A stretch of 48,041 nt of DNA, from the IMG/VR virus record IMGVR_UViG_2721755720_000004, one strand, 5' to 3'. The position numbers and the translations under genes are program-made. The notes beneath the pieces are model-generated. The model was not told the DNA's origin. It saw nothing but the letters and a program-made list of their open reading frames with translations, and made no database searches. Origin of the DNA: a virus (taxonomy: Duplodnaviria > Heunggongvirae > Uroviricota > Caudoviricetes). Shown here in pieces: positions 1 through 48,041 of this stretch (position 1 is the stretch's first letter; every line of letters begins with the position of its first letter).

Positions 1-675
1 TTATTCCTGTGCCCAGCCAACCTTATATGCCAGTATCTCATCCGCACTGGTCAGCTTTTCCAGCTCTTTCTTCATCATGCGCTGGCGAACGTGGATTTCC
101 ATCCCTTTCTGAAACATCGCCTTTTCTGCCGCAGCACTGAGCGCGATCAAAGCCTCCGCTGTCATCGGCACGTCATTATTTTCTGCATCTGTCCAGAAAA
201 ATCCCTCCGGCAGTATTCCCGCTTTTGCTGCTGCCACCGACGGCTCAAGACGAACCTGAGTCACCTTGCCGTAGTCCCACTTCCGTCCATTGTACTCAAA
301 CACATACTCCGCATTTTCCATGGCACTTCGCCAGGCATTTATTTCTGCCCCCTTCTGTTCACGTGCTCTGTCAGCCGTCAGCAGGTCGGTGATTTTTTCC
401 CCGTCAAATCCCCAGCGTCCGCTCAGGTCAATTTTCAGGCTTTCCGGTGCGTCCGGCACTTCAGCCACACTCTGGTTCACCGGCCACAACAACTTAATGT
501 CCTTACCATATCCCGTAATCACACCACGGCTGTCATACACCACCTTCAGCGTGTCTTCCGCAAACCTGGAATGGCATTCATACCAGTCCTGACCATCCTC
601 AGATTTCAGGTATATCGCACCCGCCACATCCGGCTCTGCCGGTGTGTAATACGAAAAATTTCTGACATGCATCAT
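1..675 (-). CDS. tfa: tail fibre assembly protein (Tfa-like chaperone)
   Basis: 224-aa ORF at the 3' end of the tail module, directly after the side tail fibre gene; N-terminus MMHVRNF...YLKSEDGQDWYE resembles enterobacterial prophage tail-fibre assembly proteins; stop TAA is at positions 1-3, so the gene is complete. Confidence 0.7.
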   Translation of the reverse strand: MMHVRNFSYYTPAEPDVAGAIYLKSEDGQDWYECHSRFAEDTLKVVYDSRGVITGYGKDIKLLWPVNQSVAEVPDAPESLKIDLSGRWGFDGEKITDLLTADRAREQKGAEINAWRSAMENAEYVFEYNGRKWDYGKVTQVRLEPSVAAAKAGILPEGFFWTDAENNDVPMTAEALIALSAAAEKAMFQKGMEIHVRQRMMKKELEKLTSADEILAYKVGWAQE

Positions 676-896
676 TTTCCCGTGCCCTCTTCCGATACCG
701 GCACCCAGACCGGCATTTTTTCCGTACCGACTCCCCGCTTCATGCCCGCCGGTGCAGCATCCGCTGCAAAAACTTTATACACGGCATAGTCCACCTCTAT
801 ACCATCCACAGGCCAGTTTCCGGTAGTCTCGTAAACGGCACGCAGGGAGGCCGGATAAAACATATTCGCGGACGGTGAAAAAATATAACGCTCCAT
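672..896 (-). CDS. hypothetical small protein between side tail fibre and tfa
   Basis: 74-aa ORF; its stop overlaps the tfa start (ATGA-type coupling). No recognisable motif; could be a separate gene or the N-terminal part of a two-part assembly factor. Confidence 0.35.
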   Translation of the reverse strand: MERYIFSPSANMFYPASLRAVYETTGNWPVDGIEVDYAVYKVFAADAAPAGMKRGVGTEKMPVWVPVSEEGTGK

Positions 897-905
897 AATC
901 CCTCC

Positions 906-2312
906 TCAGTATCCGGTCGCTTCCCAGAAAAACTTACCGGAGGTTCCTCTGACAGTCCTCAGTGTCACCGACTGCAATGACGGTGAGGACAGAGTGTATC
1001 CAGGAATTTTCCCGGGCTCCCCCACCGGAGAAACCTGAACATTCAGCACTGCTGAAGGAAAAACCACCGGAAAACGGATGGAGTGCAGTGATAACGCCTG
1101 ACCATCGGATTCACTTATCACAAGCGTACCCCATTGTCGCATCCGTCCGGTAGCCTCATCACGTTCCCAGCCATTGACAGCCAGACTCGCCGTCGTGGGT
1201 TTATTCCTGGTACCGTAATCCACCCGCCAGTGGTATTTCCGGGTATCGCCATAAACCGTACAGGTACAGACCGTGCCATTAATAAACCCCGTTGCACCGT
1301 ATTCACCAATGGTGACCCGTACAATGGCGGCGTCATATGTTCCCATCACTTCAATGGTACAGCCGCCCAGATTGAGTTTCCCCGGTCCGACATCAGTGAT
1401 GGCCTTATTCATCGCCGCTGGCAGTGATGCCTTCATTATCCAGCAGGTATGGTCAAATGCCCCCTGCTCTTTCAGCCAGGCAACAAACTCTTCTGTCGTC
1501 CACTCACCTGCTCCGGTTGAAATGTCACGCCCGTATGCTCTGGGCACACCAAGCTCACGGATGAAAGCTTCCCTGTCTGTAATATCTTCAAGGCTGCCTG
1601 ATTTTCCCTGAGGCCCGGCAGGCCCCTGTGGTCCCGGATCTCCCTTTGGCCCTGGAGGGCTACCCGGATCTCCTTTCTCTCCCTTTTCACCCCGTTCACC
1701 TCTGGGCCCTGTGTCCCCCCTGTCACCTTTTGGTCCCACAGGACCGGCTTTACCCTCAGGTCCTGTGGCTCCGGTATCCCCTTTGGGGCCCGGAACACCC
1801 TGTGCCCCTGTTGCACCACGCTCACCCTGTGGCCCGGTTGCACCTGTCTCACCTTTCGGTCCCTGTACCCCCTGCGGTCCCGGGTCACCTTTATCACCCT
1901 TCGGCCCCCTGGCATTCTCTGCCCGTTTTTTGGCCTCCTCTGCACTGGCTGCGGAGGCTTCAGCACGCTTCAGTATTTCCGCAGCCACCGCTTCCAGCTC
2001 AGCGAGGGCTTTCGGATAATATGGCGCATCCTCAAAGTCCATCAGGAATTTATTCAGTGTTCCCGGTGCAGAGTCCGCCTTCACCAGAATGTCACCGACG
2101 TATGACGGCATACGCCCTTCTGTGTTCAGGGTCACACGGTACAGCCCCGGTTCAACATCCATACTGTAGCTGCCTGTCTCCCCCGGCTGCCCGTATGCCA
2201 CCGTAGTGACAATCACCGTTTCTGTGGTGCGTCGCGCTTTCAGTTCTATTGTGCATCCCGGTACCGGCTTCCCCGCGCCGTCCTTCAGCACACCCGATAT
2301 TCTGACTGCCAT
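906..2312 (-). CDS. stf: side tail fibre protein with collagen-like Gly-X-Y repeat region
   Basis: 468 aa; N-terminus MAVRISGVLKDGAGKPV resembles lambda Stf; long GPKGDKGDPGPQG...-type collagen triplet run; position after J as in lambda. Confidence 0.85.
   Translation of the reverse strand: MAVRISGVLKDGAGKPVPGCTIELKARRTTETVIVTTVAYGQPGETGSYSMDVEPGLYRVTLNTEGRMPSYVGDILVKADSAPGTLNKFLMDFEDAPYYPKALAELEAVAAEILKRAEASAASAEEAKKRAENARGPKGDKGDPGPQGVQGPKGETGATGPQGERGATGAQGVPGPKGDTGATGPEGKAGPVGPKGDRGDTGPRGERGEKGEKGDPGSPPGPKGDPGPQGPAGPQGKSGSLEDITDREAFIRELGVPRAYGRDISTGAGEWTTEEFVAWLKEQGAFDHTCWIMKASLPAAMNKAITDVGPGKLNLGGCTIEVMGTYDAAIVRVTIGEYGATGFINGTVCTCTVYGDTRKYHWRVDYGTRNKPTTASLAVNGWERDEATGRMRQWGTLVISESDGQALSLHSIRFPVVFPSAVLNVQVSPVGEPGKIPGYTLSSPSLQSVTLRTVRGTSGKFFWEATGY
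1617..1910 (-). repeat. collagen-like Gly-X-Y triplet repeat tract inside stf
   Basis: About 30 consecutive G-X-Y triplets (GPKGDKGDPGPQGVQGPKGETGATGPQGERG...) readable from the translation; the coding DNA is a degenerate 9-bp periodic repeat. Confidence 0.85.
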
Positions 2313-2324
2313 AGATTTTCCCCA

Positions 2325-2360
2325 TAAAAAAACCGCAGTGCCGGTTTCCCGGTCTGCGGT
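2325..2360 (-). terminator. putative intrinsic terminator just upstream of the stf ribosome-binding site
   Basis: On the minus strand a GC-rich hairpin (ACCGCAGACCGGG...CCGGCACTGCGGT) is followed by TTTTTTT; on the plus strand this reads aaaaaaaccgcagtgccggtttcccggtctgcggt. Confidence 0.4.
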
Positions 2361-2688
2361 AAAAATCGTGGTTTACAGGATTAAAAAGGTGCTATCCGGA
2401 ACCGGAATTCACACAGTGAACTGTGGGTGATCCAGATAATGAGCACTACCGTGATACAAATCACGGTGGTTTTTAACGGTTTTTGCGACACAGAACTTGC
2501 TCCTTATTACGGAGAGGCGCTAACCTGCCACTTGCTTAAGGTAGACGGTTCAGGGCCTCGGGTTAACATTGAAGTTGACTCGGGGCCTTTTCACATCAGG
2601 CCTTCAGGTGTTCCCTCCGGCCATCAGCCAAAGGCACCCGCGCATACTGTACGGTTTTATATCCTTCCGGCAATTCCGGTCATCATGT

Positions 2689-5600
2689 TCACGAAATACT
2701 GATACCCGCCGTGGATTTTTTCATGACCACAACCAGTAAATCACTGATGTATGTTGTCGGCGTCCAGTGGTTCACCCCGTTCGACCACACATTAAACGTC
2801 AGGGTCACATGACCCCGTCCTGCCGGCATATCAATGACGGACGAAAACACCCGGGTGACATCCGTTGCCGGCTCATGAAAAATTACCCTTCCGTTCATCT
2901 GCACCTGTAACTGACACGTGGAATACCATGTTGAAGTGTGATCTTTGCTGGACTGGTGCTCATGTCTCGCCCCCCGGAACAGTACCGGTGGAATGATGAT
3001 CTGCCTGTCGAAGCCCTGGTCATCATAAACGGTGACCGTTATCGTACCACTGGCATAACTGTTATTCCGTGGGAAAGCTTTCCCCACTGTTTTGACCAGG
3101 TCACCTTCAATCTGGTTTGCAGACAGTTTTCCCAGAATCCGGCAGTTCTGGTTAATGGTCACATTATTGAGCGTGCCAGAGTTCGCATTAATATTTCCGC
3201 TGATATCCGCATTACGGGCCGTCAGCCTGCCTTCCGGCGTCAGGGAGAACACAGGGGGATTGCCGGACGAGGTGATGCTCACCGCAAACAACCGCTTCAG
3301 GAATACGTCGTTCATGAACAACTGATTCCCCTGCGCCACAAACAGCGGCGTGGTGTTGCCGTTCTCCGGGTTAATCATCGCGATACGGTCAGCCTGCAGC
3401 AGAATATTGCTCAGGGTCTGGCCATCAACATCCTCAATCCCCGCACCAATACCAGCAACATACGGAATACCGTTTTTCGTTTTCTGCACCTTCAGCATGT
3501 ACAGTGCGCTCAGGCTGTCATCCGTCTCCTTCTGCACACGCTGTATCTGCTGTATGGTGACACTCTGGTCTTCCAGGATTTTATTGACCGTCTGTGTGAT
3601 TTCATTGCGGGTTTCTGTGATGGTGGTCTTCATCTCCGCCATCTCATCATCAAGCTGACTGTTATCAATCAGCTCCCACATCCCCTGTGCCAGATGTGTC
3701 TTCCCGATTTCTCCTTTGAAAAAGTCCAGATAACCTTCCGCATCATTGCTCGCCCGTCCGGTTGCTTCAACAAAAACGGATTTACCCACCAGGTTGACGC
3801 TGCGCACATAAAACCAGAAATCTGTCCCTGGCTTAATGTGCGAGCCGGAGACGCTCCACTGGCTGCCGGTCCCCAGATAACGGGCGGACGTTTCCACCTG
3901 TGCCGTGTTCGTGATGCGTTTTTCTGAGAACCAGAATTCAAACTGTACCGTCGGATCATACAACGCAAGACGCGGCACTGCTGTTATCTGGAAATAGCCG
4001 GGGGTCAGTTCAATGGTGGCAGGTGCTGCCGGTGCGTTAATCCGGAACGTGGTGGTGGCAGGCTCCCCCAGCTGGCCATAGCTGTTTATCGCCCTGACCG
4101 TCAGGGTGTATTCCCCCAGCGGCAGGCCACTGAAACGGTGCTCCGTGTCGGCGGTGATGGCGCTGGTCACCAGACGGCTGTTTTCACCGGTTCCGCTGGT
4201 CAGGCGCAGACTGAAGCGCACGCCCTTCACCACCCTCGGCGTGTCCCATTTCGCCGCCGCCAGATACTGACCGTCAGACGCGCTTACCTCCACCGTGAGA
4301 TGCTGTACTGCCGGAGGTGTGACACTGTTCAGCGAACCGGACAACGGCTCAAAGGTGGCACCATTATCCACGATGGCCTCCTTCTCCGGCACATGCTGCA
4401 CCGCCGTGATGGCGAAGGTACCGTCCGCATTTTCGCGGATCGCCACACACCGAAACAGACGGCGGCGCAGTCCCGGCAATGCCAGCCCCCAGATACTGTG
4501 TTCCACCACCCCGTCAGGCAGTGTACTGATCTGTATCCTGTCAGGTGATGGCTGCCCGGTAACATCCACACTCACCGGTTTACCGCTGCCGTTTATCAGA
4601 TTCACCGTGGATGTGCCCTTTTCCGGGAGGGTGACTTCACGGTCAAGCGTCAGGGTCCGGCTGGCGTTGTCGACGGACAGGATCCGCCCGCCGATCACGG
4701 TACCGGCATACGCATTATCACTGATTTCAATGATATCGCCCGGCGTGTGACGCAGTCCCTCCGCCCCCACACTGAAATCCACTGTCTGTGTTTCCAGCAG
4801 TTCGGTCTTTATCACCCACAGGCCTGCCCGGTGAGCCTGACCACGGCTGGTACAGCCGAACGCATCCATCTTCAGAAGATTGCGTCCGTAGCGCAGTATG
4901 GCATCCGGATCCTCCACCAGTTCAGTCGATGTCTGCCAGCCATTCTGCGGATCGGTGTAATTCACCTCAACTGCCGTGTGTCTGTCCTTGAGGGCACTGA
5001 AGCTGTAATGAAAACTTACCCCATCCTCCCCTGTCACCACATTACCGGCGGTATAAGTCCAGACAACATCCGATGGTCTGTCCTGAACAAACGTCAGCGT
5101 CTGTCCGTTCCATACCGGCATACAGCGCATTGCAGAGCAGAAATCCCCCAGCACGTCCCACGCCTTACGCTGTTGTGACAGGTACGCATTAAAGGTCATA
5201 CGGGGTTCTGTACCACCAAAGCCATCCGGAACCGGCTGGTCACAGTACTGTCCGAGGGCATAGAGCGCCCACTTGTCCACATCCGCGGCCCCGAGGCGCT
5301 TTCCCATACCATAACGTGGATGCGTCAGCATATCCCACAGACACCAGGCCGGGTTGTTGCTGTATGCCGGTTTCAGAGTCCCGTCCCAGATACCGCTGTA
5401 TGTACGTTTTTCCGGGTCATAGTTTGACGGCACCTGGATGATGCGCCCGCGGATATGGTAGTTCACCGCCATCTGCTGCCCACCGAACTGCTCCGCATCC
5501 ACCTGCAGCCCCACTATGGCTGTGTTCGGGTAGCTCTGTTTCACATCGATGATTTCGGTGTATGACGACCAGAGCGTTCTGTTCTGCAGCTGGTCCGTGG

Positions 5601-6165
5601 TACTGTCCGCCGTCTCCCTGACTATCCGGATATTAAAGGGACGCTCAGGGAGGTTACCGATTATCACCGACGTCAGGTACTGCGAGGTGGTCTTACCGTT
5701 AATGGTGATATCCTTCTCTGTCACCCAGTGCCCGCTACGCTCAAGCTGAATCAGCAACCGGACAGAAGAGGGATTACGGTCACCCTTTGAGGTCGTCTCC
5801 ACCAGTGACTGAACCCCGAAGGTGACCCGCAGACGGTCAATGTTCGCTGACGTGATGGTGCGCGTCACTGGCTTCGCCTTCGTCACCTCCACGCCCAGTG
5901 CGGTTTCCGCACCAGAAGACTCAAAGCCTTCCGGCGGCGTCTGCTCCTGCTCCCCTGCACGCCAGACGGCTGTCACGCCATGTATCACGGGATTACCGTC
6001 CATATCCGTCAGCGGGGTTTTGTTCACCAGAATACTCTGCAGTCCCTTCACCGGACCTTCAACCGGCCCTTCACCAATGGCATCAATCACGCTCATCATC
6101 TGCGTGGACTTCAGGTTATCCTTCGCCTCACGCGGTGTGTGCCCCTTGCCGCCCCCCTTACCCAT
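2689..6165 (-). CDS. J: tail tip attachment / host specificity protein J
   Basis: 1158 aa; N-terminus [22 protein letters not shown] and overall length match lambda J; located after I as in lambda. Confidence 0.95.
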
Positions 6166-6406
6166 TGCGTCACCCTTTAGTGTCTGATATCAGTATCTGT
6201 TTATGTACAAAAACAACAGGCACCCCAGAGGGTGCCTGTCTGCTGAGTGAATAAAATTCCTGAATTTCTTCACACTTCCGGCAATTACCTGTAGCCACCA
6301 TAATTACGCTGCGTTACTGTTTTCCTGCCTGAAAAATAACTCCATAACGTTAATCTTCATCGTTTATTTCCCGCAGCTCCGCTAACTCTGCGGGATTTTT
6401 TTATTT

Positions 6407-7045
6407 TCATCCCCGCCCGATAACCACCACCTTACCGTCTCCGCCTTCATCACGGGTGCTGATGTCCTGGGATATCCGTCGCGACCCCACAAGCATCTCA
6501 CCATAAGGCACCGGCATCGGGTTACCCTGGGCAATCATGTTGTCCAGTGAGGAGAAATACGTGTTCCGTTTACCATTATCTGTTGTCGTGGCAGACGGTG
6601 TTTTCGCCCTGGGGGTGAGCATCTGCGTGATACCCCCCACCATCATGGCCACCCCAAGATTACCGATGACAGCACCAATACCGGTCCAGCTGAATACATA
6701 TCCCACAACAGCCAGAACAGCACCGGCCACCACCTGAAGAACACCGCCGTTTTTTGCCCCCTCCGTCCGGGGCACCAGATGGATAACATTCCCGTCATTC
6801 AACGGCTCACATACTCTGGAATGAAGCTCCTGTTCAGATACATCCCTGCCCGCAATGCGTAACTGATACCATCCCTCATACAGTTTCTGCCGGAATCCCG
6901 GCACCTGCAGCGACAGGGCACGGATGGCCTCCGCAGCCGTGTTCACATACAGGCTGATGCGGCGACCAAATCGTTGTAAATCCCCGTGAAGGCAGATACG
7001 GACCAGTGGCGGTGACGCCAGACAGAATGCGTTCGTCGTTGCCAT
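6407..7045 (-). CDS. I: tail assembly protein I
   Basis: 212 aa; motifs RICLHGDLQRFGRRI and TTDNGKRNTYFSSLDNM are typical of lambda I; overlaps the 3' end of K as in lambda. Confidence 0.9.
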   Translation of the reverse strand: MATTNAFCLASPPLVRICLHGDLQRFGRRISLYVNTAAEAIRALSLQVPGFRQKLYEGWYQLRIAGRDVSEQELHSRVCEPLNDGNVIHLVPRTEGAKNGGVLQVVAGAVLAVVGYVFSWTGIGAVIGNLGVAMMVGGITQMLTPRAKTPSATTTDNGKRNTYFSSLDNMIAQGNPMPVPYGEMLVGSRRISQDISTRDEGGDGKVVVIGRG

Positions 7046-7695
7046 TTTTCAGAATACCTCTCCCGTTTACTCAGTTGTTCAGGTATATGGTGAAGCAGTT
7101 CACCATTGCCACAGTAAATGGCAGCATGATTGGGTACCGATGAACCAAAACAGCACAGCAGAATGTCTCCCGCCTGTGCACCGGACAGGGATACCCGGTA
7201 AAAGCCGTTTTCCGCCAGATTGTCCAGGTACAGGTTCTGACCGTTGCGCCACCAGTCATCCTCACGCGCAAAATCCGGCAGCGTTATCCCCGCCAGATGG
7301 TATGCATCCCGGAACAGGGTGTAACAGTCCGTCACACCGTGTTCAAAACGCCGTCCGGTGAGGTGCGGAACGCAGCGGAAATGATGAATTTCGCCCCGGC
7401 AGACCAGCCACCAGGGAATTGCACTTTTTACCTGCAGCCGTCGGTCCGCCTCGCTCAGCCAGGGCAGACCGCCGGGATGACTGTGGACCAGCGCCACAAT
7501 CTCCCCCTGCATATCCGCCCGCAACCAGTCTTCCGGCGCAATACGAAAATACGCCTCCGGCTCTGCAGAAATATTCACGCACGGCTGATACTGCTCCCCC
7601 TCCGGCGTTCTCACCACGAAGCCGCACGACTCCGCTGGCGCACACCGCCGTGCATGCGCCAGAATGGCTGATTCAGTCTGTTCCATGATAATCAC
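6943..7695 (-). CDS. K: tail assembly protein K (NlpC/P60 and JAB-type domains)
   Basis: Motifs ESCGFVV and HSHPGG...LSEADR match lambda K; the true start may be the internal ATG at 7686 (MEQTES...). Confidence 0.9.
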   Translation of the reverse strand: MIIMEQTESAILAHARRCAPAESCGFVVRTPEGEQYQPCVNISAEPEAYFRIAPEDWLRADMQGEIVALVHSHPGGLPWLSEADRRLQVKSAIPWWLVCRGEIHHFRCVPHLTGRRFEHGVTDCYTLFRDAYHLAGITLPDFAREDDWWRNGQNLYLDNLAENGFYRVSLSGAQAGDILLCCFGSSVPNHAAIYCGNGELLHHIPEQLSKRERYSEKWQRRTHSVWRHRHWSVSAFTGIYNDLVAASACM

Positions 7696-8390
7696 TGTGA
7701 AAGTTTATTAATGGAAAGGAAAAAACCGCCGTTTGCCACATTCCCGCGCATTTCACAACCGCGCAGGCACTTGCTGCATTTGTCTTTCCTGATATCCGTG
7801 GTGGGTTTGTCGAACTCGTCAGCCACTGCCGGGCCGTTATACCCACATTCCTCTCCACGGTAATCCCACGGACAGGTATTGGCCAGCATGATACGACCGG
7901 GAAACAGCGCCCCGTCCGTCTCTGCCGGTGTCGCCAGGATAAAGGTCGCCTTTTCGCAGGTCAGCGCTGACAACTGCTCCACCACCCAGCGATCTGTCAA
8001 CTCCTGCTCAGGGTCTGCCTCCGGGTTTCCCGCAACAAAATTCACGGCATCGAGAAAACGGGCGTACACCCGGCGGCGAACCACCGTGCCCCCGACCAGA
8101 CTCTGCAAATCCTCCGCCATGCCGGTGACCAGTCCGAACAGATTCGAGACAATCAGCGACGGTCGCGCACTGCTGCCCTTGCCGTTCATCTCAAAGCCGC
8201 TGCCCTCTATCGGGTATGCCTGATACTGACGCCCCTGCCAGGTGACAGGCTCGCCCTTTTCATTGATTTCACCGCAGAAAAAATAGCGTTCGCCTCCCTG
8301 CGCCTTCAGGTCGATTTCCCACAGCACCACGCGGGCGGACTGCGCTGATTTTACTGCCTCGTTCAGACTCTCCTCATGAATATCCTGCAT
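7692..8390 (-). CDS. L: minor tail protein L
   Basis: Start set at the internal MQDIHEESL to match lambda L length; conserved RYFFC, KGEPVTWQGRQYQ and C-terminal Cys cluster. Confidence 0.9.
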   Translation of the reverse strand: MQDIHEESLNEAVKSAQSARVVLWEIDLKAQGGERYFFCGEINEKGEPVTWQGRQYQAYPIEGSGFEMNGKGSSARPSLIVSNLFGLVTGMAEDLQSLVGGTVVRRRVYARFLDAVNFVAGNPEADPEQELTDRWVVEQLSALTCEKATFILATPAETDGALFPGRIMLANTCPWDYRGEECGYNGPAVADEFDKPTTDIRKDKCSKCLRGCEMRGNVANGGFFLSINKLSQ

Positions 8391-8595
8391 ATGTATCCGC
8401 CCATAAAAAAGGGGCGCAGACGCGCCCCGAACAATACGTTCAGTTTTAAATAAAACCAATAAAGGTAATAACAGAAAATTAAATCAGCATATGCATGGCA
8501 ATTGCTGATGCAGTGACCAATGAAAACTATGTTTTCATTGATACAGACCGCCTGTAAGGGCAGACGGTCTGTATTTATTAACTTATCAGCAATAA

Positions 8596-9759
8596 TCAGA
8601 ACTGATAAGTCATCCCAACAGCAACGATATTATCTGTCGCAATACCGGCTTTCTGGGTAAATTCGCTTTCATCAATCAGGTTAATTTTATAATCAACATA
8701 AGTGGACATATTTTTGTTAAAGTAATAAGTCGCACCGACATCAATATATTTAACCAGATCCTGGTCGCCATGGTTCACACCACCAACCATAACATCCTGT
8801 CCGCGGGACTGCAGATAAGCCAGAGATGGACGCAGGCCAAAATCGAACTGATACTGAGCAACCATTTCAAGGTTTTGTGCTTTATCCGCAACCCCGGTAT
8901 CACCAAAAGTGGTCATATTCTGGGTTTCGGAATAAATTGCAGCCAGATACAGATTGTTTGCATCATATTTAAGGCCAGTCCCCCACATCTCAGCATACTT
9001 ACCTTTTGCAACGCTGCCGGAATCAACGGACACTTCTTTTTCCGTCACATCCCCCGTTAAAGGATCTTTGACTTCAATAGTTTTGCTACCATTCAGGCCA
9101 TTAACCTGCTTACCTGTACGATCTGACTTAGTATACGCTGCCACAAAACCAAAACCATCAAACTCATAGCTGGCAGAGAAACCATATCCATCACCATTAG
9201 ACTTCTGGAGGTCATCTCGCTCATTTTTTCCCTGATACTGGGCTGCAAAGTTAAGACCATCCACCAGTCCGAAGAAATCTGTATTGCGGTAAGTCAGCAC
9301 TCCGGAAGTACGAGCAGTCATGAAGTTATCAGTCTGCGTCCAGCCATCGCCACCAAATTCTGGCAGAACGTCTGTATACGAACCGACATCATAAGCGATA
9401 CCATAATTACGCCCGTAATCAATGCTACCTAAATCAGCGAATTTCAAACCGGCAAATGCCAGACGGGTTTTATTGCCTGCCGTCCCTTCAGACTCGGCCT
9501 TATTACCTGAAAACTGATATTCCCAGTGACCAAAACCTGTCAGTTGATCATTGATCTGAGTCTCACCTTTAAAACCAAGACGTGCATAGGTCTTATCGCC
9601 ATCATCACCTTTATCGTCTGAGAAGTAATGGAGAGCAGTTACACGACCATAAAGATCCAGCTTATTACCATCTTTATTATAAACTTCTGCTGCCTGAGCC
9701 CCCGCAGCAAACATCACTGCCACTGCAACAGCAGAAAGTGCCACTGTCATTTTTTTCAT
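8596..9759 (-). CDS. general-diffusion porin (OmpC/NmpC/Lc-like) carried as cargo inside the tail gene cluster
   Basis: 387 aa with Sec signal peptide [23 protein letters not shown]; then [17 protein letters not shown]...HYFSD and C-terminal ...YVDYKINL...GMTYQF ending in Phe, hallmarks of enterobacterial 16-strand porins; AT-rich flanks. Confidence 0.9.
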
Positions 9760-9992
9760 TTATTTAGTCCTTTTTAATCTTTTAACCGAACTGTTCACAA
9801 CAGAAACTGTCATAAACATTATTTAAAATATTTAAAATAGCTGCCCATTCAATATTCAAAATGTAAGAGAATGTAAAAAAAAGATCCAGGCAACACTTTA
9901 TAATAAGAAATGAGACAAATAAATATATAAAATAGCAATTTATTATTTTAATTATTTTCACTACTTTTATTTATTTTATTATTTTATCCACT

Positions 9993-10322
9993 TCAGCTTA
10001 CTACCTGTTTAAACTCAGCACTAAATTCCACACGCAGCATATTTATCCTGGAGGTCCATTTAGCACACGTCACCTTTATCTGCCTGTACGTATAAGGCGG
10101 CGTCCACAGAAACGCCTTCCAACCCCCGTGCTCTGCCAGAAAATCTTCCAGCCGTCTGGCATCATCACGGGACACAGACAGCGAAACGTTGTAGATTTTC
10201 AGATCCGCATTCAGCCCGGCAGGCGCACGCTGGGAATACCCGTCCCCAAAACGCACTTCCATAACCGACGGCTCAGAGGTCACTTCCATTCCCGGCTTCA
10301 CTTTCCAGCGAAATGTTTTCAA
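9993..10322 (-). CDS. M: minor tail protein M
   Basis: 109 aa, MKTFRWKVKPGM...WTPPYTYRQIKVTCAKW resembles lambda M; immediately follows H. Confidence 0.9.
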   Translation of the reverse strand: MKTFRWKVKPGMEVTSEPSVMEVRFGDGYSQRAPAGLNADLKIYNVSLSVSRDDARRLEDFLAEHGGWKAFLWTPPYTYRQIKVTCAKWTSRINMLRVEFSAEFKQVVS

Positions 10323-12901
10323 CGCCCACCTCCGGAGAACATACCGCCATCACGCATCTGTGCCTGGATCTCATCACGGGCTCCCTTACGGGCCATGTCA
10401 TAAACCAGCACCAGTGCCTGCGGACCGATACTGCCATTCGTGGCATCATTCTGAATCACCACATTGTTGTTCTGATTAAAACTGATACCATCTGCCCGCC
10501 GCATCTGAGCCTGACTTCCGGAACCACCCACATAACCGCCATCCGCATACCCCCGCATCAGGCGGTACAGGTTGCCGACACCAATCCGGCTGGTTGCCTC
10601 CTTCGTGAACACAAACTCACCACGGTGAACAATCCCCGCAGGCTCATATTTTCCGCCAGTGCCGGTGAATCCACCGGTCGCAAAATGAAAGTTTGCTGCC
10701 GCAGCCTGAATGGCTGTCCCCGTGGAAGCTGACGCGCCAGCACCACCAATGGCTCCCCCGATGGCGCTGCCGATACTCCCGACAATCCCCACCATGGCCT
10801 GTTTAATCAGGATTTCCGTCATCATGGACAGCACCGAACGGGTGAAACTGCGCCAGTTCTGTTCACTGCCGGTCAGCATTGCCGCCATATTCTGTGCAAT
10901 ACCATCAAAGGTCTGCGTTGCAGCACTTTTAACCTGCGAAAAACTGTCCGTCGCACTTTCAACCCACTCACCCCAGCCAGACTTAAACCCGGCCAGCCAG
11001 TCACTGCGCAGCATATCTTCATCCGCCCATGTCTGCTTCAGTGCCCCGGTGACCTGTGCCAGCGCCTGCGGATTATCGCGGTACACGTCACGAAGACGCT
11101 GCTCTTCAGACTCACGCTGCGCCTGACGATCGGTGAGACCGCGGGCTTTTGCGCTGATGGCCGCCTGCTTCGCGCTCTGCTGCTCTTCAAACCGCGCTGC
11201 CTGCTGTGCCAGCTCATTCAGCCGTTTCTGGTATTCAACCTTGTCGCCCAGGTCAGCCAGCTGGCGTTTGTACTCCAGCGTCTCTTTCTCATGGGCCAGC
11301 AGGGATTTTTCCTGCTCAGATAACTGCCGTTTCGTGGCGGCCTCTTTCAGGACCGCATACTGATTTTCCGCTTTCCATAAATCCCGGCGCTGCTGGCTGA
11401 TTTTCTCATTCGTACCACTGTGTTTTTCCAGCGTCCGGAGCTCGGTATCAAGCGCCAGCAGGGCAGCATGCGCCTGGTCTTCCTGACGCTCACCGGCTGA
11501 CACTTTTACACCTGACGACTTCGGCTTTTTCAGCGTCGCTTCATAATCCTTTTTCGCAGCCGCCATCAGCGTGTTGTAATCTGCCTGCAGGATTTTCCCA
11601 TCTTTCAGTGCCTTCTTCAGTTCCTTCTGGCGGGCGGTATATTTATCCAGCGGCGTCTGCAGGCGTTCATATGCCTTCTGCACCTCTTCGGTGTACTTCA
11701 GCCGTGAGGCCTCTGATTCAGCCCGATCCCGTGCCGCCATTTCGCTGGCTTTTTCCAGGTCTGCCTGCAGTGTCGCCGCTGAAAGACCGAGGCGGGCGTT
11801 TTCGCGGTCGTCCCATGCGCCGCGCAGATTAGAAAGATACGCTGACGTTTTTCCGCGCCGGTTACTGCGACTCTGATACCATTGCCATTTTTTATCCGCC
11901 TCATCGAATGCCTGCTGTGCCTTATTCAGCATTTCTGCAGATGACTCAGGACGCCCGATATCCAGCACTGCATCCCACATGGATTTAAACGCACTGCCGA
12001 CTTTATCCGCCCAGGTCTCCAGCGTTCCCATATTCGCTTTCAGGCGGCGGGTCTGCTCATCAAACCCTTTTGTGGCGGCCTCGTTTGCGGCCTGCAATGC
12101 CCCGGCCTCATCACCGGAACGCTGCAGTTGCGCAACATACGCAATCTGCTCTGCCGTCACGTTACGGAACTGGCGCGCCATCGCCATCAGCCCCGACGTC
12201 GGGTCGGTGGTCAGTTTTCCGAAAGCCTCTGCAATCTTGTCCACTTCCACACCGGATGCAGAAGCAAAACGCGCCACACTCTGATTAATGGCATCAAACT
12301 GTTCACCACCACGCACACCGGCATTCACCAGTGCTGCCAGTGACTCACTCGCCTGATTAAACGTCAGCCCTGCTGCCTGTCCTGCTCTGGAGAGAGTCAG
12401 CATGCGATCTGCGGTCAGCCCGGACTGATTACCGGAAAGAACCAGGGTTTTATTAAACGCTGAAAGCGTGGAGTCCCCCTGGTACCAGGCATACGCCAGC
12501 GCCCCGGTTGCTGCAACGAGTGATGTGATCCCGACAGCAGGCAGCGTGACGGCACCAGCAAGGCTCCGGAACATGGGGATCAGCCCACCGAAGGAGTCCT
12601 TCACCTGTCCGCCCTGCTGCAGCAGGATCAACCACGGACTCTGACCACCGGCAAGCTGCGTGGCGATATCCGTGAACTGTGCGGGCAGGGTACGCATGGC
12701 TGCTTTATACTGCCCGACGGAAATCCCGGCTTTTTGTGCGGCCAGCGCCTGACGGTTCAGACTCTGCTCAACGGCACCGGCGGTTTTTCTGGCGTCGGTA
12801 TCCAGTCCTGAAAAATGACGCCTTACCCGGCTCATCTGCTCATCGAAACGGGCCGCATCCAGACTCAGGTCAATAACAAGATCACCAACCGGCTGGGACA
12901 T
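10319..12901 (-). CDS. H: tail tape measure protein H
   Basis: 860 aa; coiled-coil-rich centre and Gly-rich C-terminal region; N-terminus MSQPVGDLVIDLSLDAARFDEQ as in lambda H; position after G/GT. Confidence 0.95.
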   Translation of the reverse strand: MSQPVGDLVIDLSLDAARFDEQMSRVRRHFSGLDTDARKTAGAVEQSLNRQALAAQKAGISVGQYKAAMRTLPAQFTDIATQLAGGQSPWLILLQQGGQVKDSFGGLIPMFRSLAGAVTLPAVGITSLVAATGALAYAWYQGDSTLSAFNKTLVLSGNQSGLTADRMLTLSRAGQAAGLTFNQASESLAALVNAGVRGGEQFDAINQSVARFASASGVEVDKIAEAFGKLTTDPTSGLMAMARQFRNVTAEQIAYVAQLQRSGDEAGALQAANEAATKGFDEQTRRLKANMGTLETWADKVGSAFKSMWDAVLDIGRPESSAEMLNKAQQAFDEADKKWQWYQSRSNRRGKTSAYLSNLRGAWDDRENARLGLSAATLQADLEKASEMAARDRAESEASRLKYTEEVQKAYERLQTPLDKYTARQKELKKALKDGKILQADYNTLMAAAKKDYEATLKKPKSSGVKVSAGERQEDQAHAALLALDTELRTLEKHSGTNEKISQQRRDLWKAENQYAVLKEAATKRQLSEQEKSLLAHEKETLEYKRQLADLGDKVEYQKRLNELAQQAARFEEQQSAKQAAISAKARGLTDRQAQRESEEQRLRDVYRDNPQALAQVTGALKQTWADEDMLRSDWLAGFKSGWGEWVESATDSFSQVKSAATQTFDGIAQNMAAMLTGSEQNWRSFTRSVLSMMTEILIKQAMVGIVGSIGSAIGGAIGGAGASASTGTAIQAAAANFHFATGGFTGTGGKYEPAGIVHRGEFVFTKEATSRIGVGNLYRLMRGYADGGYVGGSGSQAQMRRADGISFNQNNNVVIQNDATNGSIGPQALVLVYDMARKGARDEIQAQMRDGGMFSGGGR

Positions 12902-13753
12902 ATCTCACACCTCCTGAAATCCCCGCTGAAGCCATCATTAATGCAACATCATCCTCGCTGACATCCACCACATCTGCAGAAGGTGAAATATCGCCCCCTC
13001 CCTCCCCACCGAACCGGACGCCTCCGGCAAGTCCTGCCGCTTTCTGCATCAGCATGTCTTCCTCATCCGGCATCTCCGTCTGCTCTTCCTCTCGCCGGGG
13101 AGCCAGCAGACTGAAATCCGAGGGATGCATATCCGGATCGCAAAAAAACAGGCTGAGTACGGCGTACATCAGCCCGGAAAAATGCATATCCAGTTGGGTA
13201 TCCTGAAAATAATGCGTGCGGTAAAAATGTCGCCAGTCGGCATATTCGGTGGATGTCATCCCGGCAAGCATGGCGCGCCAGTCAGGCCTCCCCATCTCAC
13301 GCGCCAGTCTGAGGGCAAAATTCAGCTCGCCGTCGAAAACTTTCCCGCAGAAAAATCATCATCAGTAAGCACGTTATTTTTCGCCACTTCGGTGATATCA
13401 GTATCCGTATGAACAGGCTCGCTCATCCCGGACAGATGCAACACCACATCTTCCGCCCGGGCAATGGCATCGGCAGGCCAGGTGGTGAGCACTTCCTGCT
13501 CGATCTGCATCACGGCCTCATTCATGGACGGCATCTGCGTTTTCTGTGGATGGTTATGCCACAGGGACATCGCCACCAGAAACGCGCCGGTTCTGACGAG
13601 ATCTTCCACGCTCACCTGCAGGTTACCGCTGGCTTCAGCCTGTTCTGCACGCCGTTTCAGCAGGGCAAGATGCTCAATACGCTGCAGCGCAGACAGCTCA
13701 GAAAGCGTGACGGACACACCGTTATATTCAAATTGTTCTGTTTTCAGAAACAT
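12882..13753 (-). CDS. GT: tail assembly chaperone G-T fusion made by programmed -1 ribosomal frameshift
   Basis: The -1 frame downstream of G is open to 12882 (T segment); the slippery site GGGAAAG sits at the G/T junction exactly as in lambda. Fusion coordinates are approximate. Confidence 0.7.
13322..13753 (-). CDS. G: tail assembly chaperone G
   Basis: 143 aa, MFLKTEQFEYNGVSVTLSELSALQRIEH resembles lambda G; the slippery heptamer lies at its 3' end. Confidence 0.9.
   Translation of the reverse strand: MFLKTEQFEYNGVSVTLSELSALQRIEHLALLKRRAEQAEASGNLQVSVEDLVRTGAFLVAMSLWHNHPQKTQMPSMNEAVMQIEQEVLTTWPADAIARAEDVVLHLSGMSEPVHTDTDITEVAKNNVLTDDDFSAGKFSTAS
13340..13346 (-). promoter_or_regulatory. 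-1 frameshift slippery heptamer G GGA AAG
   Basis: Minus-strand sequence CTGCGGGAAAGTTTTCG; G reads ...GCG GGA AAG TTT... (AGKF) and a -1 slip enters the T frame. Confidence 0.75.
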
Positions 13754-13772
13754 GCTTTATCACTCCCTCAGC

Positions 13773-14522
13773 TTAACCCGCTGCGCCATCCGTGACGGTA
13801 ATTTCCGCCACTGCCGCAAACTCACCATTGCCGGTGACAACAGGGATCTGCGCTTTACCCGCCGCAACACCTTTCACCGTGATTGTGTTCCCCTTCACGG
13901 TAATGGTGGCGAAATTCTGATTTGCCGACGTGGCACGGAAGGTTTTATCCGTCACCCCTTCCGGCTGAACGGCCACGGTCAGGGTGATACTCTGACCTTT
14001 TGCCACATTGCCCGTTGGTGGCGTCACAGTAATCCCCGTGACCGGTGTGATGTCACCCCGATCCTCCGCCAGCGAAGGACGACCGATATTGGTGATCTTC
14101 ACGGTACGGGTGATCACCTCTTTGGCGGTCACCGCTTTACCAATGGCACTCACCCAGCCACGGAACACATCCACCGTGCCATTCGGGAAGCGGATTTTGT
14201 AAGCCCGGGTCTCGCTGCTGTCAAACCAGGCTATCAAATCACGCTGTCCTTGCTCACCCGGTTTCCAGGCCAGCGTAAAACTGGTGTCACCCGCGGATTT
14301 CTGTCCCTGCCCGGTGGATACCCAGTCGGCATCCTCATCATCCAGATAGTTATCGTCGTAGGATTCCGCCGTCATCTCGCCGGGGGTCAGATCCTTTATT
14401 TTTGCCAGACGCGTCCACTCATCATCTGACAACGGGTTTGCATAAGCATCACCCTTGCCGGTGTAAACCCAGAGCGTGGTGCCGGAACCTTTTACCGGCG
14501 CCAGGGGATTTGGTGTTGCCAT
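13773..14522 (-). CDS. V: major tail protein V (with C-terminal Ig-like domain)
   Basis: 249 aa; GTTLWVY...[24 protein letters not shown] and [16 protein letters not shown] match lambda V. Confidence 0.95.
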
Positions 14523-14529
14523 ATCGTCC

Positions 14530-14925
14530 TCACATTTCGTAGGTAATGGAATAAGTCAGATCAGCAGAACTCCACAATGCCATATCGTCATCACGACGAT
14601 ACTCATAGCCCTGCGTAACCATCGTGGTAATCATGCCTGCCAGTGCAGGGATCGCCGCCATCGCCGGGTAAATCCGGCTTTCCATCCACTGATCAAGCTC
14701 TGAATCCGGTACCTGTGCCGGTAAAAACACCTCAATATGCAGTGTGGCCCGCCAGGTATCTGCATCCAGCTCTTCACCGGTATACTCTGCATCCGTCAGA
14801 TAAACCGCGACCGCCGGAAAATCCTCTTCGTCAAAAACAACGGGGCGACCATCAAACAGCGTCGCCCCGTGTTCATGCTGCTCGAGTGCATCCAGCACTG
14901 CGGCACGAATATCAGTATGTTTCAT
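14530..14925 (-). CDS. U: tail terminator protein U
   Basis: 131 aa, [15 protein letters not shown]...LTYSITYEM resembles lambda U. Confidence 0.9.
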
Positions 14926-15500
14926 CGTTTTATCGCAATCCTCAGTTGTTGTTTCAGCGCGTATGACAGTTCTTCTGGCAGGCGTTCACGCCGGATACGT
15001 TCAATATTCTGTTTAAATGCTGTGGTCAGCGGCACCGCCATCGGGATTTTTACCACATCAATGGGGTAACGGTTTTTCCCGGCCACACGCTGCATGACAT
15101 GCCACCGGCCATTTTTCAGTTGCTGAATAAACGCGCCGGGAATGCGACGGTTACCCACCACAAGCACACTGCCGCCACCTTTCAGGGATGAACGCTGCCC
15201 CTTTTTACGTCGCCTGCGTCGGGACAGGACAACCCGCGCATTACCCAGCCTGATTACGGGCAAATCCCCCCGGTTAACTTTGATTCTGACCTGAGGATTT
15301 TTAACCGTGGCCCTTTTCAGCCTGGCCCTTCCCTTTACCAGTTTCCGGCGTACCTTTGTCTCACGGGCAACCTGTGACGCCGACTGATTTATTGCCGTTG
15401 TGGCCACACTGTTAATGGCCATTGCTGAAGCAGCAGGAATGGCGTTTTTACGAAACCGGCTCAGATTGTCAATAGCCTGATCAAGCCCTTTTATCACCAT
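14922..15500 (-). CDS. Z: tail completion protein Z
   Basis: 192 aa with the basic RRRRRKKGQRSSLKGGG segment typical of lambda Z. Confidence 0.9.
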   Translation of the reverse strand: MVIKGLDQAIDNLSRFRKNAIPAASAMAINSVATTAINQSASQVARETKVRRKLVKGRARLKRATVKNPQVRIKVNRGDLPVIRLGNARVVLSRRRRRKKGQRSSLKGGGSVLVVGNRRIPGAFIQQLKNGRWHVMQRVAGKNRYPIDVVKIPMAVPLTTAFKQNIERIRRERLPEELSYALKQQLRIAIKR

Positions 15501-15514
15501 AATTCACCCTGCGT

Positions 15515-15868
15515 TTATCGTCGCCGGTTAACAGCCGGTGGTTCCCCACGGTTGAGCCAGAGATAACAACTGCCCCCGTCATCCGGAGATACACGATCCA
15601 CCCAGAACATCTCGCCGTTAATGGTCAGCGTGTCACCACGCCGCACAGCACGAACCGTATCCGTCCGCACAAATAATGACGGGCTGCTTCCTTCAATACG
15701 GACCCCGCCACCTGCAAACCCCAGCGACTCCGGATCGTCAAAAACCCCCTGAACTTCGCCGCCACGTTGTGCACCGGATGTGAACTGCGCACGGATCCCC
15801 ATCACTTCAACGATCGTACTGTCCACCCCGGCGAGGGCAGCATCAAAGGCATTCTGAAAATCACGCAT
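15515..15868 (-). CDS. FII: head-tail connector protein FII
   Basis: 117 aa ending ...VDRVSPDDGGSCYLWLNRGEPPAVNRRR as in lambda FII. Confidence 0.9.
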   Translation of the reverse strand: MRDFQNAFDAALAGVDSTIVEVMGIRAQFTSGAQRGGEVQGVFDDPESLGFAGGGVRIEGSSPSLFVRTDTVRAVRRGDTLTINGEMFWVDRVSPDDGGSCYLWLNRGEPPAVNRRR

Positions 15869-16244
15869 ACTCAGCCGTTCCGTGCTGTATCATGGCCGTT
15901 GCCAGTGATGATGGCACCAGAACACGCATACCCCGTAACGCCAGCTCAACGGGACGACCTGTCTCCGGGCAATACCCCATCACTTGCAGGCACTTCCGTA
16001 CCCGGACGGCTTTAACATCATCCGGAGCATCAGTGTTGTTCAACTGCTCACCATCGTCTGTGTAATTTTGATCAGACCCGCTCTCATCAGAGTGCATAAT
16101 GCCTTCCGGTGAAACAGCAAGCTCCTCTTCCCACTCAGACACACGTTGAGCAATATCCGCTGCACTCCCCGACATATCCACCTCGCGCCCCAGCAGGCCA
16201 GCCAGTTCACGAAGACGTTTCTGATTTTCTTCTTTTGTTGCCAT
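15861..16244 (-). CDS. FI: DNA-packaging / head-assembly protein FI-like
   Basis: Called by position between E and FII; start set at MATKEENQKRL, which is preceded by a GGGGG ribosome-binding site; acidic centre. Confidence 0.6.
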   Translation of the reverse strand: MATKEENQKRLRELAGLLGREVDMSGSAADIAQRVSEWEEELAVSPEGIMHSDESGSDQNYTDDGEQLNNTDAPDDVKAVRVRKCLQVMGYCPETGRPVELALRGMRVLVPSSLATAMIQHGTAEYA

Positions 16245-16295
16245 CTCAGCCCCCTGTGAAAAAAGACACGGGGGCATATCGCCCCCACTCACGGA

Positions 16296-17324
16296 TTATT
16301 TCACCTGTACCACCACAAACTCATCCGGATCCGGCAGCACCATCAGCGGAGCGGACTGCGTCATGGTGAATTCACGGGCCGGATCGCCAACGGTCAGCCA
16401 GTGTTTCGGATAACGGGAAGAGGCCACCACACCTTCGGACAACGCCTGCGCATCCTGAATGGCACCATAGCAACGGATGCCATCAGCAACCGTATTTCCC
16501 AGGACCAGCGTGCCCTCCGGCAGATAACGTTTTTCGGTACCGTCCTCTGCCACATAAGACGTTTTCGCCACCACAATGGCCAGATCACCGTAATACCCTT
16601 TGAAAGACACCACCGACCCCAAGTCTTTCACTGCCGTTTCGAGTTGTGAATTTGAGCCGCGACGGGTATCCAGTTTTTCGCGGAACAGCTTAAAGCCATT
16701 CAGCAGACGCCAGATCGTACCGTCCATAATGGCGATATTCACAAGGCCGCTGGCCTGATCGCAGTAGAGGTCAATATCATGCGTCGGATCAAACGTATCA
16801 CGGTCCTGCTCAGACCATTTTTTACCGTCAGCCTGCTCAATGTTATTTCCTTCAGAGCGCCCGAAATCCACCTCGACAGTATCAAACAGCTCCCCTTCCA
16901 TGGTGTATTTGCCATACAGCACGGCATTCACCGCCTGCATTTCTTCCACCTGGACAATGGCGTGCTCTTCCTGTTTGAGGTTATCGGTGATGATACGCAG
17001 ACGACGGTAGGTCGGGTCGTTCAGCTGCGCCGGATCTTCACCGGGAAGGCGCTCCACCGCCTGCTGGTAATTAAATTCGTGTTTCGGCTTGACGTAGCCC
17101 GGACGCAACACGCGGGTTTCACCACCACGATGACGCAGCACTTTTCCTTCAACAACCGGGGAGACATAGGCTGCCACCGGCGTTTTTCCGGTAATTTTGT
17201 CCAGCATCACCTCTTCGGTGTGGAAATTCACCGTACGGCGGAAAAACAGTTCCAGAAACAGCGCACGAAATTTAACTTTTTGTTCGGTATAACCGAGTAA
17301 CTGGCGGGTCGTAAACAATCCCAT
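16296..17324 (-). CDS. E: major capsid protein E
   Basis: 342 aa; KLDTRRGSNSQLETAVKDLG and GDPAREFTMTQSAPLM motifs typical of lambda E. Confidence 0.95.
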   Translation of the reverse strand: MGLFTTRQLLGYTEQKVKFRALFLELFFRRTVNFHTEEVMLDKITGKTPVAAYVSPVVEGKVLRHRGGETRVLRPGYVKPKHEFNYQQAVERLPGEDPAQLNDPTYRRLRIITDNLKQEEHAIVQVEEMQAVNAVLYGKYTMEGELFDTVEVDFGRSEGNNIEQADGKKWSEQDRDTFDPTHDIDLYCDQASGLVNIAIMDGTIWRLLNGFKLFREKLDTRRGSNSQLETAVKDLGSVVSFKGYYGDLAIVVAKTSYVAEDGTEKRYLPEGTLVLGNTVADGIRCYGAIQDAQALSEGVVASSRYPKHWLTVGDPAREFTMTQSAPLMVLPDPDEFVVVQVK

Positions 17325-17381
17325 AAATCAGTTCCTTTCATTCAGAAATCAGTCAGGCCAACGCAGTGGCCTGATAACGTG

Positions 17382-17729
17382 TTACGGCAGCGCCGCGTGA
17401 CTCAGGGCTGTGCCGACAAAGGCATTGGCCTTTTTGTGTTCATCCACACTTTCAGGCCAGCGGATTGCCTCCGTCGCAAAGGTCCCCGACTTGTAATACG
17501 TCAGCGCCGTCTCTGTGCCTTCAAGCGGCAGTACCAGTATGCCAACCGCACTACCGGCTTTCTGTCCGTCCCAGACCACCAGTTTCCCGCTGGCTTCATC
17601 CAGCATCAGGGGTGTCAGTGCCGGTGTTGCCTGAGAAATCCCGCTGCTGCCTGTGACGGTATGAGCCGGATCATTACCGGCAAAAATACGTACTTCCGCA
17701 CGTTGTTCAGTGATGGTTTTCGTCACCAT
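17382..17729 (-). CDS. D: head decoration protein D
   Basis: 115 aa; NDPAHTVTG...TPLMLD...KLVVWDG...AVGILV resembles lambda D. Confidence 0.9.
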   Translation of the reverse strand: MVTKTITEQRAEVRIFAGNDPAHTVTGSSGISQATPALTPLMLDEASGKLVVWDGQKAGSAVGILVLPLEGTETALTYYKSGTFATEAIRWPESVDEHKKANAFVGTALSHAALP

Positions 17730-17765
17730 ATTGTAAAAACCTCATATTGATGGTCAGCACTGACT

Positions 17766-19271
17766 TCATGGCATGGCCATGAGCATTTTCACGTCCGCAT
17801 CACCGTCTGCCGACGTCTGTGACACGCCCCCCTGTACCGCTGCCGGTGAATGGTTCGCCATGAAATGTTCAAACAGGGCGGTTGTTGATGCAGAAACCGG
17901 CTCTGCCTTACCTGATCCCGCAGCCAGCACAGCCCGGGCGCTCTCCACAGTCATTCCCGGGCAGGCCGCCAGTTTTTCAGCCTGCACCTCAGCCCCTTTT
18001 GCCTCATCCAGAGCCATGATCTGATCACGGAGTGAGAGGCCGGCATCCGCCTGCGGTGAAGCAGCCAGGATCGGGCGGGCTTTTTCCACCGTCATCTCCG
18101 GCATCGCCGCCAGCGTTGCCGCCAGTTGTTCACGACCTTTCGCCTCTTCACACGCCATAATGCGATCGGCTTCACTCTGCTCGGATGCCACCGGCTGCTG
18201 TGGTGCTGCCGCGGCCAGAATCGCCCGGGCCTGTTCAACGCTCATGCCCTGTTGTCCTGCCAGCACCGTGGCAAGCTGTTCACGTCCTTTCGCTTCCTGA
18301 CTCGTCAGGATCCCCATCACTCGCTGGTTCTCCTGCGCGGCAGCTTCCGTTGCGGTTAATTGCGGCATAGTGCCTCCTGTATCATGTGTGTTCAGCGCCG
18401 CAGCCATCACACTGATGGCATCCGACGCATTGATTAATTCATCCGCCAGCCCGGCCTCAATACCGGACTGACCTTCAAAAACGGCAGCCTCTGTCCCCGT
18501 GACCGCATCCACAGACAGCCCGGTATACATCGCCACTTTTTCGGCAAACATACGGTGTGCCGCATCAATGCGCTGCTGCATGTCCTGACGCACCTCTGCC
18601 GGTAAGGCTTCAAACTGATTGCCATCCACCTTGTGCGCCCCGGCATAAATCAGCGTGATATCCACTCCGGCCTGCGCCAGATGACCGGCATAGCTGACAT
18701 GGCTCATCATCACGCCAATAGAGCCGATACGGGATGTCTGGGTAACCAGCCGTCGGGAACAGGCCGACGCCAGCAGCATGGCCGCAGAACAGGCCGTGTC
18801 ATTACACAGTGCCCAGACCGGCTTCTGCTGCCGGAGGCGGTAAATCATGTCAGCGCAGTCAAACGCGCCGGCGGCCTGCCCGCCCGGACTGTCAATGTCC
18901 AGCAGTACGCCCCGCACCTGGCTATCCGCCATTGCCTGCTGAAGACAGGCGACAATACCGTCATAGCCTGTCATTCCGGAAAATGGCCGCATACCACCCA
19001 GCCGGTGCACCAGCGTGCCGGTCACCGGCAGTACAGCAATACCGTTCACCACCCTGTAAACACGGGCCGGTCGTTTACCTCCGGCCATGTACTCGTCCGT
19101 TTCAGCCAGCATTCCGGGAGCATCAAACTGTACCTGCTGTTGTGGTACCGAAAGACTTGCTGCCCCCATCTCGCGCCCGAGCGCGCAAAAGAAAACCCGC
19201 GCATAGGCGGGCTCCAGAAGCAGCGGTTCATTGAATGCTGCGGCAATAATGTGTGAAAGATTACGTCTCAC
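17766..19271 (-). CDS. C: head maturation protease / scaffold C (S49 ClpP-like fold) with in-frame Nu3-like C-terminal region
   Basis: 501 aa; N-terminus NEPLLLEPAYARVFFCAL and SIGVMMSH serine-peptidase region as in lambda C; C-terminal third holds three tandem ~34-aa repeats. Confidence 0.9.
   Translation of the reverse strand: MRRNLSHIIAAAFNEPLLLEPAYARVFFCALGREMGAASLSVPQQQVQFDAPGMLAETDEYMAGGKRPARVYRVVNGIAVLPVTGTLVHRLGGMRPFSGMTGYDGIVACLQQAMADSQVRGVLLDIDSPGGQAAGAFDCADMIYRLRQQKPVWALCNDTACSAAMLLASACSRRLVTQTSRIGSIGVMMSHVSYAGHLAQAGVDITLIYAGAHKVDGNQFEALPAEVRQDMQQRIDAAHRMFAEKVAMYTGLSVDAVTGTEAAVFEGQSGIEAGLADELINASDAISVMAAALNTHDTGGTMPQLTATEAAAQENQRVMGILTSQEAKGREQLATVLAGQQGMSVEQARAILAAAAPQQPVASEQSEADRIMACEEAKGREQLAATLAAMPEMTVEKARPILAASPQADAGLSLRDQIMALDEAKGAEVQAEKLAACPGMTVESARAVLAAGSGKAEPVSASTTALFEHFMANHSPAAVQGGVSQTSADGDADVKMLMAMP
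17980..18350 (-). repeat. three tandem ~100-bp in-frame repeats in the scaffold (Nu3-like) part of C
   Basis: Protein repeats QEAKGREQLATVLAGQQGMSVEQARAILAAAAP / EEAKGREQLAATLAAMPEMTVEKARPILAASPQ / DEAKGAEVQAEKLAACPGMTVESARAVLAAGSG; boundaries approximate. Confidence 0.7.
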
Positions 19272-20853
19272 GTGGTGTTGTCTCCTCTTCCGGCCTGCGA
19301 CTCTCCGCTATCTGCTGCTGATACGCCTGCGCTATCCACACCGGACGTGAGAGTCCGGCTTTTTGCCGCTCTGCAGATTCCCTGACCTGCTGGCGGAAAA
19401 TGTCCTGATAATCCTCGCCCATTAGCGCCAGCTCTTTCTCATACGTGCTCAGTCCGGCCTCAATGCGCATCACTGATTCCTGGACTTCCTTGAGCCCGTC
19501 AATGGCCATTCTTCCTGCACCAATCCACTCTGCCCGTGACCAGGCTGATCGCGCCTGATAAAAATCAAAACGTGCCCGTGGCGGATGAATAATCCCCCGA
19601 AGAAGTGCCTCTTCCAGCCAGCAGGAAAACATCTGCGTGGCCAGCCGGGCCGCAATAAATTTTCGCCGCCCCATAAAATAGCGCCACGACTCATTGGCGG
19701 AGGCGCGGGCACTTGAGTAACTGACCTTCGAGTAATCACGGGACAACTGTTCGTAGGAAACCCCAAGACCGGCGGCGATATACCGCAGCAGCGCCTGTTC
19801 AAGCGCAGAAAATCCATTGTCTGAATCCTGCGCTGTCTGTAGTTTCAGATCATCCCCGGGGAAAAGGTGCGGAATTTTGACACCGCCCAGCGTCACGCTA
19901 TTCGTGTCATACCAGGTGGAGAACTTCTCCAGAATATTCATAAGCGGATTATCCTTCTGCCCCTGCGGCGCACCAGCGATATATTCAAAGGCCTTTTCGG
20001 TATCAAGGTCACTTTCAATCGTCGCTGCATACATGGCTTTGACAATGGCCGACTGAAGCTGTGTTGCCTGCAGGGAATCGAGCATCTTCAGCCGTTCCAT
20101 GACGCTGTAAAACTGATTGGCCCCACGGGTCTGCCCGTCCTCCACCGGCTCGAAAATATGCAGCATGGCCGGACGCCCGGTGGGAAGTTCACGCGGGATC
20201 CGTTCCCATCGTCCACTACCAGAGAACGGAAAATCATCCTCACAGATATGGTACGCGACGGCACGGCCATATCGATCGACCTCCACACCGGCCCGCAGAA
20301 AACGGTTCCCCATACCGTGTCCAGGCGTGTCCACCCGTTTCGGACTCACGGCTTTAAAACGCGTACGGAATAACTGCGTGGTTTCCGTATCCCAGACCGG
20401 CTGCACAAAGATTTCGCCGTTAAACGCATGAACGCCCACACCTTCACGGATAAATTCCGTGAACGTGCGTTTTCCTTCCACGTCGATCTCGCCAAACATC
20501 CCTTCGGCGTATTCCGACCAGGCCGCCTCCACCTCATCGACAAAGCTTTTTGCTGCGGTCTCCCGCATCCCCAGCCAGCGCCAGTTCGGACGGTAGCTGA
20601 TCAGAAACATATGCCCGACAATGTGATCCTTATGCAGAGCCACCGCATTAGCCGCTATTCCGTTATTGCGCACCAGATCATCTGCCCGGGCATTCCCCAG
20701 ACGCAACGCGGGCAGCAGGGCCGCATCGGCACTCTGCGCCGGTGGCAACCACTCAGCCATTTGCCCGCCAAATCCTGCACCGCCCCCGTTGTAGCTGAGA
20801 CTCTCACGAAGCGGAACGCCGTTCACATCAATCAGGACAGGCGTTCGTTTCAT
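19261..20853 (-). CDS. B: portal protein B
   Basis: Start set at MKRTPVLIDVNGVPL; length and sequence typical of lambda-family portal; lies between W and C. Confidence 0.95.
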   Translation of the reverse strand: MKRTPVLIDVNGVPLRESLSYNGGGAGFGGQMAEWLPPAQSADAALLPALRLGNARADDLVRNNGIAANAVALHKDHIVGHMFLISYRPNWRWLGMRETAAKSFVDEVEAAWSEYAEGMFGEIDVEGKRTFTEFIREGVGVHAFNGEIFVQPVWDTETTQLFRTRFKAVSPKRVDTPGHGMGNRFLRAGVEVDRYGRAVAYHICEDDFPFSGSGRWERIPRELPTGRPAMLHIFEPVEDGQTRGANQFYSVMERLKMLDSLQATQLQSAIVKAMYAATIESDLDTEKAFEYIAGAPQGQKDNPLMNILEKFSTWYDTNSVTLGGVKIPHLFPGDDLKLQTAQDSDNGFSALEQALLRYIAAGLGVSYEQLSRDYSKVSYSSARASANESWRYFMGRRKFIAARLATQMFSCWLEEALLRGIIHPPRARFDFYQARSAWSRAEWIGAGRMAIDGLKEVQESVMRIEAGLSTYEKELALMGEDYQDIFRQQVRESAERQKAGLSRPVWIAQAYQQQIAESRRPEEETTPRET

Positions 20854-21056
20854 AACCTCACTCCCAGCGGACGACGGCGACACCGGGTTGTCCCCAGTAC
20901 CGACTCCGCATCATTAATCGCCCGGTTAAGCTCATCCAGAGAAGCCGCCGTATATTCAATTCTGCGACCATCTTTCTGGACAGACACCACCCGTTTACCG
21001 GTTAATAAATCAAGGCGCGCCTGACGCAGCGCCTGCAGTTCAGCGACTGTAACCAT
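20850..21056 (-). CDS. W: head completion protein W
   Basis: 68 aa, ...LLTGKRVVSVQKDGRRIEYTAASL... resembles lambda W; lies between A and B. Confidence 0.85.
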   Translation of the reverse strand: MVTVAELQALRQARLDLLTGKRVVSVQKDGRRIEYTAASLDELNRAINDAESVLGTTRCRRRPLGVRL

Positions 21057-22968
21057 TCACTCCTCCGGACAGCTTCGCTGCCAGTTCTTTAAGGGTTGGC
21101 CGGGTCGTCTCTTCTTCCCGGGATTTTGCCAGTACAGCCAGATCAAGCTGCCAGCGTTGCACGGACACACGTAATGCCGCGTAGGCATACACCAGGCAGT
21201 CCAGCGCTTCGTTACGCCGCTTTTTGTTATCCCACAGCAGACGCATCTTTCCTTTTTCCCACTTCTCCACAAGCTCCTCCGCGACCAGTTGCTGCGCCTC
21301 TGTCTGCGAAAAAATCTCCGGATCATCAGGAAAACGGATGGCATATGACGTGGCTTCATCCGCAGGCATGGGATCGGCTTTCATACGGGCATAGAGAATT
21401 TCTTTTGCGGTGTCCGTCCCCACTTCACACAGATACACGCCCCGCTGATTGCGGGTTTTTGGCATGGTGATCACCGGCTTGCCATAGACAGATGCGCCTT
21501 TTACCGGCAGCACCCGGAAAACACCGTGTTTTTTTGACCTCTGATAAACGATTTCGCCATCGATCCCCCCGGTGTCCCAGCAGACACGGGAAATGGTTAT
21601 TTCGGTACCGTCTGCATGGCGGTATTTTTTGTTGATCGCCGCATCCACACGTAACAGCGTCTCTTCCTCATCAGGACGCCCCATAATGATGATTTTATCC
21701 ACCAGAAAGGCTTCCTCTCCCGGAGCCCATCCCCAGACATACATCTCAAAACGGTTTCGCTGCGAGTCAATACCCGCCGTCAGATAAACCACCCGGGCAG
21801 GCACCGCCGCCGTGTAATGAACAACCTTATCCATCAGTACCTGGTGATCGAGTTTTTCGCCCACGGCCTCTTCCCAGGTCTCGCCCAGCGTGGTGTTCAC
21901 AAAGGTTTTCAGGCCGTTGGGATCTTTCAGTGCATCCAGCCAGTCATAGACAATCTGTACCCAGGTGGTGAACGGACTGTACGCCGTCCAGATATGGAAC
22001 GTGATGGAGCGCGGCGGCGGAATTTCATTACCCGCAGCGCTGAAAAACGTCAGACCGTCACGGGTCCACATGCCCGTGTTTTCACAGATCCACCGCCCGT
22101 TGCTCTGGTCAAGTTCAGACTGACGGATCACGCAACCATTATGTTCACAGAGGTAGAAAACACTTTCGGGTCTGTCCTTCTCCCATTTAAGGCCAAAAGG
22201 CGTGGACTCATCGCCAAATTTCAGATACTGCTCCTCCCCACAGTGCGGGCAGGGCACATAAAAACGCATGAAATGTGCCGACTCGTTAGCGGCTTTTTCG
22301 ATCTGGCAGGTGCCTTTGATTTTAGGCGTCGAGCCGCGAATGGATTTTGGCCATACAGAGCCCTCAATACGTTTATCCCCCAGCAGGGTTGGCGAACCCT
22401 CTTTTTCGACATCCGGCTCGAACGAGGAAAGCTCGTCATAACAGACCACATCCACGGATTTTTCACGGTAGTTTTTGGCGGCAGCACCACCCAGGCACCA
22501 GAAGCCCACACCCGATGAAAAGCGTTTCAGCGTGAGAGTATTATCACGATGTTTACGACCCAGCCATGGGGAAAGGTCTTTCAGGCATGGCACGTCCCGA
22601 ATCGTCGCCTCCACATGAGACTTCATAAAATCTTCAGCGGCAGAATCCGTAGGCTGAAAAAGCAGACTGTTTCGGGATTTATGCTCAATAAAATACCCGA
22701 TCACCCCCAGCAACATCTTTGTATAGCCAACACGGGCAGATTTAATCAGATTAACAGTGCGGCTCTGATCATTCCCCATACTGTTCATGATGGCGATCTG
22801 GAATGGCAGCGTTTTCCATTCGCCGTCACCGTATGAGGATTCTTTAGGCAGATAATAATTTTGATCAGCCCATTCAACTGCCGTCATCGGTACAACCCTG
22901 ACCAGAGGCTGCAGCGCAACCGAAACGGCAGCCATCATATTATTCAGTTGTTGCTCTGATATATTCAT
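21040..22968 (-). CDS. A: terminase large subunit A
   Basis: Start set at MNISEQQ; TAVEWAD, GGAAAKNYREKSVDV and TGGIDGEIVYQRSKKHG regions match lambda gpA. Confidence 0.95.
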   Translation of the reverse strand: MNISEQQLNNMMAAVSVALQPLVRVVPMTAVEWADQNYYLPKESSYGDGEWKTLPFQIAIMNSMGNDQSRTVNLIKSARVGYTKMLLGVIGYFIEHKSRNSLLFQPTDSAAEDFMKSHVEATIRDVPCLKDLSPWLGRKHRDNTLTLKRFSSGVGFWCLGGAAAKNYREKSVDVVCYDELSSFEPDVEKEGSPTLLGDKRIEGSVWPKSIRGSTPKIKGTCQIEKAANESAHFMRFYVPCPHCGEEQYLKFGDESTPFGLKWEKDRPESVFYLCEHNGCVIRQSELDQSNGRWICENTGMWTRDGLTFFSAAGNEIPPPRSITFHIWTAYSPFTTWVQIVYDWLDALKDPNGLKTFVNTTLGETWEEAVGEKLDHQVLMDKVVHYTAAVPARVVYLTAGIDSQRNRFEMYVWGWAPGEEAFLVDKIIIMGRPDEEETLLRVDAAINKKYRHADGTEITISRVCWDTGGIDGEIVYQRSKKHGVFRVLPVKGASVYGKPVITMPKTRNQRGVYLCEVGTDTAKEILYARMKADPMPADEATSYAIRFPDDPEIFSQTEAQQLVAEELVEKWEKGKMRLLWDNKKRRNEALDCLVYAYAALRVSVQRWQLDLAVLAKSREEETTRPTLKELAAKLSGGVNGYSR

Positions 22969-23449
22969 CAAGTAAATCCGGTAATTTATCCCCTGCCCGC
23001 GCACACTGATTTGCGCCCTTTGCAATAAGGGTTTTCAGATGTTCAATATGACGTGGCGTTAAATCCGGGAACTGTCGCTGCATGGATAAAGGGATGGAAT
23101 CAAGCGTACTGGATAACGCCATTGCCAGCTTACTGAGGGCAAAAATACAGAATCCGGTGTCGATCAGTTTTCCTTTTGACACCTCATTTTTTAGCTGTTG
23201 TGTAACGGCCTGTTCTGCTGTCAGTTCCCATCTGGCAATAAGCAATTTCTCTTCATAATCTTCTTCCGGCTCACCATCAGACACATCGTTTTTACTTCTC
23301 CTCAGATACGATATGTAAAAATCACGCCAGGCATCCAGATCCAGTTGCCCTCGCTTATTCGAGACCGGAGCACCCGGTAATTTCTGCAATCTGCGAAGCT
23401 GGCGATCGGTCAGACTTAAATGCCTGGCAACTTCAGTCTGCGTAGCCAC
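22940..23449 (-). CDS. Nu1: terminase small subunit Nu1-like
   Basis: 169 aa with N-terminal helix-turn-helix (TQTEVARHLSLTDRQLRRL); first gene downstream of cosN; overlaps the start of A. Confidence 0.8.
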   Translation of the reverse strand: MATQTEVARHLSLTDRQLRRLQKLPGAPVSNKRGQLDLDAWRDFYISYLRRSKNDVSDGEPEEDYEEKLLIARWELTAEQAVTQQLKNEVSKGKLIDTGFCIFALSKLAMALSSTLDSIPLSMQRQFPDLTPRHIEHLKTLIAKGANQCARAGDKLPDLLDEYIRATTE

Positions 23450-23632
23450 TCCTCACCTCGCAAAAACTCTCACCTCACAATCACGACAAAACCGGTCATG
23501 TCCGGTTCACATGCTCATTTTTTGCGCATGTCCGGTTCACAGAAGACCTGTTTTTATATTTTTCATATAGTTAACTTGCAGAGAAACCGGACATGGATCC
23601 CGGAAAATTTTCATAAATAGTGAAAACGCGCG

Positions 23633-23644
23633 AGGTCGCCGCCC
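23633..23644 (-). other. cosN cohesive-end site (lambda type)
   Basis: Plus strand AGGTCGCCGCCC is the reverse complement of GGGCGGCGACCT, the lambda 12-nt cohesive end; sits about 185 bp upstream of Nu1. Confidence 0.8.
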
Positions 23645-23843
23645 CGTAGCCTGCCGGATCGCCGGAAAGGACCCACAAAATGATAATAATTATCATCTAC
23701 ATGTCACAACGTGCATCTACGCCATCAAACCACGTCAAATAATCAATTATGACGCAGGTATCGTATTAATTGATCTGCATCAACTTAACGTAAAAACAAC
23801 TTCAGACAATACAAATCAACGACACTGAATACGGGGCAACCTC

Positions 23844-24038
23844 ATGTCAACTAAGAATAGAACCCGCAGAACAACAACCCGCAACATCCGCTTTCCTAAC
23901 CAAATGATTGAACAAATCAACATCGCTCTTGATCAAAAAGGGTCCGGGAATTTCTCAGCCTGGGTCATTGAAGCCTGCCGTCGGAGACTAACGTCAGAAA
24001 AGAGAGCATATACATCAATCCAAAGTGATGATGAATGA
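23844..24038 (+). CDS. small basic protein, possible ribbon-helix-helix DNA-binding protein
   Basis: 64 aa, Arg/Thr-rich N-terminus then NIRFPNQMIEQINIALDQKGSGNFSAWVIEACRRRL; first ORF of the AT-rich cassette between cos and Rz. Confidence 0.35.
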   Translation: MSTKNRTRRTTTRNIRFPNQMIEQINIALDQKGSGNFSAWVIEACRRRLTSEKRAYTSIQSDDE

Positions 24039-24403
24039 ACATCCCGGTTTCTTCCACCATCGCACCGGAAAAGCGACTATGAGGGTAACCCTGCGTCTGT
24101 CAGCACAGTAAAACCCGGTATGCATCGCTTTTGATTATCTCCGCACACTCGTGCAGAGGAGTATCCCGTAATGGCTGCGGTCTCTGTTAATGCGGGAACA
24201 CGGCGACAATACAGCGCCAGTTATGGGTATGAAAATCCTCACCAGCGCAAAGCTATATCAACCTGTAGTGATGCAAAATTACCCGTAGCAAAAGGTATCT
24301 CCGCACATATGCAAGAACACAGCCTTAAAAACTCAGATGAAATAATGATTTGTTAAGATTTATATTATATGTTCGACATGGTACAACACTTAAGGGATGA
24401 AAT

Positions 24404-24946
24404 ATGAACAGATACTCTAAACTTCAAATTCAATTACATTGGCTGACTCTCGTATTAATAGCTATAGCCTGTGCTGCAATGGAACTTCGAGGTTTGTTTC
24501 CTAAAGGGTCTTCCTCCTATTTGCTTATGAGAGAAACACATTACAATGCTGGTATATTTATTCTTCTACTGATGATAATAAGAGTAATTATCAATAATAA
24601 ATATATAACACCAGCTATTACGCCGCCCCCACCTGCATGGCAAATGATATCAGCCAAATTCATGCAAACCCTGTTATACATATCTTTTTTGGTGTTACCA
24701 GTATCAGGACTTGCAATCATGGTTTTTGGAGGTAAAGCATGGAGCCTTCTGGGGATTGATATTCCCACTTTCGCTAACACCGACGGAGAAGTAAAATCCG
24801 TAGCCAAAACTATTCATGAATCACTTGCAAATATTGGTTATTTATTAATCACACTCCATGCTGGCGCTGCATTAATTCATCATTATATTCAGAAGGACAA
24901 TACACTTGTCAGAATGCTCCCTGAGCACCAGCATGATAAAAAGTGA
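24404..24946 (+). CDS. cytochrome b561 family protein (CybB-like di-haem membrane protein)
   Basis: 180 aa; MNRYSKLQIQLHWLTLVLIA...MELRG and C-terminal HAGAALIHHYIQKDNTLVRMLP closely resemble E. coli CybB; four predicted transmembrane helices with conserved His; AT-rich. Confidence 0.85.
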   Translation: MNRYSKLQIQLHWLTLVLIAIACAAMELRGLFPKGSSSYLLMRETHYNAGIFILLLMIIRVIINNKYITPAITPPPPAWQMISAKFMQTLLYISFLVLPVSGLAIMVFGGKAWSLLGIDIPTFANTDGEVKSVAKTIHESLANIGYLLITLHAGAALIHHYIQKDNTLVRMLPEHQHDKK

Positions 24947-25020
24947 GGAAGAGAAGAATCATCACTCTGACAGGTATTTTATAATACCTGTCACACTCTG
25001 TACCTCAGTTTCAGTGACTA

Positions 25021-25527
25021 TTAATACGTCTCTGTCAGATAACTTGAATCTCTGACTGAATTATAAATGCGTTCACATGTCAATCCAGCGCGGTAATTTT
25101 CGTCAGCGCGTTTAGCATAATATCCAGCTTCTTCTGCAAGGCTTCCGAGCATGTCGGCGAGCATTGCGACGTTGCTTTCGATTGTTTTGCTTCTGACGGT
25201 AGCGGCAATATTTGCGGTATGCTCTGCCGCTTCCAGTCTGACGGTAAGCTTTGTTGCTTTTTCCCGCAACTGACTAACAGTGGCAGATAAACCAGCAGCA
25301 GTAGCATTGGCTTTGACAGCTTTCTCTTGTGCATCTTTGACAGCCTCATCACGGGCAACAATACGCCCCTGTTCAATCATCCTGACAGCAATCTGCGTAT
25401 TAACAATCTGCGACGACTCTTCACTGTCCCGCTCAGCCCATTTCGTTTGCCATTCTCTTTCACACCAGACATTTCCAGCAATAAATGAGCCAATTGACAG
25501 CAATACAATGGCCACAAGCTTAATCAA
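25021..25527 (-). CDS. Rz: i-spanin (Rz-like)
   Basis: 168 aa; N-terminal transmembrane helix then coiled-coil periplasmic domain; start overlaps the lysozyme stop. Confidence 0.7.
   Translation of the reverse strand: MIKLVAIVLLSIGSFIAGNVWCEREWQTKWAERDSEESSQIVNTQIAVRMIEQGRIVARDEAVKDAQEKAVKANATAAGLSATVSQLREKATKLTVRLEAAEHTANIAATVRSKTIESNVAMLADMLGSLAEEAGYYAKRADENYRAGLTCERIYNSVRDSSYLTETY
25080..25334 (-). CDS. Rz1: o-spanin (Rz1-like lipoprotein) embedded in the +1 frame of Rz
   Basis: Embedded ORF with signal peptide MHKRKLSKPMLLLLVYLPLLVSC (lipobox LVSC); start choice is tentative. Confidence 0.55.
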   Translation of the reverse strand: MHKRKLSKPMLLLLVYLPLLVSCGKKQQSLPSDWKRQSIPQILPLPSEAKQSKATSQCSPTCSEALQKKLDIMLNALTKITALD

Positions 25528-26057
25528 TTATCTATCCCCCAGCACGTCAGCATGCTTTCCTGGTCACGCCGTGATACCTGACCAGAGCAGTTGTTTGAGC
25601 GAATACGGCAGTCTTTGCCACCATCCTTAATCCACCAGCGAATCGCCTCGCAGGCACCTTTACGATCACCGGCATTAAGCCGCTTATAAAACGTCGACGG
25701 GAAACACTTACCTGGGCCAATGTTGTACGGACAGAACGACGCGATACCTGCTTTCTGCGGTTCAGTCAGCGGTACCTGGATATTTTCCTCCACCCACGCC
25801 AGCGCCTTATTGCGCTCGATGGCGTTCACCTGCTCGCATTTTGTCTTCGTCAGTTTCATGCCAGGAACGACAGGCTTACCGTCCACCATTGTGGCACCAC
25901 GGCAGATGGTCCAGATACCCGTACCATCACGGTATGCTGTTATGTGGTTGCCTTCCTTTTCATCCAGAAACTGGTCGAGAATTTCAGGCGCAGAAGCCCC
26001 TGCGGCAATCAGCGCCAGAACGGCAGCCGACAGGCCGTATCTGATTTTTGTGTTCAT
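25524..26057 (-). CDS. R: endolysin, T4/R21-type lysozyme with N-terminal signal-arrest-release (SAR) segment
   Basis: 177 aa; weakly hydrophobic Gly/Ala-rich N-terminus (GLSAAVLALIAAGASA) then E-8aa-D-5aa-T catalytic spacing (EGNHITAYRDGTGIWT); resembles DLP12 RrrD / phage 21 R. Confidence 0.9.
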   Translation of the reverse strand: MNTKIRYGLSAAVLALIAAGASAPEILDQFLDEKEGNHITAYRDGTGIWTICRGATMVDGKPVVPGMKLTKTKCEQVNAIERNKALAWVEENIQVPLTEPQKAGIASFCPYNIGPGKCFPSTFYKRLNAGDRKGACEAIRWWIKDGGKDCRIRSNNCSGQVSRRDQESMLTCWGIDN

Positions 26058-26174
26058 GGGGATTTATCGTTTTTTAATCTCTTGATATGTTAAGTATATA
26101 ATCCAACACTCATGGCAGGTCTCATAAACATATCCCTTGAGACACAACAGATAACAACAAATGAGGCCTTATAA

Positions 26175-26489
26175 ATGAACAGTAAAGAAAGTTTGCGCAG
26201 AAGATTTTTACAACTAATGACAGAAAACGTTAAATCAGAGTTACTTCTTCAGATGGCGGACAATAACGAAGTAACGAGCAGCATTCTTGCAGACCCTTAC
26301 GGTAAACTCTCACATAAAACGCTTGATATTATTACCACAACATTAACACCACTGATGCTTCAACGGCTGAAACATAATATCAACGCATGGGTTAATGAAG
26401 AATTAAGTCCTCCCTGCTTATGGGATTCTCGTTACGCATGTCAGCAAAAAATGCGAATTTTCAACTTACTATCACCAAAGCTCAGGTAG
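26175..26489 (+). CDS. hypothetical protein on the opposite strand, inserted between holin and endolysin
   Basis: 104 aa, AT-rich; own TATAAT-like -10 (tatataat) and GAGG ribosome-binding site upstream; no recognisable motif. Confidence 0.4.
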   Translation: MNSKESLRRRFLQLMTENVKSELLLQMADNNEVTSSILADPYGKLSHKTLDIITTTLTPLMLQRLKHNINAWVNEELSPPCLWDSRYACQQKMRIFNLLSPKLR

Positions 26490-26744
26490 CCATAAAATCC
26501 TGCCCTTCATGGCATACAGGATATCAATGGAATCACAATGACCGCCTCTTGCACAGCTGTGTCCCTGACACCCCGACAACTCAAATTTTCAGTATCTTCT
26601 GCTATCTAAAGAGAAAGCATACAAAGTCAAGGACCTTTCATCACATCCTGTTATTGATTGCCTGTTACCTTTGCATACCTCAGGGAACGTTTTTTCAGTT
26701 AGAAATATTCATTTTACAACCAGTTCGTATTTTTTATTCATCGA

Positions 26745-26960
26745 CTACTCTCCCCGCGCCGCCTTACGACGGTCCTCTTTAATCTTGAAGTACAGGTTCG
26801 TCAGGTACGTTAACAGACCAAACAGCAGACTCCCCAGCACGCCTATTGCCGCCCACTGAGACGGGGATACCCTGTCCAGCAACTGCAGGAACCAGTATCC
26901 CGTCCCCACCGCAGACGTGGTGTATGACACACCTGTTGTGATTTTTTCCATCTGGTACAT
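26745..26960 (-). CDS. S: holin, S21-type pinholin
   Basis: 71 aa; ...[51 protein letters not shown] closely resembles the phage 21 / DLP12 pinholin. Confidence 0.85.
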
Positions 26961-27037
26961 ATCCCCGCCTCCCGTTCACCGGAAGCGCACGATAATAAAA
27001 GACCACCGCAATATGCTGGTGGCCTGTGCGTCATGTA

Positions 27038-27343
27038 TCACAGCATGGTTGCTGGCTCCGGCTGCAGAACATCATTTGGTTGTTCCTCACCACCGGTTTG
27101 TGCCTCAGGTCGTTCGCTGCTGTTTTCCACCGGAGAATCTGCTGTATTCTCACCATCCCCTGCCTGTGGCGCAGATGCCCCCTCAGCAGGTCCGATAAGC
27201 TCATCCAGAATCGCTTCCACATCCGCATCAATCTGAGCCTCAAACGTTTTACGGATAGACGCTTTCAGCGTCCCGCGGACTTCTTCAGTGCGCAGCGCTG
27301 ACTTCACTGCATCAGCAGTGACCAGTTTTTTCATTTCTGTCAT
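27038..27343 (-). CDS. hypothetical acidic protein upstream of holin
   Basis: Start set at MTEMKKL; basic N-terminal half, acidic Pro/Glu-rich C-terminus; no motif recognised. Confidence 0.4.
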   Translation of the reverse strand: MTEMKKLVTADAVKSALRTEEVRGTLKASIRKTFEAQIDADVEAILDELIGPAEGASAPQAGDGENTADSPVENSSERPEAQTGGEEQPNDVLQPEPATML

Positions 27344-27368
27344 GGTTTTTTCTCGCTGTAAGATGTGA

Positions 27369-27545
27369 TTACGGGAGGGACGTGGACTTTGGCTCTGCTG
27401 ACTGACCGGCACTGATTTTTTCAGCCGCCATGGCATCAATCTTTTTACAGATGTAGTTTCGGATGATTTTATAACCGCCACTAACCAGATACAGTGCACA
27501 CACAGCCGTACAGAAATACAGCTGTATTTGCTGAATAAATGACAT
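27369..27545 (-). CDS. small hydrophobic protein (58 aa), below the ORF-track cut-off
   Basis: Hand-translated MSFIQQIQLYFCTAVCALYLVSGGYKIIRNYICKKIDAMAAEKISAGQSAEPKSTSLP; one predicted transmembrane helix. Confidence 0.3.
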   Translation of the reverse strand: MSFIQQIQLYFCTAVCALYLVSGGYKIIRNYICKKIDAMAAEKISAGQSAEPKSTSLP

Positions 27546-27707
27546 ATACCCTTACCTTTAATATTGACTGGAGAAACAGTTTTAAGGTAAAAAATTACTG
27601 AGTTAATGGTTATCTCTTATTGCAAGCATTGTATCCCTTTATGGGTTGTGAATATCACCCGCCAGTCAACAAATGGCTCTTTGACCGGCGGGATTTTTTT
27701 ATCCTGC

Positions 27708-29642
27708 TTACGCGTTATTCACTTCCACCACAATGCTGTCAATCAGCACCGGGTATGTTGCACCATTAGTGATATCGGTCACACGCAACTTGTCTGCCGT
27801 AAAAATTCCGACAGTGGACTGCGACAGCATGAACGGCGTCCCGTCCTTACCATCAATGACCGGCGTCACCTCAATACTGTTGTTACCGGCGAAACGGAAG
27901 CCCAACGTATGCCATTCGTTATTAAATGCACCGAATGACCCCAGTTTCATGTTTTGCGCCGTATCGCCCTTGTGGTACATCACGTTAAGGTCTGTCGCAT
28001 CGCTCTGAACGTAAAAAGATGCCAGCAGGTTATGACCAGCATTACCTTCCAGGGTAACCCCTTGTGGCAGGGCAGAAACCGGCCAGTACAGCGCCAGTGC
28101 GTACTGATTAGCCGTAAGCGCGCCATCAAGTTTAAAACGACAACTGACAAGGCCGCCTTTGCCCAGCAGGTCGGCACCATTACCGGCATCATGTTCCAGG
28201 TACCAGGAGGATTTTCCCGTCGCTTTGGTAAGCTTCATCGCCTTACCTCCACTGGCTCCGGCATCATCCACAACAGCGGCACTACCTCCGCCAGCCCCCC
28301 AGCCCTGTGGAGTCAGTTGTCCTTCCGAATCGCTGGCCCTGTATGCAAACAGTGTTGTCATCCCGGTAGTTTCACCCGGTGATGTTGATGGAGTGTCAGG
28401 TGATGGCTTCTCATCCGGTGGTGTCACGGCCTGCCCGCCCAGCAGTTCAGCCGTGCGCCCTGCATGGAGCAGAATAGAGGAGGCCAGACGGTCAGAAATG
28501 ATGCCCCTGCGTGCCCATGAACTGAAATGGCTGTCACGCTGTGTCGAGACAAAACTGCCCTGGGTACGGGATGCCGCACCGTAATACCCGACAGCCACAA
28601 TATCCGGATCTTCCGTCGGAGCATTCGTTGGCGTGTTCTGTCCATTCTCATCCGTCAGGAACGGTACAAAGAAAATATTCTGAGTTTCCTTGCCTTTGTA
28701 GCCACCGTATACCGCCTCATATTTATCGGTGCCAGCGTTTTTCCAGTAATATGTCGTATCACCACAAATCCACGGCACCGTGCCAGCATTTCCACTCACA
28801 CACTGCACAGCAAGCGGAGACAGGTCAGTTCTGAACTGCTGAACCATGGTCGTGAATAAACCATTATGCTGCTGACTTCCCGATGCAAGGTCTGCTTCTC
28901 CCTGCATCCAGACCACTGCCAGAAGTTTGTTTTTCGGGTTCTTCGCCAGCGCCGCTCTGGTACGGCTTACCAGGTCCTGATACAGAGGTTTACCGACTCC
29001 CCAGCGTGAAGAATCAGCGGAAGCACCGCTGGCCTCACTGAATGAACCGTCCGGCCCGGTGGTGAATGCTGACCCGCCACGGCAACAGGGCACCAGAAGT
29101 ATCCCGGCATTCTGCGGGATATAAGGCAGCAGTTTTTTGGCAATATGCAGCCCCTGACTCACACAACCATACTGCCCCTTGTTCAGGTCAGCTTTTGGGT
29201 GGTTTATCCCGCTCATGTCCTGCACATCATGCAGGCAGTGGTCTGCCGGAATGATGTCATTGTATTTACACGGCGTACCACCTGGCGTGACCGTGCTGCG
29301 GCGTGCCAGTTGCTTAATCCGTGGGTCCGGGCGGTCAAATGAATCCGGTAACGGAAGCCCTTCACCATAGGCCATGCCATTTGACTGCCCCGCCAGAACA
29401 ACAACAAAGTAATATTCTGGCTCACTGACTGTGCTCATTACCGTACCGCTGTCACCCGACGGCTTCACCACAACAGGCGTGGTGACATCACCCTCCGCTG
29501 CAATCGCCTGCATCAGGGTATAAGGCGTAATAGCAACCGGACTGCCAAACGGCTGCCAGCCTTCCTTCAGTTTTTGTGACAGTCGCTCCGCAAGCTCTGA
29601 CGGTGAAGCCGCCCTGACCACACCATAATGCTTAAATGTCAT
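27708..29642 (-). CDS. nanS: sialate O-acetylesterase, prophage NanS-p type (N-terminal DUF1737-like domain, SGNH/SASA esterase core, C-terminal lectin-like domain)
   Basis: Start set at MTFKHYGVV, preceded by GGGAGGAG; LAGQSNGMAYGEG (GQSN esterase motif); size and position downstream of the late tRNAs as in Stx-phage nanS-p genes. Confidence 0.85.
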   Translation of the reverse strand: MTFKHYGVVRAASPSELAERLSQKLKEGWQPFGSPVAITPYTLMQAIAAEGDVTTPVVVKPSGDSGTVMSTVSEPEYYFVVVLAGQSNGMAYGEGLPLPDSFDRPDPRIKQLARRSTVTPGGTPCKYNDIIPADHCLHDVQDMSGINHPKADLNKGQYGCVSQGLHIAKKLLPYIPQNAGILLVPCCRGGSAFTTGPDGSFSEASGASADSSRWGVGKPLYQDLVSRTRAALAKNPKNKLLAVVWMQGEADLASGSQQHNGLFTTMVQQFRTDLSPLAVQCVSGNAGTVPWICGDTTYYWKNAGTDKYEAVYGGYKGKETQNIFFVPFLTDENGQNTPTNAPTEDPDIVAVGYYGAASRTQGSFVSTQRDSHFSSWARRGIISDRLASSILLHAGRTAELLGGQAVTPPDEKPSPDTPSTSPGETTGMTTLFAYRASDSEGQLTPQGWGAGGGSAAVVDDAGASGGKAMKLTKATGKSSWYLEHDAGNGADLLGKGGLVSCRFKLDGALTANQYALALYWPVSALPQGVTLEGNAGHNLLASFYVQSDATDLNVMYHKGDTAQNMKLGSFGAFNNEWHTLGFRFAGNNSIEVTPVIDGKDGTPFMLSQSTVGIFTADKLRVTDITNGATYPVLIDSIVVEVNNA

Positions 29643-29814
29643 TGCTCCTCCCGGACGGGATAATGTGTTAACTAAGATGAGAGAGCAGGTGACAGCCCCG
29701 GCCGCATGAAAGTTCTGAGAGGGAAGTGCTGCCTGCTGCTCCATTGCACAGATTAATTACTGTCTGGTAGTATTCAGTGGCTGATTAGAATACTTCACAT
29801 TTTGTTATTTTGTG

Positions 29815-29846
29815 CAGCCCGTTACCATTCGTAGCGGGCTTTTTTT
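29815..29846 (+). terminator. intrinsic terminator (plus strand)
   Basis: Hairpin GCCCG...CGGGC followed by TTTTTTT (gcccgttaccattcgtagcgggcttttttt). Confidence 0.5.
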
Positions 29847-29849
29847 GTC

Positions 29850-29876
29850 CATAAAAAAGCCCCTCCGGAGAGGGGC
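29850..29876 (-). terminator. intrinsic terminator (minus strand) about 30 nt downstream of repeat unit 1
   Basis: Minus strand GCCCCTCTCCGGAGGGGC then TTTTTT; 7-bp GC-rich stem with 4-nt loop. Confidence 0.6.
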
Positions 29877-29907
29877 ATACTAGCTATATATCCATTTATC
29901 ATTGGCT

Positions 29908-30037
29908 GCGTGGTGCCGGGTGCCTCCCGGTGAGCTCAGTCTGGTGTCACTGAGCCCGCACATTCTCGATCCAAGTTATCGTCGGAGATAATACCTGATA
30001 CACCAGACGCCCCTCCGCACAGGGGGATTCACCACGC
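29908..30037 (-). ncRNA. candidate structured small RNA, repeat unit 1 of 4
   Basis: 130 nt; terminal 8 bp GCGTGGTG/CACCACGC pair; conserved GCCGGGTGCCTCCCGGTG and AGGGGGATTC motifs; variable centre with its own 9-bp stem (GTCTGGTGT/ACACCAGAC). Strand inferred from flanking terminator and one G-U wobble in unit 3. Confidence 0.45.
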
Positions 30038-30264
30038 GCAGAGAAGGATACTGAACACTATTTTCTCCAGGCAATATGCAATAACATGAAGTGTGAGATG
30101 ACTTACAATTATAAAAAACAGCCTACAGAATACTCCTAAATAAAGCCATATCAAAATGAGTAACACAAAAAGGAACCAGGCAAAAATTTACGAGCAGGTA
30201 TTATCCAGCAACAGTTCAGACGCCATAACTTATTGCCGATAGCTACCATCAATAATTTCTTTCA

Positions 30265-30289
30265 TAAAAAAGCCCCTCTGAAGAGGGGC
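30265..30289 (-). terminator. intrinsic terminator (minus strand) about 30 nt downstream of repeat unit 2
   Basis: Minus strand GCCCCTCTTCAGAGGGGC then TTTTTT. Confidence 0.6.
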
Positions 30290-30316
30290 TGACATACGCA
30301 TTTGCTTTCATCATCA

Positions 30317-30439
30317 ATATGGCGCCGGGTGCCTCCCGGTGCTCCATAACTGATTAATATGGAACGCGGTTTCATTCAGTTGCATTCATGAATAACACTC
30401 TAATCAGTCCGCCCCGCCGCTTAGGGGGATTCGCCATAT
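30317..30439 (-). ncRNA. candidate structured small RNA, repeat unit 2 of 4
   Basis: 123 nt; terminal stem ATATGGCG/CGCCATAT, which covaries with the other units; same conserved 5' and 3' motifs. Confidence 0.45.
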
Positions 30440-30574
30440 AAATTGAAAGTACTGAACACATCTGTCACAAACAATATGCAATTGTATGAATTGTGAGATT
30501 ATTATCAATAACACAAAATTACAGCTCTAGTACATAAACAGCAGATTAAACAAGAACAACAAAAGTATTGAATT

Positions 30575-30698
30575 GCACGGTGCCGGGTGCCTCCCGGTGA
30601 ATTCTGCAATGACCAGACAGAATCCGCAACTTGCTACTAACGCTAATGCGACCAAGCCTCAGTCATTATGCCCCTCCGCACAGGGGGATTCACCATGC
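30575..30698 (-). ncRNA. candidate structured small RNA, repeat unit 3 of 4
   Basis: 124 nt; terminal stem GCACGGTG/CACCATGC (one C-A on the plus strand, G-U on the minus strand); conserved motifs present; no canonical terminator nearby. Confidence 0.35.
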
Positions 30699-30826
30699 GC
30701 TAAAAAAATACAAAACGTCACGTCACTCTGACAATACGAAGCACCATAAAATGTGAGTTATTTATCAATTCTTAATTCTGGTTACAGGAATATTCCGAAT
30801 CAAATCTTTAAAAAAAGAAATTCAAA

Positions 30827-30931
30827 TGCATGGTGCCGGGTGCCTCCCGGTGAACAGACCGTCCGTGATACCAGTCGGCAACACAGGAAATTAATGGTAT
30901 CACCCCACCGCACAGGGGGATTCACCATGCA
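30827..30931 (-). ncRNA. candidate structured small RNA, repeat unit 4 of 4
   Basis: 105 nt; 9-bp terminal stem TGCATGGTG/CACCATGCA; internal 9-bp stem GTGATACCA/TGGTATCAC; conserved motifs present. Confidence 0.35.
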
Positions 30932-31319
30932 GGCGTTTTCTTAGCAAACTAACTGCGCGCCCGGCAACTCCCAACCACATAAAACGTGGAGTTTGTAGCA
31001 TTTATGCACATAACTCACAGGGGTTATCTTAAAAAAAGCTGACCATGCTTCCCCGGCAACGCAATAACTTTATTCCCTGAAGTGGCATCCCCCGTATTGT
31101 CGGCAGGCTCAAAAAGGAGCCAGTCATCTGAGGATGACTGGAAAAAGGAAAGATAAAAAATTATTCATCATACAACCTTCGTTGCAGGGGAGAATCCTGC
31201 GGTGCAGCAACATACAAAAACATAAGCCAACTAACAATATGCAGGCATAGCATTTTCGGATTTTGTTATATGGCACGGTAACTGAATGCTTACCTGATAT
31301 ACAGTCCGGTATAAAGTTG

Positions 31320-31342
31320 CAAAAAACCGCCAGTTAAGGCGG
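31320..31342 (-). terminator. putative intrinsic terminator (minus strand) downstream of the tRNA pair
   Basis: Minus strand GCCGCCTTAACTGGCGG then TTTTTTG. Confidence 0.45.
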
Positions 31343-31585
31343 CATTCAAACAGACAACAGGATTTTTTCGTAATTTTAACAACTTCGGGGTGGCGCATCG
31401 TCAGCCCCTGTCAGGAAGTACCAGAACTCCCTCCAACAATATCCCCCCATTCAGCGTTATCAAACACAGCACAGAAACTATCAATGTTTGCTGTTACAGT
31501 TAGGGAAAAAACGATAAATACGCCACAGGCTCTTTTTGCTGTGAAGTAAAAACTGATCTGAAAGACTGCTCATCATTTATTTTGC

Positions 31586-31663
31586 TGGACCGTCACCGGG
31601 GACTCGAACCCCGCATTTTCAACATAAAAAGGTTGATGCTCTTTCCTGATGAGCTAGTGACGG
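31586..31663 (-). tRNA. tRNA-like gene with an 8-nt anticodon loop (identity undetermined)
   Basis: Hand fold: acceptor CCGTCAC/GTGACGG (7 bp), U8-A9, D-stem GCTC/GAGC, anticodon stem TCAAC/GTTGA closing loop CTTTTTAT (8 nt), T-arm CGGGG-TTCGAGT-CCCCG, encoded CCA. Needs tRNAscan-SE / ARAGORN. Confidence 0.5.
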
Positions 31664-31665
31664 CA

Positions 31666-31740
31666 TGGTTGCCTTGCTGGATTTGAACCAGCGACCTGGC
31701 GATTATGAGTCTCTCGCTCTCACCACTGAGCTAAAGGGCC
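31666..31740 (-). tRNA. tRNA-like gene with CAU anticodon (Ile2/Met type), acceptor and anticodon stems imperfect
   Basis: GGCCCTT-TA-GCTC-AGTGGTGA-GAGC...CTCATAA...GCTGG-TTCAAAT-CCAGC-AAGGCAACCA; resembles E. coli ileX in D and T arms, but the acceptor stem has 3 mismatches and the anticodon stem 2. Confidence 0.5.
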
Positions 31741-31780
31741 GGGAACAGAATAATAATGGTGCGTAATTAATTCTGCAATC

Positions 31781-32839
31781 TCATCCCTTCTGGCTGACTA
31801 AATCCTGAACTTCCCTGACCGTCTGCTCAAAACGCTCAGTCTCCAGCTCAACGCCAATCGCACGACGCCCCAGTGCCAGCGCCGCTTTGACTGTCGAACC
31901 CGACCCCATGAAGAAATCCGCAACCAGGTCACCCGGACGACTACTCGCTCTGATTATCTGCTGCAGCATTTCTGCCGGTTTTTCGCACGGATGTTTCCCG
32001 GGATAGAACTGCACCGGTTTATGCGTCCACACATCGGTATATGGCACCTGCGCCGTCACGCCAAAATACCGCCGCAGATGCTTATATTCACACTGCAGTT
32101 CCGCATACTGCCGGTTCAGTGAGGTATACGCGGCAACCAGCTGGTGGTGTGGCTTTTCCAGTTCACCGCACTGATGTTTCTCTTCTGCCACCCTGGCAAA
32201 CAGCGCCTGCAATTTCAGATAATCGCGTTCATTCGGTAACTGCCACTGACTGGTACTGAACCAGTGCGACACCATATTTTTCTTGCCCGTGGCCTCTGCA
32301 ATCTGTTTTGCCGTTATCCCCAGGGCTGCACGCGCATCACGAAAGTAAGAAATCAGCGGGGCCATCACATGCTGTTTCAGTTCCCTGCCCTTCGCACCAT
32401 AGCCATCATCTTTCGGAAGGTACGGCCCCTGATAATGTTCCGCAAACAGAATGCGCTCTGTGGCCGGGAAATACGCACGCAGGCTTTCCTTGTTGCACCC
32501 GTTCCAGCGTCCGGATGGCTTCGCCCAGATGATATGGTTCAGCACATTAAAGCGTTCACGCATCATGATTTCGATGTCGGATGCCAGGCGATGCCCACAG
32601 AACAGGTAAATGCTTCCCTCGGGCTTTAATACCCGCCAGAAGTGCGCCAGACACTGGTCCAGCCACTTCAGGTAATCATCATCGCCATTCCACTGGTTAT
32701 CCCAGCCATTGGGTTTTACTTTAAAGTACGGCGGGTCCGTGACTATCAGATCGACAGAGTTTTCAGGTAAGGTCTGGATAAATTCCAGGCAGTCAGCGTT
32801 GATTAACTCACAACTGGATATTTTTACAGTGTTAAGCAT
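31781..32839 (-). CDS. orphan DNA methyltransferase (amino-methyltransferase, N6-adenine or N4-cytosine class)
   Basis: 352 aa; motif IV LIVTDPPY near the N-terminus and AdoMet motif DFFMGSGST near the C-terminus (beta-type order); no adjacent restriction endonuclease. Confidence 0.85.
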   Translation of the reverse strand: MLNTVKISSCELINADCLEFIQTLPENSVDLIVTDPPYFKVKPNGWDNQWNGDDDYLKWLDQCLAHFWRVLKPEGSIYLFCGHRLASDIEIMMRERFNVLNHIIWAKPSGRWNGCNKESLRAYFPATERILFAEHYQGPYLPKDDGYGAKGRELKQHVMAPLISYFRDARAALGITAKQIAEATGKKNMVSHWFSTSQWQLPNERDYLKLQALFARVAEEKHQCGELEKPHHQLVAAYTSLNRQYAELQCEYKHLRRYFGVTAQVPYTDVWTHKPVQFYPGKHPCEKPAEMLQQIIRASSRPGDLVADFFMGSGSTVKAALALGRRAIGVELETERFEQTVREVQDLVSQKG

Positions 32840-32988
32840 GGATCATTAAGCCTGTCTCTGATAGGCTCATTCTGCTTTTGCGCAAAGCAGTGGGCCTGAG
32901 GTTTGCTTGTGATCCCGATGCATGAGCAGATGGCTGGTGAGTGCCTCTAACACCACCAGCCGCCCATTTACCACAAATAAAAAAGCCT

Positions 32989-33186
32989 TCAGGACTGAAG
33001 GCGTCTGTAACAACCGAACTGATAGTCTGCCAGACCCGCCATAACAAGCTGGGTCAGTATTAACTGGCAGCGCTCGCGTGAAAGGTAAGTATTCTGCGCA
33101 ATCTCCCCGACTGTCGCCGGTTCGGTGACACTTAATTCATTAAACACCACTCTGGCGGTTTCGGTCATATCCTGCTGTTTTAGCAT
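32989..33186 (-). CDS. hypothetical small protein (66 aa), possible winged-helix
   Basis: Start at MLKQQDMTE, preceded by AAGGGAAAAAGAC; no motif recognised. Confidence 0.4.
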   Translation of the reverse strand: MLKQQDMTETARVVFNELSVTEPATVGEIAQNTYLSRERCQLILTQLVMAGLADYQFGCYRRLQS

Positions 33187-33304
33187 GTCTTTTTCCCTTT
33201 TCCGGTTAACGTGACACACCAATAACTCTTGTCGAAAAAGCCAGCAAGCTGAAAGACCGGTATTCACCACCACCAGCGCGTTTAACGTACTGGACCGATT
33301 TCAG

Positions 33305-33335
33305 TCATAAAAAACCCGCCAGGCGGCGGGGTGTA
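33305..33335 (-). terminator. tR'-like intrinsic terminator downstream of the late promoter
   Basis: Minus strand CCCGCCGCCTGGCGGG then TTTTTTAT, about 45-70 nt downstream of the promoter-like element, as for the lambda pR'-tR' short transcript. Confidence 0.55.
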
Positions 33336-33379
33336 AAAACTCTTCTAACGTCAGGCATAAAACGCCCATTGTTAGAGCA

Positions 33380-33407
33380 AAATTACCACAGATTCCGGAA
33401 AAATCAA
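33380..33407 (-). promoter_or_regulatory. candidate late promoter (pR'-like)
   Basis: Minus strand TTGATT, 16 nt, TAATTT, located 6 bp downstream of the Q-like gene stop. Confidence 0.4.
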
Positions 33408-33412
33408 CAACC

Positions 33413-34234
33413 CTATCGCGTTACCCTCTTCAACTGCCACTCTGCCCATGCCTCTGCAATATCAAACCGGACCACCAGCGTGTCATAGAATTGCTTAACT
33501 GTTTTTTCCCATGAAGCGCGTGTTATCTGATTTGTCACCTCACATATGGCATCAAATGCCTCCGTTGAAGGTAATCTTTCATAGCCACGCCCACCACAAC
33601 GCTGACAGTTTCTGAAAACCGGCATACCTCGTTTTTCAGACTCTTCACGATGAATGGCAACACCGCGCCCACGGCAATCTTTACAGGCAGTGGAGACCTC
33701 CCCCTTTCCACCACACTCCGGACAGGCAACTTTTACCACCTCCCTGACTTTTTTCCATTCCTCCCAGTAAGACGGATACACGCCTTTTGTACACTTTGCC
33801 CATACTGGCGGCTTACCATCCGGATACTGAATCTTGTTTGTAAAAATCTCGCTTTCAATAAATTTTTTTCCGTGACAGCATGGGCACTGTTTTTTGCTCG
33901 CCGCGCTCCGGGCATAATCCTCAAACGCATACGAAGCCATAATGCGCATCACTACCGGTTTTATTTCTGCCGGAAGTTTTCTTAACGCTGCCACGCGATC
34001 ACACCGACTGAGAGCGTATTCTGCCAGCAGTTCTGTTGCCCGCTCCCTGTCATTCATACTGATGCCCATTTTCCCAAGGAACGCAGAAAACCCCATCTCA
34101 GCCCGATTCTGTGTCATGCCCTGCGCTGCCATCACATCAGTGATACTCAGCGCATCTTTTGACGTTGAGGCCGATGCATCCGTCAGACCCGGTGATTTTG
34201 GGGAATAGTATTTTGGTAAATCTTCCAGTTTCAT
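33413..34234 (-). CDS. putative late-gene antiterminator (Q-like), DnaJ-type zinc-finger protein
   Basis: 273 aa with four CxxCxGxG-like motifs (CPCCHGKK, CPECGGKG, CKDCRGRG, CQRCGGRG); called Q-like by position (after the nin/rusA region, directly upstream of a pR'/tR'-like pair), not by confident sequence match. Confidence 0.5.
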   Translation of the reverse strand: MKLEDLPKYYSPKSPGLTDASASTSKDALSITDVMAAQGMTQNRAEMGFSAFLGKMGISMNDRERATELLAEYALSRCDRVAALRKLPAEIKPVVMRIMASYAFEDYARSAASKKQCPCCHGKKFIESEIFTNKIQYPDGKPPVWAKCTKGVYPSYWEEWKKVREVVKVACPECGGKGEVSTACKDCRGRGVAIHREESEKRGMPVFRNCQRCGGRGYERLPSTEAFDAICEVTNQITRASWEKTVKQFYDTLVVRFDIAEAWAEWQLKRVTR

Positions 34235-34467
34235 TCTTTTGCCTGCCCGCCATGCGTTATTTCGTAAATTTTCACACCAAGCCGTCCGCCAGGAACAGGC
34301 AGACCGCGCACAATATTAATTTCATCAAACTGCTCGTCGTCGATAAGTAGTCCTGCATGCGTCAGCGCATCCAGTGGCGCTTTCAGAATGTTGTCCAGGT
34401 CACGACGTCGCCAGTAAGTGTTCACCGTTGGCGGGTAAGGCAAAACAAATTCTATGCGTTCGGTCAT
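34231..34467 (-). CDS. rusA: RusA-like Holliday-junction resolvase, internally shortened (78 aa)
   Basis: LPYPPTVNTYWR (N-terminal RusA motif) is joined almost directly to RRDLDNILKAPLDALTHAGLLIDDEQ (C-terminal catalytic region); about 40 residues of a normal ~120-aa RusA are missing. Confidence 0.6.
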   Translation of the reverse strand: MTERIEFVLPYPPTVNTYWRRRDLDNILKAPLDALTHAGLLIDDEQFDEINIVRGLPVPGGRLGVKIYEITHGGQAKE

Positions 34468-35526
34468 TTATGCTTTCCACTTCAGAACACCCGAATTTCT
34501 CGCGTGCATTAAAAAACGAATCAGCAACAACAGCTGACTGCCGTGTTTCTCTTCAAAATCTTTTACTCCGGCATGCAGTTCGTTATGGCATTTACGGCAC
34601 AACGGAATAACAAACAAATCGTCAGCCTTTGTTCCCATCCCTCCCAGTCCATGACCAATGATGTGATGCGGATCATCTGCCTGATTGCCACACGTCATGC
34701 ATTTCTGCGTTTTTACCCAGCGCGTGTATACGGGCATCTCTTCCCGTTGTGGTTTCTGGCGCTGGAGGTACTGAGCCGGAGACTCCGGATCAACGGCGAT
34801 GCTTACTAACGTCTTTTCCTGTGGTAGGGTCTGTTGCTGGTGGGTATGAGGCGGTAGCGTAATATTTTTTGTGCGCTGTTTCAGTATGCTGGTGGAGGTC
34901 TGCGCTCCCGGAATGATGTCACTCTCACGGTATACGGAGCGGATTTTTTCCACCGGTAATCCCAGCGAACGACGCAATACAGACTCCGGAAGCGCATCAG
35001 CCACCTGATTGCAGACCGCCCACCAGGATAATTCGGCCAGCGACAGTTCCCGCTCCTGTGTGCCATTCATTGCGTGACGTATGACATCAATCATCCAGGC
35101 TGCCAGATTCTGCTGAGCAAGTTGCTCCAGTGAATCAGATGTCTGCTCCCGCAACTGGTTGTCGCAGTGCCAGCACAACACCATCGCGCCGGTACCGTAA
35201 CGGTGAATGACGGTTTCGCTGTGATGATAATCACCATGAGGCCACTGACAGGATTTCACGTGACGTAATAACCAGTCAGGCAGTGCACCAGCACCGCCAG
35301 CAGCACGGATCACCCGCTCATCGCTGAAAAATGGCAGTAATGATTTATCCTCAGCCAGCGGCTGGCGAACGACAGGAACGATCCCGGATGGCTGGCCACT
35401 CATGCTTTTCGGTTCAGGCTCCACCAGCACACGGGGATTGTGAAATACCGGCATGGATTCACGGCCCGGCTTAAGGACCACCAGCCCGAGTTCCGGTACC
35501 AGAACAGGTCGAAGTAATACCCGCAC
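34468..35526 (-). CDS. phage protein with C-terminal HNH-type Cys/His nuclease motif
   Basis: 352 aa; C-terminal CMTCGNQADDPHHIIGHGLGGMGTKADDLFVIPLCRKCHNELH; start codon uncertain. Confidence 0.55.
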   Translation of the reverse strand: MRVLLRPVLVPELGLVVLKPGRESMPVFHNPRVLVEPEPKSMSGQPSGIVPVVRQPLAEDKSLLPFFSDERVIRAAGGAGALPDWLLRHVKSCQWPHGDYHHSETVIHRYGTGAMVLCWHCDNQLREQTSDSLEQLAQQNLAAWMIDVIRHAMNGTQERELSLAELSWWAVCNQVADALPESVLRRSLGLPVEKIRSVYRESDIIPGAQTSTSILKQRTKNITLPPHTHQQQTLPQEKTLVSIAVDPESPAQYLQRQKPQREEMPVYTRWVKTQKCMTCGNQADDPHHIIGHGLGGMGTKADDLFVIPLCRKCHNELHAGVKDFEEKHGSQLLLLIRFLMHARNSGVLKWKA

Positions 35527-35527
35527 G

Positions 35528-35797
35528 TTACCTCCAGATACGTTGCTGGTATGTGCGGGATGAACGCGGTGGGCGTTCGGAATAAGGGAGCCTGACGGAG
35601 ATTATCCAGTGACGACGATCGAAGCTGAGATCTTTCTGAAACTCGTAACCACGTCTGCGGTAGCACTGAATCAGCCATTCGGCCTGTTCTTCAGTGCACG
35701 GGTCATGCTGGAACCAGTCAGATTTGAATGTGTGAGAACGCCGCCCATGCCTGCTGGCAAGGTCGGCAGAATTGTGCAATCTGGTATCGTGCGCCAT
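35528..35797 (-). CDS. hypothetical protein
   Basis: 89-aa ORF between hok and the HNH-motif gene; Arg-rich, no motif recognised; could be non-coding. Confidence 0.3.
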   Translation of the reverse strand: MAHDTRLHNSADLASRHGRRSHTFKSDWFQHDPCTEEQAEWLIQCYRRRGYEFQKDLSFDRRHWIISVRLPYSERPPRSSRTYQQRIWR

Positions 35798-35971
35798 CGG
35801 GATCTCCGGTGACGCAGCAGGTGCCAGTTGTTCAGGCTGACGTGCGAATTGTAAACCAGAATGCCAGGAAAAAACAAACCCCGCCGAAGCGGGTTAAGTG
35901 CGGGTGCATTGAGGATGCCTGACACATCAGAGGTGGGCGGGGATGGGATCAGTACCCCGCCCAGGTCACTC

Positions 35972-36127
35972 TTACTCCTCAGGTTCGTAGACTGTGAAAA
36001 CAGCGACCTCCGTCTGGCCGGTTCGGATTCGTACCTCGCAGAGGTCTTTCCTCGTTACCAGTGCCGTCACTATGACGGTTAAACAGATGACGATCAGGGC
36101 GATTAACGTCGCCTTTTGCTGCTTCAT
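35972..36127 (-). CDS. hok: Hok/Gef-family type I toxin
   Basis: 51 aa MKQQKATLIALIVICLTVIVTALVTRKDLCEVRIRTGQTEVAVFTVYEPEE, near-identical to the Hok/Gef/RelF family consensus; the in-frame upstream extension in the ORF track is not used. Confidence 0.85.
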   Translation of the reverse strand: MKQQKATLIALIVICLTVIVTALVTRKDLCEVRIRTGQTEVAVFTVYEPEE

Positions 36128-36372
36128 AGCCTGCTTCTCCTTGCCTTTCGGCACGTAAGAGGCTAACCTACATTTGTGAGACATAGATTGGGCCTCAGAT
36201 TAATGTTAAGCGTCTTGCAGGACGCGTTATGTTAACTGGGGCTTTTCTCTGTCTGCCTTACGGCGGCATGCCCGAGGCAGACAGCCTCAAGCACCCGCAG
36301 CAATTCTACTTAACTCTCGCTTTACAGCAAACCGTTTTTGCCCAATATGGGAATTCCCATATCGCAATGAAT

Positions 36373-36477
36373 TCAGTTCCCCAGCCGATCCATCAAAAAC
36401 ACAACCAGGCAGTAAACAATAACAACAGCAATAACAGCCAGAGCGCCTTCCATTGCCAGTGAAATATCATCCGACAT
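36373..36477 (-). CDS. small hydrophobic peptide (34 aa)
   Basis: Hand-translated MSDDISLAMEGALAVIAVVIVYCLVVFLMDRLGN, preceded by AAGGAGGG; one transmembrane helix. Confidence 0.3.
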   Translation of the reverse strand: MSDDISLAMEGALAVIAVVIVYCLVVFLMDRLGN

Positions 36478-36511
36478 ATTCCCTCCTTTGGTGTGAATCC
36501 CGGCGAACGTT

Positions 36512-36595
36512 TTACCCCCACCGACAAATAACATATACTAAAAAAGCGATAGCCATAGCAACGCCTACAATTGCAAATGCTTCAGGCCAGGTCAT
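36512..36595 (-). CDS. small hydrophobic peptide (27 aa)
   Basis: Hand-translated MTWPEAFAIVGVAMAIAFLVYVICRWG, preceded by GGAGGA; its ATG overlaps the stop of the upstream gene. Confidence 0.3.
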   Translation of the reverse strand: MTWPEAFAIVGVAMAIAFLVYVICRWG

Positions 36596-37092
36596 CGTAA
36601 AATATCCTCCACACCAACCAGTCCGTTCTGCTTCAGATATTCCATCGCTTTATCAGGTAGCTTGCTTGATTTATTGACGCTTTTTAGCGAACTGGCTAAT
36701 CGCTTAACCAACATGGTTAATTCGTTAATCTGGTTACCAGGTGTTGGCGGCGTGACTGTCTGTTCCCGTTCTTCATCAGGTACTACCGGTTCCACTACCA
36801 ACTGACTGGCATATTTGTTAATGGTAACGATAAGCTCTTGCTCAGACTCATCCAGACAATCACCGATACCTCGCCTGTCACCGTCAAAATCGGCAAAGTC
36901 GGTACGAATCCTGACTACCTTCATAATTGCTGACAGCACCTCATCTGGAATTACCTGAGAGTTACCAGTCTTACACATGGCAATCTCCACGATTTCAACC
37001 ATATCTCCTGCTGGAATTTTACAATGCTGACCAATATGCCTCTGCTGCCTGGCATATTCGAGGATGTGCTCCAGTTTAGTACGATTAATCAT
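36592..37092 (-). CDS. hypothetical protein (nin-region)
   Basis: 166-aa ORF with consistent operon context; no motif recognised. Confidence 0.5.
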   Translation of the reverse strand: MINRTKLEHILEYARQQRHIGQHCKIPAGDMVEIVEIAMCKTGNSQVIPDEVLSAIMKVVRIRTDFADFDGDRRGIGDCLDESEQELIVTINKYASQLVVEPVVPDEEREQTVTPPTPGNQINELTMLVKRLASSLKSVNKSSKLPDKAMEYLKQNGLVGVEDILR

Positions 37093-37095
37093 GAT

Positions 37096-37443
37096 TTATC
37101 TCCCTGACTCCTGGCTGTTAAACCATGTTTCAAATTCCGGCACTACCGGCACTGGCGGTGTGGCGTATAGCTTACGGGTCTGAACAGCTGCCCCCTGGAG
37201 TTTCTCTTCCTCAACAAATCCTTCGTAAGCGCATTCTCCGCAATCTTCCCATTCCCCCCATTCATCATATTCCGCATCCCACAGGCGATACTGATATGCC
37301 ACCGGTTCTGCTTCCAGCGATGCCAGTGCAATTTTGAATAGCTCGCCCTCTACCCTAGCCATCTCTGAATTGGGGTGACATTTCGCAACCGCTATTTTTA
37401 ATTTGGCTTCTTTGATTAATTGCTCTCTGGTTAATTCAGCCAT
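37096..37443 (-). CDS. hypothetical protein (nin-region)
   Basis: 115-aa ORF, acidic Trp-rich centre; no motif recognised. Confidence 0.5.
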   Translation of the reverse strand: MAELTREQLIKEAKLKIAVAKCHPNSEMARVEGELFKIALASLEAEPVAYQYRLWDAEYDEWGEWEDCGECAYEGFVEEEKLQGAAVQTRKLYATPPVPVVPEFETWFNSQESGR

Positions 37444-37535
37444 TTTTCATTACCGCCATTTCTGGTGGCCTCCTGATGTTCTGAGGGTGCAGAAATCCCT
37501 CCGGTTAAGGATTTTATTTCCGATAATAATGTTAA

Positions 37536-37892
37536 TTATTCGGGGCTAAATTTTGTCGCCCTGCGTATCCGCGCTTTCGCGTTACGCTCAATCTGAATTA
37601 GCTTTTCTATATTTTTTCGCCTTTCCTGTTCCTCCTGGCGCAATAGCCTTACATCATCTGCCAGTCTGGTTTCTCTTTTCGCCACTGAGAGCATCCAGTC
37701 AAATGGCTCCACAACCGCACCGCAAATTTTGCATCGGACCTGGCGCTCTTTTTCGTCAACCCGGACAGAGGCGTGATGGCAGTATGGTCTTTCCGATGGC
37801 TCATAAAGAAAATTAACCTGATTACGTGGGTCATCCTCTTTTACCGGAAATAAAACAATATTGCTTAACTCATCTTCTGGTTTTATTTCCAT
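37536..37892 (-). CDS. hypothetical protein with Cys/His cluster
   Basis: Start set at MEIKPEDE, preceded by AAAGGAGAGGAG; CHH...CKIC motif. Confidence 0.45.
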   Translation of the reverse strand: MEIKPEDELSNIVLFPVKEDDPRNQVNFLYEPSERPYCHHASVRVDEKERQVRCKICGAVVEPFDWMLSVAKRETRLADDVRLLRQEEQERRKNIEKLIQIERNAKARIRRATKFSPE

Positions 37893-37949
37893 GCTCCTCT
37901 CCTTTGATGCGAATGCCAGCGACAATTGAAGCCTGATAGCTAATTTCAC

Positions 37950-38387
37950 TCACAGTACCGCCTCCTGAAAATTACCCTGATAGAAAGCCAGTACACGCTG
38001 CATAACTTCACTCTTCCGGCACTCACAGCAAATTATGTTTTGGTGCCTGTCATAACGACGTATTTCTCCGTCAGGTAATGACCAGATAAGGTCCGGATCA
38101 ACTGCAACCGATTTCTTCATCTTTGCCCTCGATAGTTTTTTGCGGGCGTTTTGCCAGTCCTTACGAGCCTGTTCAGAGGGAAATAACCCGTAGCCAGAGT
38201 TGTATACATCACCACTGGCAACCAGCTCTCTTGCGAGAACGCTCATCAGATATCTTGTCGCACCTGTCTTGGCTTCCAGTTGCCGTAACGTCTCGCGCCC
38301 ACTCTGGCGTACTAGCTCAACAACCTGCCCTTTAATTTTTTCCCGCTCTTCCTGTGTAAATACTTTTGCCATAAGCGCCTCCGGCAA
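37950..38387 (-). CDS. hypothetical protein
   Basis: 145-aa ORF tightly packed with neighbours; no motif recognised. Confidence 0.5.
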   Translation of the reverse strand: MPEALMAKVFTQEEREKIKGQVVELVRQSGRETLRQLEAKTGATRYLMSVLARELVASGDVYNSGYGLFPSEQARKDWQNARKKLSRAKMKKSVAVDPDLIWSLPDGEIRRYDRHQNIICCECRKSEVMQRVLAFYQGNFQEAVL

Positions 38388-39176
38388 TCACTTTTCCGAC
38401 ACAATACGACTGGAGGAATCGACAATCTGTCGAACAATATCCCGGTGCTTGTTCAGCTCCCGCAACGCGGCGCAGACACGCTCCCACTTCTGGACATGAC
38501 TTTTCGCCCGACGCAGTTCGCGGTTTGCCATATGCAGCGATGGTAAAACCAGGTCATCCGTTTGCGTTTCGGTGAACGATGGCAACGACTGCACAATGTC
38601 CGCCACAGTTTCTGTTTTAATTTCTTCCTGTGTTGCAGCTTCCCGGACTGGTAACGCAACACCTGCTGACTGAGGAAATGCCTTACCATCATTTTCCGTT
38701 ACCGGCGCGGCTTTCGGCTCTACTGGTAAATTATCGCCCGGCATGCAGTAACGAAATTTACCGTTCTGATTAACGCGTGCCAACCGCCCCGTTGCGGTTA
38801 CTACCGCCAGCGTGGAAGCAACCTTGCGAGTGCTAACACCGAACTTACCCGCCAGTTCCTCACACGTTTTAGCCCCCTCCTGACCGATAAACTCAATCAT
38901 CATGTCTGCGGTAACTTTTTGTTCGACCTCCCCGGTCAGCACATCCGGTGCTTCAGATTTTGCTGGCTGCTCTTCGGTTACCCGGGATTCACCTTCGCCA
39001 GCCAGAAACCAGGTGTGACCAGTTTTATCAACGACGCCATTTCTTTTGAGTTCCCACAGCTCGTTGAGAACCTCTTCACGACTGATATCAAGTCGCGCAG
39101 CCAGTTCTACCGATGTGGCTTTTCCCATTGCTTTCAGTGCGTCAAAAACGGTTTCCATTAAAATTTCCTCCGACAA
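38388..39176 (-). CDS. hypothetical protein with two winged-helix-like segments
   Basis: 262 aa; repeated ...ELA.KLG/KFGVS... helix-turn-helix-like segments; lies downstream of the DnaC-like gene. Confidence 0.5.
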
Positions 39177-39186
39177 AAATTACATC

Positions 39187-39924
39187 TCAGTTCCTGTGCT
39201 GGCTGACGTTCGGACGCCAGCTCTCCCAGTCAAAAGTCACCCAGCGACCACCGTTCATGGACATGCGGTCCATTGCCCTTTCGCCTACAAGCGTATTCAT
39301 TGCGACATGATTCAGGTTCGTCAGCATCCCTACACTGCGTAATGATGACGTTCTGCGGTCAACAATCTGATTAAGCGTGACTTGCTCATTGCGCGTATCC
39401 CGCTGCATGCCAATTTCATCCAGGACCAGCAAATCCACCTCGCAAAGCTCCTGTAAAAATTTTTCACCTGATTTGCCGTTGTCGTAACTGTCGTGCGACA
39501 CACTCATGACATCAGACACAGTGATGATAATTACGCTGCGCCCCTTCTCCATCAGCCGATTGCCTATCGCCGCCGGGTGGTTTTTCCCTGTGCCAGGTCG
39601 GCCACTGAAAACAAAATTCGTACAGCCGCCTTCCAGCTCTGCCGCAATGGATTTCGCCTGACTCAGGGCATGGCGCTGACCATCGTTCTGCACCCGGTAG
39701 TTACCGAACGTACACTTCCAGTGAAGCGGCTGGATACCGGAGCGGTTAATGATTTTTTCAACCCGCGTCTGATGATTCAGGCGATTAACCTCCTCGCTGC
39801 GCTTACGCCCTTCAGCAAGCTGCCATTCCCGCCACTCCTCCACCGTACGGTACGGTGGAACCTCCCCCTGTGGTGCAATTCTGCGAATACGTTCAAGAAC
39901 CCCAACTGCCGCAATGTTTTTCAT
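39187..39924 (-). CDS. DnaC-like replication helicase loader (IstB-type AAA+ ATPase)
   Basis: 245 aa; Walker A GRPGTGKNH, Walker B LLVLDEIG; overall resembles E. coli DnaC. Confidence 0.85.
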   Translation of the reverse strand: MKNIAAVGVLERIRRIAPQGEVPPYRTVEEWREWQLAEGRKRSEEVNRLNHQTRVEKIINRSGIQPLHWKCTFGNYRVQNDGQRHALSQAKSIAAELEGGCTNFVFSGRPGTGKNHPAAIGNRLMEKGRSVIIITVSDVMSVSHDSYDNGKSGEKFLQELCEVDLLVLDEIGMQRDTRNEQVTLNQIVDRRTSSLRSVGMLTNLNHVAMNTLVGERAMDRMSMNGGRWVTFDWESWRPNVSQHRN

Positions 39925-39930
39925 GACACG

Positions 39931-40893
39931 TCACCCCCTGAATCCCGGCGGTATTTCAGTGTCCGGTTCAGAAATGTGATTCACGCAACGCTGCGCGGGC
40001 GAACGCCCCAGGCGGATAACCAGTTCATCCCATTTTTCCCGGAGTTTTGCCGGACTCATGATGTTTTTTACCCAGAACGAATCCCGCTGGACACGCCCAA
40101 ACATTTCACAAATTTGTCTGTGAGTTCTGCCATCCAGCATCCGCATTGTGCGCACATCATTGGCCCATGCTGTCCAGTTGGGTTCTTTCGGTCTCGTGAT
40201 CTCGCCATCATCGCTGGCCGCCTGCTCGTAAAGACTCACGATTCGTCCCCAGATCCACTGTGCGCACGCCAAATCTTCCTGACTTCCCCACTGGCGTTTT
40301 TTCGCACTGAACACAACCGCGTCAGGGTGTCGGGTTAAAAAATCCTGTTCAGCCGTCTGCGGGTCCGGTTGCGAAACGTCCGGACAAGAAGATCTTTTAT
40401 CTGACGGATCAGGTTTTAATACTGACGGATCGGGGTCAATCATCGCCCCCCTAATCGGCAGTTTTTTATCAACAGTTGATCCATCAAAATTTGACGGGTC
40501 AACAGTTGAGGGGTCAATATTTGACGGGTCAACTGTTAACGGGTCATTTTTTGCCGGGCTAATTTTTCTTTTCGGTTTATATGCCTCACGGGCCGCAGCT
40601 GCAGCTGCTTCGAGTTTTTCCACATTAAGCCGATAGATATTGCTTACGTTACGCCCACCGACCTTACGCTCTTCCTTCGTCAGCCAGCCCTCTTTCGCCA
40701 GTTCTGCAATAGCAGATTTCACGGTAGATTCACTTCTTGCACCGATCTGACGCCGGATAGTTTCAATGGCAGGCCATGACACGCCCTCGTCATTGCTGTA
40801 GTCTGCAAGACGGGCCATAACTGCCACCCTGGATAAGATCATGCCGGTGAAGGCGCACCCTTCCCAGACAAGACCATGAAGCTTGCTGCTCAT
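39931..40893 (-). CDS. replication initiator (lambda O-like N-terminal DNA-binding domain), origin iterons embedded
   Basis: N-terminal winged-helix region; the central coding region holds the iteron repeats; start set at MSSKLHGL after a GGGGG ribosome-binding site. Confidence 0.65.
   Translation of the reverse strand: MSSKLHGLVWEGCAFTGMILSRVAVMARLADYSNDEGVSWPAIETIRRQIGARSESTVKSAIAELAKEGWLTKEERKVGGRNVSNIYRLNVEKLEAAAAAAREAYKPKRKISPAKNDPLTVDPSNIDPSTVDPSNFDGSTVDKKLPIRGAMIDPDPSVLKPDPSDKRSSCPDVSQPDPQTAEQDFLTRHPDAVVFSAKKRQWGSQEDLACAQWIWGRIVSLYEQAASDDGEITRPKEPNWTAWANDVRTMRMLDGRTHRQICEMFGRVQRDSFWVKNIMSPAKLREKWDELVIRLGRSPAQRCVNHISEPDTEIPPGFRG
40465..40550. repeat. origin iterons (about four direct repeats of TTGACGGGTCAAC-like units) with adjacent A/T tract
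   Basis: atcaacagttgatccatcaaaatttgacgggtcaacagttgaggggtcaatatttgacgggtcaactgttaacgggtca, followed by ttttttgccggg; lies inside the O-like gene. Confidence 0.6.
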
Positions 40894-40915
40894 AAAACCC
40901 CCGAACACCGTGCTT

Positions 40916-41341
40916 TTAGTGCATCACCACAGCATTCCCTGCCGGGCCGCCGCGATTCATCTGGTCATACAAAACAACCGCTGACGCAACAAAATCATCG
41001 ACATCCTTCACCAGTCGATCCCTCCGTTCGACGATCTCACGGTAATATTCAGAGCTGTGACTGCGCATACGGGCCACCAGCAAAGGCGGCATCGCCTTTT
41101 CGATCGCCGGTAACAACGCCTGAATTTTTTCAACAGCATCAGGGGTGTCCTTCTCTACCCAGCGGAAAATTTTCTGGGTATTGCGAGCCAGGGCTTCCGG
41201 ATGGCTGTCGTCATACAGTTCAGGAAACGTCATACCCAACTCAAAATAAGCCTGGGTTATTGCAGCTACTGGAACTTTTTCGCCATCAGGACGCGCCCAG
41301 GCATTCATCGCCATACAGATGTGTTCATGCTTGATTTTCAT
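40916..41341 (-). CDS. hypothetical protein in the cII position (YdaT-like)
   Basis: 141-aa ORF directly downstream of the Cro-like gene and upstream of the replication genes; family call is positional. Confidence 0.45.
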   Translation of the reverse strand: MKIKHEHICMAMNAWARPDGEKVPVAAITQAYFELGMTFPELYDDSHPEALARNTQKIFRWVEKDTPDAVEKIQALLPAIEKAMPPLLVARMRSHSSEYYREIVERRDRLVKDVDDFVASAVVLYDQMNRGGPAGNAVVMH

Positions 41342-41606
41342 GAATCAAGCTCCTAGAAAGTGGTTGTGTTAACGTTTTGGTATCTTCCAGCTCGGGCCAA
41401 ATATTCATCCAATCAAAAGGCCTTAGTTGCTGACGTGTAACTTCACCATTACTGGCTCGCTCAATAAGGACACATAACGATGCCCCTAACACTTGACCTT
41501 TACTCAATGCCTTTCTTAGATAACCGATGCTGGTACCGCACTCGCATGCAAACATACGCTGTTCATCTGACGAAAGAGAATTGAGAAATATTCTTAATTC
41601 TTCCAT
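41325..41606 (-). CDS. Cro-like helix-turn-helix regulator (YdaS-like)
   Basis: 93 aa; helix-turn-helix (CGTSIGYLRKALSKGQV) then GEVTRQQLRPFDW...WPEL; divergent from the repressor gene across the operator region. Confidence 0.6.
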   Translation of the reverse strand: MEELRIFLNSLSSDEQRMFACECGTSIGYLRKALSKGQVLGASLCVLIERASNGEVTRQQLRPFDWMNIWPELEDTKTLTQPLSRSLIHENQA

Positions 41607-41609
41607 AGC

Positions 41610-41706
41610 TACTCCTTAGTAAACACAGCAAAGAATACCCGTAGGTAAACAAAAGTCAATACCCACAGGTTGTTTACCTTGCAGTAATCGCATCTATTAT
41701 TTACCT
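41610..41706. promoter_or_regulatory. rightward operator/promoter region between Cro-like and repressor genes
   Basis: Related half-palindromes TACCCGTAGGTA, TACCCACAGGTT, TACCTATGG, plus the inverted pair GGTAAACA...TGTTTACC. Confidence 0.5.
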
Positions 41707-42126
41707 ATGGACAAATATGAATTTAGACGACAGCAACTCATCAAAATTCGTGATGAGAAATGCGATGGTAAAGCGGTTAACGTGGCCAGAAAGATCGGGC
41801 GCGAGCCTTCTTATGTATCAAGAATGTTGTACCCAGAGGGGAAAAAGGGAAAAAAACGGATCGCTGATGATATGGTGGAGATTATCGAAGAGTCCTTTGG
41901 GTTACCCCGGGGATGGATGGATGGTATCGTTTCATCATCAACGAACACAGCCTCCAGTTATGAAACAAGGGTTCTAACGCCACGACAACGTATTTTTTTA
42001 GATCTCTTAGACGAACTGCCAGAAAGTGAAGCGGATAACTTATTAAAAACTCTTGAAGAGAAAAAACAGTATTACAATATGATCTACGAAGAAATCCGTA
42101 AAAAGAAAGCGCAAAACGCATCATAG
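41707..42126 (+). CDS. prophage repressor-like helix-turn-helix protein
   Basis: 139 aa; helix-turn-helix near the N-terminus (AVNVARKIGREPSYVSRM); divergently transcribed from the Cro-like gene. Confidence 0.6.
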   Translation: MDKYEFRRQQLIKIRDEKCDGKAVNVARKIGREPSYVSRMLYPEGKKGKKRIADDMVEIIEESFGLPRGWMDGIVSSSTNTASSYETRVLTPRQRIFLDLLDELPESEADNLLKTLEEKKQYYNMIYEEIRKKKAQNAS

Positions 42127-42167
42127 CTCACCAAACAACCAGTCACCAGTTAAGACACCGCAAAAAA

Positions 42168-42212
42168 AAGTTACCCATGGGTATTTACTTTTTAAATACC
42201 TATGGGTATCCT
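42168..42212. promoter_or_regulatory. leftward operator-like palindromes downstream of the repressor gene
   Basis: TACCCATGGGTA (perfect 12-bp palindrome) and TACCTATGGGTA, same consensus as the 41610-41706 sites; lie just upstream of the plus-strand early-left genes. Confidence 0.45.
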
Positions 42213-42394
42213 TCTTTTCATACCAACCCACCCCGCCCCACAGAACGCAGGGCAATACTTCGAGTTACCCGGCAGTGGTCAGGGGTTAAGTAGCCAGCCT
42301 GAGGCGTAAGAACATGACGGCAGGGTTCAACATTAATAACTATGCAGCAGGTTTTTGTTCCGCTCCCCCGGCGTTAAGGGGAAATGAGGTCAAC

Positions 42395-42547
42395 ATGGAT
42401 ACGCTCAATCTTGGTAACAACGAATCTCTGGTATGCGGTGTGTTCCCTAACCAGGACGGCACCTTCACCGCGATGACGTATACCAAAAGTAAAACGTTTA
42501 AAACCGCAGCTGGCGCGCATCGCTGGTTAGCAAGAAACTCTAACTAA
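42395..42547 (+). CDS. small protein, YdaF/DUF1391-like
   Basis: Start set at MDTLNLGNNESLVCGVFPNQDGTFTAMTYTKSKTFK..., preceded by GAGG; resembles a small Rac-prophage protein family. Confidence 0.45.
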   Translation: MDTLNLGNNESLVCGVFPNQDGTFTAMTYTKSKTFKTAAGAHRWLARNSN

Positions 42548-42660
42548 TGAAGTCTGGTAGTTAAGGAATCCTCCACGGGGAGAACTGGTGCACACGCGCC
42601 GGACACAAGCAAGCATCCGGCATGCTCTTTAACAATCTGGATATCCATAACAGTAACAAT

Positions 42661-42876
42661 CTACAGATTGCCGTTCAGTTTTCTGGCCAACTTCTCAATA
42701 GATGGAGGCGATACATAATCCGGATTTTTATTCATAATAAACTGATTTTCACAGTATAGGCACCTGCTTTTATGAAAAAACTCATATTCTCTAACCGGGA
42801 ATGGTTGAAGTATCGATACTATATTTTGTCCAAAACATTTTGGACAAAGATGCATGATTATGCTGCCGCCGTTCAC
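42661..42876 (-). CDS. small zinc-ribbon protein (hypothetical)
   Basis: Two CxxC pairs (CPKC...CLYC); AAGGAGGT upstream of a GTG start; AT-rich; competes with an overlapping plus-strand ORF. Confidence 0.35.
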   Translation of the reverse strand: MNGGSIIMHLCPKCFGQNIVSILQPFPVREYEFFHKSRCLYCENQFIMNKNPDYVSPPSIEKLARKLNGNL

Positions 42877-43699
42877 GGTTACCTCCTTCGAGTACACAAA
42901 AGTTCCCGACTCAAGTTGGTTAAGGATATAACCTTCCGTCTGAGCCTCAAAGTTTTCAAATTCTGCAATTTTAGCTTTGAGAGAAGCATTTATTTCTTAA
43001 TAAGTGCCCACCAGCTCAACGAGAGACACGCATTCGCGCTGAATAGATGCAAGCTTTGAGTTCAGTTCACCAATAGCCGCATTTACTTCAGCTTGAGTTT
43101 TTGCCTCGTTCATTAGTTTTGCAATCTGAGCGGTTTCACGAATAGCCGTCATTGCTGCCGTTAATTCAGCGATCACATTCAATACTCTTATTGTTGTTGT
43201 GGATATCCAGATTAACAAGATCCTTGTTGTTGGGGAATAACAGGTCCACCTCGCCTGACGTGGTTAAAAGCAGGCACACAACACGAAAGCGCTCGGCGAA
43301 GTTCGTCTCTCTGTACTTTGTCGTTAAATTTAATTCGACCGTGCGCTTCCGGTTGTGGCAATCCGCGAAATGGCGCGGCGGTAAGTATGGCGGGGTTATT
43401 CCTTCCCCCATTGAGGACACCGGGTTGTCAGGTTGACCATACGCTTAAGTGACACCCCAGCCACAACAACCTCTGTTATCACTTTTCTGGTGATTCGGCG
43501 GAAATGGATATCCGCCCTTTTTAAAGTGAATTTTGTGATGCGGTGAATGCGGCTATGCGCACGCGGAACAGTTAAAACAAGCGGTCTTTTACTTCCGTAA
43601 CAGACATCAACTAACAATCCGGCGTTAATTGTTAACTGGTTAACGTCATCTGGAGGCACCAGGCACCGCATCACAAAATTCATTGTTGAGGACGCGATA

Positions 43700-43888
43700 A
43701 TGGAAACGTTATTACCAAACGTTAATACGTCTGAAGGTTGTTTTGAAATTGGTGTCAGTATCAGTAACCCTGCATTTACTGAAGATGCCATTAATAAGAG
43801 AAAACACGAACGGGAGTTATTAAATCAAATATGCATTGTTTCAATGCTGGCCCGTTTACGTCTGATGCAAAAAGGATACTGGCAATGA
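43700..43888 (+). CDS. hypothetical small protein (early-left operon)
   Basis: 62 aa, GAGG ribosome-binding site 8 nt upstream; stop overlaps the start of the next ORF. Confidence 0.35.
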   Translation: METLLPNVNTSEGCFEIGVSISNPAFTEDAINKRKHERELLNQICIVSMLARLRLMQKGYWQ

Positions 43889-44076
43889 ATACAGCATTCG
43901 CACTCGTTCTGACAGTTTTTCTTAATACCGGCGAACCACTTGATCTTATTGTTGATATACGTGACTCAATGGAAGAATGCATGGCTGCCGCAGATGAACA
44001 GAAAATTCCCGGTAACTGTTATCCGGTAGATAAAGTTATTCGCATGGATAATAACGAAGTCCCGGCAGGGCTTTAA
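43885..44076 (+). CDS. hypothetical small protein with hydrophobic N-terminus
   Basis: Start set at MNTAFALVLTVFLNTG (signal-like), preceded by AAAGGA. Confidence 0.35.
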   Translation: MNTAFALVLTVFLNTGEPLDLIVDIRDSMEECMAAADEQKIPGNCYPVDKVIRMDNNEVPAGL

Positions 44077-44166
44077 ACCAGCACCGTAATAAATATCCGG
44101 TTTCATTTTTATATGCCAGCAATGGCAGGGACTTGTTCACCCTAAAAATGGTTATGAGGTTTATCA

Positions 44167-46623
44167 ATGAGCGCTGATAAAGAAGAAATTGCACTATATT
44201 ACGAAGCCAAAAATGACAAAGTCAGAAAACGTCTTGGGATTAAAGGCGGTTTTTACTGGCGCACAGCAAAAAAATTATCGGTTGCAATATCACGCGGTGT
44301 TGTCGCAATGGACGATGCTGGATTTGACGAAGAGGATTTTAAAAAACCTGTTCGCGTCCATTTACCCGTTGTGAATGACCTTCCTCCGGAAGGCGTGTTT
44401 GATACCGAATTCTGCAACCGATACGAAAAAGGCGGGGAAGATGGTATCACAATGGTACTTATCGCGCCCTCACCTATCGCGCCCTCATCCTCTGTTCAGG
44501 ACAAACCAGCCAGCACTGACAATACCAACGTCAACAGCGAAGACATGACTGAGATTGAGGAGAATATGCTCCTGCCGGTTTCAGGTCAGATTCTGCCTGT
44601 TCAATGGCTGGCACAGCACGGCAGCGAAAAACCGATCACACACGTTTCGCGGGGCGAACTGCGTGCATTACATAACGCACAGGATGAAAAACTTCCCGCC
44701 GTTACCGCGCTGGCCATCTCAAATAAAGCTGCGCAACTCGAACCGCTGGAAATTCGCGATCTCCACAAACTGGTTCGTGACACTGACAAGGTTTTCCCTA
44801 ATCCTGGTAATTCAGACCTGGGGCTGATGACTGCTTTTTTCGAAGCATACCTGGGCGCTGACTACACCGATCGCGGTCTGCTGACAAAAGAGTGGATGAA
44901 AGGAAATCGTGTTTCACGCATCACCCGCACGACTTCCGGTGCTAATGCCGGTGGAGGGAACAAAACCGATCGCAATCCGAATTTAGTACACACCCTCGAC
45001 ACACTGGATGTGGAGATTGCAGCAGCCACACTTCCGATGGATTTTAATATTTATGAAATTCCGGGCAGCATTTATCGTCGCGCAAAAGAAGTCGTCCTGA
45101 AAAAAGAAAGTCCGTTCAAAGAATGGTCCGCAGAACTTCGTGCAACCCCGGGTATTCTGGACTATTCCCGCGCCGCTATTTTTGCACTTATCCGAAGCGC
45201 ACACCCTGAATTTTATCACTACCCGGGACGCCTTCAGGGGTATATCAACGCCTATTTGACGGAAACTGATCACGAGAACCCCAGCAAGGAAACTCTCACA
45301 GCTGCCCGGCATACGCCGGAAAAAGATATCCTGGAAGAAATTAACCGCGAGGTGGTTACTGAGCGTGAAACAGAAAAAGAAAAACCACAACCATCTGACG
45401 CAATGGCAGGTGAACAGGCAACAACTGAAAGAATGGAACCGGATACAACTGAACATTGCCAGGACGCGCAGTCGCTGGATGCTCAGTCGCAGGTGAGTTC
45501 CGCTAACCAATTAAAAGTCACCGCTGACGAAGTAAACAAAACTATGCAGGCAGCCAGTATCAGCCAGCCTGATGCCGATAAGTTGCTTGCTGTATCGCGT
45601 GGTGAATTTGTTGAAGGGATTAGCGATCCGAATGATCCTAAATGGGTGAAGGGGATTGAAACCCGCGATTCTGTGAACCAGAACCAGCAAGAAACGGAAC
45701 AGAACGACCAGAAAGCGGAACAAAACAGCCCAAATACGCAACAAAACGAGCCAGAAACGAAACAACCTGAACCAGTAGTGCAACAAGAACCGGAAAAGAT
45801 CTGCACCGCCTGCGGTCAGAGCGGTGGCGGCAACTGCCCTGATTGTGGTGCGGTGATGGGCGACGCAACATACCAGGAAACATTCGATGACAAGAACCAG
45901 GTTGAAGTTCAGGAAGACGATTCGGAGAAAATGGAAGGCGCTGAACATCCACGCAAGGAGAATGCTGGCAGCGCTCAGGACCACGCCAGCGATAGTGAAA
46001 CTGACGAGACGGCAGATCCCTTAATTACGGTGAACGGTCATCACGTTATCACATCCACCAGCAGGACGTGTGACCATCTAATGATCGACCTTGAAACCAT
46101 GGGAAAAAATCCTGATGCCCCGATTATCTCAATAGGTGCAATATTTTTCGATCCGCAAACCGGAGATATGGGACCGGAATTTAGTAAGACTGTCGATCTG
46201 GAAACTGCTGGCGGAGTCATTGATCGGGACACCATTAAATGGTGGCTTAAGCAATCACGCGAAGCGCAATCTGCCATTATGACCGATGAAATCCCGTTAG
46301 ATGATGCACTGTTACAATTGCGGGAATTTATCGACGAAAACTCCGGTGAATTTTTTGTTCAGGTCTGGGGTAACGGTGCAACTTTCGACAACGTGATTTT
46401 ACGCCGTTCATATGAACGGCAGGGGATCCCCTGCCCGTGGCGTTATACCAATGATCGCGATGTAAGAACGATGGTTGCTCTGGGACTGGTGATGGATTTC
46501 GACGCAAGAACGACTATTCCATTCGAAGGTGAACGCCATAACGCCCTGCACGATGCGCGTTACCAGGCAAAATACGTTTCAGCCATCTGGCAAAAACTGA
46601 TCCCGAGTCAGGCTGATTTTTAA
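44167..46623 (+). CDS. large recombination exonuclease, RecE-like N-terminal region fused to a C-terminal DEDDh (DnaQ-like) 3'-5' exonuclease domain
   Basis: 818 aa; C-terminal Exo I IDLETMG, Exo II GNGATFD, Exo III HNALHDARY; central acidic linker and CxxC...CxxC zinc ribbon; N-terminal two-thirds resemble prophage exodeoxyribonuclease VIII-type proteins (from memory). Confidence 0.75.
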   Translation: MSADKEEIALYYEAKNDKVRKRLGIKGGFYWRTAKKLSVAISRGVVAMDDAGFDEEDFKKPVRVHLPVVNDLPPEGVFDTEFCNRYEKGGEDGITMVLIAPSPIAPSSSVQDKPASTDNTNVNSEDMTEIEENMLLPVSGQILPVQWLAQHGSEKPITHVSRGELRALHNAQDEKLPAVTALAISNKAAQLEPLEIRDLHKLVRDTDKVFPNPGNSDLGLMTAFFEAYLGADYTDRGLLTKEWMKGNRVSRITRTTSGANAGGGNKTDRNPNLVHTLDTLDVEIAAATLPMDFNIYEIPGSIYRRAKEVVLKKESPFKEWSAELRATPGILDYSRAAIFALIRSAHPEFYHYPGRLQGYINAYLTETDHENPSKETLTAARHTPEKDILEEINREVVTERETEKEKPQPSDAMAGEQATTERMEPDTTEHCQDAQSLDAQSQVSSANQLKVTADEVNKTMQAASISQPDADKLLAVSRGEFVEGISDPNDPKWVKGIETRDSVNQNQQETEQNDQKAEQNSPNTQQNEPETKQPEPVVQQEPEKICTACGQSGGGNCPDCGAVMGDATYQETFDDKNQVEVQEDDSEKMEGAEHPRKENAGSAQDHASDSETDETADPLITVNGHHVITSTSRTCDHLMIDLETMGKNPDAPIISIGAIFFDPQTGDMGPEFSKTVDLETAGGVIDRDTIKWWLKQSREAQSAIMTDEIPLDDALLQLREFIDENSGEFFVQVWGNGATFDNVILRRSYERQGIPCPWRYTNDRDVRTMVALGLVMDFDARTTIPFEGERHNALHDARYQAKYVSAIWQKLIPSQADF

Positions 46624-46684
46624 TGTTCAACCGTCGCCAGTTGTAGTTGCTATTCTGCAACTGGCGCATTCCGGAGTGATGGCC

Positions 46685-46954
46685 ATGAGCGAACAGTACC
46701 TGATAACGCTCGACGAGTGGAAGCCTAAACGGTTCAGTCTCCCAATAACAAACTCTACCCTGGTGAAATACGGAAAACTGGGATACATCGTTCCAAGGCC
46801 ACAAAAAATCCGTGGGCGTTGGCTGATAGATCGCCGAGCAGTATTTGTGGGTCCTGGTGAAACAGGAATTGCGCCGGAAATTCATACTGACGATGATGAC
46901 GCACTGAAGGAGATTTTAACTCATGTCACCGAGGCCACGAAAAAACAGCACTGA
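46685..46954 (+). CDS. xis: excisionase-like DNA-binding protein
   Basis: Small basic protein directly upstream of and overlapping the integrase gene; GGAG ribosome-binding site 8 nt before ATG at 46685. Confidence 0.55.
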   Translation: MSEQYLITLDEWKPKRFSLPITNSTLVKYGKLGYIVPRPQKIRGRWLIDRRAVFVGPGETGIAPEIHTDDDDALKEILTHVTEATKKQH

Positions 46955-48041
46955 CATAGCATGTCTTTACGAAAAGTTTGATCGCAGAACTGGCAAGGTT
47001 TACTACCAGTATAAAAATCCAGTGACTGGTAAATTTCACGGACTCGGAACAGACAAAGGCAAGGCAGAAAAAATCGCTTCCACGGCTAATCAACGAATAG
47101 CTGCAGCAGAAGCAGAATATTTCATGCGCAAAATTGATGAAAGTCCATCAGCAACAAAACGTCGGGGTATCAGATTAAAAGCATGGGTTGATCGATATCT
47201 GAAAATACAGGACTCACGACTGAAAAATGGAGATATTGCAGCTACAACCCACAAAGAAAAGGCGCGAATGGCTGCATACCTAGTTTCCCGCCTGGGAAAT
47301 CACCCATTGAAAGACCTGGAAGTAAGAGACTTTGCATTAATACTGGATGAATGGCTGGATAAAGACATGGTCAGCACAGCGAGAGTAAATCGCGGATTAT
47401 GGGTTGATATTTATAAAGAAGCACAACATGCAGGGGAAGTTCCTCCTGGATGGAATCCTCCGGAGGCTACCCGTAAACCGATCCCTAAAGTAACCAGAGC
47501 CAGGCTCGCCCTGGAAGACTGGCAAAAAATTTACAACGCAACACCGGAAAAACACTTTATCCGTAACGCAATGCTTCTTGCGATTGTCACTGGTCAGCGC
47601 CGTGATGACATTTGCCACATGCGTTTTTCAGATGTGTGGAACGAACACTTGCATATCACCCAGGGAAAAACCGGAATGCGTCTGGCGTTACCGCTTACAC
47701 TACGCTGTGATGCCATTGGGATAACGTTAAAAGACGTTATTGATGGATGCCGAGACAGAATATTAAGTCCATATCTAATCCATAGTCGGCACCAGAAACA
47801 ACCAAAGCCGATGAGTAAAGACAACCTGAGCGACTACTTTGCCAAAGCGCGGGATCTGGCTGGAATAATTCCACCAGCAGGAAAAACACCGCCCACATTT
47901 CATGAACAACGCTCTCTATCTGAACGGCTGTACCGTGCACAGGGTATCGATACAAAAACCTTACTAGGACATAAAGTCCAGGCAACCACCGATCGCTATA
48001 ACGATACCCGAGGTCAGGAATGGGTTAAGTTGGTTATTTGA
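46923..48041 (+). CDS. int: tyrosine integrase (lambda Int family)
   Basis: 372 aa; catalytic region with R...HxxR...Y context (LAIVTGQRRDDICHMRFSDV...HEQRSLSERLY...LLGHK...TTDRYNDTRGQEW) as in lambda Int; stop at the last base of the window. Confidence 0.9.
   Translation: MSPRPRKNSTDIACLYEKFDRRTGKVYYQYKNPVTGKFHGLGTDKGKAEKIASTANQRIAAAEAEYFMRKIDESPSATKRRGIRLKAWVDRYLKIQDSRLKNGDIAATTHKEKARMAAYLVSRLGNHPLKDLEVRDFALILDEWLDKDMVSTARVNRGLWVDIYKEAQHAGEVPPGWNPPEATRKPIPKVTRARLALEDWQKIYNATPEKHFIRNAMLLAIVTGQRRDDICHMRFSDVWNEHLHITQGKTGMRLALPLTLRCDAIGITLKDVIDGCRDRILSPYLIHSRHQKQPKPMSKDNLSDYFAKARDLAGIIPPAGKTPPTFHEQRSLSERLYRAQGIDTKTLLGHKVQATTDRYNDTRGQEWVKLVI

Follow-up and report, generated by a model that had tools for sequence, protein, structure and literature searches.

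Introduction

STnc100 (Rfam RF02076) is a family of gammaproteobacterial small RNAs (sRNAs) that was first listed in Salmonella. In EDL933, 11 STnc100 copies are annotated and, by RNA-seq, transcribed, and one of these, STnc100_4, has been confirmed by Northern blotting (PMC5331693). Members are expected to be expressed as discrete RNAs of ~160-210 nt. RpoD binding has been reported at the STnc100 copies of LT2. Few prophage RNAs of pathogenic E. coli are as abundant as STnc100, EcOnc27 and PasD, which adjoin stx2. Sequence variation in the stx2-adjacent copy is statistically linked to clinical outcome (PMC12711010), and links of STnc100 members to stxB and to fimZ/espA have been proposed in silico or from overexpression. 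EcOnc27, also called sRNA103, is bound by Hfq as detected by Hfq-CRAC and is seen on Northern blots; PasD, detected by RIL-seq and Northern blotting, is Hfq-associated as well. [quoted passage not shown] The anti-sRNAs AgvB and AsxR are, according to Tree et al. (2014), short convergent partners of STnc100-like RNAs and not STnc100-like RNAs themselves.

Here we analyze an array of four structured repeat units in a Caudoviricetes genome, IMG/VR record IMGVR_UViG_2721755720_000004. The whole stretch of 48,041 nt is referred to below as the window.

Results

Family identity of the four units

The four units are tandem, diverged genes of an already catalogued prophage small-RNA family, STnc100 (Table 1). 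All of them match the RF02076 covariance model over its full length (model positions 1-206) on the minus strand, with scores of 132.9, 99.6, 101.5 and 76.6 bits for units 1 to 4, respectively, and E-values from 4e-29 to 1e-14. The threshold for membership was the curated gathering score of the family, 47 bits for the whole model of 206 positions. Our core model, R1, gives 95.6, 97, 91 and 86.8 bits for the same units. The original prediction, made from the sequence without database searches, had regarded the units as unnamed and perhaps a new family while proposing a covariance-model search of Rfam; that search returned a known family for every unit. The closing stem and both conserved hairpins that had been noticed are already part of the RF02076 consensus, whose structure (a closing stem around CCCCU/AGGGG and CCGGG/CCCGG hairpins, plus central helices) is present in the units. 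The first ~29 positions of the model seem to cover promoter sequence and not RNA. No riboswitch, ribozyme or protein-binding Rfam family matches the units. They are non-coding, as had been proposed: the overlapping ORFs are all short (30-63 aa), and the indels between units are not multiples of three.

Table 1. Coordinates of the array units, their parts and neighboring features in the window.
Feature	Position	Strand	Parts	Basis
Unit 1, complete STnc100 gene	29847..30067	-	Five-helix core 29908-30037; unpaired linker 29877-29907; terminator stem 29859-29876, U6 tail to 29853	Rfam extent, R1, terminator scan
Predicted proximal promoter of unit 1	30045..30074	-	-35 TTGCCT 30069-30074; 18-nt spacer; -10 TATCCT 30045-30050	Inferred by comparison with the upstream region typical of the family
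Unit 2, complete STnc100 gene	30260..30465	-	Core 30317-30439; linker 30291-30316; terminator stem 30271-30290, U6 tail to 30265	Rfam, R1, terminator scan
Unit 2 promoter region	30446..30508	-	Proximal promoter (by homology): -35 TTGTTT 30469-30474, 17-nt spacer, -10 TACTTT 30446-30451; stronger distal sigma-70-like site TTGATA-16-TACAAT, 30508 to 30481 (scan score 10/12)	Scan and homology
Unit 3, promoter and core without linker-terminator module	30530..30727	-	Core 30575-30698	Rfam, R1
Unit 3 promoter	30705..30734	-	TTGTCA-18-TATTTT	Scan 9/12; homologous to family-typical promoter
Unit 4, core with shortened P4, without terminator	30782..30960	-	Core 30828-30930	Rfam, R1
Predicted unit 4 promoter	30938..30967	-	-35 TTGCCG 30962-30967; 18-nt spacer; extended -10 TGC-TAAGAA 30938-30943	Inferred by homology
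Pair of phage tRNA genes preceding the array in the sense of late transcription	31586..31741	-	tRNA(CAU) 31667-31741; tRNA-Lys-like gene 31586-31663	ARAGORN, Rfam tRNA, RefSeq annotation
Convergent intrinsic terminator facing unit 1	29816..29847	+		Terminator scan
Fifth core copy (subfamily 2)	43536..43673	+		R1, 73.6 bits, E 4e-18

Fold, covariation and strand

The core of each unit is a five-helix junction of 103-130 nt. P1 is the closing stem, P2 is a hairpin, P3 closes a hypervariable insert, P4 is a second hairpin, and P5 is a hairpin with the invariant loop AGGCA. The core boundaries agree with those originally assigned, with a shift of 1 nt at each end of unit 4. The invariant block common to the units, CACCGGGAGGCACCCGG in minus-strand reading, occurs four times compared with 0.00 expected from 100 shuffles. 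The terminal 8-mers are mutually complementary in each unit, exactly as had been described (P1 of unit 2, for example, is AUAUGGCG/CGCCAUAU), and only one pair is odd: in unit 3 it reads C-A in the plus-strand sequence but G-U in that of the minus strand. The centers of the units had been called unrelated, yet they contain two homologous, covarying helices, P4 and P3, the latter closing the hypervariable insert of 21 to 59 nt.

Covariation was assessed in two sets, comprising 59 distinct homologs aligned with MAFFT and 82 distinct homologs aligned to the model. Among the 59 homologs, individual positions of the closing stem show up to 4-6 standard pair types. The structure as a whole is 95.7% paired, compared with 79.9% after shuffling (0/500); sliding the partners lowers the value to 37-43%. 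RNAalifold, run on this set, recovered the same structure independently, backed by compensatory changes and by these controls. Among the 82 homologs, 97.2% of pair cells are paired, and double-sided changes occur in 22 of the 27 pairs. The compensatory change in the closing stem, which the original prediction had taken as a sign of selection on a folded nucleic acid, is borne out in both sets, and the covariation is not a four-copy accident. Each unit by itself folds into the consensus structure. Throughout, the unpaired nucleotides are constant in every context while all helices change by compensation. Pairing between the loops of P2 and P5, sought by inspection, amounts to at most 2-3 bp, with no covariation seen.

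The strand of the RNA had been left unfixed by the first reading of the sequence. The RNA is read from the minus strand, as are the late transcripts, because P1 contains G-U rather than A-C pairs in that reading (10 versus 3 at closing-stem positions 3-8 among 24 distinct stem types), because the minus-strand RNA folds better by 2-13 kcal/mol in all four units, and because the terminators lie on the minus strand.

Promoters, linkers and terminators

Upstream of P1, the homologs share a conserved region containing -35/-10 elements, the end of which lies ~6-7 nt from P1, and in most distinct homologs a terminator follows 22-31 nt after P1. The start site of unit 1 is placed by prediction at or near the first P1 base, 30037, and that of unit 3 at its P1, 30698. 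The terminator part of RF02076 (model positions ~175-206) is present in units 1 and 2, both of which end in a U6-tailed terminator, and is deleted or mismatched in units 3 and 4. In the full-length minimum free energy (MFE) fold of unit 1, the domain, a free linker and the terminator coexist (z -3.05); units 3 and 4 have neither the linker nor the terminator. For unit 3, the alignment to the model has a deletion over the terminator part, and no terminator was found in the sequence; its homologs at 86% identity (L006, L111 and L116) have both linker and terminator. The closest relative of unit 4 (L029, 91%) likewise lacks a terminator.

Genomic slot and spread

The order of genes at the locus is a Q-type antiterminator (PF03589), a DNA methylase, two tRNAs, the array, a SASA/DUF6645 esterase, a holin and a lysozyme. 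Domain matches and an identical RefSeq locus confirm the location first assigned to the array, between the tRNAs and a nanS-p-type esterase gene. The array thus lies in the Q-to-lysis region of an Enterobacteriaceae prophage, the setting by which STnc100 is characterized, and an Stx2 phage has the same layout: a single STnc100 copy (154 bits), known as EcOnc27/sRNA103 and ~82% identical to unit 1, starts 75 nt after stx2B, with the gene order as here. The slot is therefore indeed the one in which Stx phages carry toxin genes, but the array stands for stx2AB plus one STnc100 copy and not for the toxin genes alone, because Stx2 phages carry both in it.

The plus-strand terminator facing unit 1 may mark where a short partner RNA on the antisense side ends, in keeping with the dyad arrangement that Tree et al. 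(2014) described for this slot. A weak RybB-like match (21 bits, E 0.31) lies at 29789-29847. The suggestion that the units might be prophage Hfq-dependent anti-sRNAs holds insofar as their relatives are Hfq-associated prophage sRNAs, but neither the units nor a convergent partner are AgvB or AsxR, since RF02702 and RF02703 have no match within 29500-31800 at E<=1 and none window-wide at the gathering score. The published PasA and PasC probe sequences have no match in the window within 3 mismatches. IpeX, the DLP12 sRNA of the equivalent slot in K-12, was also rejected as a relative, the best core-model score in NC_000913 571500-578500 (quuD-nmpC-essD) being 5.7 bits (E 0.9), and we found no literature link between IpeX and STnc100.

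The exact array is found in 17 of 5,426 complete E. coli genomes; strains with this prophage include M18 (NZ_CP010219) and CI5 (NZ_CP011018). Arrays of 2-5 STnc100 copies recur across Enterobacterales, so that the present one is a large example but not a unique one. An array from Pantoea (L316) has three domains 8-17 nt apart that lack terminators and have completely resequenced P1 stems, with a terminator on the fourth only, a layout comparable to that of the window's units 4, 3 and 2.

The core outside sRNA genes

The core model revealed a fifth core copy outside the array, in the spacer that separates a DicF-like sRNA from dicB (PF05358) in the window. It scores 32.5 bits with RF02076, under the cut-off of 47. 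This copy lacks its own promoter and terminator, retains the AGGCA loop and shows a compensatory change in the P5 stem. The same core is present in the dicF-dicB spacer of E. coli K-12 MG1655, in the dicBF operon of Qin, as an element of 130 nt at NC_000913.3 1649453-1649582 (72.7 bits with the core model, E ~1e-18), and 17 distinct copies lie between DicF and dicB in viral contigs. Neither the study of dicBF processing and regulation nor the Pas preprint describes a structure in this spacer, which is weak evidence given that coverage of subscription journals was thin.

The core also occurs, unannotated, next to tRNA genes. In two loci (L011 and L302) 5-8 nt separate its end from the 5' end of a tRNA, and in four others (L012, L093, L118 and L151) it lies within tRNA clusters. 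Like the dicF-dicB copies, these have no promoter, linker or terminator of their own, and those that abut tRNA genes are probably co-transcribed with them. The stable RNAs encoded in the T4 tRNA cluster may offer a parallel to the core, considered here as a possible analogy. A tRNA or tRNA-like identity for the domain itself was rejected: ARAGORN and RF00005 call only the two genuine tRNAs of the window and no domain in related loci. The occurrence of the core alone in tRNA clusters and in the dicF-dicB spacer suggests that the domain has a function of its own, and the core may be an autonomous RNA module.

Discussion

We consider it somewhat probable (roughly 0.6) that the units, being STnc100 genes, act as self-contained, prophage-expressed sRNA morons. 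Each unit would be read from its own sigma-70-type promoter, with a predicted start at or next to the first P1 base. In units 1 and 2 the transcript would consist of the five-helix domain, an unpaired linker of 26-31 nt and a Rho-independent terminator with a U6 tail, the order characteristic of Hfq-associated sRNAs that act by base pairing. With PasD as a guide, the seed for target pairing would lie in the linker, and the 5' domain would serve as a stable scaffold. In PasD2, the 5' end determined by RNA-seq (NC_011601:741157) coincides with P1, the proposed seed UGUGAG lies between domain and terminator, and RIL-seq chimeras map to the same 3' part. Units 3 and 4 have kept promoter and domain and lost the linker-terminator module; they may be read through to the terminator of unit 2 as a multi-domain RNA, or they may be decaying copies. 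During lytic growth, Q-modified polymerase would read through these sRNA morons. The array fills the slot that holds stx2AB and one STnc100 gene in Stx2 phages.

Several observations sit uneasily with this explanation. Hfq-dependent sRNAs need a terminator and U-tail, which are missing from units 3 and 4, and the abundance of PasD is not reduced in an hfq mutant (log2FC +0.55 and -0.18, not significant), unlike that of PasA, PasB and PasC (log2FC -2.8, -6.8 and -2.1). A junction of 110-130 nt with invariant loop and junction nucleotides far exceeds what a stabilizing 5' hairpin requires, and the core also stands free of linker and terminator in tRNA clusters and between dicF and dicB. It is conceivable, if tentative, that function resides in the five-helix core and not in a seed within the linker. 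The core would then be a structured, autonomous RNA module that binds a protein, a small ligand or RNA through its invariant junction and loop nucleotides (AAU, U..GC, G, CA and AGGCA), or that directs the processing or stability of the adjoining RNA. The STnc100 and PasD sRNAs would be one packaging of the module, equipped with a promoter and a terminator, and arrays would be multivalent, with a logic like that of multi-site decoy RNAs. Copies of the core without promoter or terminator beside tRNAs and between DicF and dicB, both in the window and in K-12 MG1655, point in this direction, as do the constancy of unpaired nucleotides amid compensating helices in all contexts, the terminator-less Pantoea domains with their resequenced P1 stems and the independence of PasD abundance from Hfq. 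On the other hand, a partner is not inferable from the sequence; none of the riboswitch, ribozyme or protein-binding families in Rfam matches; the relatives crosslink or ligate to Hfq and to mRNAs via their 3' parts; and in a compact phage operon an ORF or tRNA is nearby by default, so that adjacency is weak evidence. There is perhaps some chance that the core is a portable module of temperate enterobacterial phages with a partner or activity of its own, whether binding, a processing or stability signal, or catalysis. With a similarly guarded expectation, such a module could be deployed in three ways: as sRNA genes and arrays of 2-5, fused a few nucleotides upstream of phage tRNAs, and inside the dicBF operon.

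Two further explanations were weighed against that of sRNA morons. A promoter, a structured domain, a short linker and a terminator before a same-strand gene form a typical attenuator layout, and the units could in principle be cis-acting leaders, attenuator- or riboswitch-like, that gate the esterase and lysis genes and release sRNAs as terminated by-products. The distances to the esterase start codon, 87 nt from the end of PasD2 and ~210 nt from the end of unit 1, would suit such a role, as would the position of subfamily 2 copies just upstream of ORFs such as dicB. We nevertheless regard it as quite unlikely. No conserved antiterminator pairing is seen by inspection: complementarity between P2 and the terminator exists in units 1 and 2 and is absent in PasD, L004 and L099, and the MFE fold of unit 1 keeps both hairpins, on which grounds a riboswitch-type antiterminator was rejected. 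Four tandem copies, two of them without terminators, are unfit for a single gate, and no known ligand-binding family matches. In lytic growth of lambdoid phages, moreover, terminators are ignored by Q-modified polymerase anyway. Still more improbable, to the point that we rejected it, is that the repeats act at the DNA level, as REP/ERIC-like sequences, as sites of recombination or as a miniature transposable element, with pairing a by-product of palindromy. The terminal inverted 8-mers do superficially resemble terminal inverted repeats, the 17-nt P5 block identical in all copies could promote homologous exchange, and domain and linker-terminator variants occur in shuffled combinations. However, the arms vary and yet stay complementary (GCAUGGUG, UUGCGGUG, AUAUGGCG, CUGUGGUG, GGAACG, UGCUAUG and others), which is the opposite of what is seen in protein-recognized inverted repeats. 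Wobble pairs are G-U on one strand only, the four internal helices covary too, the relatives are abundant discrete RNAs, and inspection of the window showed no target-site duplications. The compensating arms and the strand asymmetry of G-U decided the matter.

As a correct rediscovery of a catalogued family, the array by itself changes little. A prophage in which four diverged copies stand where the toxin cassette would be nonetheless offers a natural system for studying RNA function with the toxin removed as a confounder. The core fold, moreover, is not confined to sRNA genes: next to tRNAs and between dicF and dicB of K-12 it retains the same invariant loop and junction nucleotides, which suggests that the field may be studying the wrong part of these RNAs, the seed instead of the domain; the K-12 spacer is a tractable locus for testing this idea. 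If the core were an autonomous module, the array in the window would be a multivalent, partly polycistronic version of it, and the label of sRNA would hide an undescribed class of phage RNA.

Comparison with known systems

In its helix order, the core resembles class II tRNAs (acceptor, D, anticodon, variable arm, T), with almost no junction nucleotides. The likeness is confined to topology: instead of a 7-nt T-loop, P5 has a loop of 5 nt, and the core has neither a CCA end nor an anticodon-like loop. The K-12 dicF-dicB element, which is not annotated, differs from the units in being internal to a polycistronic transcript, without promoter, linker-seed or terminator.

AgvB and AsxR (RF02702 and RF02703) bind Hfq and, in the lambdoid prophages of E. 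coli pathogens, lie in the moron slot downstream of pR' that the units also occupy, but they are short RNAs with a common 3' region of ~42 nt and are convergent to an STnc100-like RNA. A hallmark of these anti-sRNAs is sequence mimicking the site in an mRNA that a core sRNA (GcvB, FnrS) targets. PasD1 and PasD2 of EPEC E2348/69, which are EcOnc13 homologs, have the same build of domain, linker and terminator, and PasD2 lies directly upstream of a sialate esterase gene. They fall under the RF02076 cut-off, with 41 and 38 bits versus 47, and differ in a degenerate P5, a shortened P2 loop and another terminator and linker. EcOnc27/sRNA103 of Sp5 and 933W occupies the same slot between pR'-proximal tRNAs and the esterase and has the same architecture. 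It is a single copy after the toxin genes, with a linker unlike those of units 1 and 2, and its convergent partner AsxR has no Rfam-detectable counterpart in the window. Compared with the RF02076 model, units 3 and 4 are missing the 3' terminator part, and the locus brings together four diverged copies in tandem within 1.1 kb.

Identity of the repeat units

Searching the entire window with Rfam 15 models, at curated thresholds, gave four full-length matches to STnc100 (RF02076), all on the minus strand. Since these matches exceed the family cut-off of 47 bits, and the closing stem and the two conserved hairpins are already present in the RF02076 consensus, the units are members of a named family, and the idea of an unnamed or new family has to be given up. 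The four units do lie at the positions given in the original prediction. Read on the minus strand, each comprises an 8-nt strand, AAU, a CCCCU/AGGGG hairpin, a variable stretch, a second hairpin, CA, a CCGGG-AGGCA-CCCGG hairpin and the complementary 8-nt strand. The window has four occurrences of the 17-mer CACCGGGAGGCACCCGG, compared with 0.00 expected from 100 shuffles. The units are non-coding, as had been proposed: overlapping ORFs are all short (30-63 aa), and indels between copies are not multiples of three.

Coordinates of the units and of other features discussed in the text (window positions unless a sequence is named)
Feature	Position	RF02076 match	Strand	Details
Unit 1	29908-30037	30067-29847	-	132.9 bits; 5′ strand of P1 GCGUGGUG
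Unit 2	30317-30439	30465-30260	-	99.6 bits; 5′ strand of P1 AUAUGGCG
Unit 3	30575-30698	30727-30530	-	101.5 bits; 5′ strand of P1 GCAUGGUG
Unit 4	30828-30930	30960-30782	-	76.6 bits; 5′ strand of P1 GCAUGGUG
Convergent terminator	29789-29847		+	AGCCCGTTACC...GGGCT-T7
Sigma-70-like site, unit 1	30127-30154		-	TTGATA-16-TATTCT, 9/12
Sigma-70-like site, unit 2	30481-30508		-	TTGATA-16-TACAAT, 10/12
tRNA-Lys	31586-31663		-	ARAGORN: four-base anticodon (uuuu)
tRNA-Ile	31667-31741		-	anticodon CAU
sok antitoxin RNA	36122-36296		-	Rfam RF01794, 116 bits
DicF-like sRNA	43484-43522		+	DicF 5′ seed UUUCUGGUGA and terminator
Fifth core copy	43536-43673		+	core model, 73.6 bits
K-12 MG1655 core copy	NC_000913.3 ~1649453-1649582			L124 1154-1283; 72.7 bits, E ~1e-18
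Domains before tRNAs	L011 684-886 and 1310-1507			tRNA-Arg (UCU), tRNA-Met (CAU)
Domain before tRNA, Citrobacter braakii	L302 11065-11270			tRNA-Met (CAU)
Five-domain array, Candidatus Pantoea formicae	L316 12894-14332		-	

Fold and coding strand

Homologues fetched from IMG/VR by the exact P5 block gave 59 distinct domains, and RNAalifold on their MAFFT alignment yielded a compact five-helix junction: P1 (an 8-bp closing stem), hairpin P2, P3 (a short stem closing a hypervariable insert), and hairpins P4 and P5. In this alignment 95.7% of the cells are paired, versus 79.9% after shuffling (0 of 500 shuffles as high) and 37-43% with the 3′ partners displaced by 1-3 columns, and the covariation score is 0.430 versus 0.146. 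P5 is invariant in this set because its exact block was used for retrieval. In a second, independent retrieval based on the P2 block of a diverged subfamily, P5 alternates between CCGGG/CCCGG (17 distinct domains) and CCUGG/CCAGG (42) around a constant AGGCA loop, with a single P5 mismatch in only two cases. When 82 distinct sequences were aligned to the core model, a covariance model that we built from the five-helix core alone, 97.2% of the cells were paired and double-sided changes occurred in 22 of 27 pairs, across all five helices, in an alignment that leans towards structure because it was fitted to that model. RNAalifold, pair counts and shuffle controls bear out the proposal of folded, covarying units, with compensatory changes in all five helices. 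The description of their centres as unrelated has to be amended: P3 and P4 are homologous helices, and free variation is confined to the P3 insert (21-59 nt) and the loop of P4.

Several pieces of evidence place the RNA on the minus strand: (i) among 24 distinct types, closing-stem positions 3-8 contain 10 G-U versus 3 A-C pairs in the minus-strand reading; (ii) minus-strand RNA folds 2-13 kcal/mol better for all four units; (iii) the unit terminators lie on this strand; and (iv) the family model matches it.

Promoters, linkers and terminators

Upstream of a typical homologue lies a -35 element (TTGnCn), separated by 17-18 nt from a -10 element (often TG-n-TAAAAG or TATTTT) that ends 6-7 nt before P1; 22-31 nt past P1 comes a terminator, commonly GCCCCUCUCCGGAGGGGC-U6. 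The RNA-seq 5′ end of PasD2, an EPEC relative, at NC_011601:741157 coincides with the PasD2 P1 strand; the proposed PasD2 seed, UGUGAG, lies in the U-rich linker from domain to terminator, and RIL-seq chimeras map to the same 3′ part. Homologous promoter elements are present at all four window units, that of unit 3 (TTGTCA-18-TATTTT) being detected by a consensus scan as well. In units 1 and 2 a canonical terminator follows a linker of 31 and 26 nt, respectively, and the full-length unit 1 RNA is predicted to fold into domain, free linker and terminator (z = -3.05). Additional sigma-70-like sites, ~90 and ~42 nt before P1 of units 1 and 2, respectively, are situated farther upstream than the family-typical promoters and might give longer 5′ leaders.

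No terminator was found for units 3 and 4. Since homologues of unit 3 at 86% identity possess one, the 3′ module has been lost from unit 3; the closest relative of unit 4 likewise has none. Transcription may read through from unit 4 to the terminator of unit 2. The minimum free energy fold predicted for such an RNA has units 4 and 3, whose P1 strands are identical, exchanging P1 partners, and unit 2, with a different P1, folding separately. Among the retrieved homologues (L-numbers), a few discrete linker-terminator modules, including one PasD-like tail, are paired with differing domain variants (e.g., L014, L015, L121, L007, L045; L036, L048, L060, L075, L115), which suggests that domains and 3′ modules are shuffled by recombination at the conserved P5/P1 boundary.

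Core copies outside sRNA genes

The window contains a fifth core copy, of the diverged subfamily (subfamily 2), which RF02076 scores at 32.5 bits, under its cut-off. This copy is set 13 nt past a DicF-like sRNA, and 27 nt separate its end from the dicB start codon. The DicF-like sRNA spans ~39 nt versus 53 nt for K-12 DicF and is unreported by Rfam even at E<=1. In K-12 MG1655 the same element occupies the spacer between dicF and dicB in the Qin prophage; it carries no RefSeq annotation and is unmentioned in a recent study of dicBF processing. Viral contigs provide 17 distinct core copies between DicF and dicB, and most of their remaining subfamily 2 copies are located just upstream of assorted ORFs.

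Other copies adjoin tRNA genes. Two core domains in L011 end 7-8 nt, and one in Citrobacter braakii 5 nt, before the 5′ end of a same-strand tRNA. The leader and a short spacer (CGCTT...) are conserved across both L011 cases. The sequence arrangement suggests that these composites are co-transcribed, in which case RNase P would set the 3′ end of the domain. Several phages carry a core copy 108 nt after tRNA-Ser.

Copies at the dicF-dicB, ORF-upstream and tRNA sites have no promoter, linker or terminator of their own. Whatever the context, a fixed set of unpaired nucleotides is invariant: AAU following P1, U..GC of the P2 loop, a single G separating P3 from P4, CA before P5, and the AGGCA loop of P5. 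Genuine copies are spread over the Enterobacterales (Escherichia, Salmonella, Citrobacter, Klebsiella, Enterobacter, Pantoea, Erwinia, Rahnella, Cedecea and others). Among pattern matches in unrelated phyla, the core model confirms none except in a few metagenome bins. The 75-77-bit copies in bins labelled Bacillota and Candidatus Nanosynbacter (L238, L314) are most likely binning contamination rather than evidence of true hosts; the L314 copy equals E. coli copy L298 in score and length.

Distribution of tandem arrays

The exact four-copy array is found in 17 of 5,426 complete E. coli genomes, many from mice, and none of 50,697 phage records covers it (best coverage 25%, about one unit). Tandem STnc100 copies as such are common; the 136 clusters in the retrieved viral contigs and the window comprise 115 single, 12 double, 7 triple and 2 quadruple ones. 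Representative genomes of other Enterobacterales contain arrays of four (Superficieibacter, Citrobacter braakii) and of five (Candidatus Pantoea formicae). In the Pantoea array, three successive domains without terminators are spaced 8-17 nt apart, P1 stems are wholly different yet fully compensated (e.g., GGAACG/CGUUCC, UGCUAUG/CAUAGCA), and only the fourth domain of the run has a linker and terminator, the same pattern as in window units 4, 3 and 2. No description of tandem STnc100 arrays was found in the accessible literature; in the Pas preprint the PasD copies are distal, not tandem.

Proposed function and alternatives

The evidence best supports reading units 1 and 2 as complete sRNA genes of the STnc100/PasD type, each transcribed on its own. 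The prophage would express them, and during lytic growth Q-modified polymerase would read through them. As Hfq-associated RNAs they would base-pair via the linker, with the 5′ domain conferring stability. The family identity, strand, fold and context of the units are direct results of this analysis, and we infer probable start sites, Hfq dependence and seed position by analogy with relatives.

A less probable reading, which we hold only tentatively, is that the five-helix core is itself the functional unit and arrays are multivalent versions of it. It gains what weight it has because the domain size and invariant loops exceed a pure scaffold role, because the core is found without any seed or terminator, and because PasD abundance is not lowered in an hfq mutant, unlike that of PasA, PasB and PasC (log2FC -0.18 for PasD1 and +0.55 for PasD2, not significant; the other three reduced; PMC8550237 Table S2). 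These PasD levels do not sit easily with the label 'Hfq-dependent stability'. We consider a cis-acting attenuator unlikely, since there is no conserved alternative pairing and the domain and terminator of unit 1 coexist in the predicted fold. A DNA-level repeat is unlikely too, given that the arms compensate, wobble pairs are strand-specific and internal helices covary.

Comparison with Stx2 phages and known STnc100 RNAs

E. coli CI5 carries an identical locus, in the order antitermination protein, hypothetical protein, DNA methyltransferase, tRNA-Ile, tRNA-Lys, ~1.9 kb unannotated, DUF6645 protein, DUF1378, DUF826, holin, lysozyme. Pfam identifies Q (PF03589), a methylase and a SASA/DUF6645/DUF1737 esterase of nanS-p type at the window locus. 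Of the two adjoining tRNA genes, one is annotated as tRNA-Ile; the other has an enlarged anticodon loop according to ARAGORN, and RefSeq calls the identical gene tRNA-Lys. Elsewhere in the prophage, in its early-to-late region, the sok RNA and a hokD-type toxin gene are neighbours.

Stx2 phage WGPS6 has Q, three tRNAs, stx2A, stx2B, one STnc100 gene (154 bits) and esterase, in that order; the array therefore takes the position of the toxin genes plus the single STnc100 gene. Placing it in the Stx toxin-gene slot was thus correct, but that slot holds an STnc100 gene too, to which unit 1 is the closest relative (~82% identity). Tree et al. 2014 described this slot with convergent pairs of Hfq-binding sRNAs in at least 8 Sakai prophages. 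A strong intrinsic plus-strand terminator lies head-on to unit 1 in the window, and many homologues have a similar second hairpin after their terminator. The window terminator may point to a short, convergently transcribed partner RNA of the kind described by Tree et al. 2014; the AsxR and AgvB models give no match there.

Eleven STnc100 copies are annotated and transcribed in EDL933, one of them Northern-confirmed (PMC5331693), and RpoD is bound upstream of several copies in LT2 (PMC10794520). In Stx2 phages a copy 75 nt downstream of stx2B has been detected in outer-membrane vesicles (PMC12370729) and overlaps the Hfq-bound sRNA EcOnc27, also called sRNA103 (PMC12711010, PMC7873438, PMC4104026). 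A 2026 preprint from the Storz laboratory reports structural homology of STnc100 to the EPEC sRNAs PasD1 and PasD2. We found an established function for no member in this literature. Overall, the observation behind the original prediction is confirmed and its interpretation supported in part. Both the curated RNA family, of which the array is a large example, and the slot are known, so there is little new in the finding as submitted; of moderate interest are the role of this family and the possibility that its core is a phage RNA module in its own right, one that has gone unnoticed in the K-12 dicBF operon as well.

Follow-up and report, generated by a model that had tools for sequence, protein, structure and literature searches.

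Does a tRNA gene with one nucleotide too many in its anticodon loop encode a frameshift suppressor, or is it a tRNA in decay? The question is raised by a gene in a 48,041-nucleotide stretch of viral DNA (here called the window), for which a preliminary description had named both readings. The window is a lambdoid prophage adjoining potC. Over 34 kb it matches a prophage of Escherichia coli M3 at 99.5% identity, and the prophage closest to it is that of E. coli CI5.

Structure of the tRNA gene

The gene lies on the minus strand, which the preliminary description had not given, and comprises the following features.

31586..31663, minus strand: tRNA gene of 78 nt with an argN-type body and encoded CCA (ARAGORN, Rfam and MFE fold)
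31624..31631, minus strand: anticodon loop CUUUUUAT, numbered C32 U33 UUUU A37 U38 (sibling alignments and Rfam alignment)

Read on the minus strand, positions 31586-31663 are CCGTCAC-TA-GCTC-ATCAGGAAA-GAGC-A-TCAAC-CTTTTTAT-GTTGA-AAATG-CGGGG-TTCGAGT-CCCCG-GTGACGG-T-CCA. ARAGORN returned exactly this interval on this strand as "tRNA-???" with the four-base anticodon tttt. The Rfam model RF00005 gave the gene 47.3 bits, where the gathering score is 29 bits, with an E value of 4e-7 over the whole window; this score is higher than that of some relatives with seven-nucleotide loops. In the Rfam alignment the gene covers model positions 1-71 with all stems paired and a single base inserted in the anticodon loop. 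The MFE fold is a cloverleaf of -27.5 kcal/mol (z = -3.06), matched by one of 200 shuffled sequences. Standard pairing was found at all 21 stem pairs, and the conserved U8, A14, G18G19, A21, T54-T55-C56 and A58 are present together with the 3' CCA, the only departures from the norm being G46A and the loop insertion. Neither stem pairing nor core nucleotides have been lost in the way that would mark a pseudogene.

The anticodon loop, CUUUUUAU, has eight nucleotides instead of the usual seven. An alternative register with a seven-nucleotide loop was considered and rejected, since an eight-nucleotide loop on a 5-bp stem results from the Rfam alignment as well as from the MFE fold, and the one loop insertion in the Rfam alignment leaves no such register. 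The coordinates originally proposed for the gene were exact at both ends, and its cloverleaf with perfect stems, T-loop TTCGAGT and encoded CCA was borne out by the sequence, Rfam and the fold. The ARAGORN check that had been suggested returned a four-base anticodon and no seven-nucleotide loop, which together with the single Rfam insertion upholds the eight-nucleotide loop.

The amino acid identity of the gene is less straightforward than its structure. Identical copies in M3 and CI5 are labelled "tRNA-Lys" by RefSeq/PGAP, a label that rests on the anticodon only. E. coli tRNA-Lys, the substrate of LysRS, is identified by anticodon nucleotides U34, U35 and U36 together with discriminator A73. 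The eight-nucleotide-loop tRNA has U73 as its discriminator, as in argN, and its run of anticodon U's sits inside an enlarged loop; A20 in its D-loop is presumably an ArgRS element.

An argN-type body with changing anticodons

The preliminary description had proposed a comparison with ileZ, argN and argO of Stx phages, and this was apt: the gene has an argN body and stands directly after an ileZ homologue. The two-tRNA stretch of the window shares about 81% identity with the ileZ-argN genes found in PA8 and other Stx phages, and gene-by-gene alignment showed that the D arm, the T arm, U73 and CCA are common to argN and the eight-nucleotide-loop tRNA. Across the argN-type family, 5 of the 21 stem pairs covary, with double changes that keep the pairing. 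The Arg anticodon (UCG/UCU) of the argN class is replaced by UUUU in the window and by UUU in its siblings. In all, argN-type bodies across prophages were found with UCG or UCU (Arg), with UUU in CCUUUAA or CUUUUAU, and with UUUU in CUUUUUAU; the loops around UUU in the family are CCUUUAA, UCUUUAA, CUUUUAU and CUUUUUAU. U33 is near-universal in anticodon loops. The CCUUUAA loop, with its unusual C33, is the dominant form (74 of 88 IMG/VR hits). Among 5,426 complete E. coli genomes, 783 contain it, at 838 places in all, and Thr(UGU) and Gly(UCC) usually come after it. One phage tRNA body has thus been re-anticodoned several times (UCG, UCU, UUU with C33, UUU with U38, and UUUU), which bears on the question of why temperate phages carry tRNAs.

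Two further members of the family were observed. The dominant lambdoid cassette is ileZ(CAU)-Lys(UUU)-Thr(UGU)-Gly(UCC), present at positions 2017-2326 of locus L004, in L005, L001, L133 and L134 and at about 100 IMG/VR loci; its "Lys" gene has the argN-type body, the CCUUUAA loop and an A51:C63 mismatch. An unannotated 82-nt relative occurs in about 15 genomes (positions 6001-6082 of L012 from E. coli M8; hits H93-H107). It keeps the acceptor and T arms, has a rearranged anticodon arm, is called Val(aac) by ARAGORN and may be another remodelled or decayed family member.

Origin of the extra nucleotide

The nearest relatives of the gene are 77-nt tRNA-Lys(UUU) genes with the loop CTTTTAT. These are present in about 14 complete E. 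coli genomes (records at 94.9-96.2%), including 95-3322, ECOR29 and 8178, and in contigs L015, L136 and L142. The gene in the window is identical to this sibling at 75 of 78 positions, the differences being one T and variable-loop positions 44 and 46, where the sibling has G44 and G46 and the gene in the window has A at both. The comparison of CTTTTAT (95-3322 and others) with CTTTTTAT reveals the kind of insertion that is found in suf-type suppressors, and because the two loops differ by one T, the eight-nucleotide loop is a single-T expansion of the T4 run in a canonical tRNA-Lys(UUU) loop. Alignment to a known tRNA with a simple one-nucleotide insertion had been named beforehand as a test that would mark a pseudogene, and such an alignment was found in the CTTTTAT siblings plus one T. 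Taken by itself, the insertion is no proof of a pseudogene, because suppressors obtained in the laboratory arise likewise and the body is intact here.

Among the seven-nucleotide alleles, that of E. coli A8 (positions 6001-6077 of L011) has T54 changed to G at a universally conserved T-loop position, which suggests that the sublineage as a whole may be weakly constrained.

Carriers and spread of the eight-nucleotide allele

The allele was found in five complete genomes (E. coli M1, M3, CI5, PG20180057 and A39) and one metagenome/IMG-VR contig (L094, identical with L137), the only further carrier that scans of viral, metagenome and GTDB-representative sequences gave. The copies in M1, M3 and CI5 are identical, those of PG20180057 and the metagenome contig have the variable loop GAATG, and that of A39 has GAATG and two further changes. 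In every carrier the allele is linked to G46A and to lesions in the neighbouring ileZ-like gene. The carriers came from mice, from a human and from an Australian rock rat. Three metagenome matches of 23 nt (L139-L141) and a match in L135 have no tRNA inside and were taken as chance.

A synthetic +T version of the host lysT had no exact match among 32,020 host tRNA-Lys copies in the 5,426 genomes, and a synthetic +T version of the C33 sister lineage had none among its 838 copies in the same genomes. Since +T is absent from both sets, the insertion appears to be neither common nor trivially recurrent. Among the other tRNAs of 143 fetched related loci, 0 of 515 had a loop of other than seven nucleotides.

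Given that the difference is one base inside a T-run, and that homopolymer indels occur at G-runs in the A39 assembly, the eight-nucleotide loop might be suspected to be a sequencing or assembly artefact. The probability of this is practically negligible, as the T5 run is repeated in six independent assemblies and a metagenome contig, is always accompanied by G46A and three ileZ lesions, and is found in none of about 33,000 comparable T4 loops. The constant linkage to G46A and the ileZ changes argues against an assembly error and would most simply be explained by a single origin of the allele. In A39 itself (L009), single-G insertions were seen at two G-runs in the DUF6645 gene (7762-9698), and the tRNA (6001-6080) has CC changed to CCC at its 3' end. 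All of these are probably sequencing errors at homopolymers, and the apparent loss of CCA in this strain is to be taken cautiously.

Between carriers, the upstream methylase diverges by up to 12%, while the cassette is 98.7-100% identical and the downstream non-coding flank 97.6-99.9% identical. With methylases so far apart and cassettes 0-1.3% apart, the cassette has moved by recombination into different phage backgrounds. Its conservation does not exceed that of the non-coding flank.

The sublineage of seven- and eight-nucleotide alleles comes mostly from rodent isolates (hits H71-H89). Its mouse strains are M1, M3, PG20180057, 3-72, 8178, DEF10, DEF2, FEA3 and A8, and other rodent strains are A39 from Zyzomys and ECOR29 from a kangaroo rat.

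Genomic setting of the cassette

Annotations of Q, the methyltransferase and the gene order were taken from the M3 and CI5 prophages. The late-transcription order begins with hokD/sok, DUF968, RusA, the Q antiterminator, a tR'-like terminator, a small ORF and a DNA methyltransferase, and continues with tRNA(CAT), the eight-nucleotide-loop tRNA, four STnc100-like sRNA copies, DUF6645 (NanS-like), holin and lysozyme. The gene therefore has the location of a late-region tRNA cassette, between the Q antiterminator/methylase and the lysis genes and directly after ileZ(CAU), and the slot corresponds to that of ileZ-argN-argO-stxAB in Stx phages (phage PA8 annotation). The features around it are listed here.

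About 33413-34234: Q antiterminator gene, with the tR'-like terminator just downstream (M3 prophage annotation)
33315..33330, minus strand: tR'-like terminator CCCGCCGCCTGGCGGG followed by TTTTTT (consensus scan)
31750..31778, minus strand: candidate promoter of the cassette, TTGCAG-17 nt-TATTAT, its end 10 nt short of the 5' end of ileZ (by eye)
31666..31740, minus strand: ileZ-like tRNA(CAT), apparent pseudogene, immediately upstream of the eight-nucleotide-loop tRNA
31326..31343, minus strand: terminator-like hairpin GCCGCCTTAACTGGCGGT followed by TTTTTT (consensus match only)

From the position of the tR'-like terminator just downstream of Q, the cassette belongs to the Q-dependent late transcription unit. 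The TTGCAG-17-TATTAT sequence is a possible promoter of the cassette itself: its TTGCA and TTAT.AT columns are invariant in 12 of 12 aligned cassettes, Stx phage PA8 included, and the consensus promoter scan, for which it falls below the threshold, did not list it. The hairpin, located about 240 nt downstream of the eight-nucleotide-loop tRNA, may be the end of the cassette transcript.

Several other features of the prophage were recorded. The four tandem STnc100-like sRNA copies (29847-30960, minus strand; 76.6-132.9 bits) separate the tRNA cassette from the DUF6645/NanS-like gene and fill the slot of stxAB in Stx phages such as PA8. Among the cargo genes, the sok/hokD locus is at 36122-36296 on the minus strand (Rfam, 116 bits). 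By the M3 annotation, the cargo also includes an OmpC-like porin gene inside the tail block (about 8596-9759, minus strand), a cytochrome b gene near the lysis genes (about 24404-24946, plus strand) and, close to the tail fibre gene, a second gene of the Hok/Gef family (about 2381-2491, minus strand).

Decay of the ileZ partner and relaxed constraint

The ileZ-like tRNA upstream has a C29-to-A mismatch in the anticodon stem, and its 3' acceptor strand is changed from AAGGGCCACCA to AAGGCAACCA (one G deleted and one C changed to A), so that only four acceptor pairs are kept. These three lesions are common to the window and all five eight-nucleotide loci examined. Rfam aligned the gene over model positions 4-67 only, with two non-standard pairs and the acceptor stem unaligned, and its MFE fold is not a cloverleaf (z = -0.30), compared with z = -3.52 for the intact ileZ of 95-3322. 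The gene looks like a pseudogene, and PGAP labels it tRNA-Ile in M3 and CI5. The plain RefSeq labels tRNA-Lys and tRNA-Ile thus hide the anomalies of both genes.

Changes in the cassette were polarised with the outgroups EC107, IGC and PA8. In the eight-nucleotide lineage, 5-6 changes within the 158-nt cassette are derived; four of them affect structure or the anticodon loop, and one derived change removes G46 of the usual C13-G22-G46 triple. In the seven-nucleotide lineage ileZ is intact and there are two derived cassette changes, which are compensatory (A31-T39 to G31-C39). Structure-hitting changes in the one lineage against compensatory changes in the other are the signature of relaxed constraint on the cassette in the eight-nucleotide lineage. 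At the locus as a whole, the relaxed constraint expected around a pseudogene is seen in the broken ileZ and in a cassette that is conserved no more than its flank.

That ileZ has decayed is no proof of missing constraint on the Lys gene, and several observations speak against decay of the latter. Its three changes all lie outside stems, for which we estimate a neutral chance of about 0.1; its body is flawless and CCA is retained; and the allele has persisted, gained linked substitutions and recombined among methylase alleles up to 12% apart.

Search for +1 frameshift targets

We considered whether the gene may be a working natural quadruplet decoder, a +1 tRNA that would be charged by LysRS, shift at AAA-A and be used in late expression. 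The laboratory suppressors sufD, sufB2 and sufJ provide the model for such a +1 shift, and a 2002 study by O'Connor, going by its title, reportedly describes tRNA-Lys loop insertions that promote CAAA quadruplet decoding. The gene resembles the classical suppressors in its origin, one anticodon base having been inserted in an intact tRNA. In addition, UUUU is complementary to AAAA, the allele is kept in several strains and backgrounds, and the gene is inside the Q-dependent late unit.

A tRNA of this kind would be expected to have a target. The ORFs of the window contain 503 AAA codons and 162 in-frame AAA-A sites, and the median open +1 frame after AAA-A is 16 codons, the same as at all (control) sites. 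Long +1 extensions after AAA-A in the window ORFs were found only at the terS/terL and xis/int overlaps. An in-frame AAA-A near the end of terS (about 23033-23035, minus strand) would lead by a +1 shift into the terL frame, and another near the end of xis (about 46940, plus strand) into the int frame; both were interpreted as ordinary overlapping-gene geometry and not as programmed sites. PGAP assigned no frameshift flags in the 99.5%-identical M3 prophage. The DUF6645 (esterase) gene annotated as "frameshifted" in A39 was rejected as a suppressor target, its indels being at G-runs. Overall, no gene needing a +1 shift at AAA-A was found in the window ORFs or the M3 prophage annotation.

The quadruplet decoder is consequently left with no meaningful +1 frame beyond the gene overlaps and with no split gene to restore, and an efficient shifter would harm the phage's own proteins at the many AAA and AAA-A sites. 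Its partner tRNA has decayed, and its discriminator is U73 and not the A73 of E. coli tRNA-Lys. The experimental precedents are also discouraging. When single-base anticodon insertions were made in E. coli tRNAs, 7 of 20 XYZZ designs decoded the quadruplet, and the Lys scaffold was not among the functional ones (PMC9094753). Natural enlarged-loop tRNAs, some of them in a phage, are described in PMC5009743 as rare and as having no known frameshifting role. On balance we regard a working quadruplet decoder as quite unlikely.

Other possible functions

By analogy with other phage tRNAs, the gene may instead supply an anti-defence tRNA-Lys, with an altered arm that would escape PrrC, RloC and the PARIS nuclease AriB and either restore Lys decoding or act as a decoy. 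RloC, like PrrC and AriB, is an anticodon nuclease that depletes tRNA-Lys(UUU). PrrC cuts just 5' of the wobble base, so that C33 or an extra U would sit at its cut point. Codon supply hardly accounts for a Lys anticodon on an Arg-type body, as the host has a median of six tRNA-Lys genes. Moreover, UUU is constant across the family and positions 32, 33 and 38 are variable, the pattern proposed for phage tRNAs that evade nucleases such as PrrC, whose target is tRNA-Lys(UUU) (PMC10264068). AriB requires U36-A-A-U-C|A41, and a change of U39 abolishes cleavage (PMC12409363). The arm of the eight-nucleotide-loop tRNA reads U36-A-U-G-U-U, compared with U36-A-A-U-C-A in host tRNA-Lys, and thus differs from the host AriB site, with the anticodon itself enlarged.

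An anti-defence role would, however, fit the seven-nucleotide and C33 forms at least equally well; it leaves the eighth nucleotide unexplained, and that nucleotide should impair decoding. The decay of ileZ in the eight-nucleotide lineage points to relaxed constraint, and the Thr(UGU) arm of the cassette is host-like, which argues against a general anti-PARIS kit. We therefore consider an anti-defence tRNA-Lys to be unlikely, if somewhat less so than the quadruplet decoder. With regard to the dominant cassette, it carries both Lys(UUU) and Thr(UGU), the two prime AriB (PARIS) targets; the idea that it is an anti-PARIS cassette was weakened by the same host-like Thr(UGU) arm.

The gene may also encode an ordinary in-frame Lys tRNA, in which three of the four U's would pair with AAA/AAG and which would be equivalent to its seven-nucleotide sibling. 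In line with this, the gene keeps its body, U33, the U36-A37 neighbourhood and CCA. The seven-nucleotide loop is almost universal, though, with deviations in 0 of 515 other tRNAs and 0 of 32,020 host tRNA-Lys copies, which argues that an eighth nucleotide has a real cost; we regard an ordinary tRNA as very unlikely.

Taking the more ambitious possibilities together, we likewise give little credence to the view that this is a wild, polymorphic, functional four-base-anticodon tRNA-Lys, charged by LysRS, expressed late, and either shifting +1 at AAA-A or serving as a nuclease-proof tRNA or decoy, and rate it no higher than the quadruplet decoder. If active, the gene would represent a rare natural expanded-anticodon tRNA in a well-studied bacterium. 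The isogenic seven-nucleotide alleles in sister prophages provide a built-in control, so that quadruplet decoding or nuclease evasion could be put to a direct test in E. coli.

A probable slippage allele in a decaying cassette

The most probable explanation, in which we place somewhat better than even confidence, is that the gene carries a slippage allele that is tolerated, probably poorly functional, and part of a decaying two-tRNA cassette, and that it is not a purpose-built suppressor. We favor a tolerated defect because the allele differs by one base from its siblings, its partner is broken in every carrier, the cassette lacks excess conservation, and no target was found in the prophage. 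Of the two readings named in the preliminary description, frameshift suppressor or decaying pseudo-tRNA, the balance accordingly tilts to decay on account of the +T insertion, the broken ileZ and the lack of a +1 target in the prophage, and the suppressor reading keeps a share.

The proposed course of events is as follows. An argN-type (Arg) body would have had its anticodon switched, giving rise to the tRNA-Lys(UUU) of lambdoid prophages. One T would then have been added to the T4 run spanning U33-U36, most simply by replication slippage, turning the canonical CUUUUAU into CUUUUUAU. This insertion probably occurred once, in a cassette lineage on which constraint had relaxed beforehand or relaxed afterwards, and the allele may since then have been a passenger of otherwise intact phages recombining among E. 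coli strains. Transcription of the RNA probably continues, as part of the late pR' transcript or from the promoter-like sequence upstream, and so, probably, does its processing, because the body is intact. It would be a poor decoder, outcompeted by the products of the host's roughly six tRNA-Lys genes, and any +1 slippage at AAA-A would be a low-level side effect and not a selected function.

Comparison with known systems

The gene belongs to two known kinds, the natural expanded-loop tRNAs and the lambdoid late-region tRNA cassette; a literature search found nothing on this allele or on eight-nucleotide loops in prophage tRNAs.

Among the closest systems is the seven-nucleotide sibling (95-3322, ECOR29 and 8178), which has the same cassette position and a downstream region 96.5-98% identical to that of the window. 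The ileZ of the sibling is intact with a compensatory stem change, whereas that of the window is broken. The argN gene of Stx phages such as PA8 occupies the same slot after Q, the methylase and ileZ(CAU) and upstream of the lysis genes, and shares its body with the tRNA of the window (D arm, T arm, U73 and CCA). It differs in having UCG in a seven-nucleotide loop rather than UUUU in an eight-nucleotide loop. The Stx-phage cassette also includes argO and stxAB, while the window is without argO and has the four STnc100-like sRNA copies at the stxAB slot, and the broken ileZ partner of the window is unlike that of the Stx-phage argN cassette.

The suf-type suppressors (sufD, Gly-GGGG; sufA/sufB, Pro-CCCN; sufJ, Thr; sufG, Gln-CAAA) share with the gene a one-nucleotide anticodon insertion, an eight-nucleotide loop and a repeated base. 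Those suppressors were selected on a known +1 mutation and their activity was demonstrated, whereas the tRNA of the window is known from its sequence and no target was found for it in the prophage. The natural enlarged-loop tRNAs covered in PMC5009743 (yeast mitochondrial, phage and glass-sponge mitochondrial tRNA-Gly) are likewise rare departures from seven nucleotides, found in genomes that otherwise use triplet decoding. Unlike those examples, the eight-nucleotide allele of the window is polymorphic in a species-level prophage population, and the canonical allele is still circulating, which would mark the eight-nucleotide allele as recent.

Finally, phage T5's AriB-insensitive tRNA-Lys(UUU) is similarly phage-borne, with a Lys-type anticodon and an arm that differs from that of the host at the AriB site (PMC12409363). 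The T5 tRNA-Lys has a normal seven-nucleotide loop and is supported by experiment, whereas the window's tRNA is a sequence-level prediction with an eighth base that the T5 model does not explain.

Follow-up and report, generated by a model that had tools for sequence, protein, structure and literature searches.

The window analysed here, a stretch of 48,041 nucleotides filled by a complete lambdoid prophage, encodes an 818-aa protein in which a RecE-like N-terminal region is joined to a C-terminal DEDDh exonuclease domain, and no annealase gene accompanies it. This observation, already made in the initial annotation, is confirmed by Pfam, fold, ORF, tblastn and PGAP evidence and proved to be robust. 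On balance we favour the view that the protein is a modular early-lytic phage 3′-5′ exonuclease, which would degrade or trim the 3′ ends of linear DNA, and that it is not one half of a Red/RecET-type recombinase.

Prophage context and gene order

Between positions 36000 and 48041 the window is 99.8% identical, over the 12 kb compared, to the CI5 prophage of E. coli, whose copy adjoins potC. The order on the plus strand is DicA/cI-like repressor gene, DUF1391 gene, DicF-like locus, dicB, DUF1482/ydfD, exonuclease gene, xis and int. The exonuclease gene, which comprises the RecE-type N-terminal region and the DEDDh C-terminal domain, closes the early-left (dicB) operon, and xis-int come next.

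41707-42126, in plus-strand order: DicA/cI-like repressor gene
43700..43888, plus strand: dicB, upstream gene in the exonuclease operon (Pfam DicB, E=2.4e-38; PGAP)
43885..44076, plus strand: ydfD-like DUF1482 gene, directly 5′ of the exonuclease gene (Pfam DUF1482; PGAP)
44167..46623, plus strand: exonuclease gene, 818 aa (ORF; PGAP CDS WP_046201494.1 'exonuclease'; domain matches)
46685..46954, plus strand: excisionase gene (xis), directly 3′ of the exonuclease gene without an intervening recT (PGAP)
46923..48041, plus strand: integrase gene (int), prophage end, beside potC in CI5 (ORF; PGAP)

A scan for promoters and terminators upstream of the exonuclease gene gave sites no more frequent than in shuffled sequence and therefore says little about expression. 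The gene order and the lack of a consensus promoter upstream hint that the gene may be expressed with the early-left operon after derepression.

The RecE-type N-terminal region

Residues 1-620 of the protein resemble RecE, and the following features could be assigned to this part and to the domain behind it.

44167..46026, plus strand: RecE-homologous region, aa 1-620 (BLASTP: 51% identity to K-12 RecE ~50-592)
44176..45261, plus strand: three predicted folded segments, aa 4-100, 132-250 and 275-365
44332..44748, plus strand: Pfam PF06630 Exonuc_VIII, the RecE N-terminal family, aa 56-194 (E=9e-27)
45262..46071, plus strand: acidic tether, predicted to be disordered, aa 366-635 (net charge -36 from composition; most of it modelled with pLDDT below 50)
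45598..45645, plus strand: conserved motif RGEFxxGISDPNDPKW, aa 478-493 (alignment A1; RecE alignment)
45793..45840, plus strand: CxxC...CxxC zinc-ribbon-like motif, aa 543-558 (alignments with RecE and relatives)
46025..46026, no strand: mosaic junction, where recE similarity stops as the RecE nuclease domain begins (blastn and protein alignment)
46075..46590, plus strand: predicted DEDDh (DnaQ-fold) 3′-5′ exonuclease domain of the Rv2179c/DexA family, aa 637-808

The 51% identity to K-12 RecE spans about 560 residues, and the RecE N-terminal family PF06630 is clearly recognized. In the NCBIfam RecE equivalog model NF007259 residues 1-621 match positions 1-603 of 877, but with 903 bits the protein stays below the cut-off of 1269 and by this model would not be classified as a RecE equivalog. 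The similarity to recE ends abruptly: the blastn match of window positions 45377-46025 to the Rac locus L002 (7228-6616) stops at 46025, and the protein alignment with RecE diverges after '...ADPLITV'.

The motif RGEFxxGISDPNDPKW within the tether is invariant in all N-terminal types and found in RecE too; the invariant columns of alignment A1 are R478, G479, E480, I485, S486, D487, D490, K492 and W493. The zinc-ribbon-like motif is common to RecE and missing from some relatives, and its match to the Pfam DZR profile reaches just E=0.11.

We know of no function assigned to the N-terminal ~600 residues of RecE since the first dissection of that protein. For the folded N-terminal segments, fold searches of solved structures gave no structural relative, and because these searches were not informative, the role that we propose for the region below is purely inferred. 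An N-terminal dN/dS of ~0.48 is unreliable, because unrelated N-terminal types were forced into one alignment, and only the value for the exonuclease domain is used here.

The DEDDh exonuclease domain

The C-terminal domain matches PF16473 (Rv2179c-like/DexA) with 221.4 bits against a gathering cut-off of 27, and positions 2-177 of the 177 of the profile are covered. The catalytic residues are D641, E643, D741, H791 and D796. The three DnaQ-family motifs which had been noticed at the C-terminus all align with T4 DexA and are invariant in 63 of 63 alleles: Exo I is represented by D641-L-E643 in 'MIDLETMG', Exo II by D741 in 'WGNGATFD' (DexA D119), and Exo III by H791-NALH-D796 (DexA H186 and D191). 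The predicted domain has an RNase H-like alpha/beta fold. Because of a shallow alignment the full-length AF2 model had low confidence for the exonuclease domain, and it was replaced by a domain model based on 70 sequences.

A nuclease of the RecE type could not be found in the protein. Its precomputed Pfam domains are PF06630 and PF16473 only; PF12684 gives no match at E<=1, while K-12 RecE matches this profile at 4e-28. A tblastn search with RecE aa 600-866 found nothing in the window, and no PD-(D/E)XK structure is among the fold matches. The PD-(D/E)XK catalytic core of RecE is thus absent, and fold and motifs point to the 3′-5′ DEDDh type, as originally predicted.

Among 63 distinct full-length alleles the dN/dS of the exonuclease domain is ~0.10, and a full-length ORF (at least 780 aa) is kept at 67 of 80 loci. 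These patterns argue that the domain is under purifying selection, functional and not decaying. In the allele of the window, positions 761 and 795 are T (T761) and H (H795), against Y and D in the majority of alleles (Y at position 761 in 55 of 63); the DexA equivalent of position 795 is His. In some Salmonella alleles the Exo I motif is mutated and the ORF is still full-length, and nuclease activity may therefore be dispensable in some lineages.

Absence of an annealase and exchange of cassettes

That no annealase gene lies between the exonuclease gene and xis/int, or upstream of it, was upheld by ORF, Pfam, PHROG and tblastn scans. No ORF of at least 140 aa exists in any frame between 42126 and 44167, and no annealase in the window came to light in the PGAP annotation or when the tested ORFs were scanned against Pfam, PADLOC and PHROG. 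With RecT, Red-beta, Erf, lambda Exo, Gam, Abc2 and the RecE nuclease domain as queries, tblastn gave no match in 82 sequences, namely the window, phage HannyBb and 80 IMG/VR loci with the DEDDh domain. A family of early-left ORFs of 200-216 aa in related loci ('MRLTMEFKDLP...') was considered as a hidden annealase; it falls in PHROGs of unknown function and not in annealase families.

The neighbourhoods of homologues agree with this picture. In the isolated phage HannyBb, UTI89, a Salmonella prophage, a Citrobacter prophage and two metagenomic contigs the order is dicB or kilR, a small ORF and the exonuclease gene, followed directly by xis-int or int, and no RecT stands beside the DEDDh versions. 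The small ORF is DUF1482, in Salmonella an unassigned ORF. The Citrobacter protein P0276 (PF06630 and PF12684), by contrast, is followed by RecT, and its N-terminal region is 73% identical to that of P0128. Comparing P0276 with the DEDDh forms indicates that the PD-(D/E)XK domain and recT form a single cassette, to which the DEDDh domain is the counterpart; the exchange point is inside the gene, at the domain boundary. A two-component phage recombinase is thus not indicated, as no annealase was found in the window or in the relatives, and as fold and motifs predict a 3′-5′ type enzyme and not a 5′-3′ dsDNA exonuclease.

Distribution and architecture variants

DNA of the DEDDh domain was found by megablast in 4051 of 5426 complete E. 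coli genomes (~75%), at 8109 places and with up to 7 copies per genome. RecE nuclease-domain DNA occurs in 1729 of these genomes, so the DEDDh version is the majority form in E. coli. At least 120 homologues, all among the matches listed, have the architecture PF06630 plus PF16473, and in the same set the NCBI names are 'exonuclease', '3′-5′ exoribonuclease' and 'exodeoxyribonuclease VIII'. The architecture is therefore common, not rare, and already annotated by NCBI and Pfam; the family is very common and the 818-aa protein is one more member of it. The initial interpretation, which described a single multi-domain protein replacing the usual exonuclease-annealase pair, consequently holds for the domain and the missing annealase, but neither for a novelty of linker and zinc ribbon, which are shared with RecE, nor for an unusual protein in view of the genome count above.

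The fusion is conserved in E. coli, Salmonella and Citrobacter, with N-terminal identity down to ~25-40%, and is also found in isolated plaque-forming phages; isolated phages with the gene include HannyBb, mEp460 and Tritos. In a second E. coli group an identical type of linker and DEDDh domain is attached to a different N-terminus (PF27430 and PF27432 'YdfE_C'), and so one type of C-terminal half is combined with no fewer than two N-terminal types that are unrelated to each other, that of RecE and that of YdfE. Clustering at 50% identity divides the PF16473-type domain family as a whole into 11,906 groups, in which stand-alone proteins of ~180-200 aa predominate; the family is present in 1603 of 50,697 phage records, T-even dexA genes included. 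Phage LLS has a stand-alone homologue (57% identity) in the equivalent slot before xis-int.

Comparison with characterised proteins

RecE of the Rac prophage of K-12 shares with the 818-aa protein the N-terminal ~600 residues, PF06630, the motif RGEFxxGISDPNDPKW, the acidic linker and the zinc ribbon, and both genes occupy equivalent positions in the early-left operon of Rac/Qin-type lambdoid prophages. However, the C-terminus of RecE is a PD-(D/E)XK domain (PF12684) annotated as 5′-3′ dsDNA exonuclease and recE overlaps recT, whereas here a DEDDh C-terminus is followed by xis-int.

The slot is also that of YdfE. In the Qin prophage of K-12 the order ydfA(DUF1391)-dicF-dicB-ydfD(DUF1482)-ydfE-intQ matches that of the window and of UTI89, and intact YdfE-type proteins share the linker and the DEDDh domain with the 818-aa protein. 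The ydfE gene of Qin itself is a pseudogene truncated by IS2 and lacks the exonuclease domain. In BLASTP no similarity between the 818-aa protein and K-12 YdfE was found, the N-terminus of the latter being of an unrelated type. By its slot the gene would thus belong with ydfE, but the N-terminal families PF27430/PF27432 do not place it there.

The closest characterised relative of the DEDDh domain is DexA (exonuclease A) of T4 (PDB 8KEL/8KEN), at an identity of just ~23-27%. DexA, from a virulent phage, is a stand-alone protein of 227 aa that has additional loops and switches between dimer and tetramer, while in the 818-aa protein the domain is linked to an N-terminal region of 620 aa. T4 DexA is a 3′-5′ DNA exonuclease for the scavenging of host DNA and for end processing in intron homing (PMC12153337).

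EcD (HREX) belongs to the same DexA family and is the sole E. coli homologue to have been studied by experiment, with activity against T4 and digestion of hmC-DNA: expressed from a plasmid it protected E. coli from T4, and it digested T4 DNA and spared unmodified DNA (PMC12153337, Kang et al., NAR 2025). EcD (HAK9828821.1) is a short stand-alone protein starting MIDTET, which we compared through its published description and cloning primers. No representative homologue combines the MIDTET start with the HS end, the 17-mer core of the primer gave only chance matches against the genome contigs, and a homologue search seeded with P0250 yielded stand-alone proteins from metagenomes but none from E. 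coli. Prophage context and RecE fusions are unmentioned in the HREX paper (PMC12153337). The 818-aa protein has the catalytic domain of the DexA family, but differs from EcD in the residues which that paper uses: the equivalent of DexA W152, reportedly needed for activity on T4 DNA and by that paper's criterion an aromatic residue, is T761, and D90, whose absence is the EcD-like state, is retained as D713, with the reservation that at 27% identity the matched positions could shift by a residue or two. By these residues the allele of the window does not look EcD-like.

Rv2179c of M. tuberculosis (PDB 4HEC), the founder of PF16473, is chromosomal, stand-alone and without phage context, and is reported to act on RNA 3′ overhangs in PMC10534295, which cites Abendroth 2014 for it. 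ISG20-like DEDDh proteins on mobile elements ('TONDO'), which are not related, block RNA phages. A RecE-type fusion is not addressed in the studies of DexA, EcD, Rv2179c or ISG20-like proteins, and searches of the literature on Rv2179c with phage, on YdfE and on DEDDh with anti-defense found no study of a RecE-DEDDh fusion.

Proposed function and alternatives

In the explanation that we favour, the exonuclease would be made in the early lytic programme from the repressor-controlled dicF-dicB-ydfD operon. It is a mosaic in which ~620 RecE-type residues, comprising three small segments predicted to fold, an acidic disordered tether of 270 residues and, optionally, a zinc ribbon, are followed by a DexA/Rv2179c-family DEDDh domain, standing where the PD-(D/E)XK nuclease of RecE would be. 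To judge by its fold and its complete catalytic pentad, this C-terminal domain probably removes nucleotides from free 3′-OH ends by two-metal catalysis, with D641, E643, D741 and D796 binding the metal ions and H791 as putative general base. By comparison with T4 DexA, DNA is the most likely substrate, and the targets could be the DNA of the host or of a rival phage, or else intermediates of recombination and replication that host enzymes process. The RecE-type region might serve as a portable module for targeting, partner binding or oligomerisation, suited to nucleases of either polarity.

Since the allele of the window does not look EcD-like, general degradation or trimming of 3′ DNA ends in lytic growth is ranked first. 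Exclusion in the manner of HREX comes second, followed by an accessory role in recombination that depends on the host, by action on RNA and finally by a remnant in decay. That the prophage carries an HREX-type nuclease for defence or exclusion, which would digest the 5-hydroxymethylcytosine DNA of T-even phages and spare unmodified host and prophage DNA, is a possibility we regard as rather doubtful. The domain belongs to the DexA/EcD family and is extremely widespread in E. coli prophages, with several copies in some genomes, and the operon contains dicB, which has been reported to protect against some phages. The protection against T4 by plasmid-borne EcD (PMC12153337) fits this reading as well, but EcD is a different, stand-alone protein and the states of residues 761 and 713 argue against it. 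The operon should moreover be repressed in lysogens, and the lack of a promoter-like site directly upstream tells slightly in the same direction. PADLOC, with a library that predates HREX, gave no match for the exonuclease or for the four minus-strand ORFs upstream. Somewhat less probable still is an accessory in recombination and repair which would work with host RecA, RecFOR and RecJ and trim 3′ ends and flaps at breaks and replication intermediates, host recombination replacing the annealase. The gene sits exactly where the recombination module would be and has retained the 620 N-terminal residues of RecE, the prophage retains a RusA gene and a DUF968/HNH gene (PGAP), and the 3′-5′ activity of DexA aids homing-associated double-strand-break repair (PMC12153337). 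However, the recT partner is consistently absent, and it is hard to see how recombination could be stimulated by removing 3′ tails, the very substrate on which RecA is loaded and annealases act.

The activity described for Rv2179c in the source cited above leaves room for RNA as substrate of the DEDDh domain, and by analogy with the ISG20-like 'TONDO' proteins an exoribonuclease might attack the 3′ ends of host or phage transcripts, sRNAs or genomes of RNA phages; we consider this unlikely. Hardly credible is a non-functional chimeric remnant of prophage decay or illegitimate recombination. Many E. coli lambdoid prophages are defective, the K-12 counterpart ydfE is cut by IS2, and Exo I residues are lost in the Salmonella alleles mentioned. 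But the strong purifying selection on the exonuclease domain, with its invariant catalytic residues and the high share of full-length loci, largely refutes such decay, and the conservation of the fusion across three genera at low N-terminal identity and its presence in isolated phages speak against it too.

Implications

For annotation the result means that many prophage 'exodeoxyribonuclease VIII/RecE' genes without a RecT partner are probably not RecE-type 5′-3′ recombination nucleases, and that such DEDDh genes should not be tallied as recombination (recombineering-type) modules in surveys of phage genomes. The protein represents a natural domain swap, in which a related RecE-type N-terminal region is combined with nucleases of opposite predicted polarity, recT being found only with the PD-(D/E)XK form. 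This swap dissociates the first two thirds of RecE from recombination that depends on RecT and offers a route to ask what the job of that region is. We can only tentatively suggest that the RecE N-terminal module is portable and independent of recombination, and the DEDDh version a weapon against rival phages or an anti-defence nuclease (e.g. HREX-like, destroying modified or linear foreign DNA); if this were true, most enterobacterial prophage 'exodeoxyribonuclease VIII' genes would be misassigned in mechanism and role. Because about three quarters of the complete E. coli genomes carry the DEDDh form, frequently more than once and under purifying selection, its function is a question of some size. 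By analogy, the publications on DexA and EcD suggest either the scavenging of DNA or the exclusion of competing phages as a testable role.

Sequences upstream of dicB

The region preceding dicB, which lies upstream of the exonuclease gene in the same operon, contains the following features:

42661-43176, minus strand, pseudogene, flanked by the DUF1391 gene on one side and the DicF-like locus on the other
~43470-43525, plus strand, DicF-like sRNA locus upstream of dicB, located by alignment with K-12 dicF
43515-43732, plus strand, weak, sub-threshold match to the STnc100 sRNA family (32.5 bits, E=8.7e-5)

Alignment against K-12 dicF reveals a 17-nt internal deletion in the DicF-like locus, and Rfam returned no DicF match in 42100-44200, a permissive E-value search included. 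The locus may represent a shortened or inactive DicF variant. The pseudogene is interrupted by an internal stop, which leaves one ORF of 78 aa and another of 73 aa. Neither a significant match in Pfam nor any match in PADLOC was obtained for it; a cargo gene that has decayed may be what is seen here.

The weak STnc100 match, which covers the stretch directly 5' of dicB together with the dicB start, is the fifth in the window. The other four are tandem copies (29847-30960, minus strand, 77-133 bits), and this array is placed between the tRNA genes and the DUF6645 gene.

Many related prophages carry, between the repressor gene upstream and the exonuclease gene downstream, a member of a polymorphic early-left gene family starting with MRLTMEFKDLP and belonging to phrog_2151/1363, PHROGs which have no assigned function. 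The N-terminus of this family is conserved and the C-terminus variable; examples from three related loci are L027:3350-3997, L082:4241-4888 and L088:5540-6154. The window itself has no gene of this family.

Other genes of the prophage

~2401-2511, minus strand, Hok/Gef gene additional to hokD, close to the tail-fibre genes
8596-9759, minus strand, ompC-like porin gene within the tail gene cluster
~24415-24957, plus strand, cytochrome b gene (PGAP annotation)
~34242-34478, minus strand, RusA-family CDS abutting the DUF968/HNH gene
~35983-36138, minus strand, hokD
36122-36296, minus strand, sok antitoxin RNA, found with hokD

The ompC-like gene is a phage-borne porin cargo gene, and the GC content of its patch is 0.436 versus ~0.55 in the flanks. 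The cytochrome b gene is flanked by terminase and lysis genes and lies on the strand opposite to that of its neighbours. The RusA-family CDS encodes only 78 aa and, because this is below the length expected for RusA, may be truncated.

Variation near the exonuclease active site

46447-46449, T761 of the exonuclease
46549-46551, H795 of the exonuclease

Both residues are situated near the active site. Threonine 761 is replaced by tyrosine in 55 of the 63 related alleles and histidine 795 by aspartate in 58 of them. Position 761 is aligned with W152 of DexA, the related T4 enzyme, in which this residue is reportedly needed for activity on T4 DNA (PMC12153337).

The Exo I motif is itself mutated in some full-length Salmonella alleles, reading VALKTMG and VDLKAMG (homologous proteins P0277 and P0292; protein alignment A1). 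Such alleles may be catalytically dead copies which are retained as intact ORFs.
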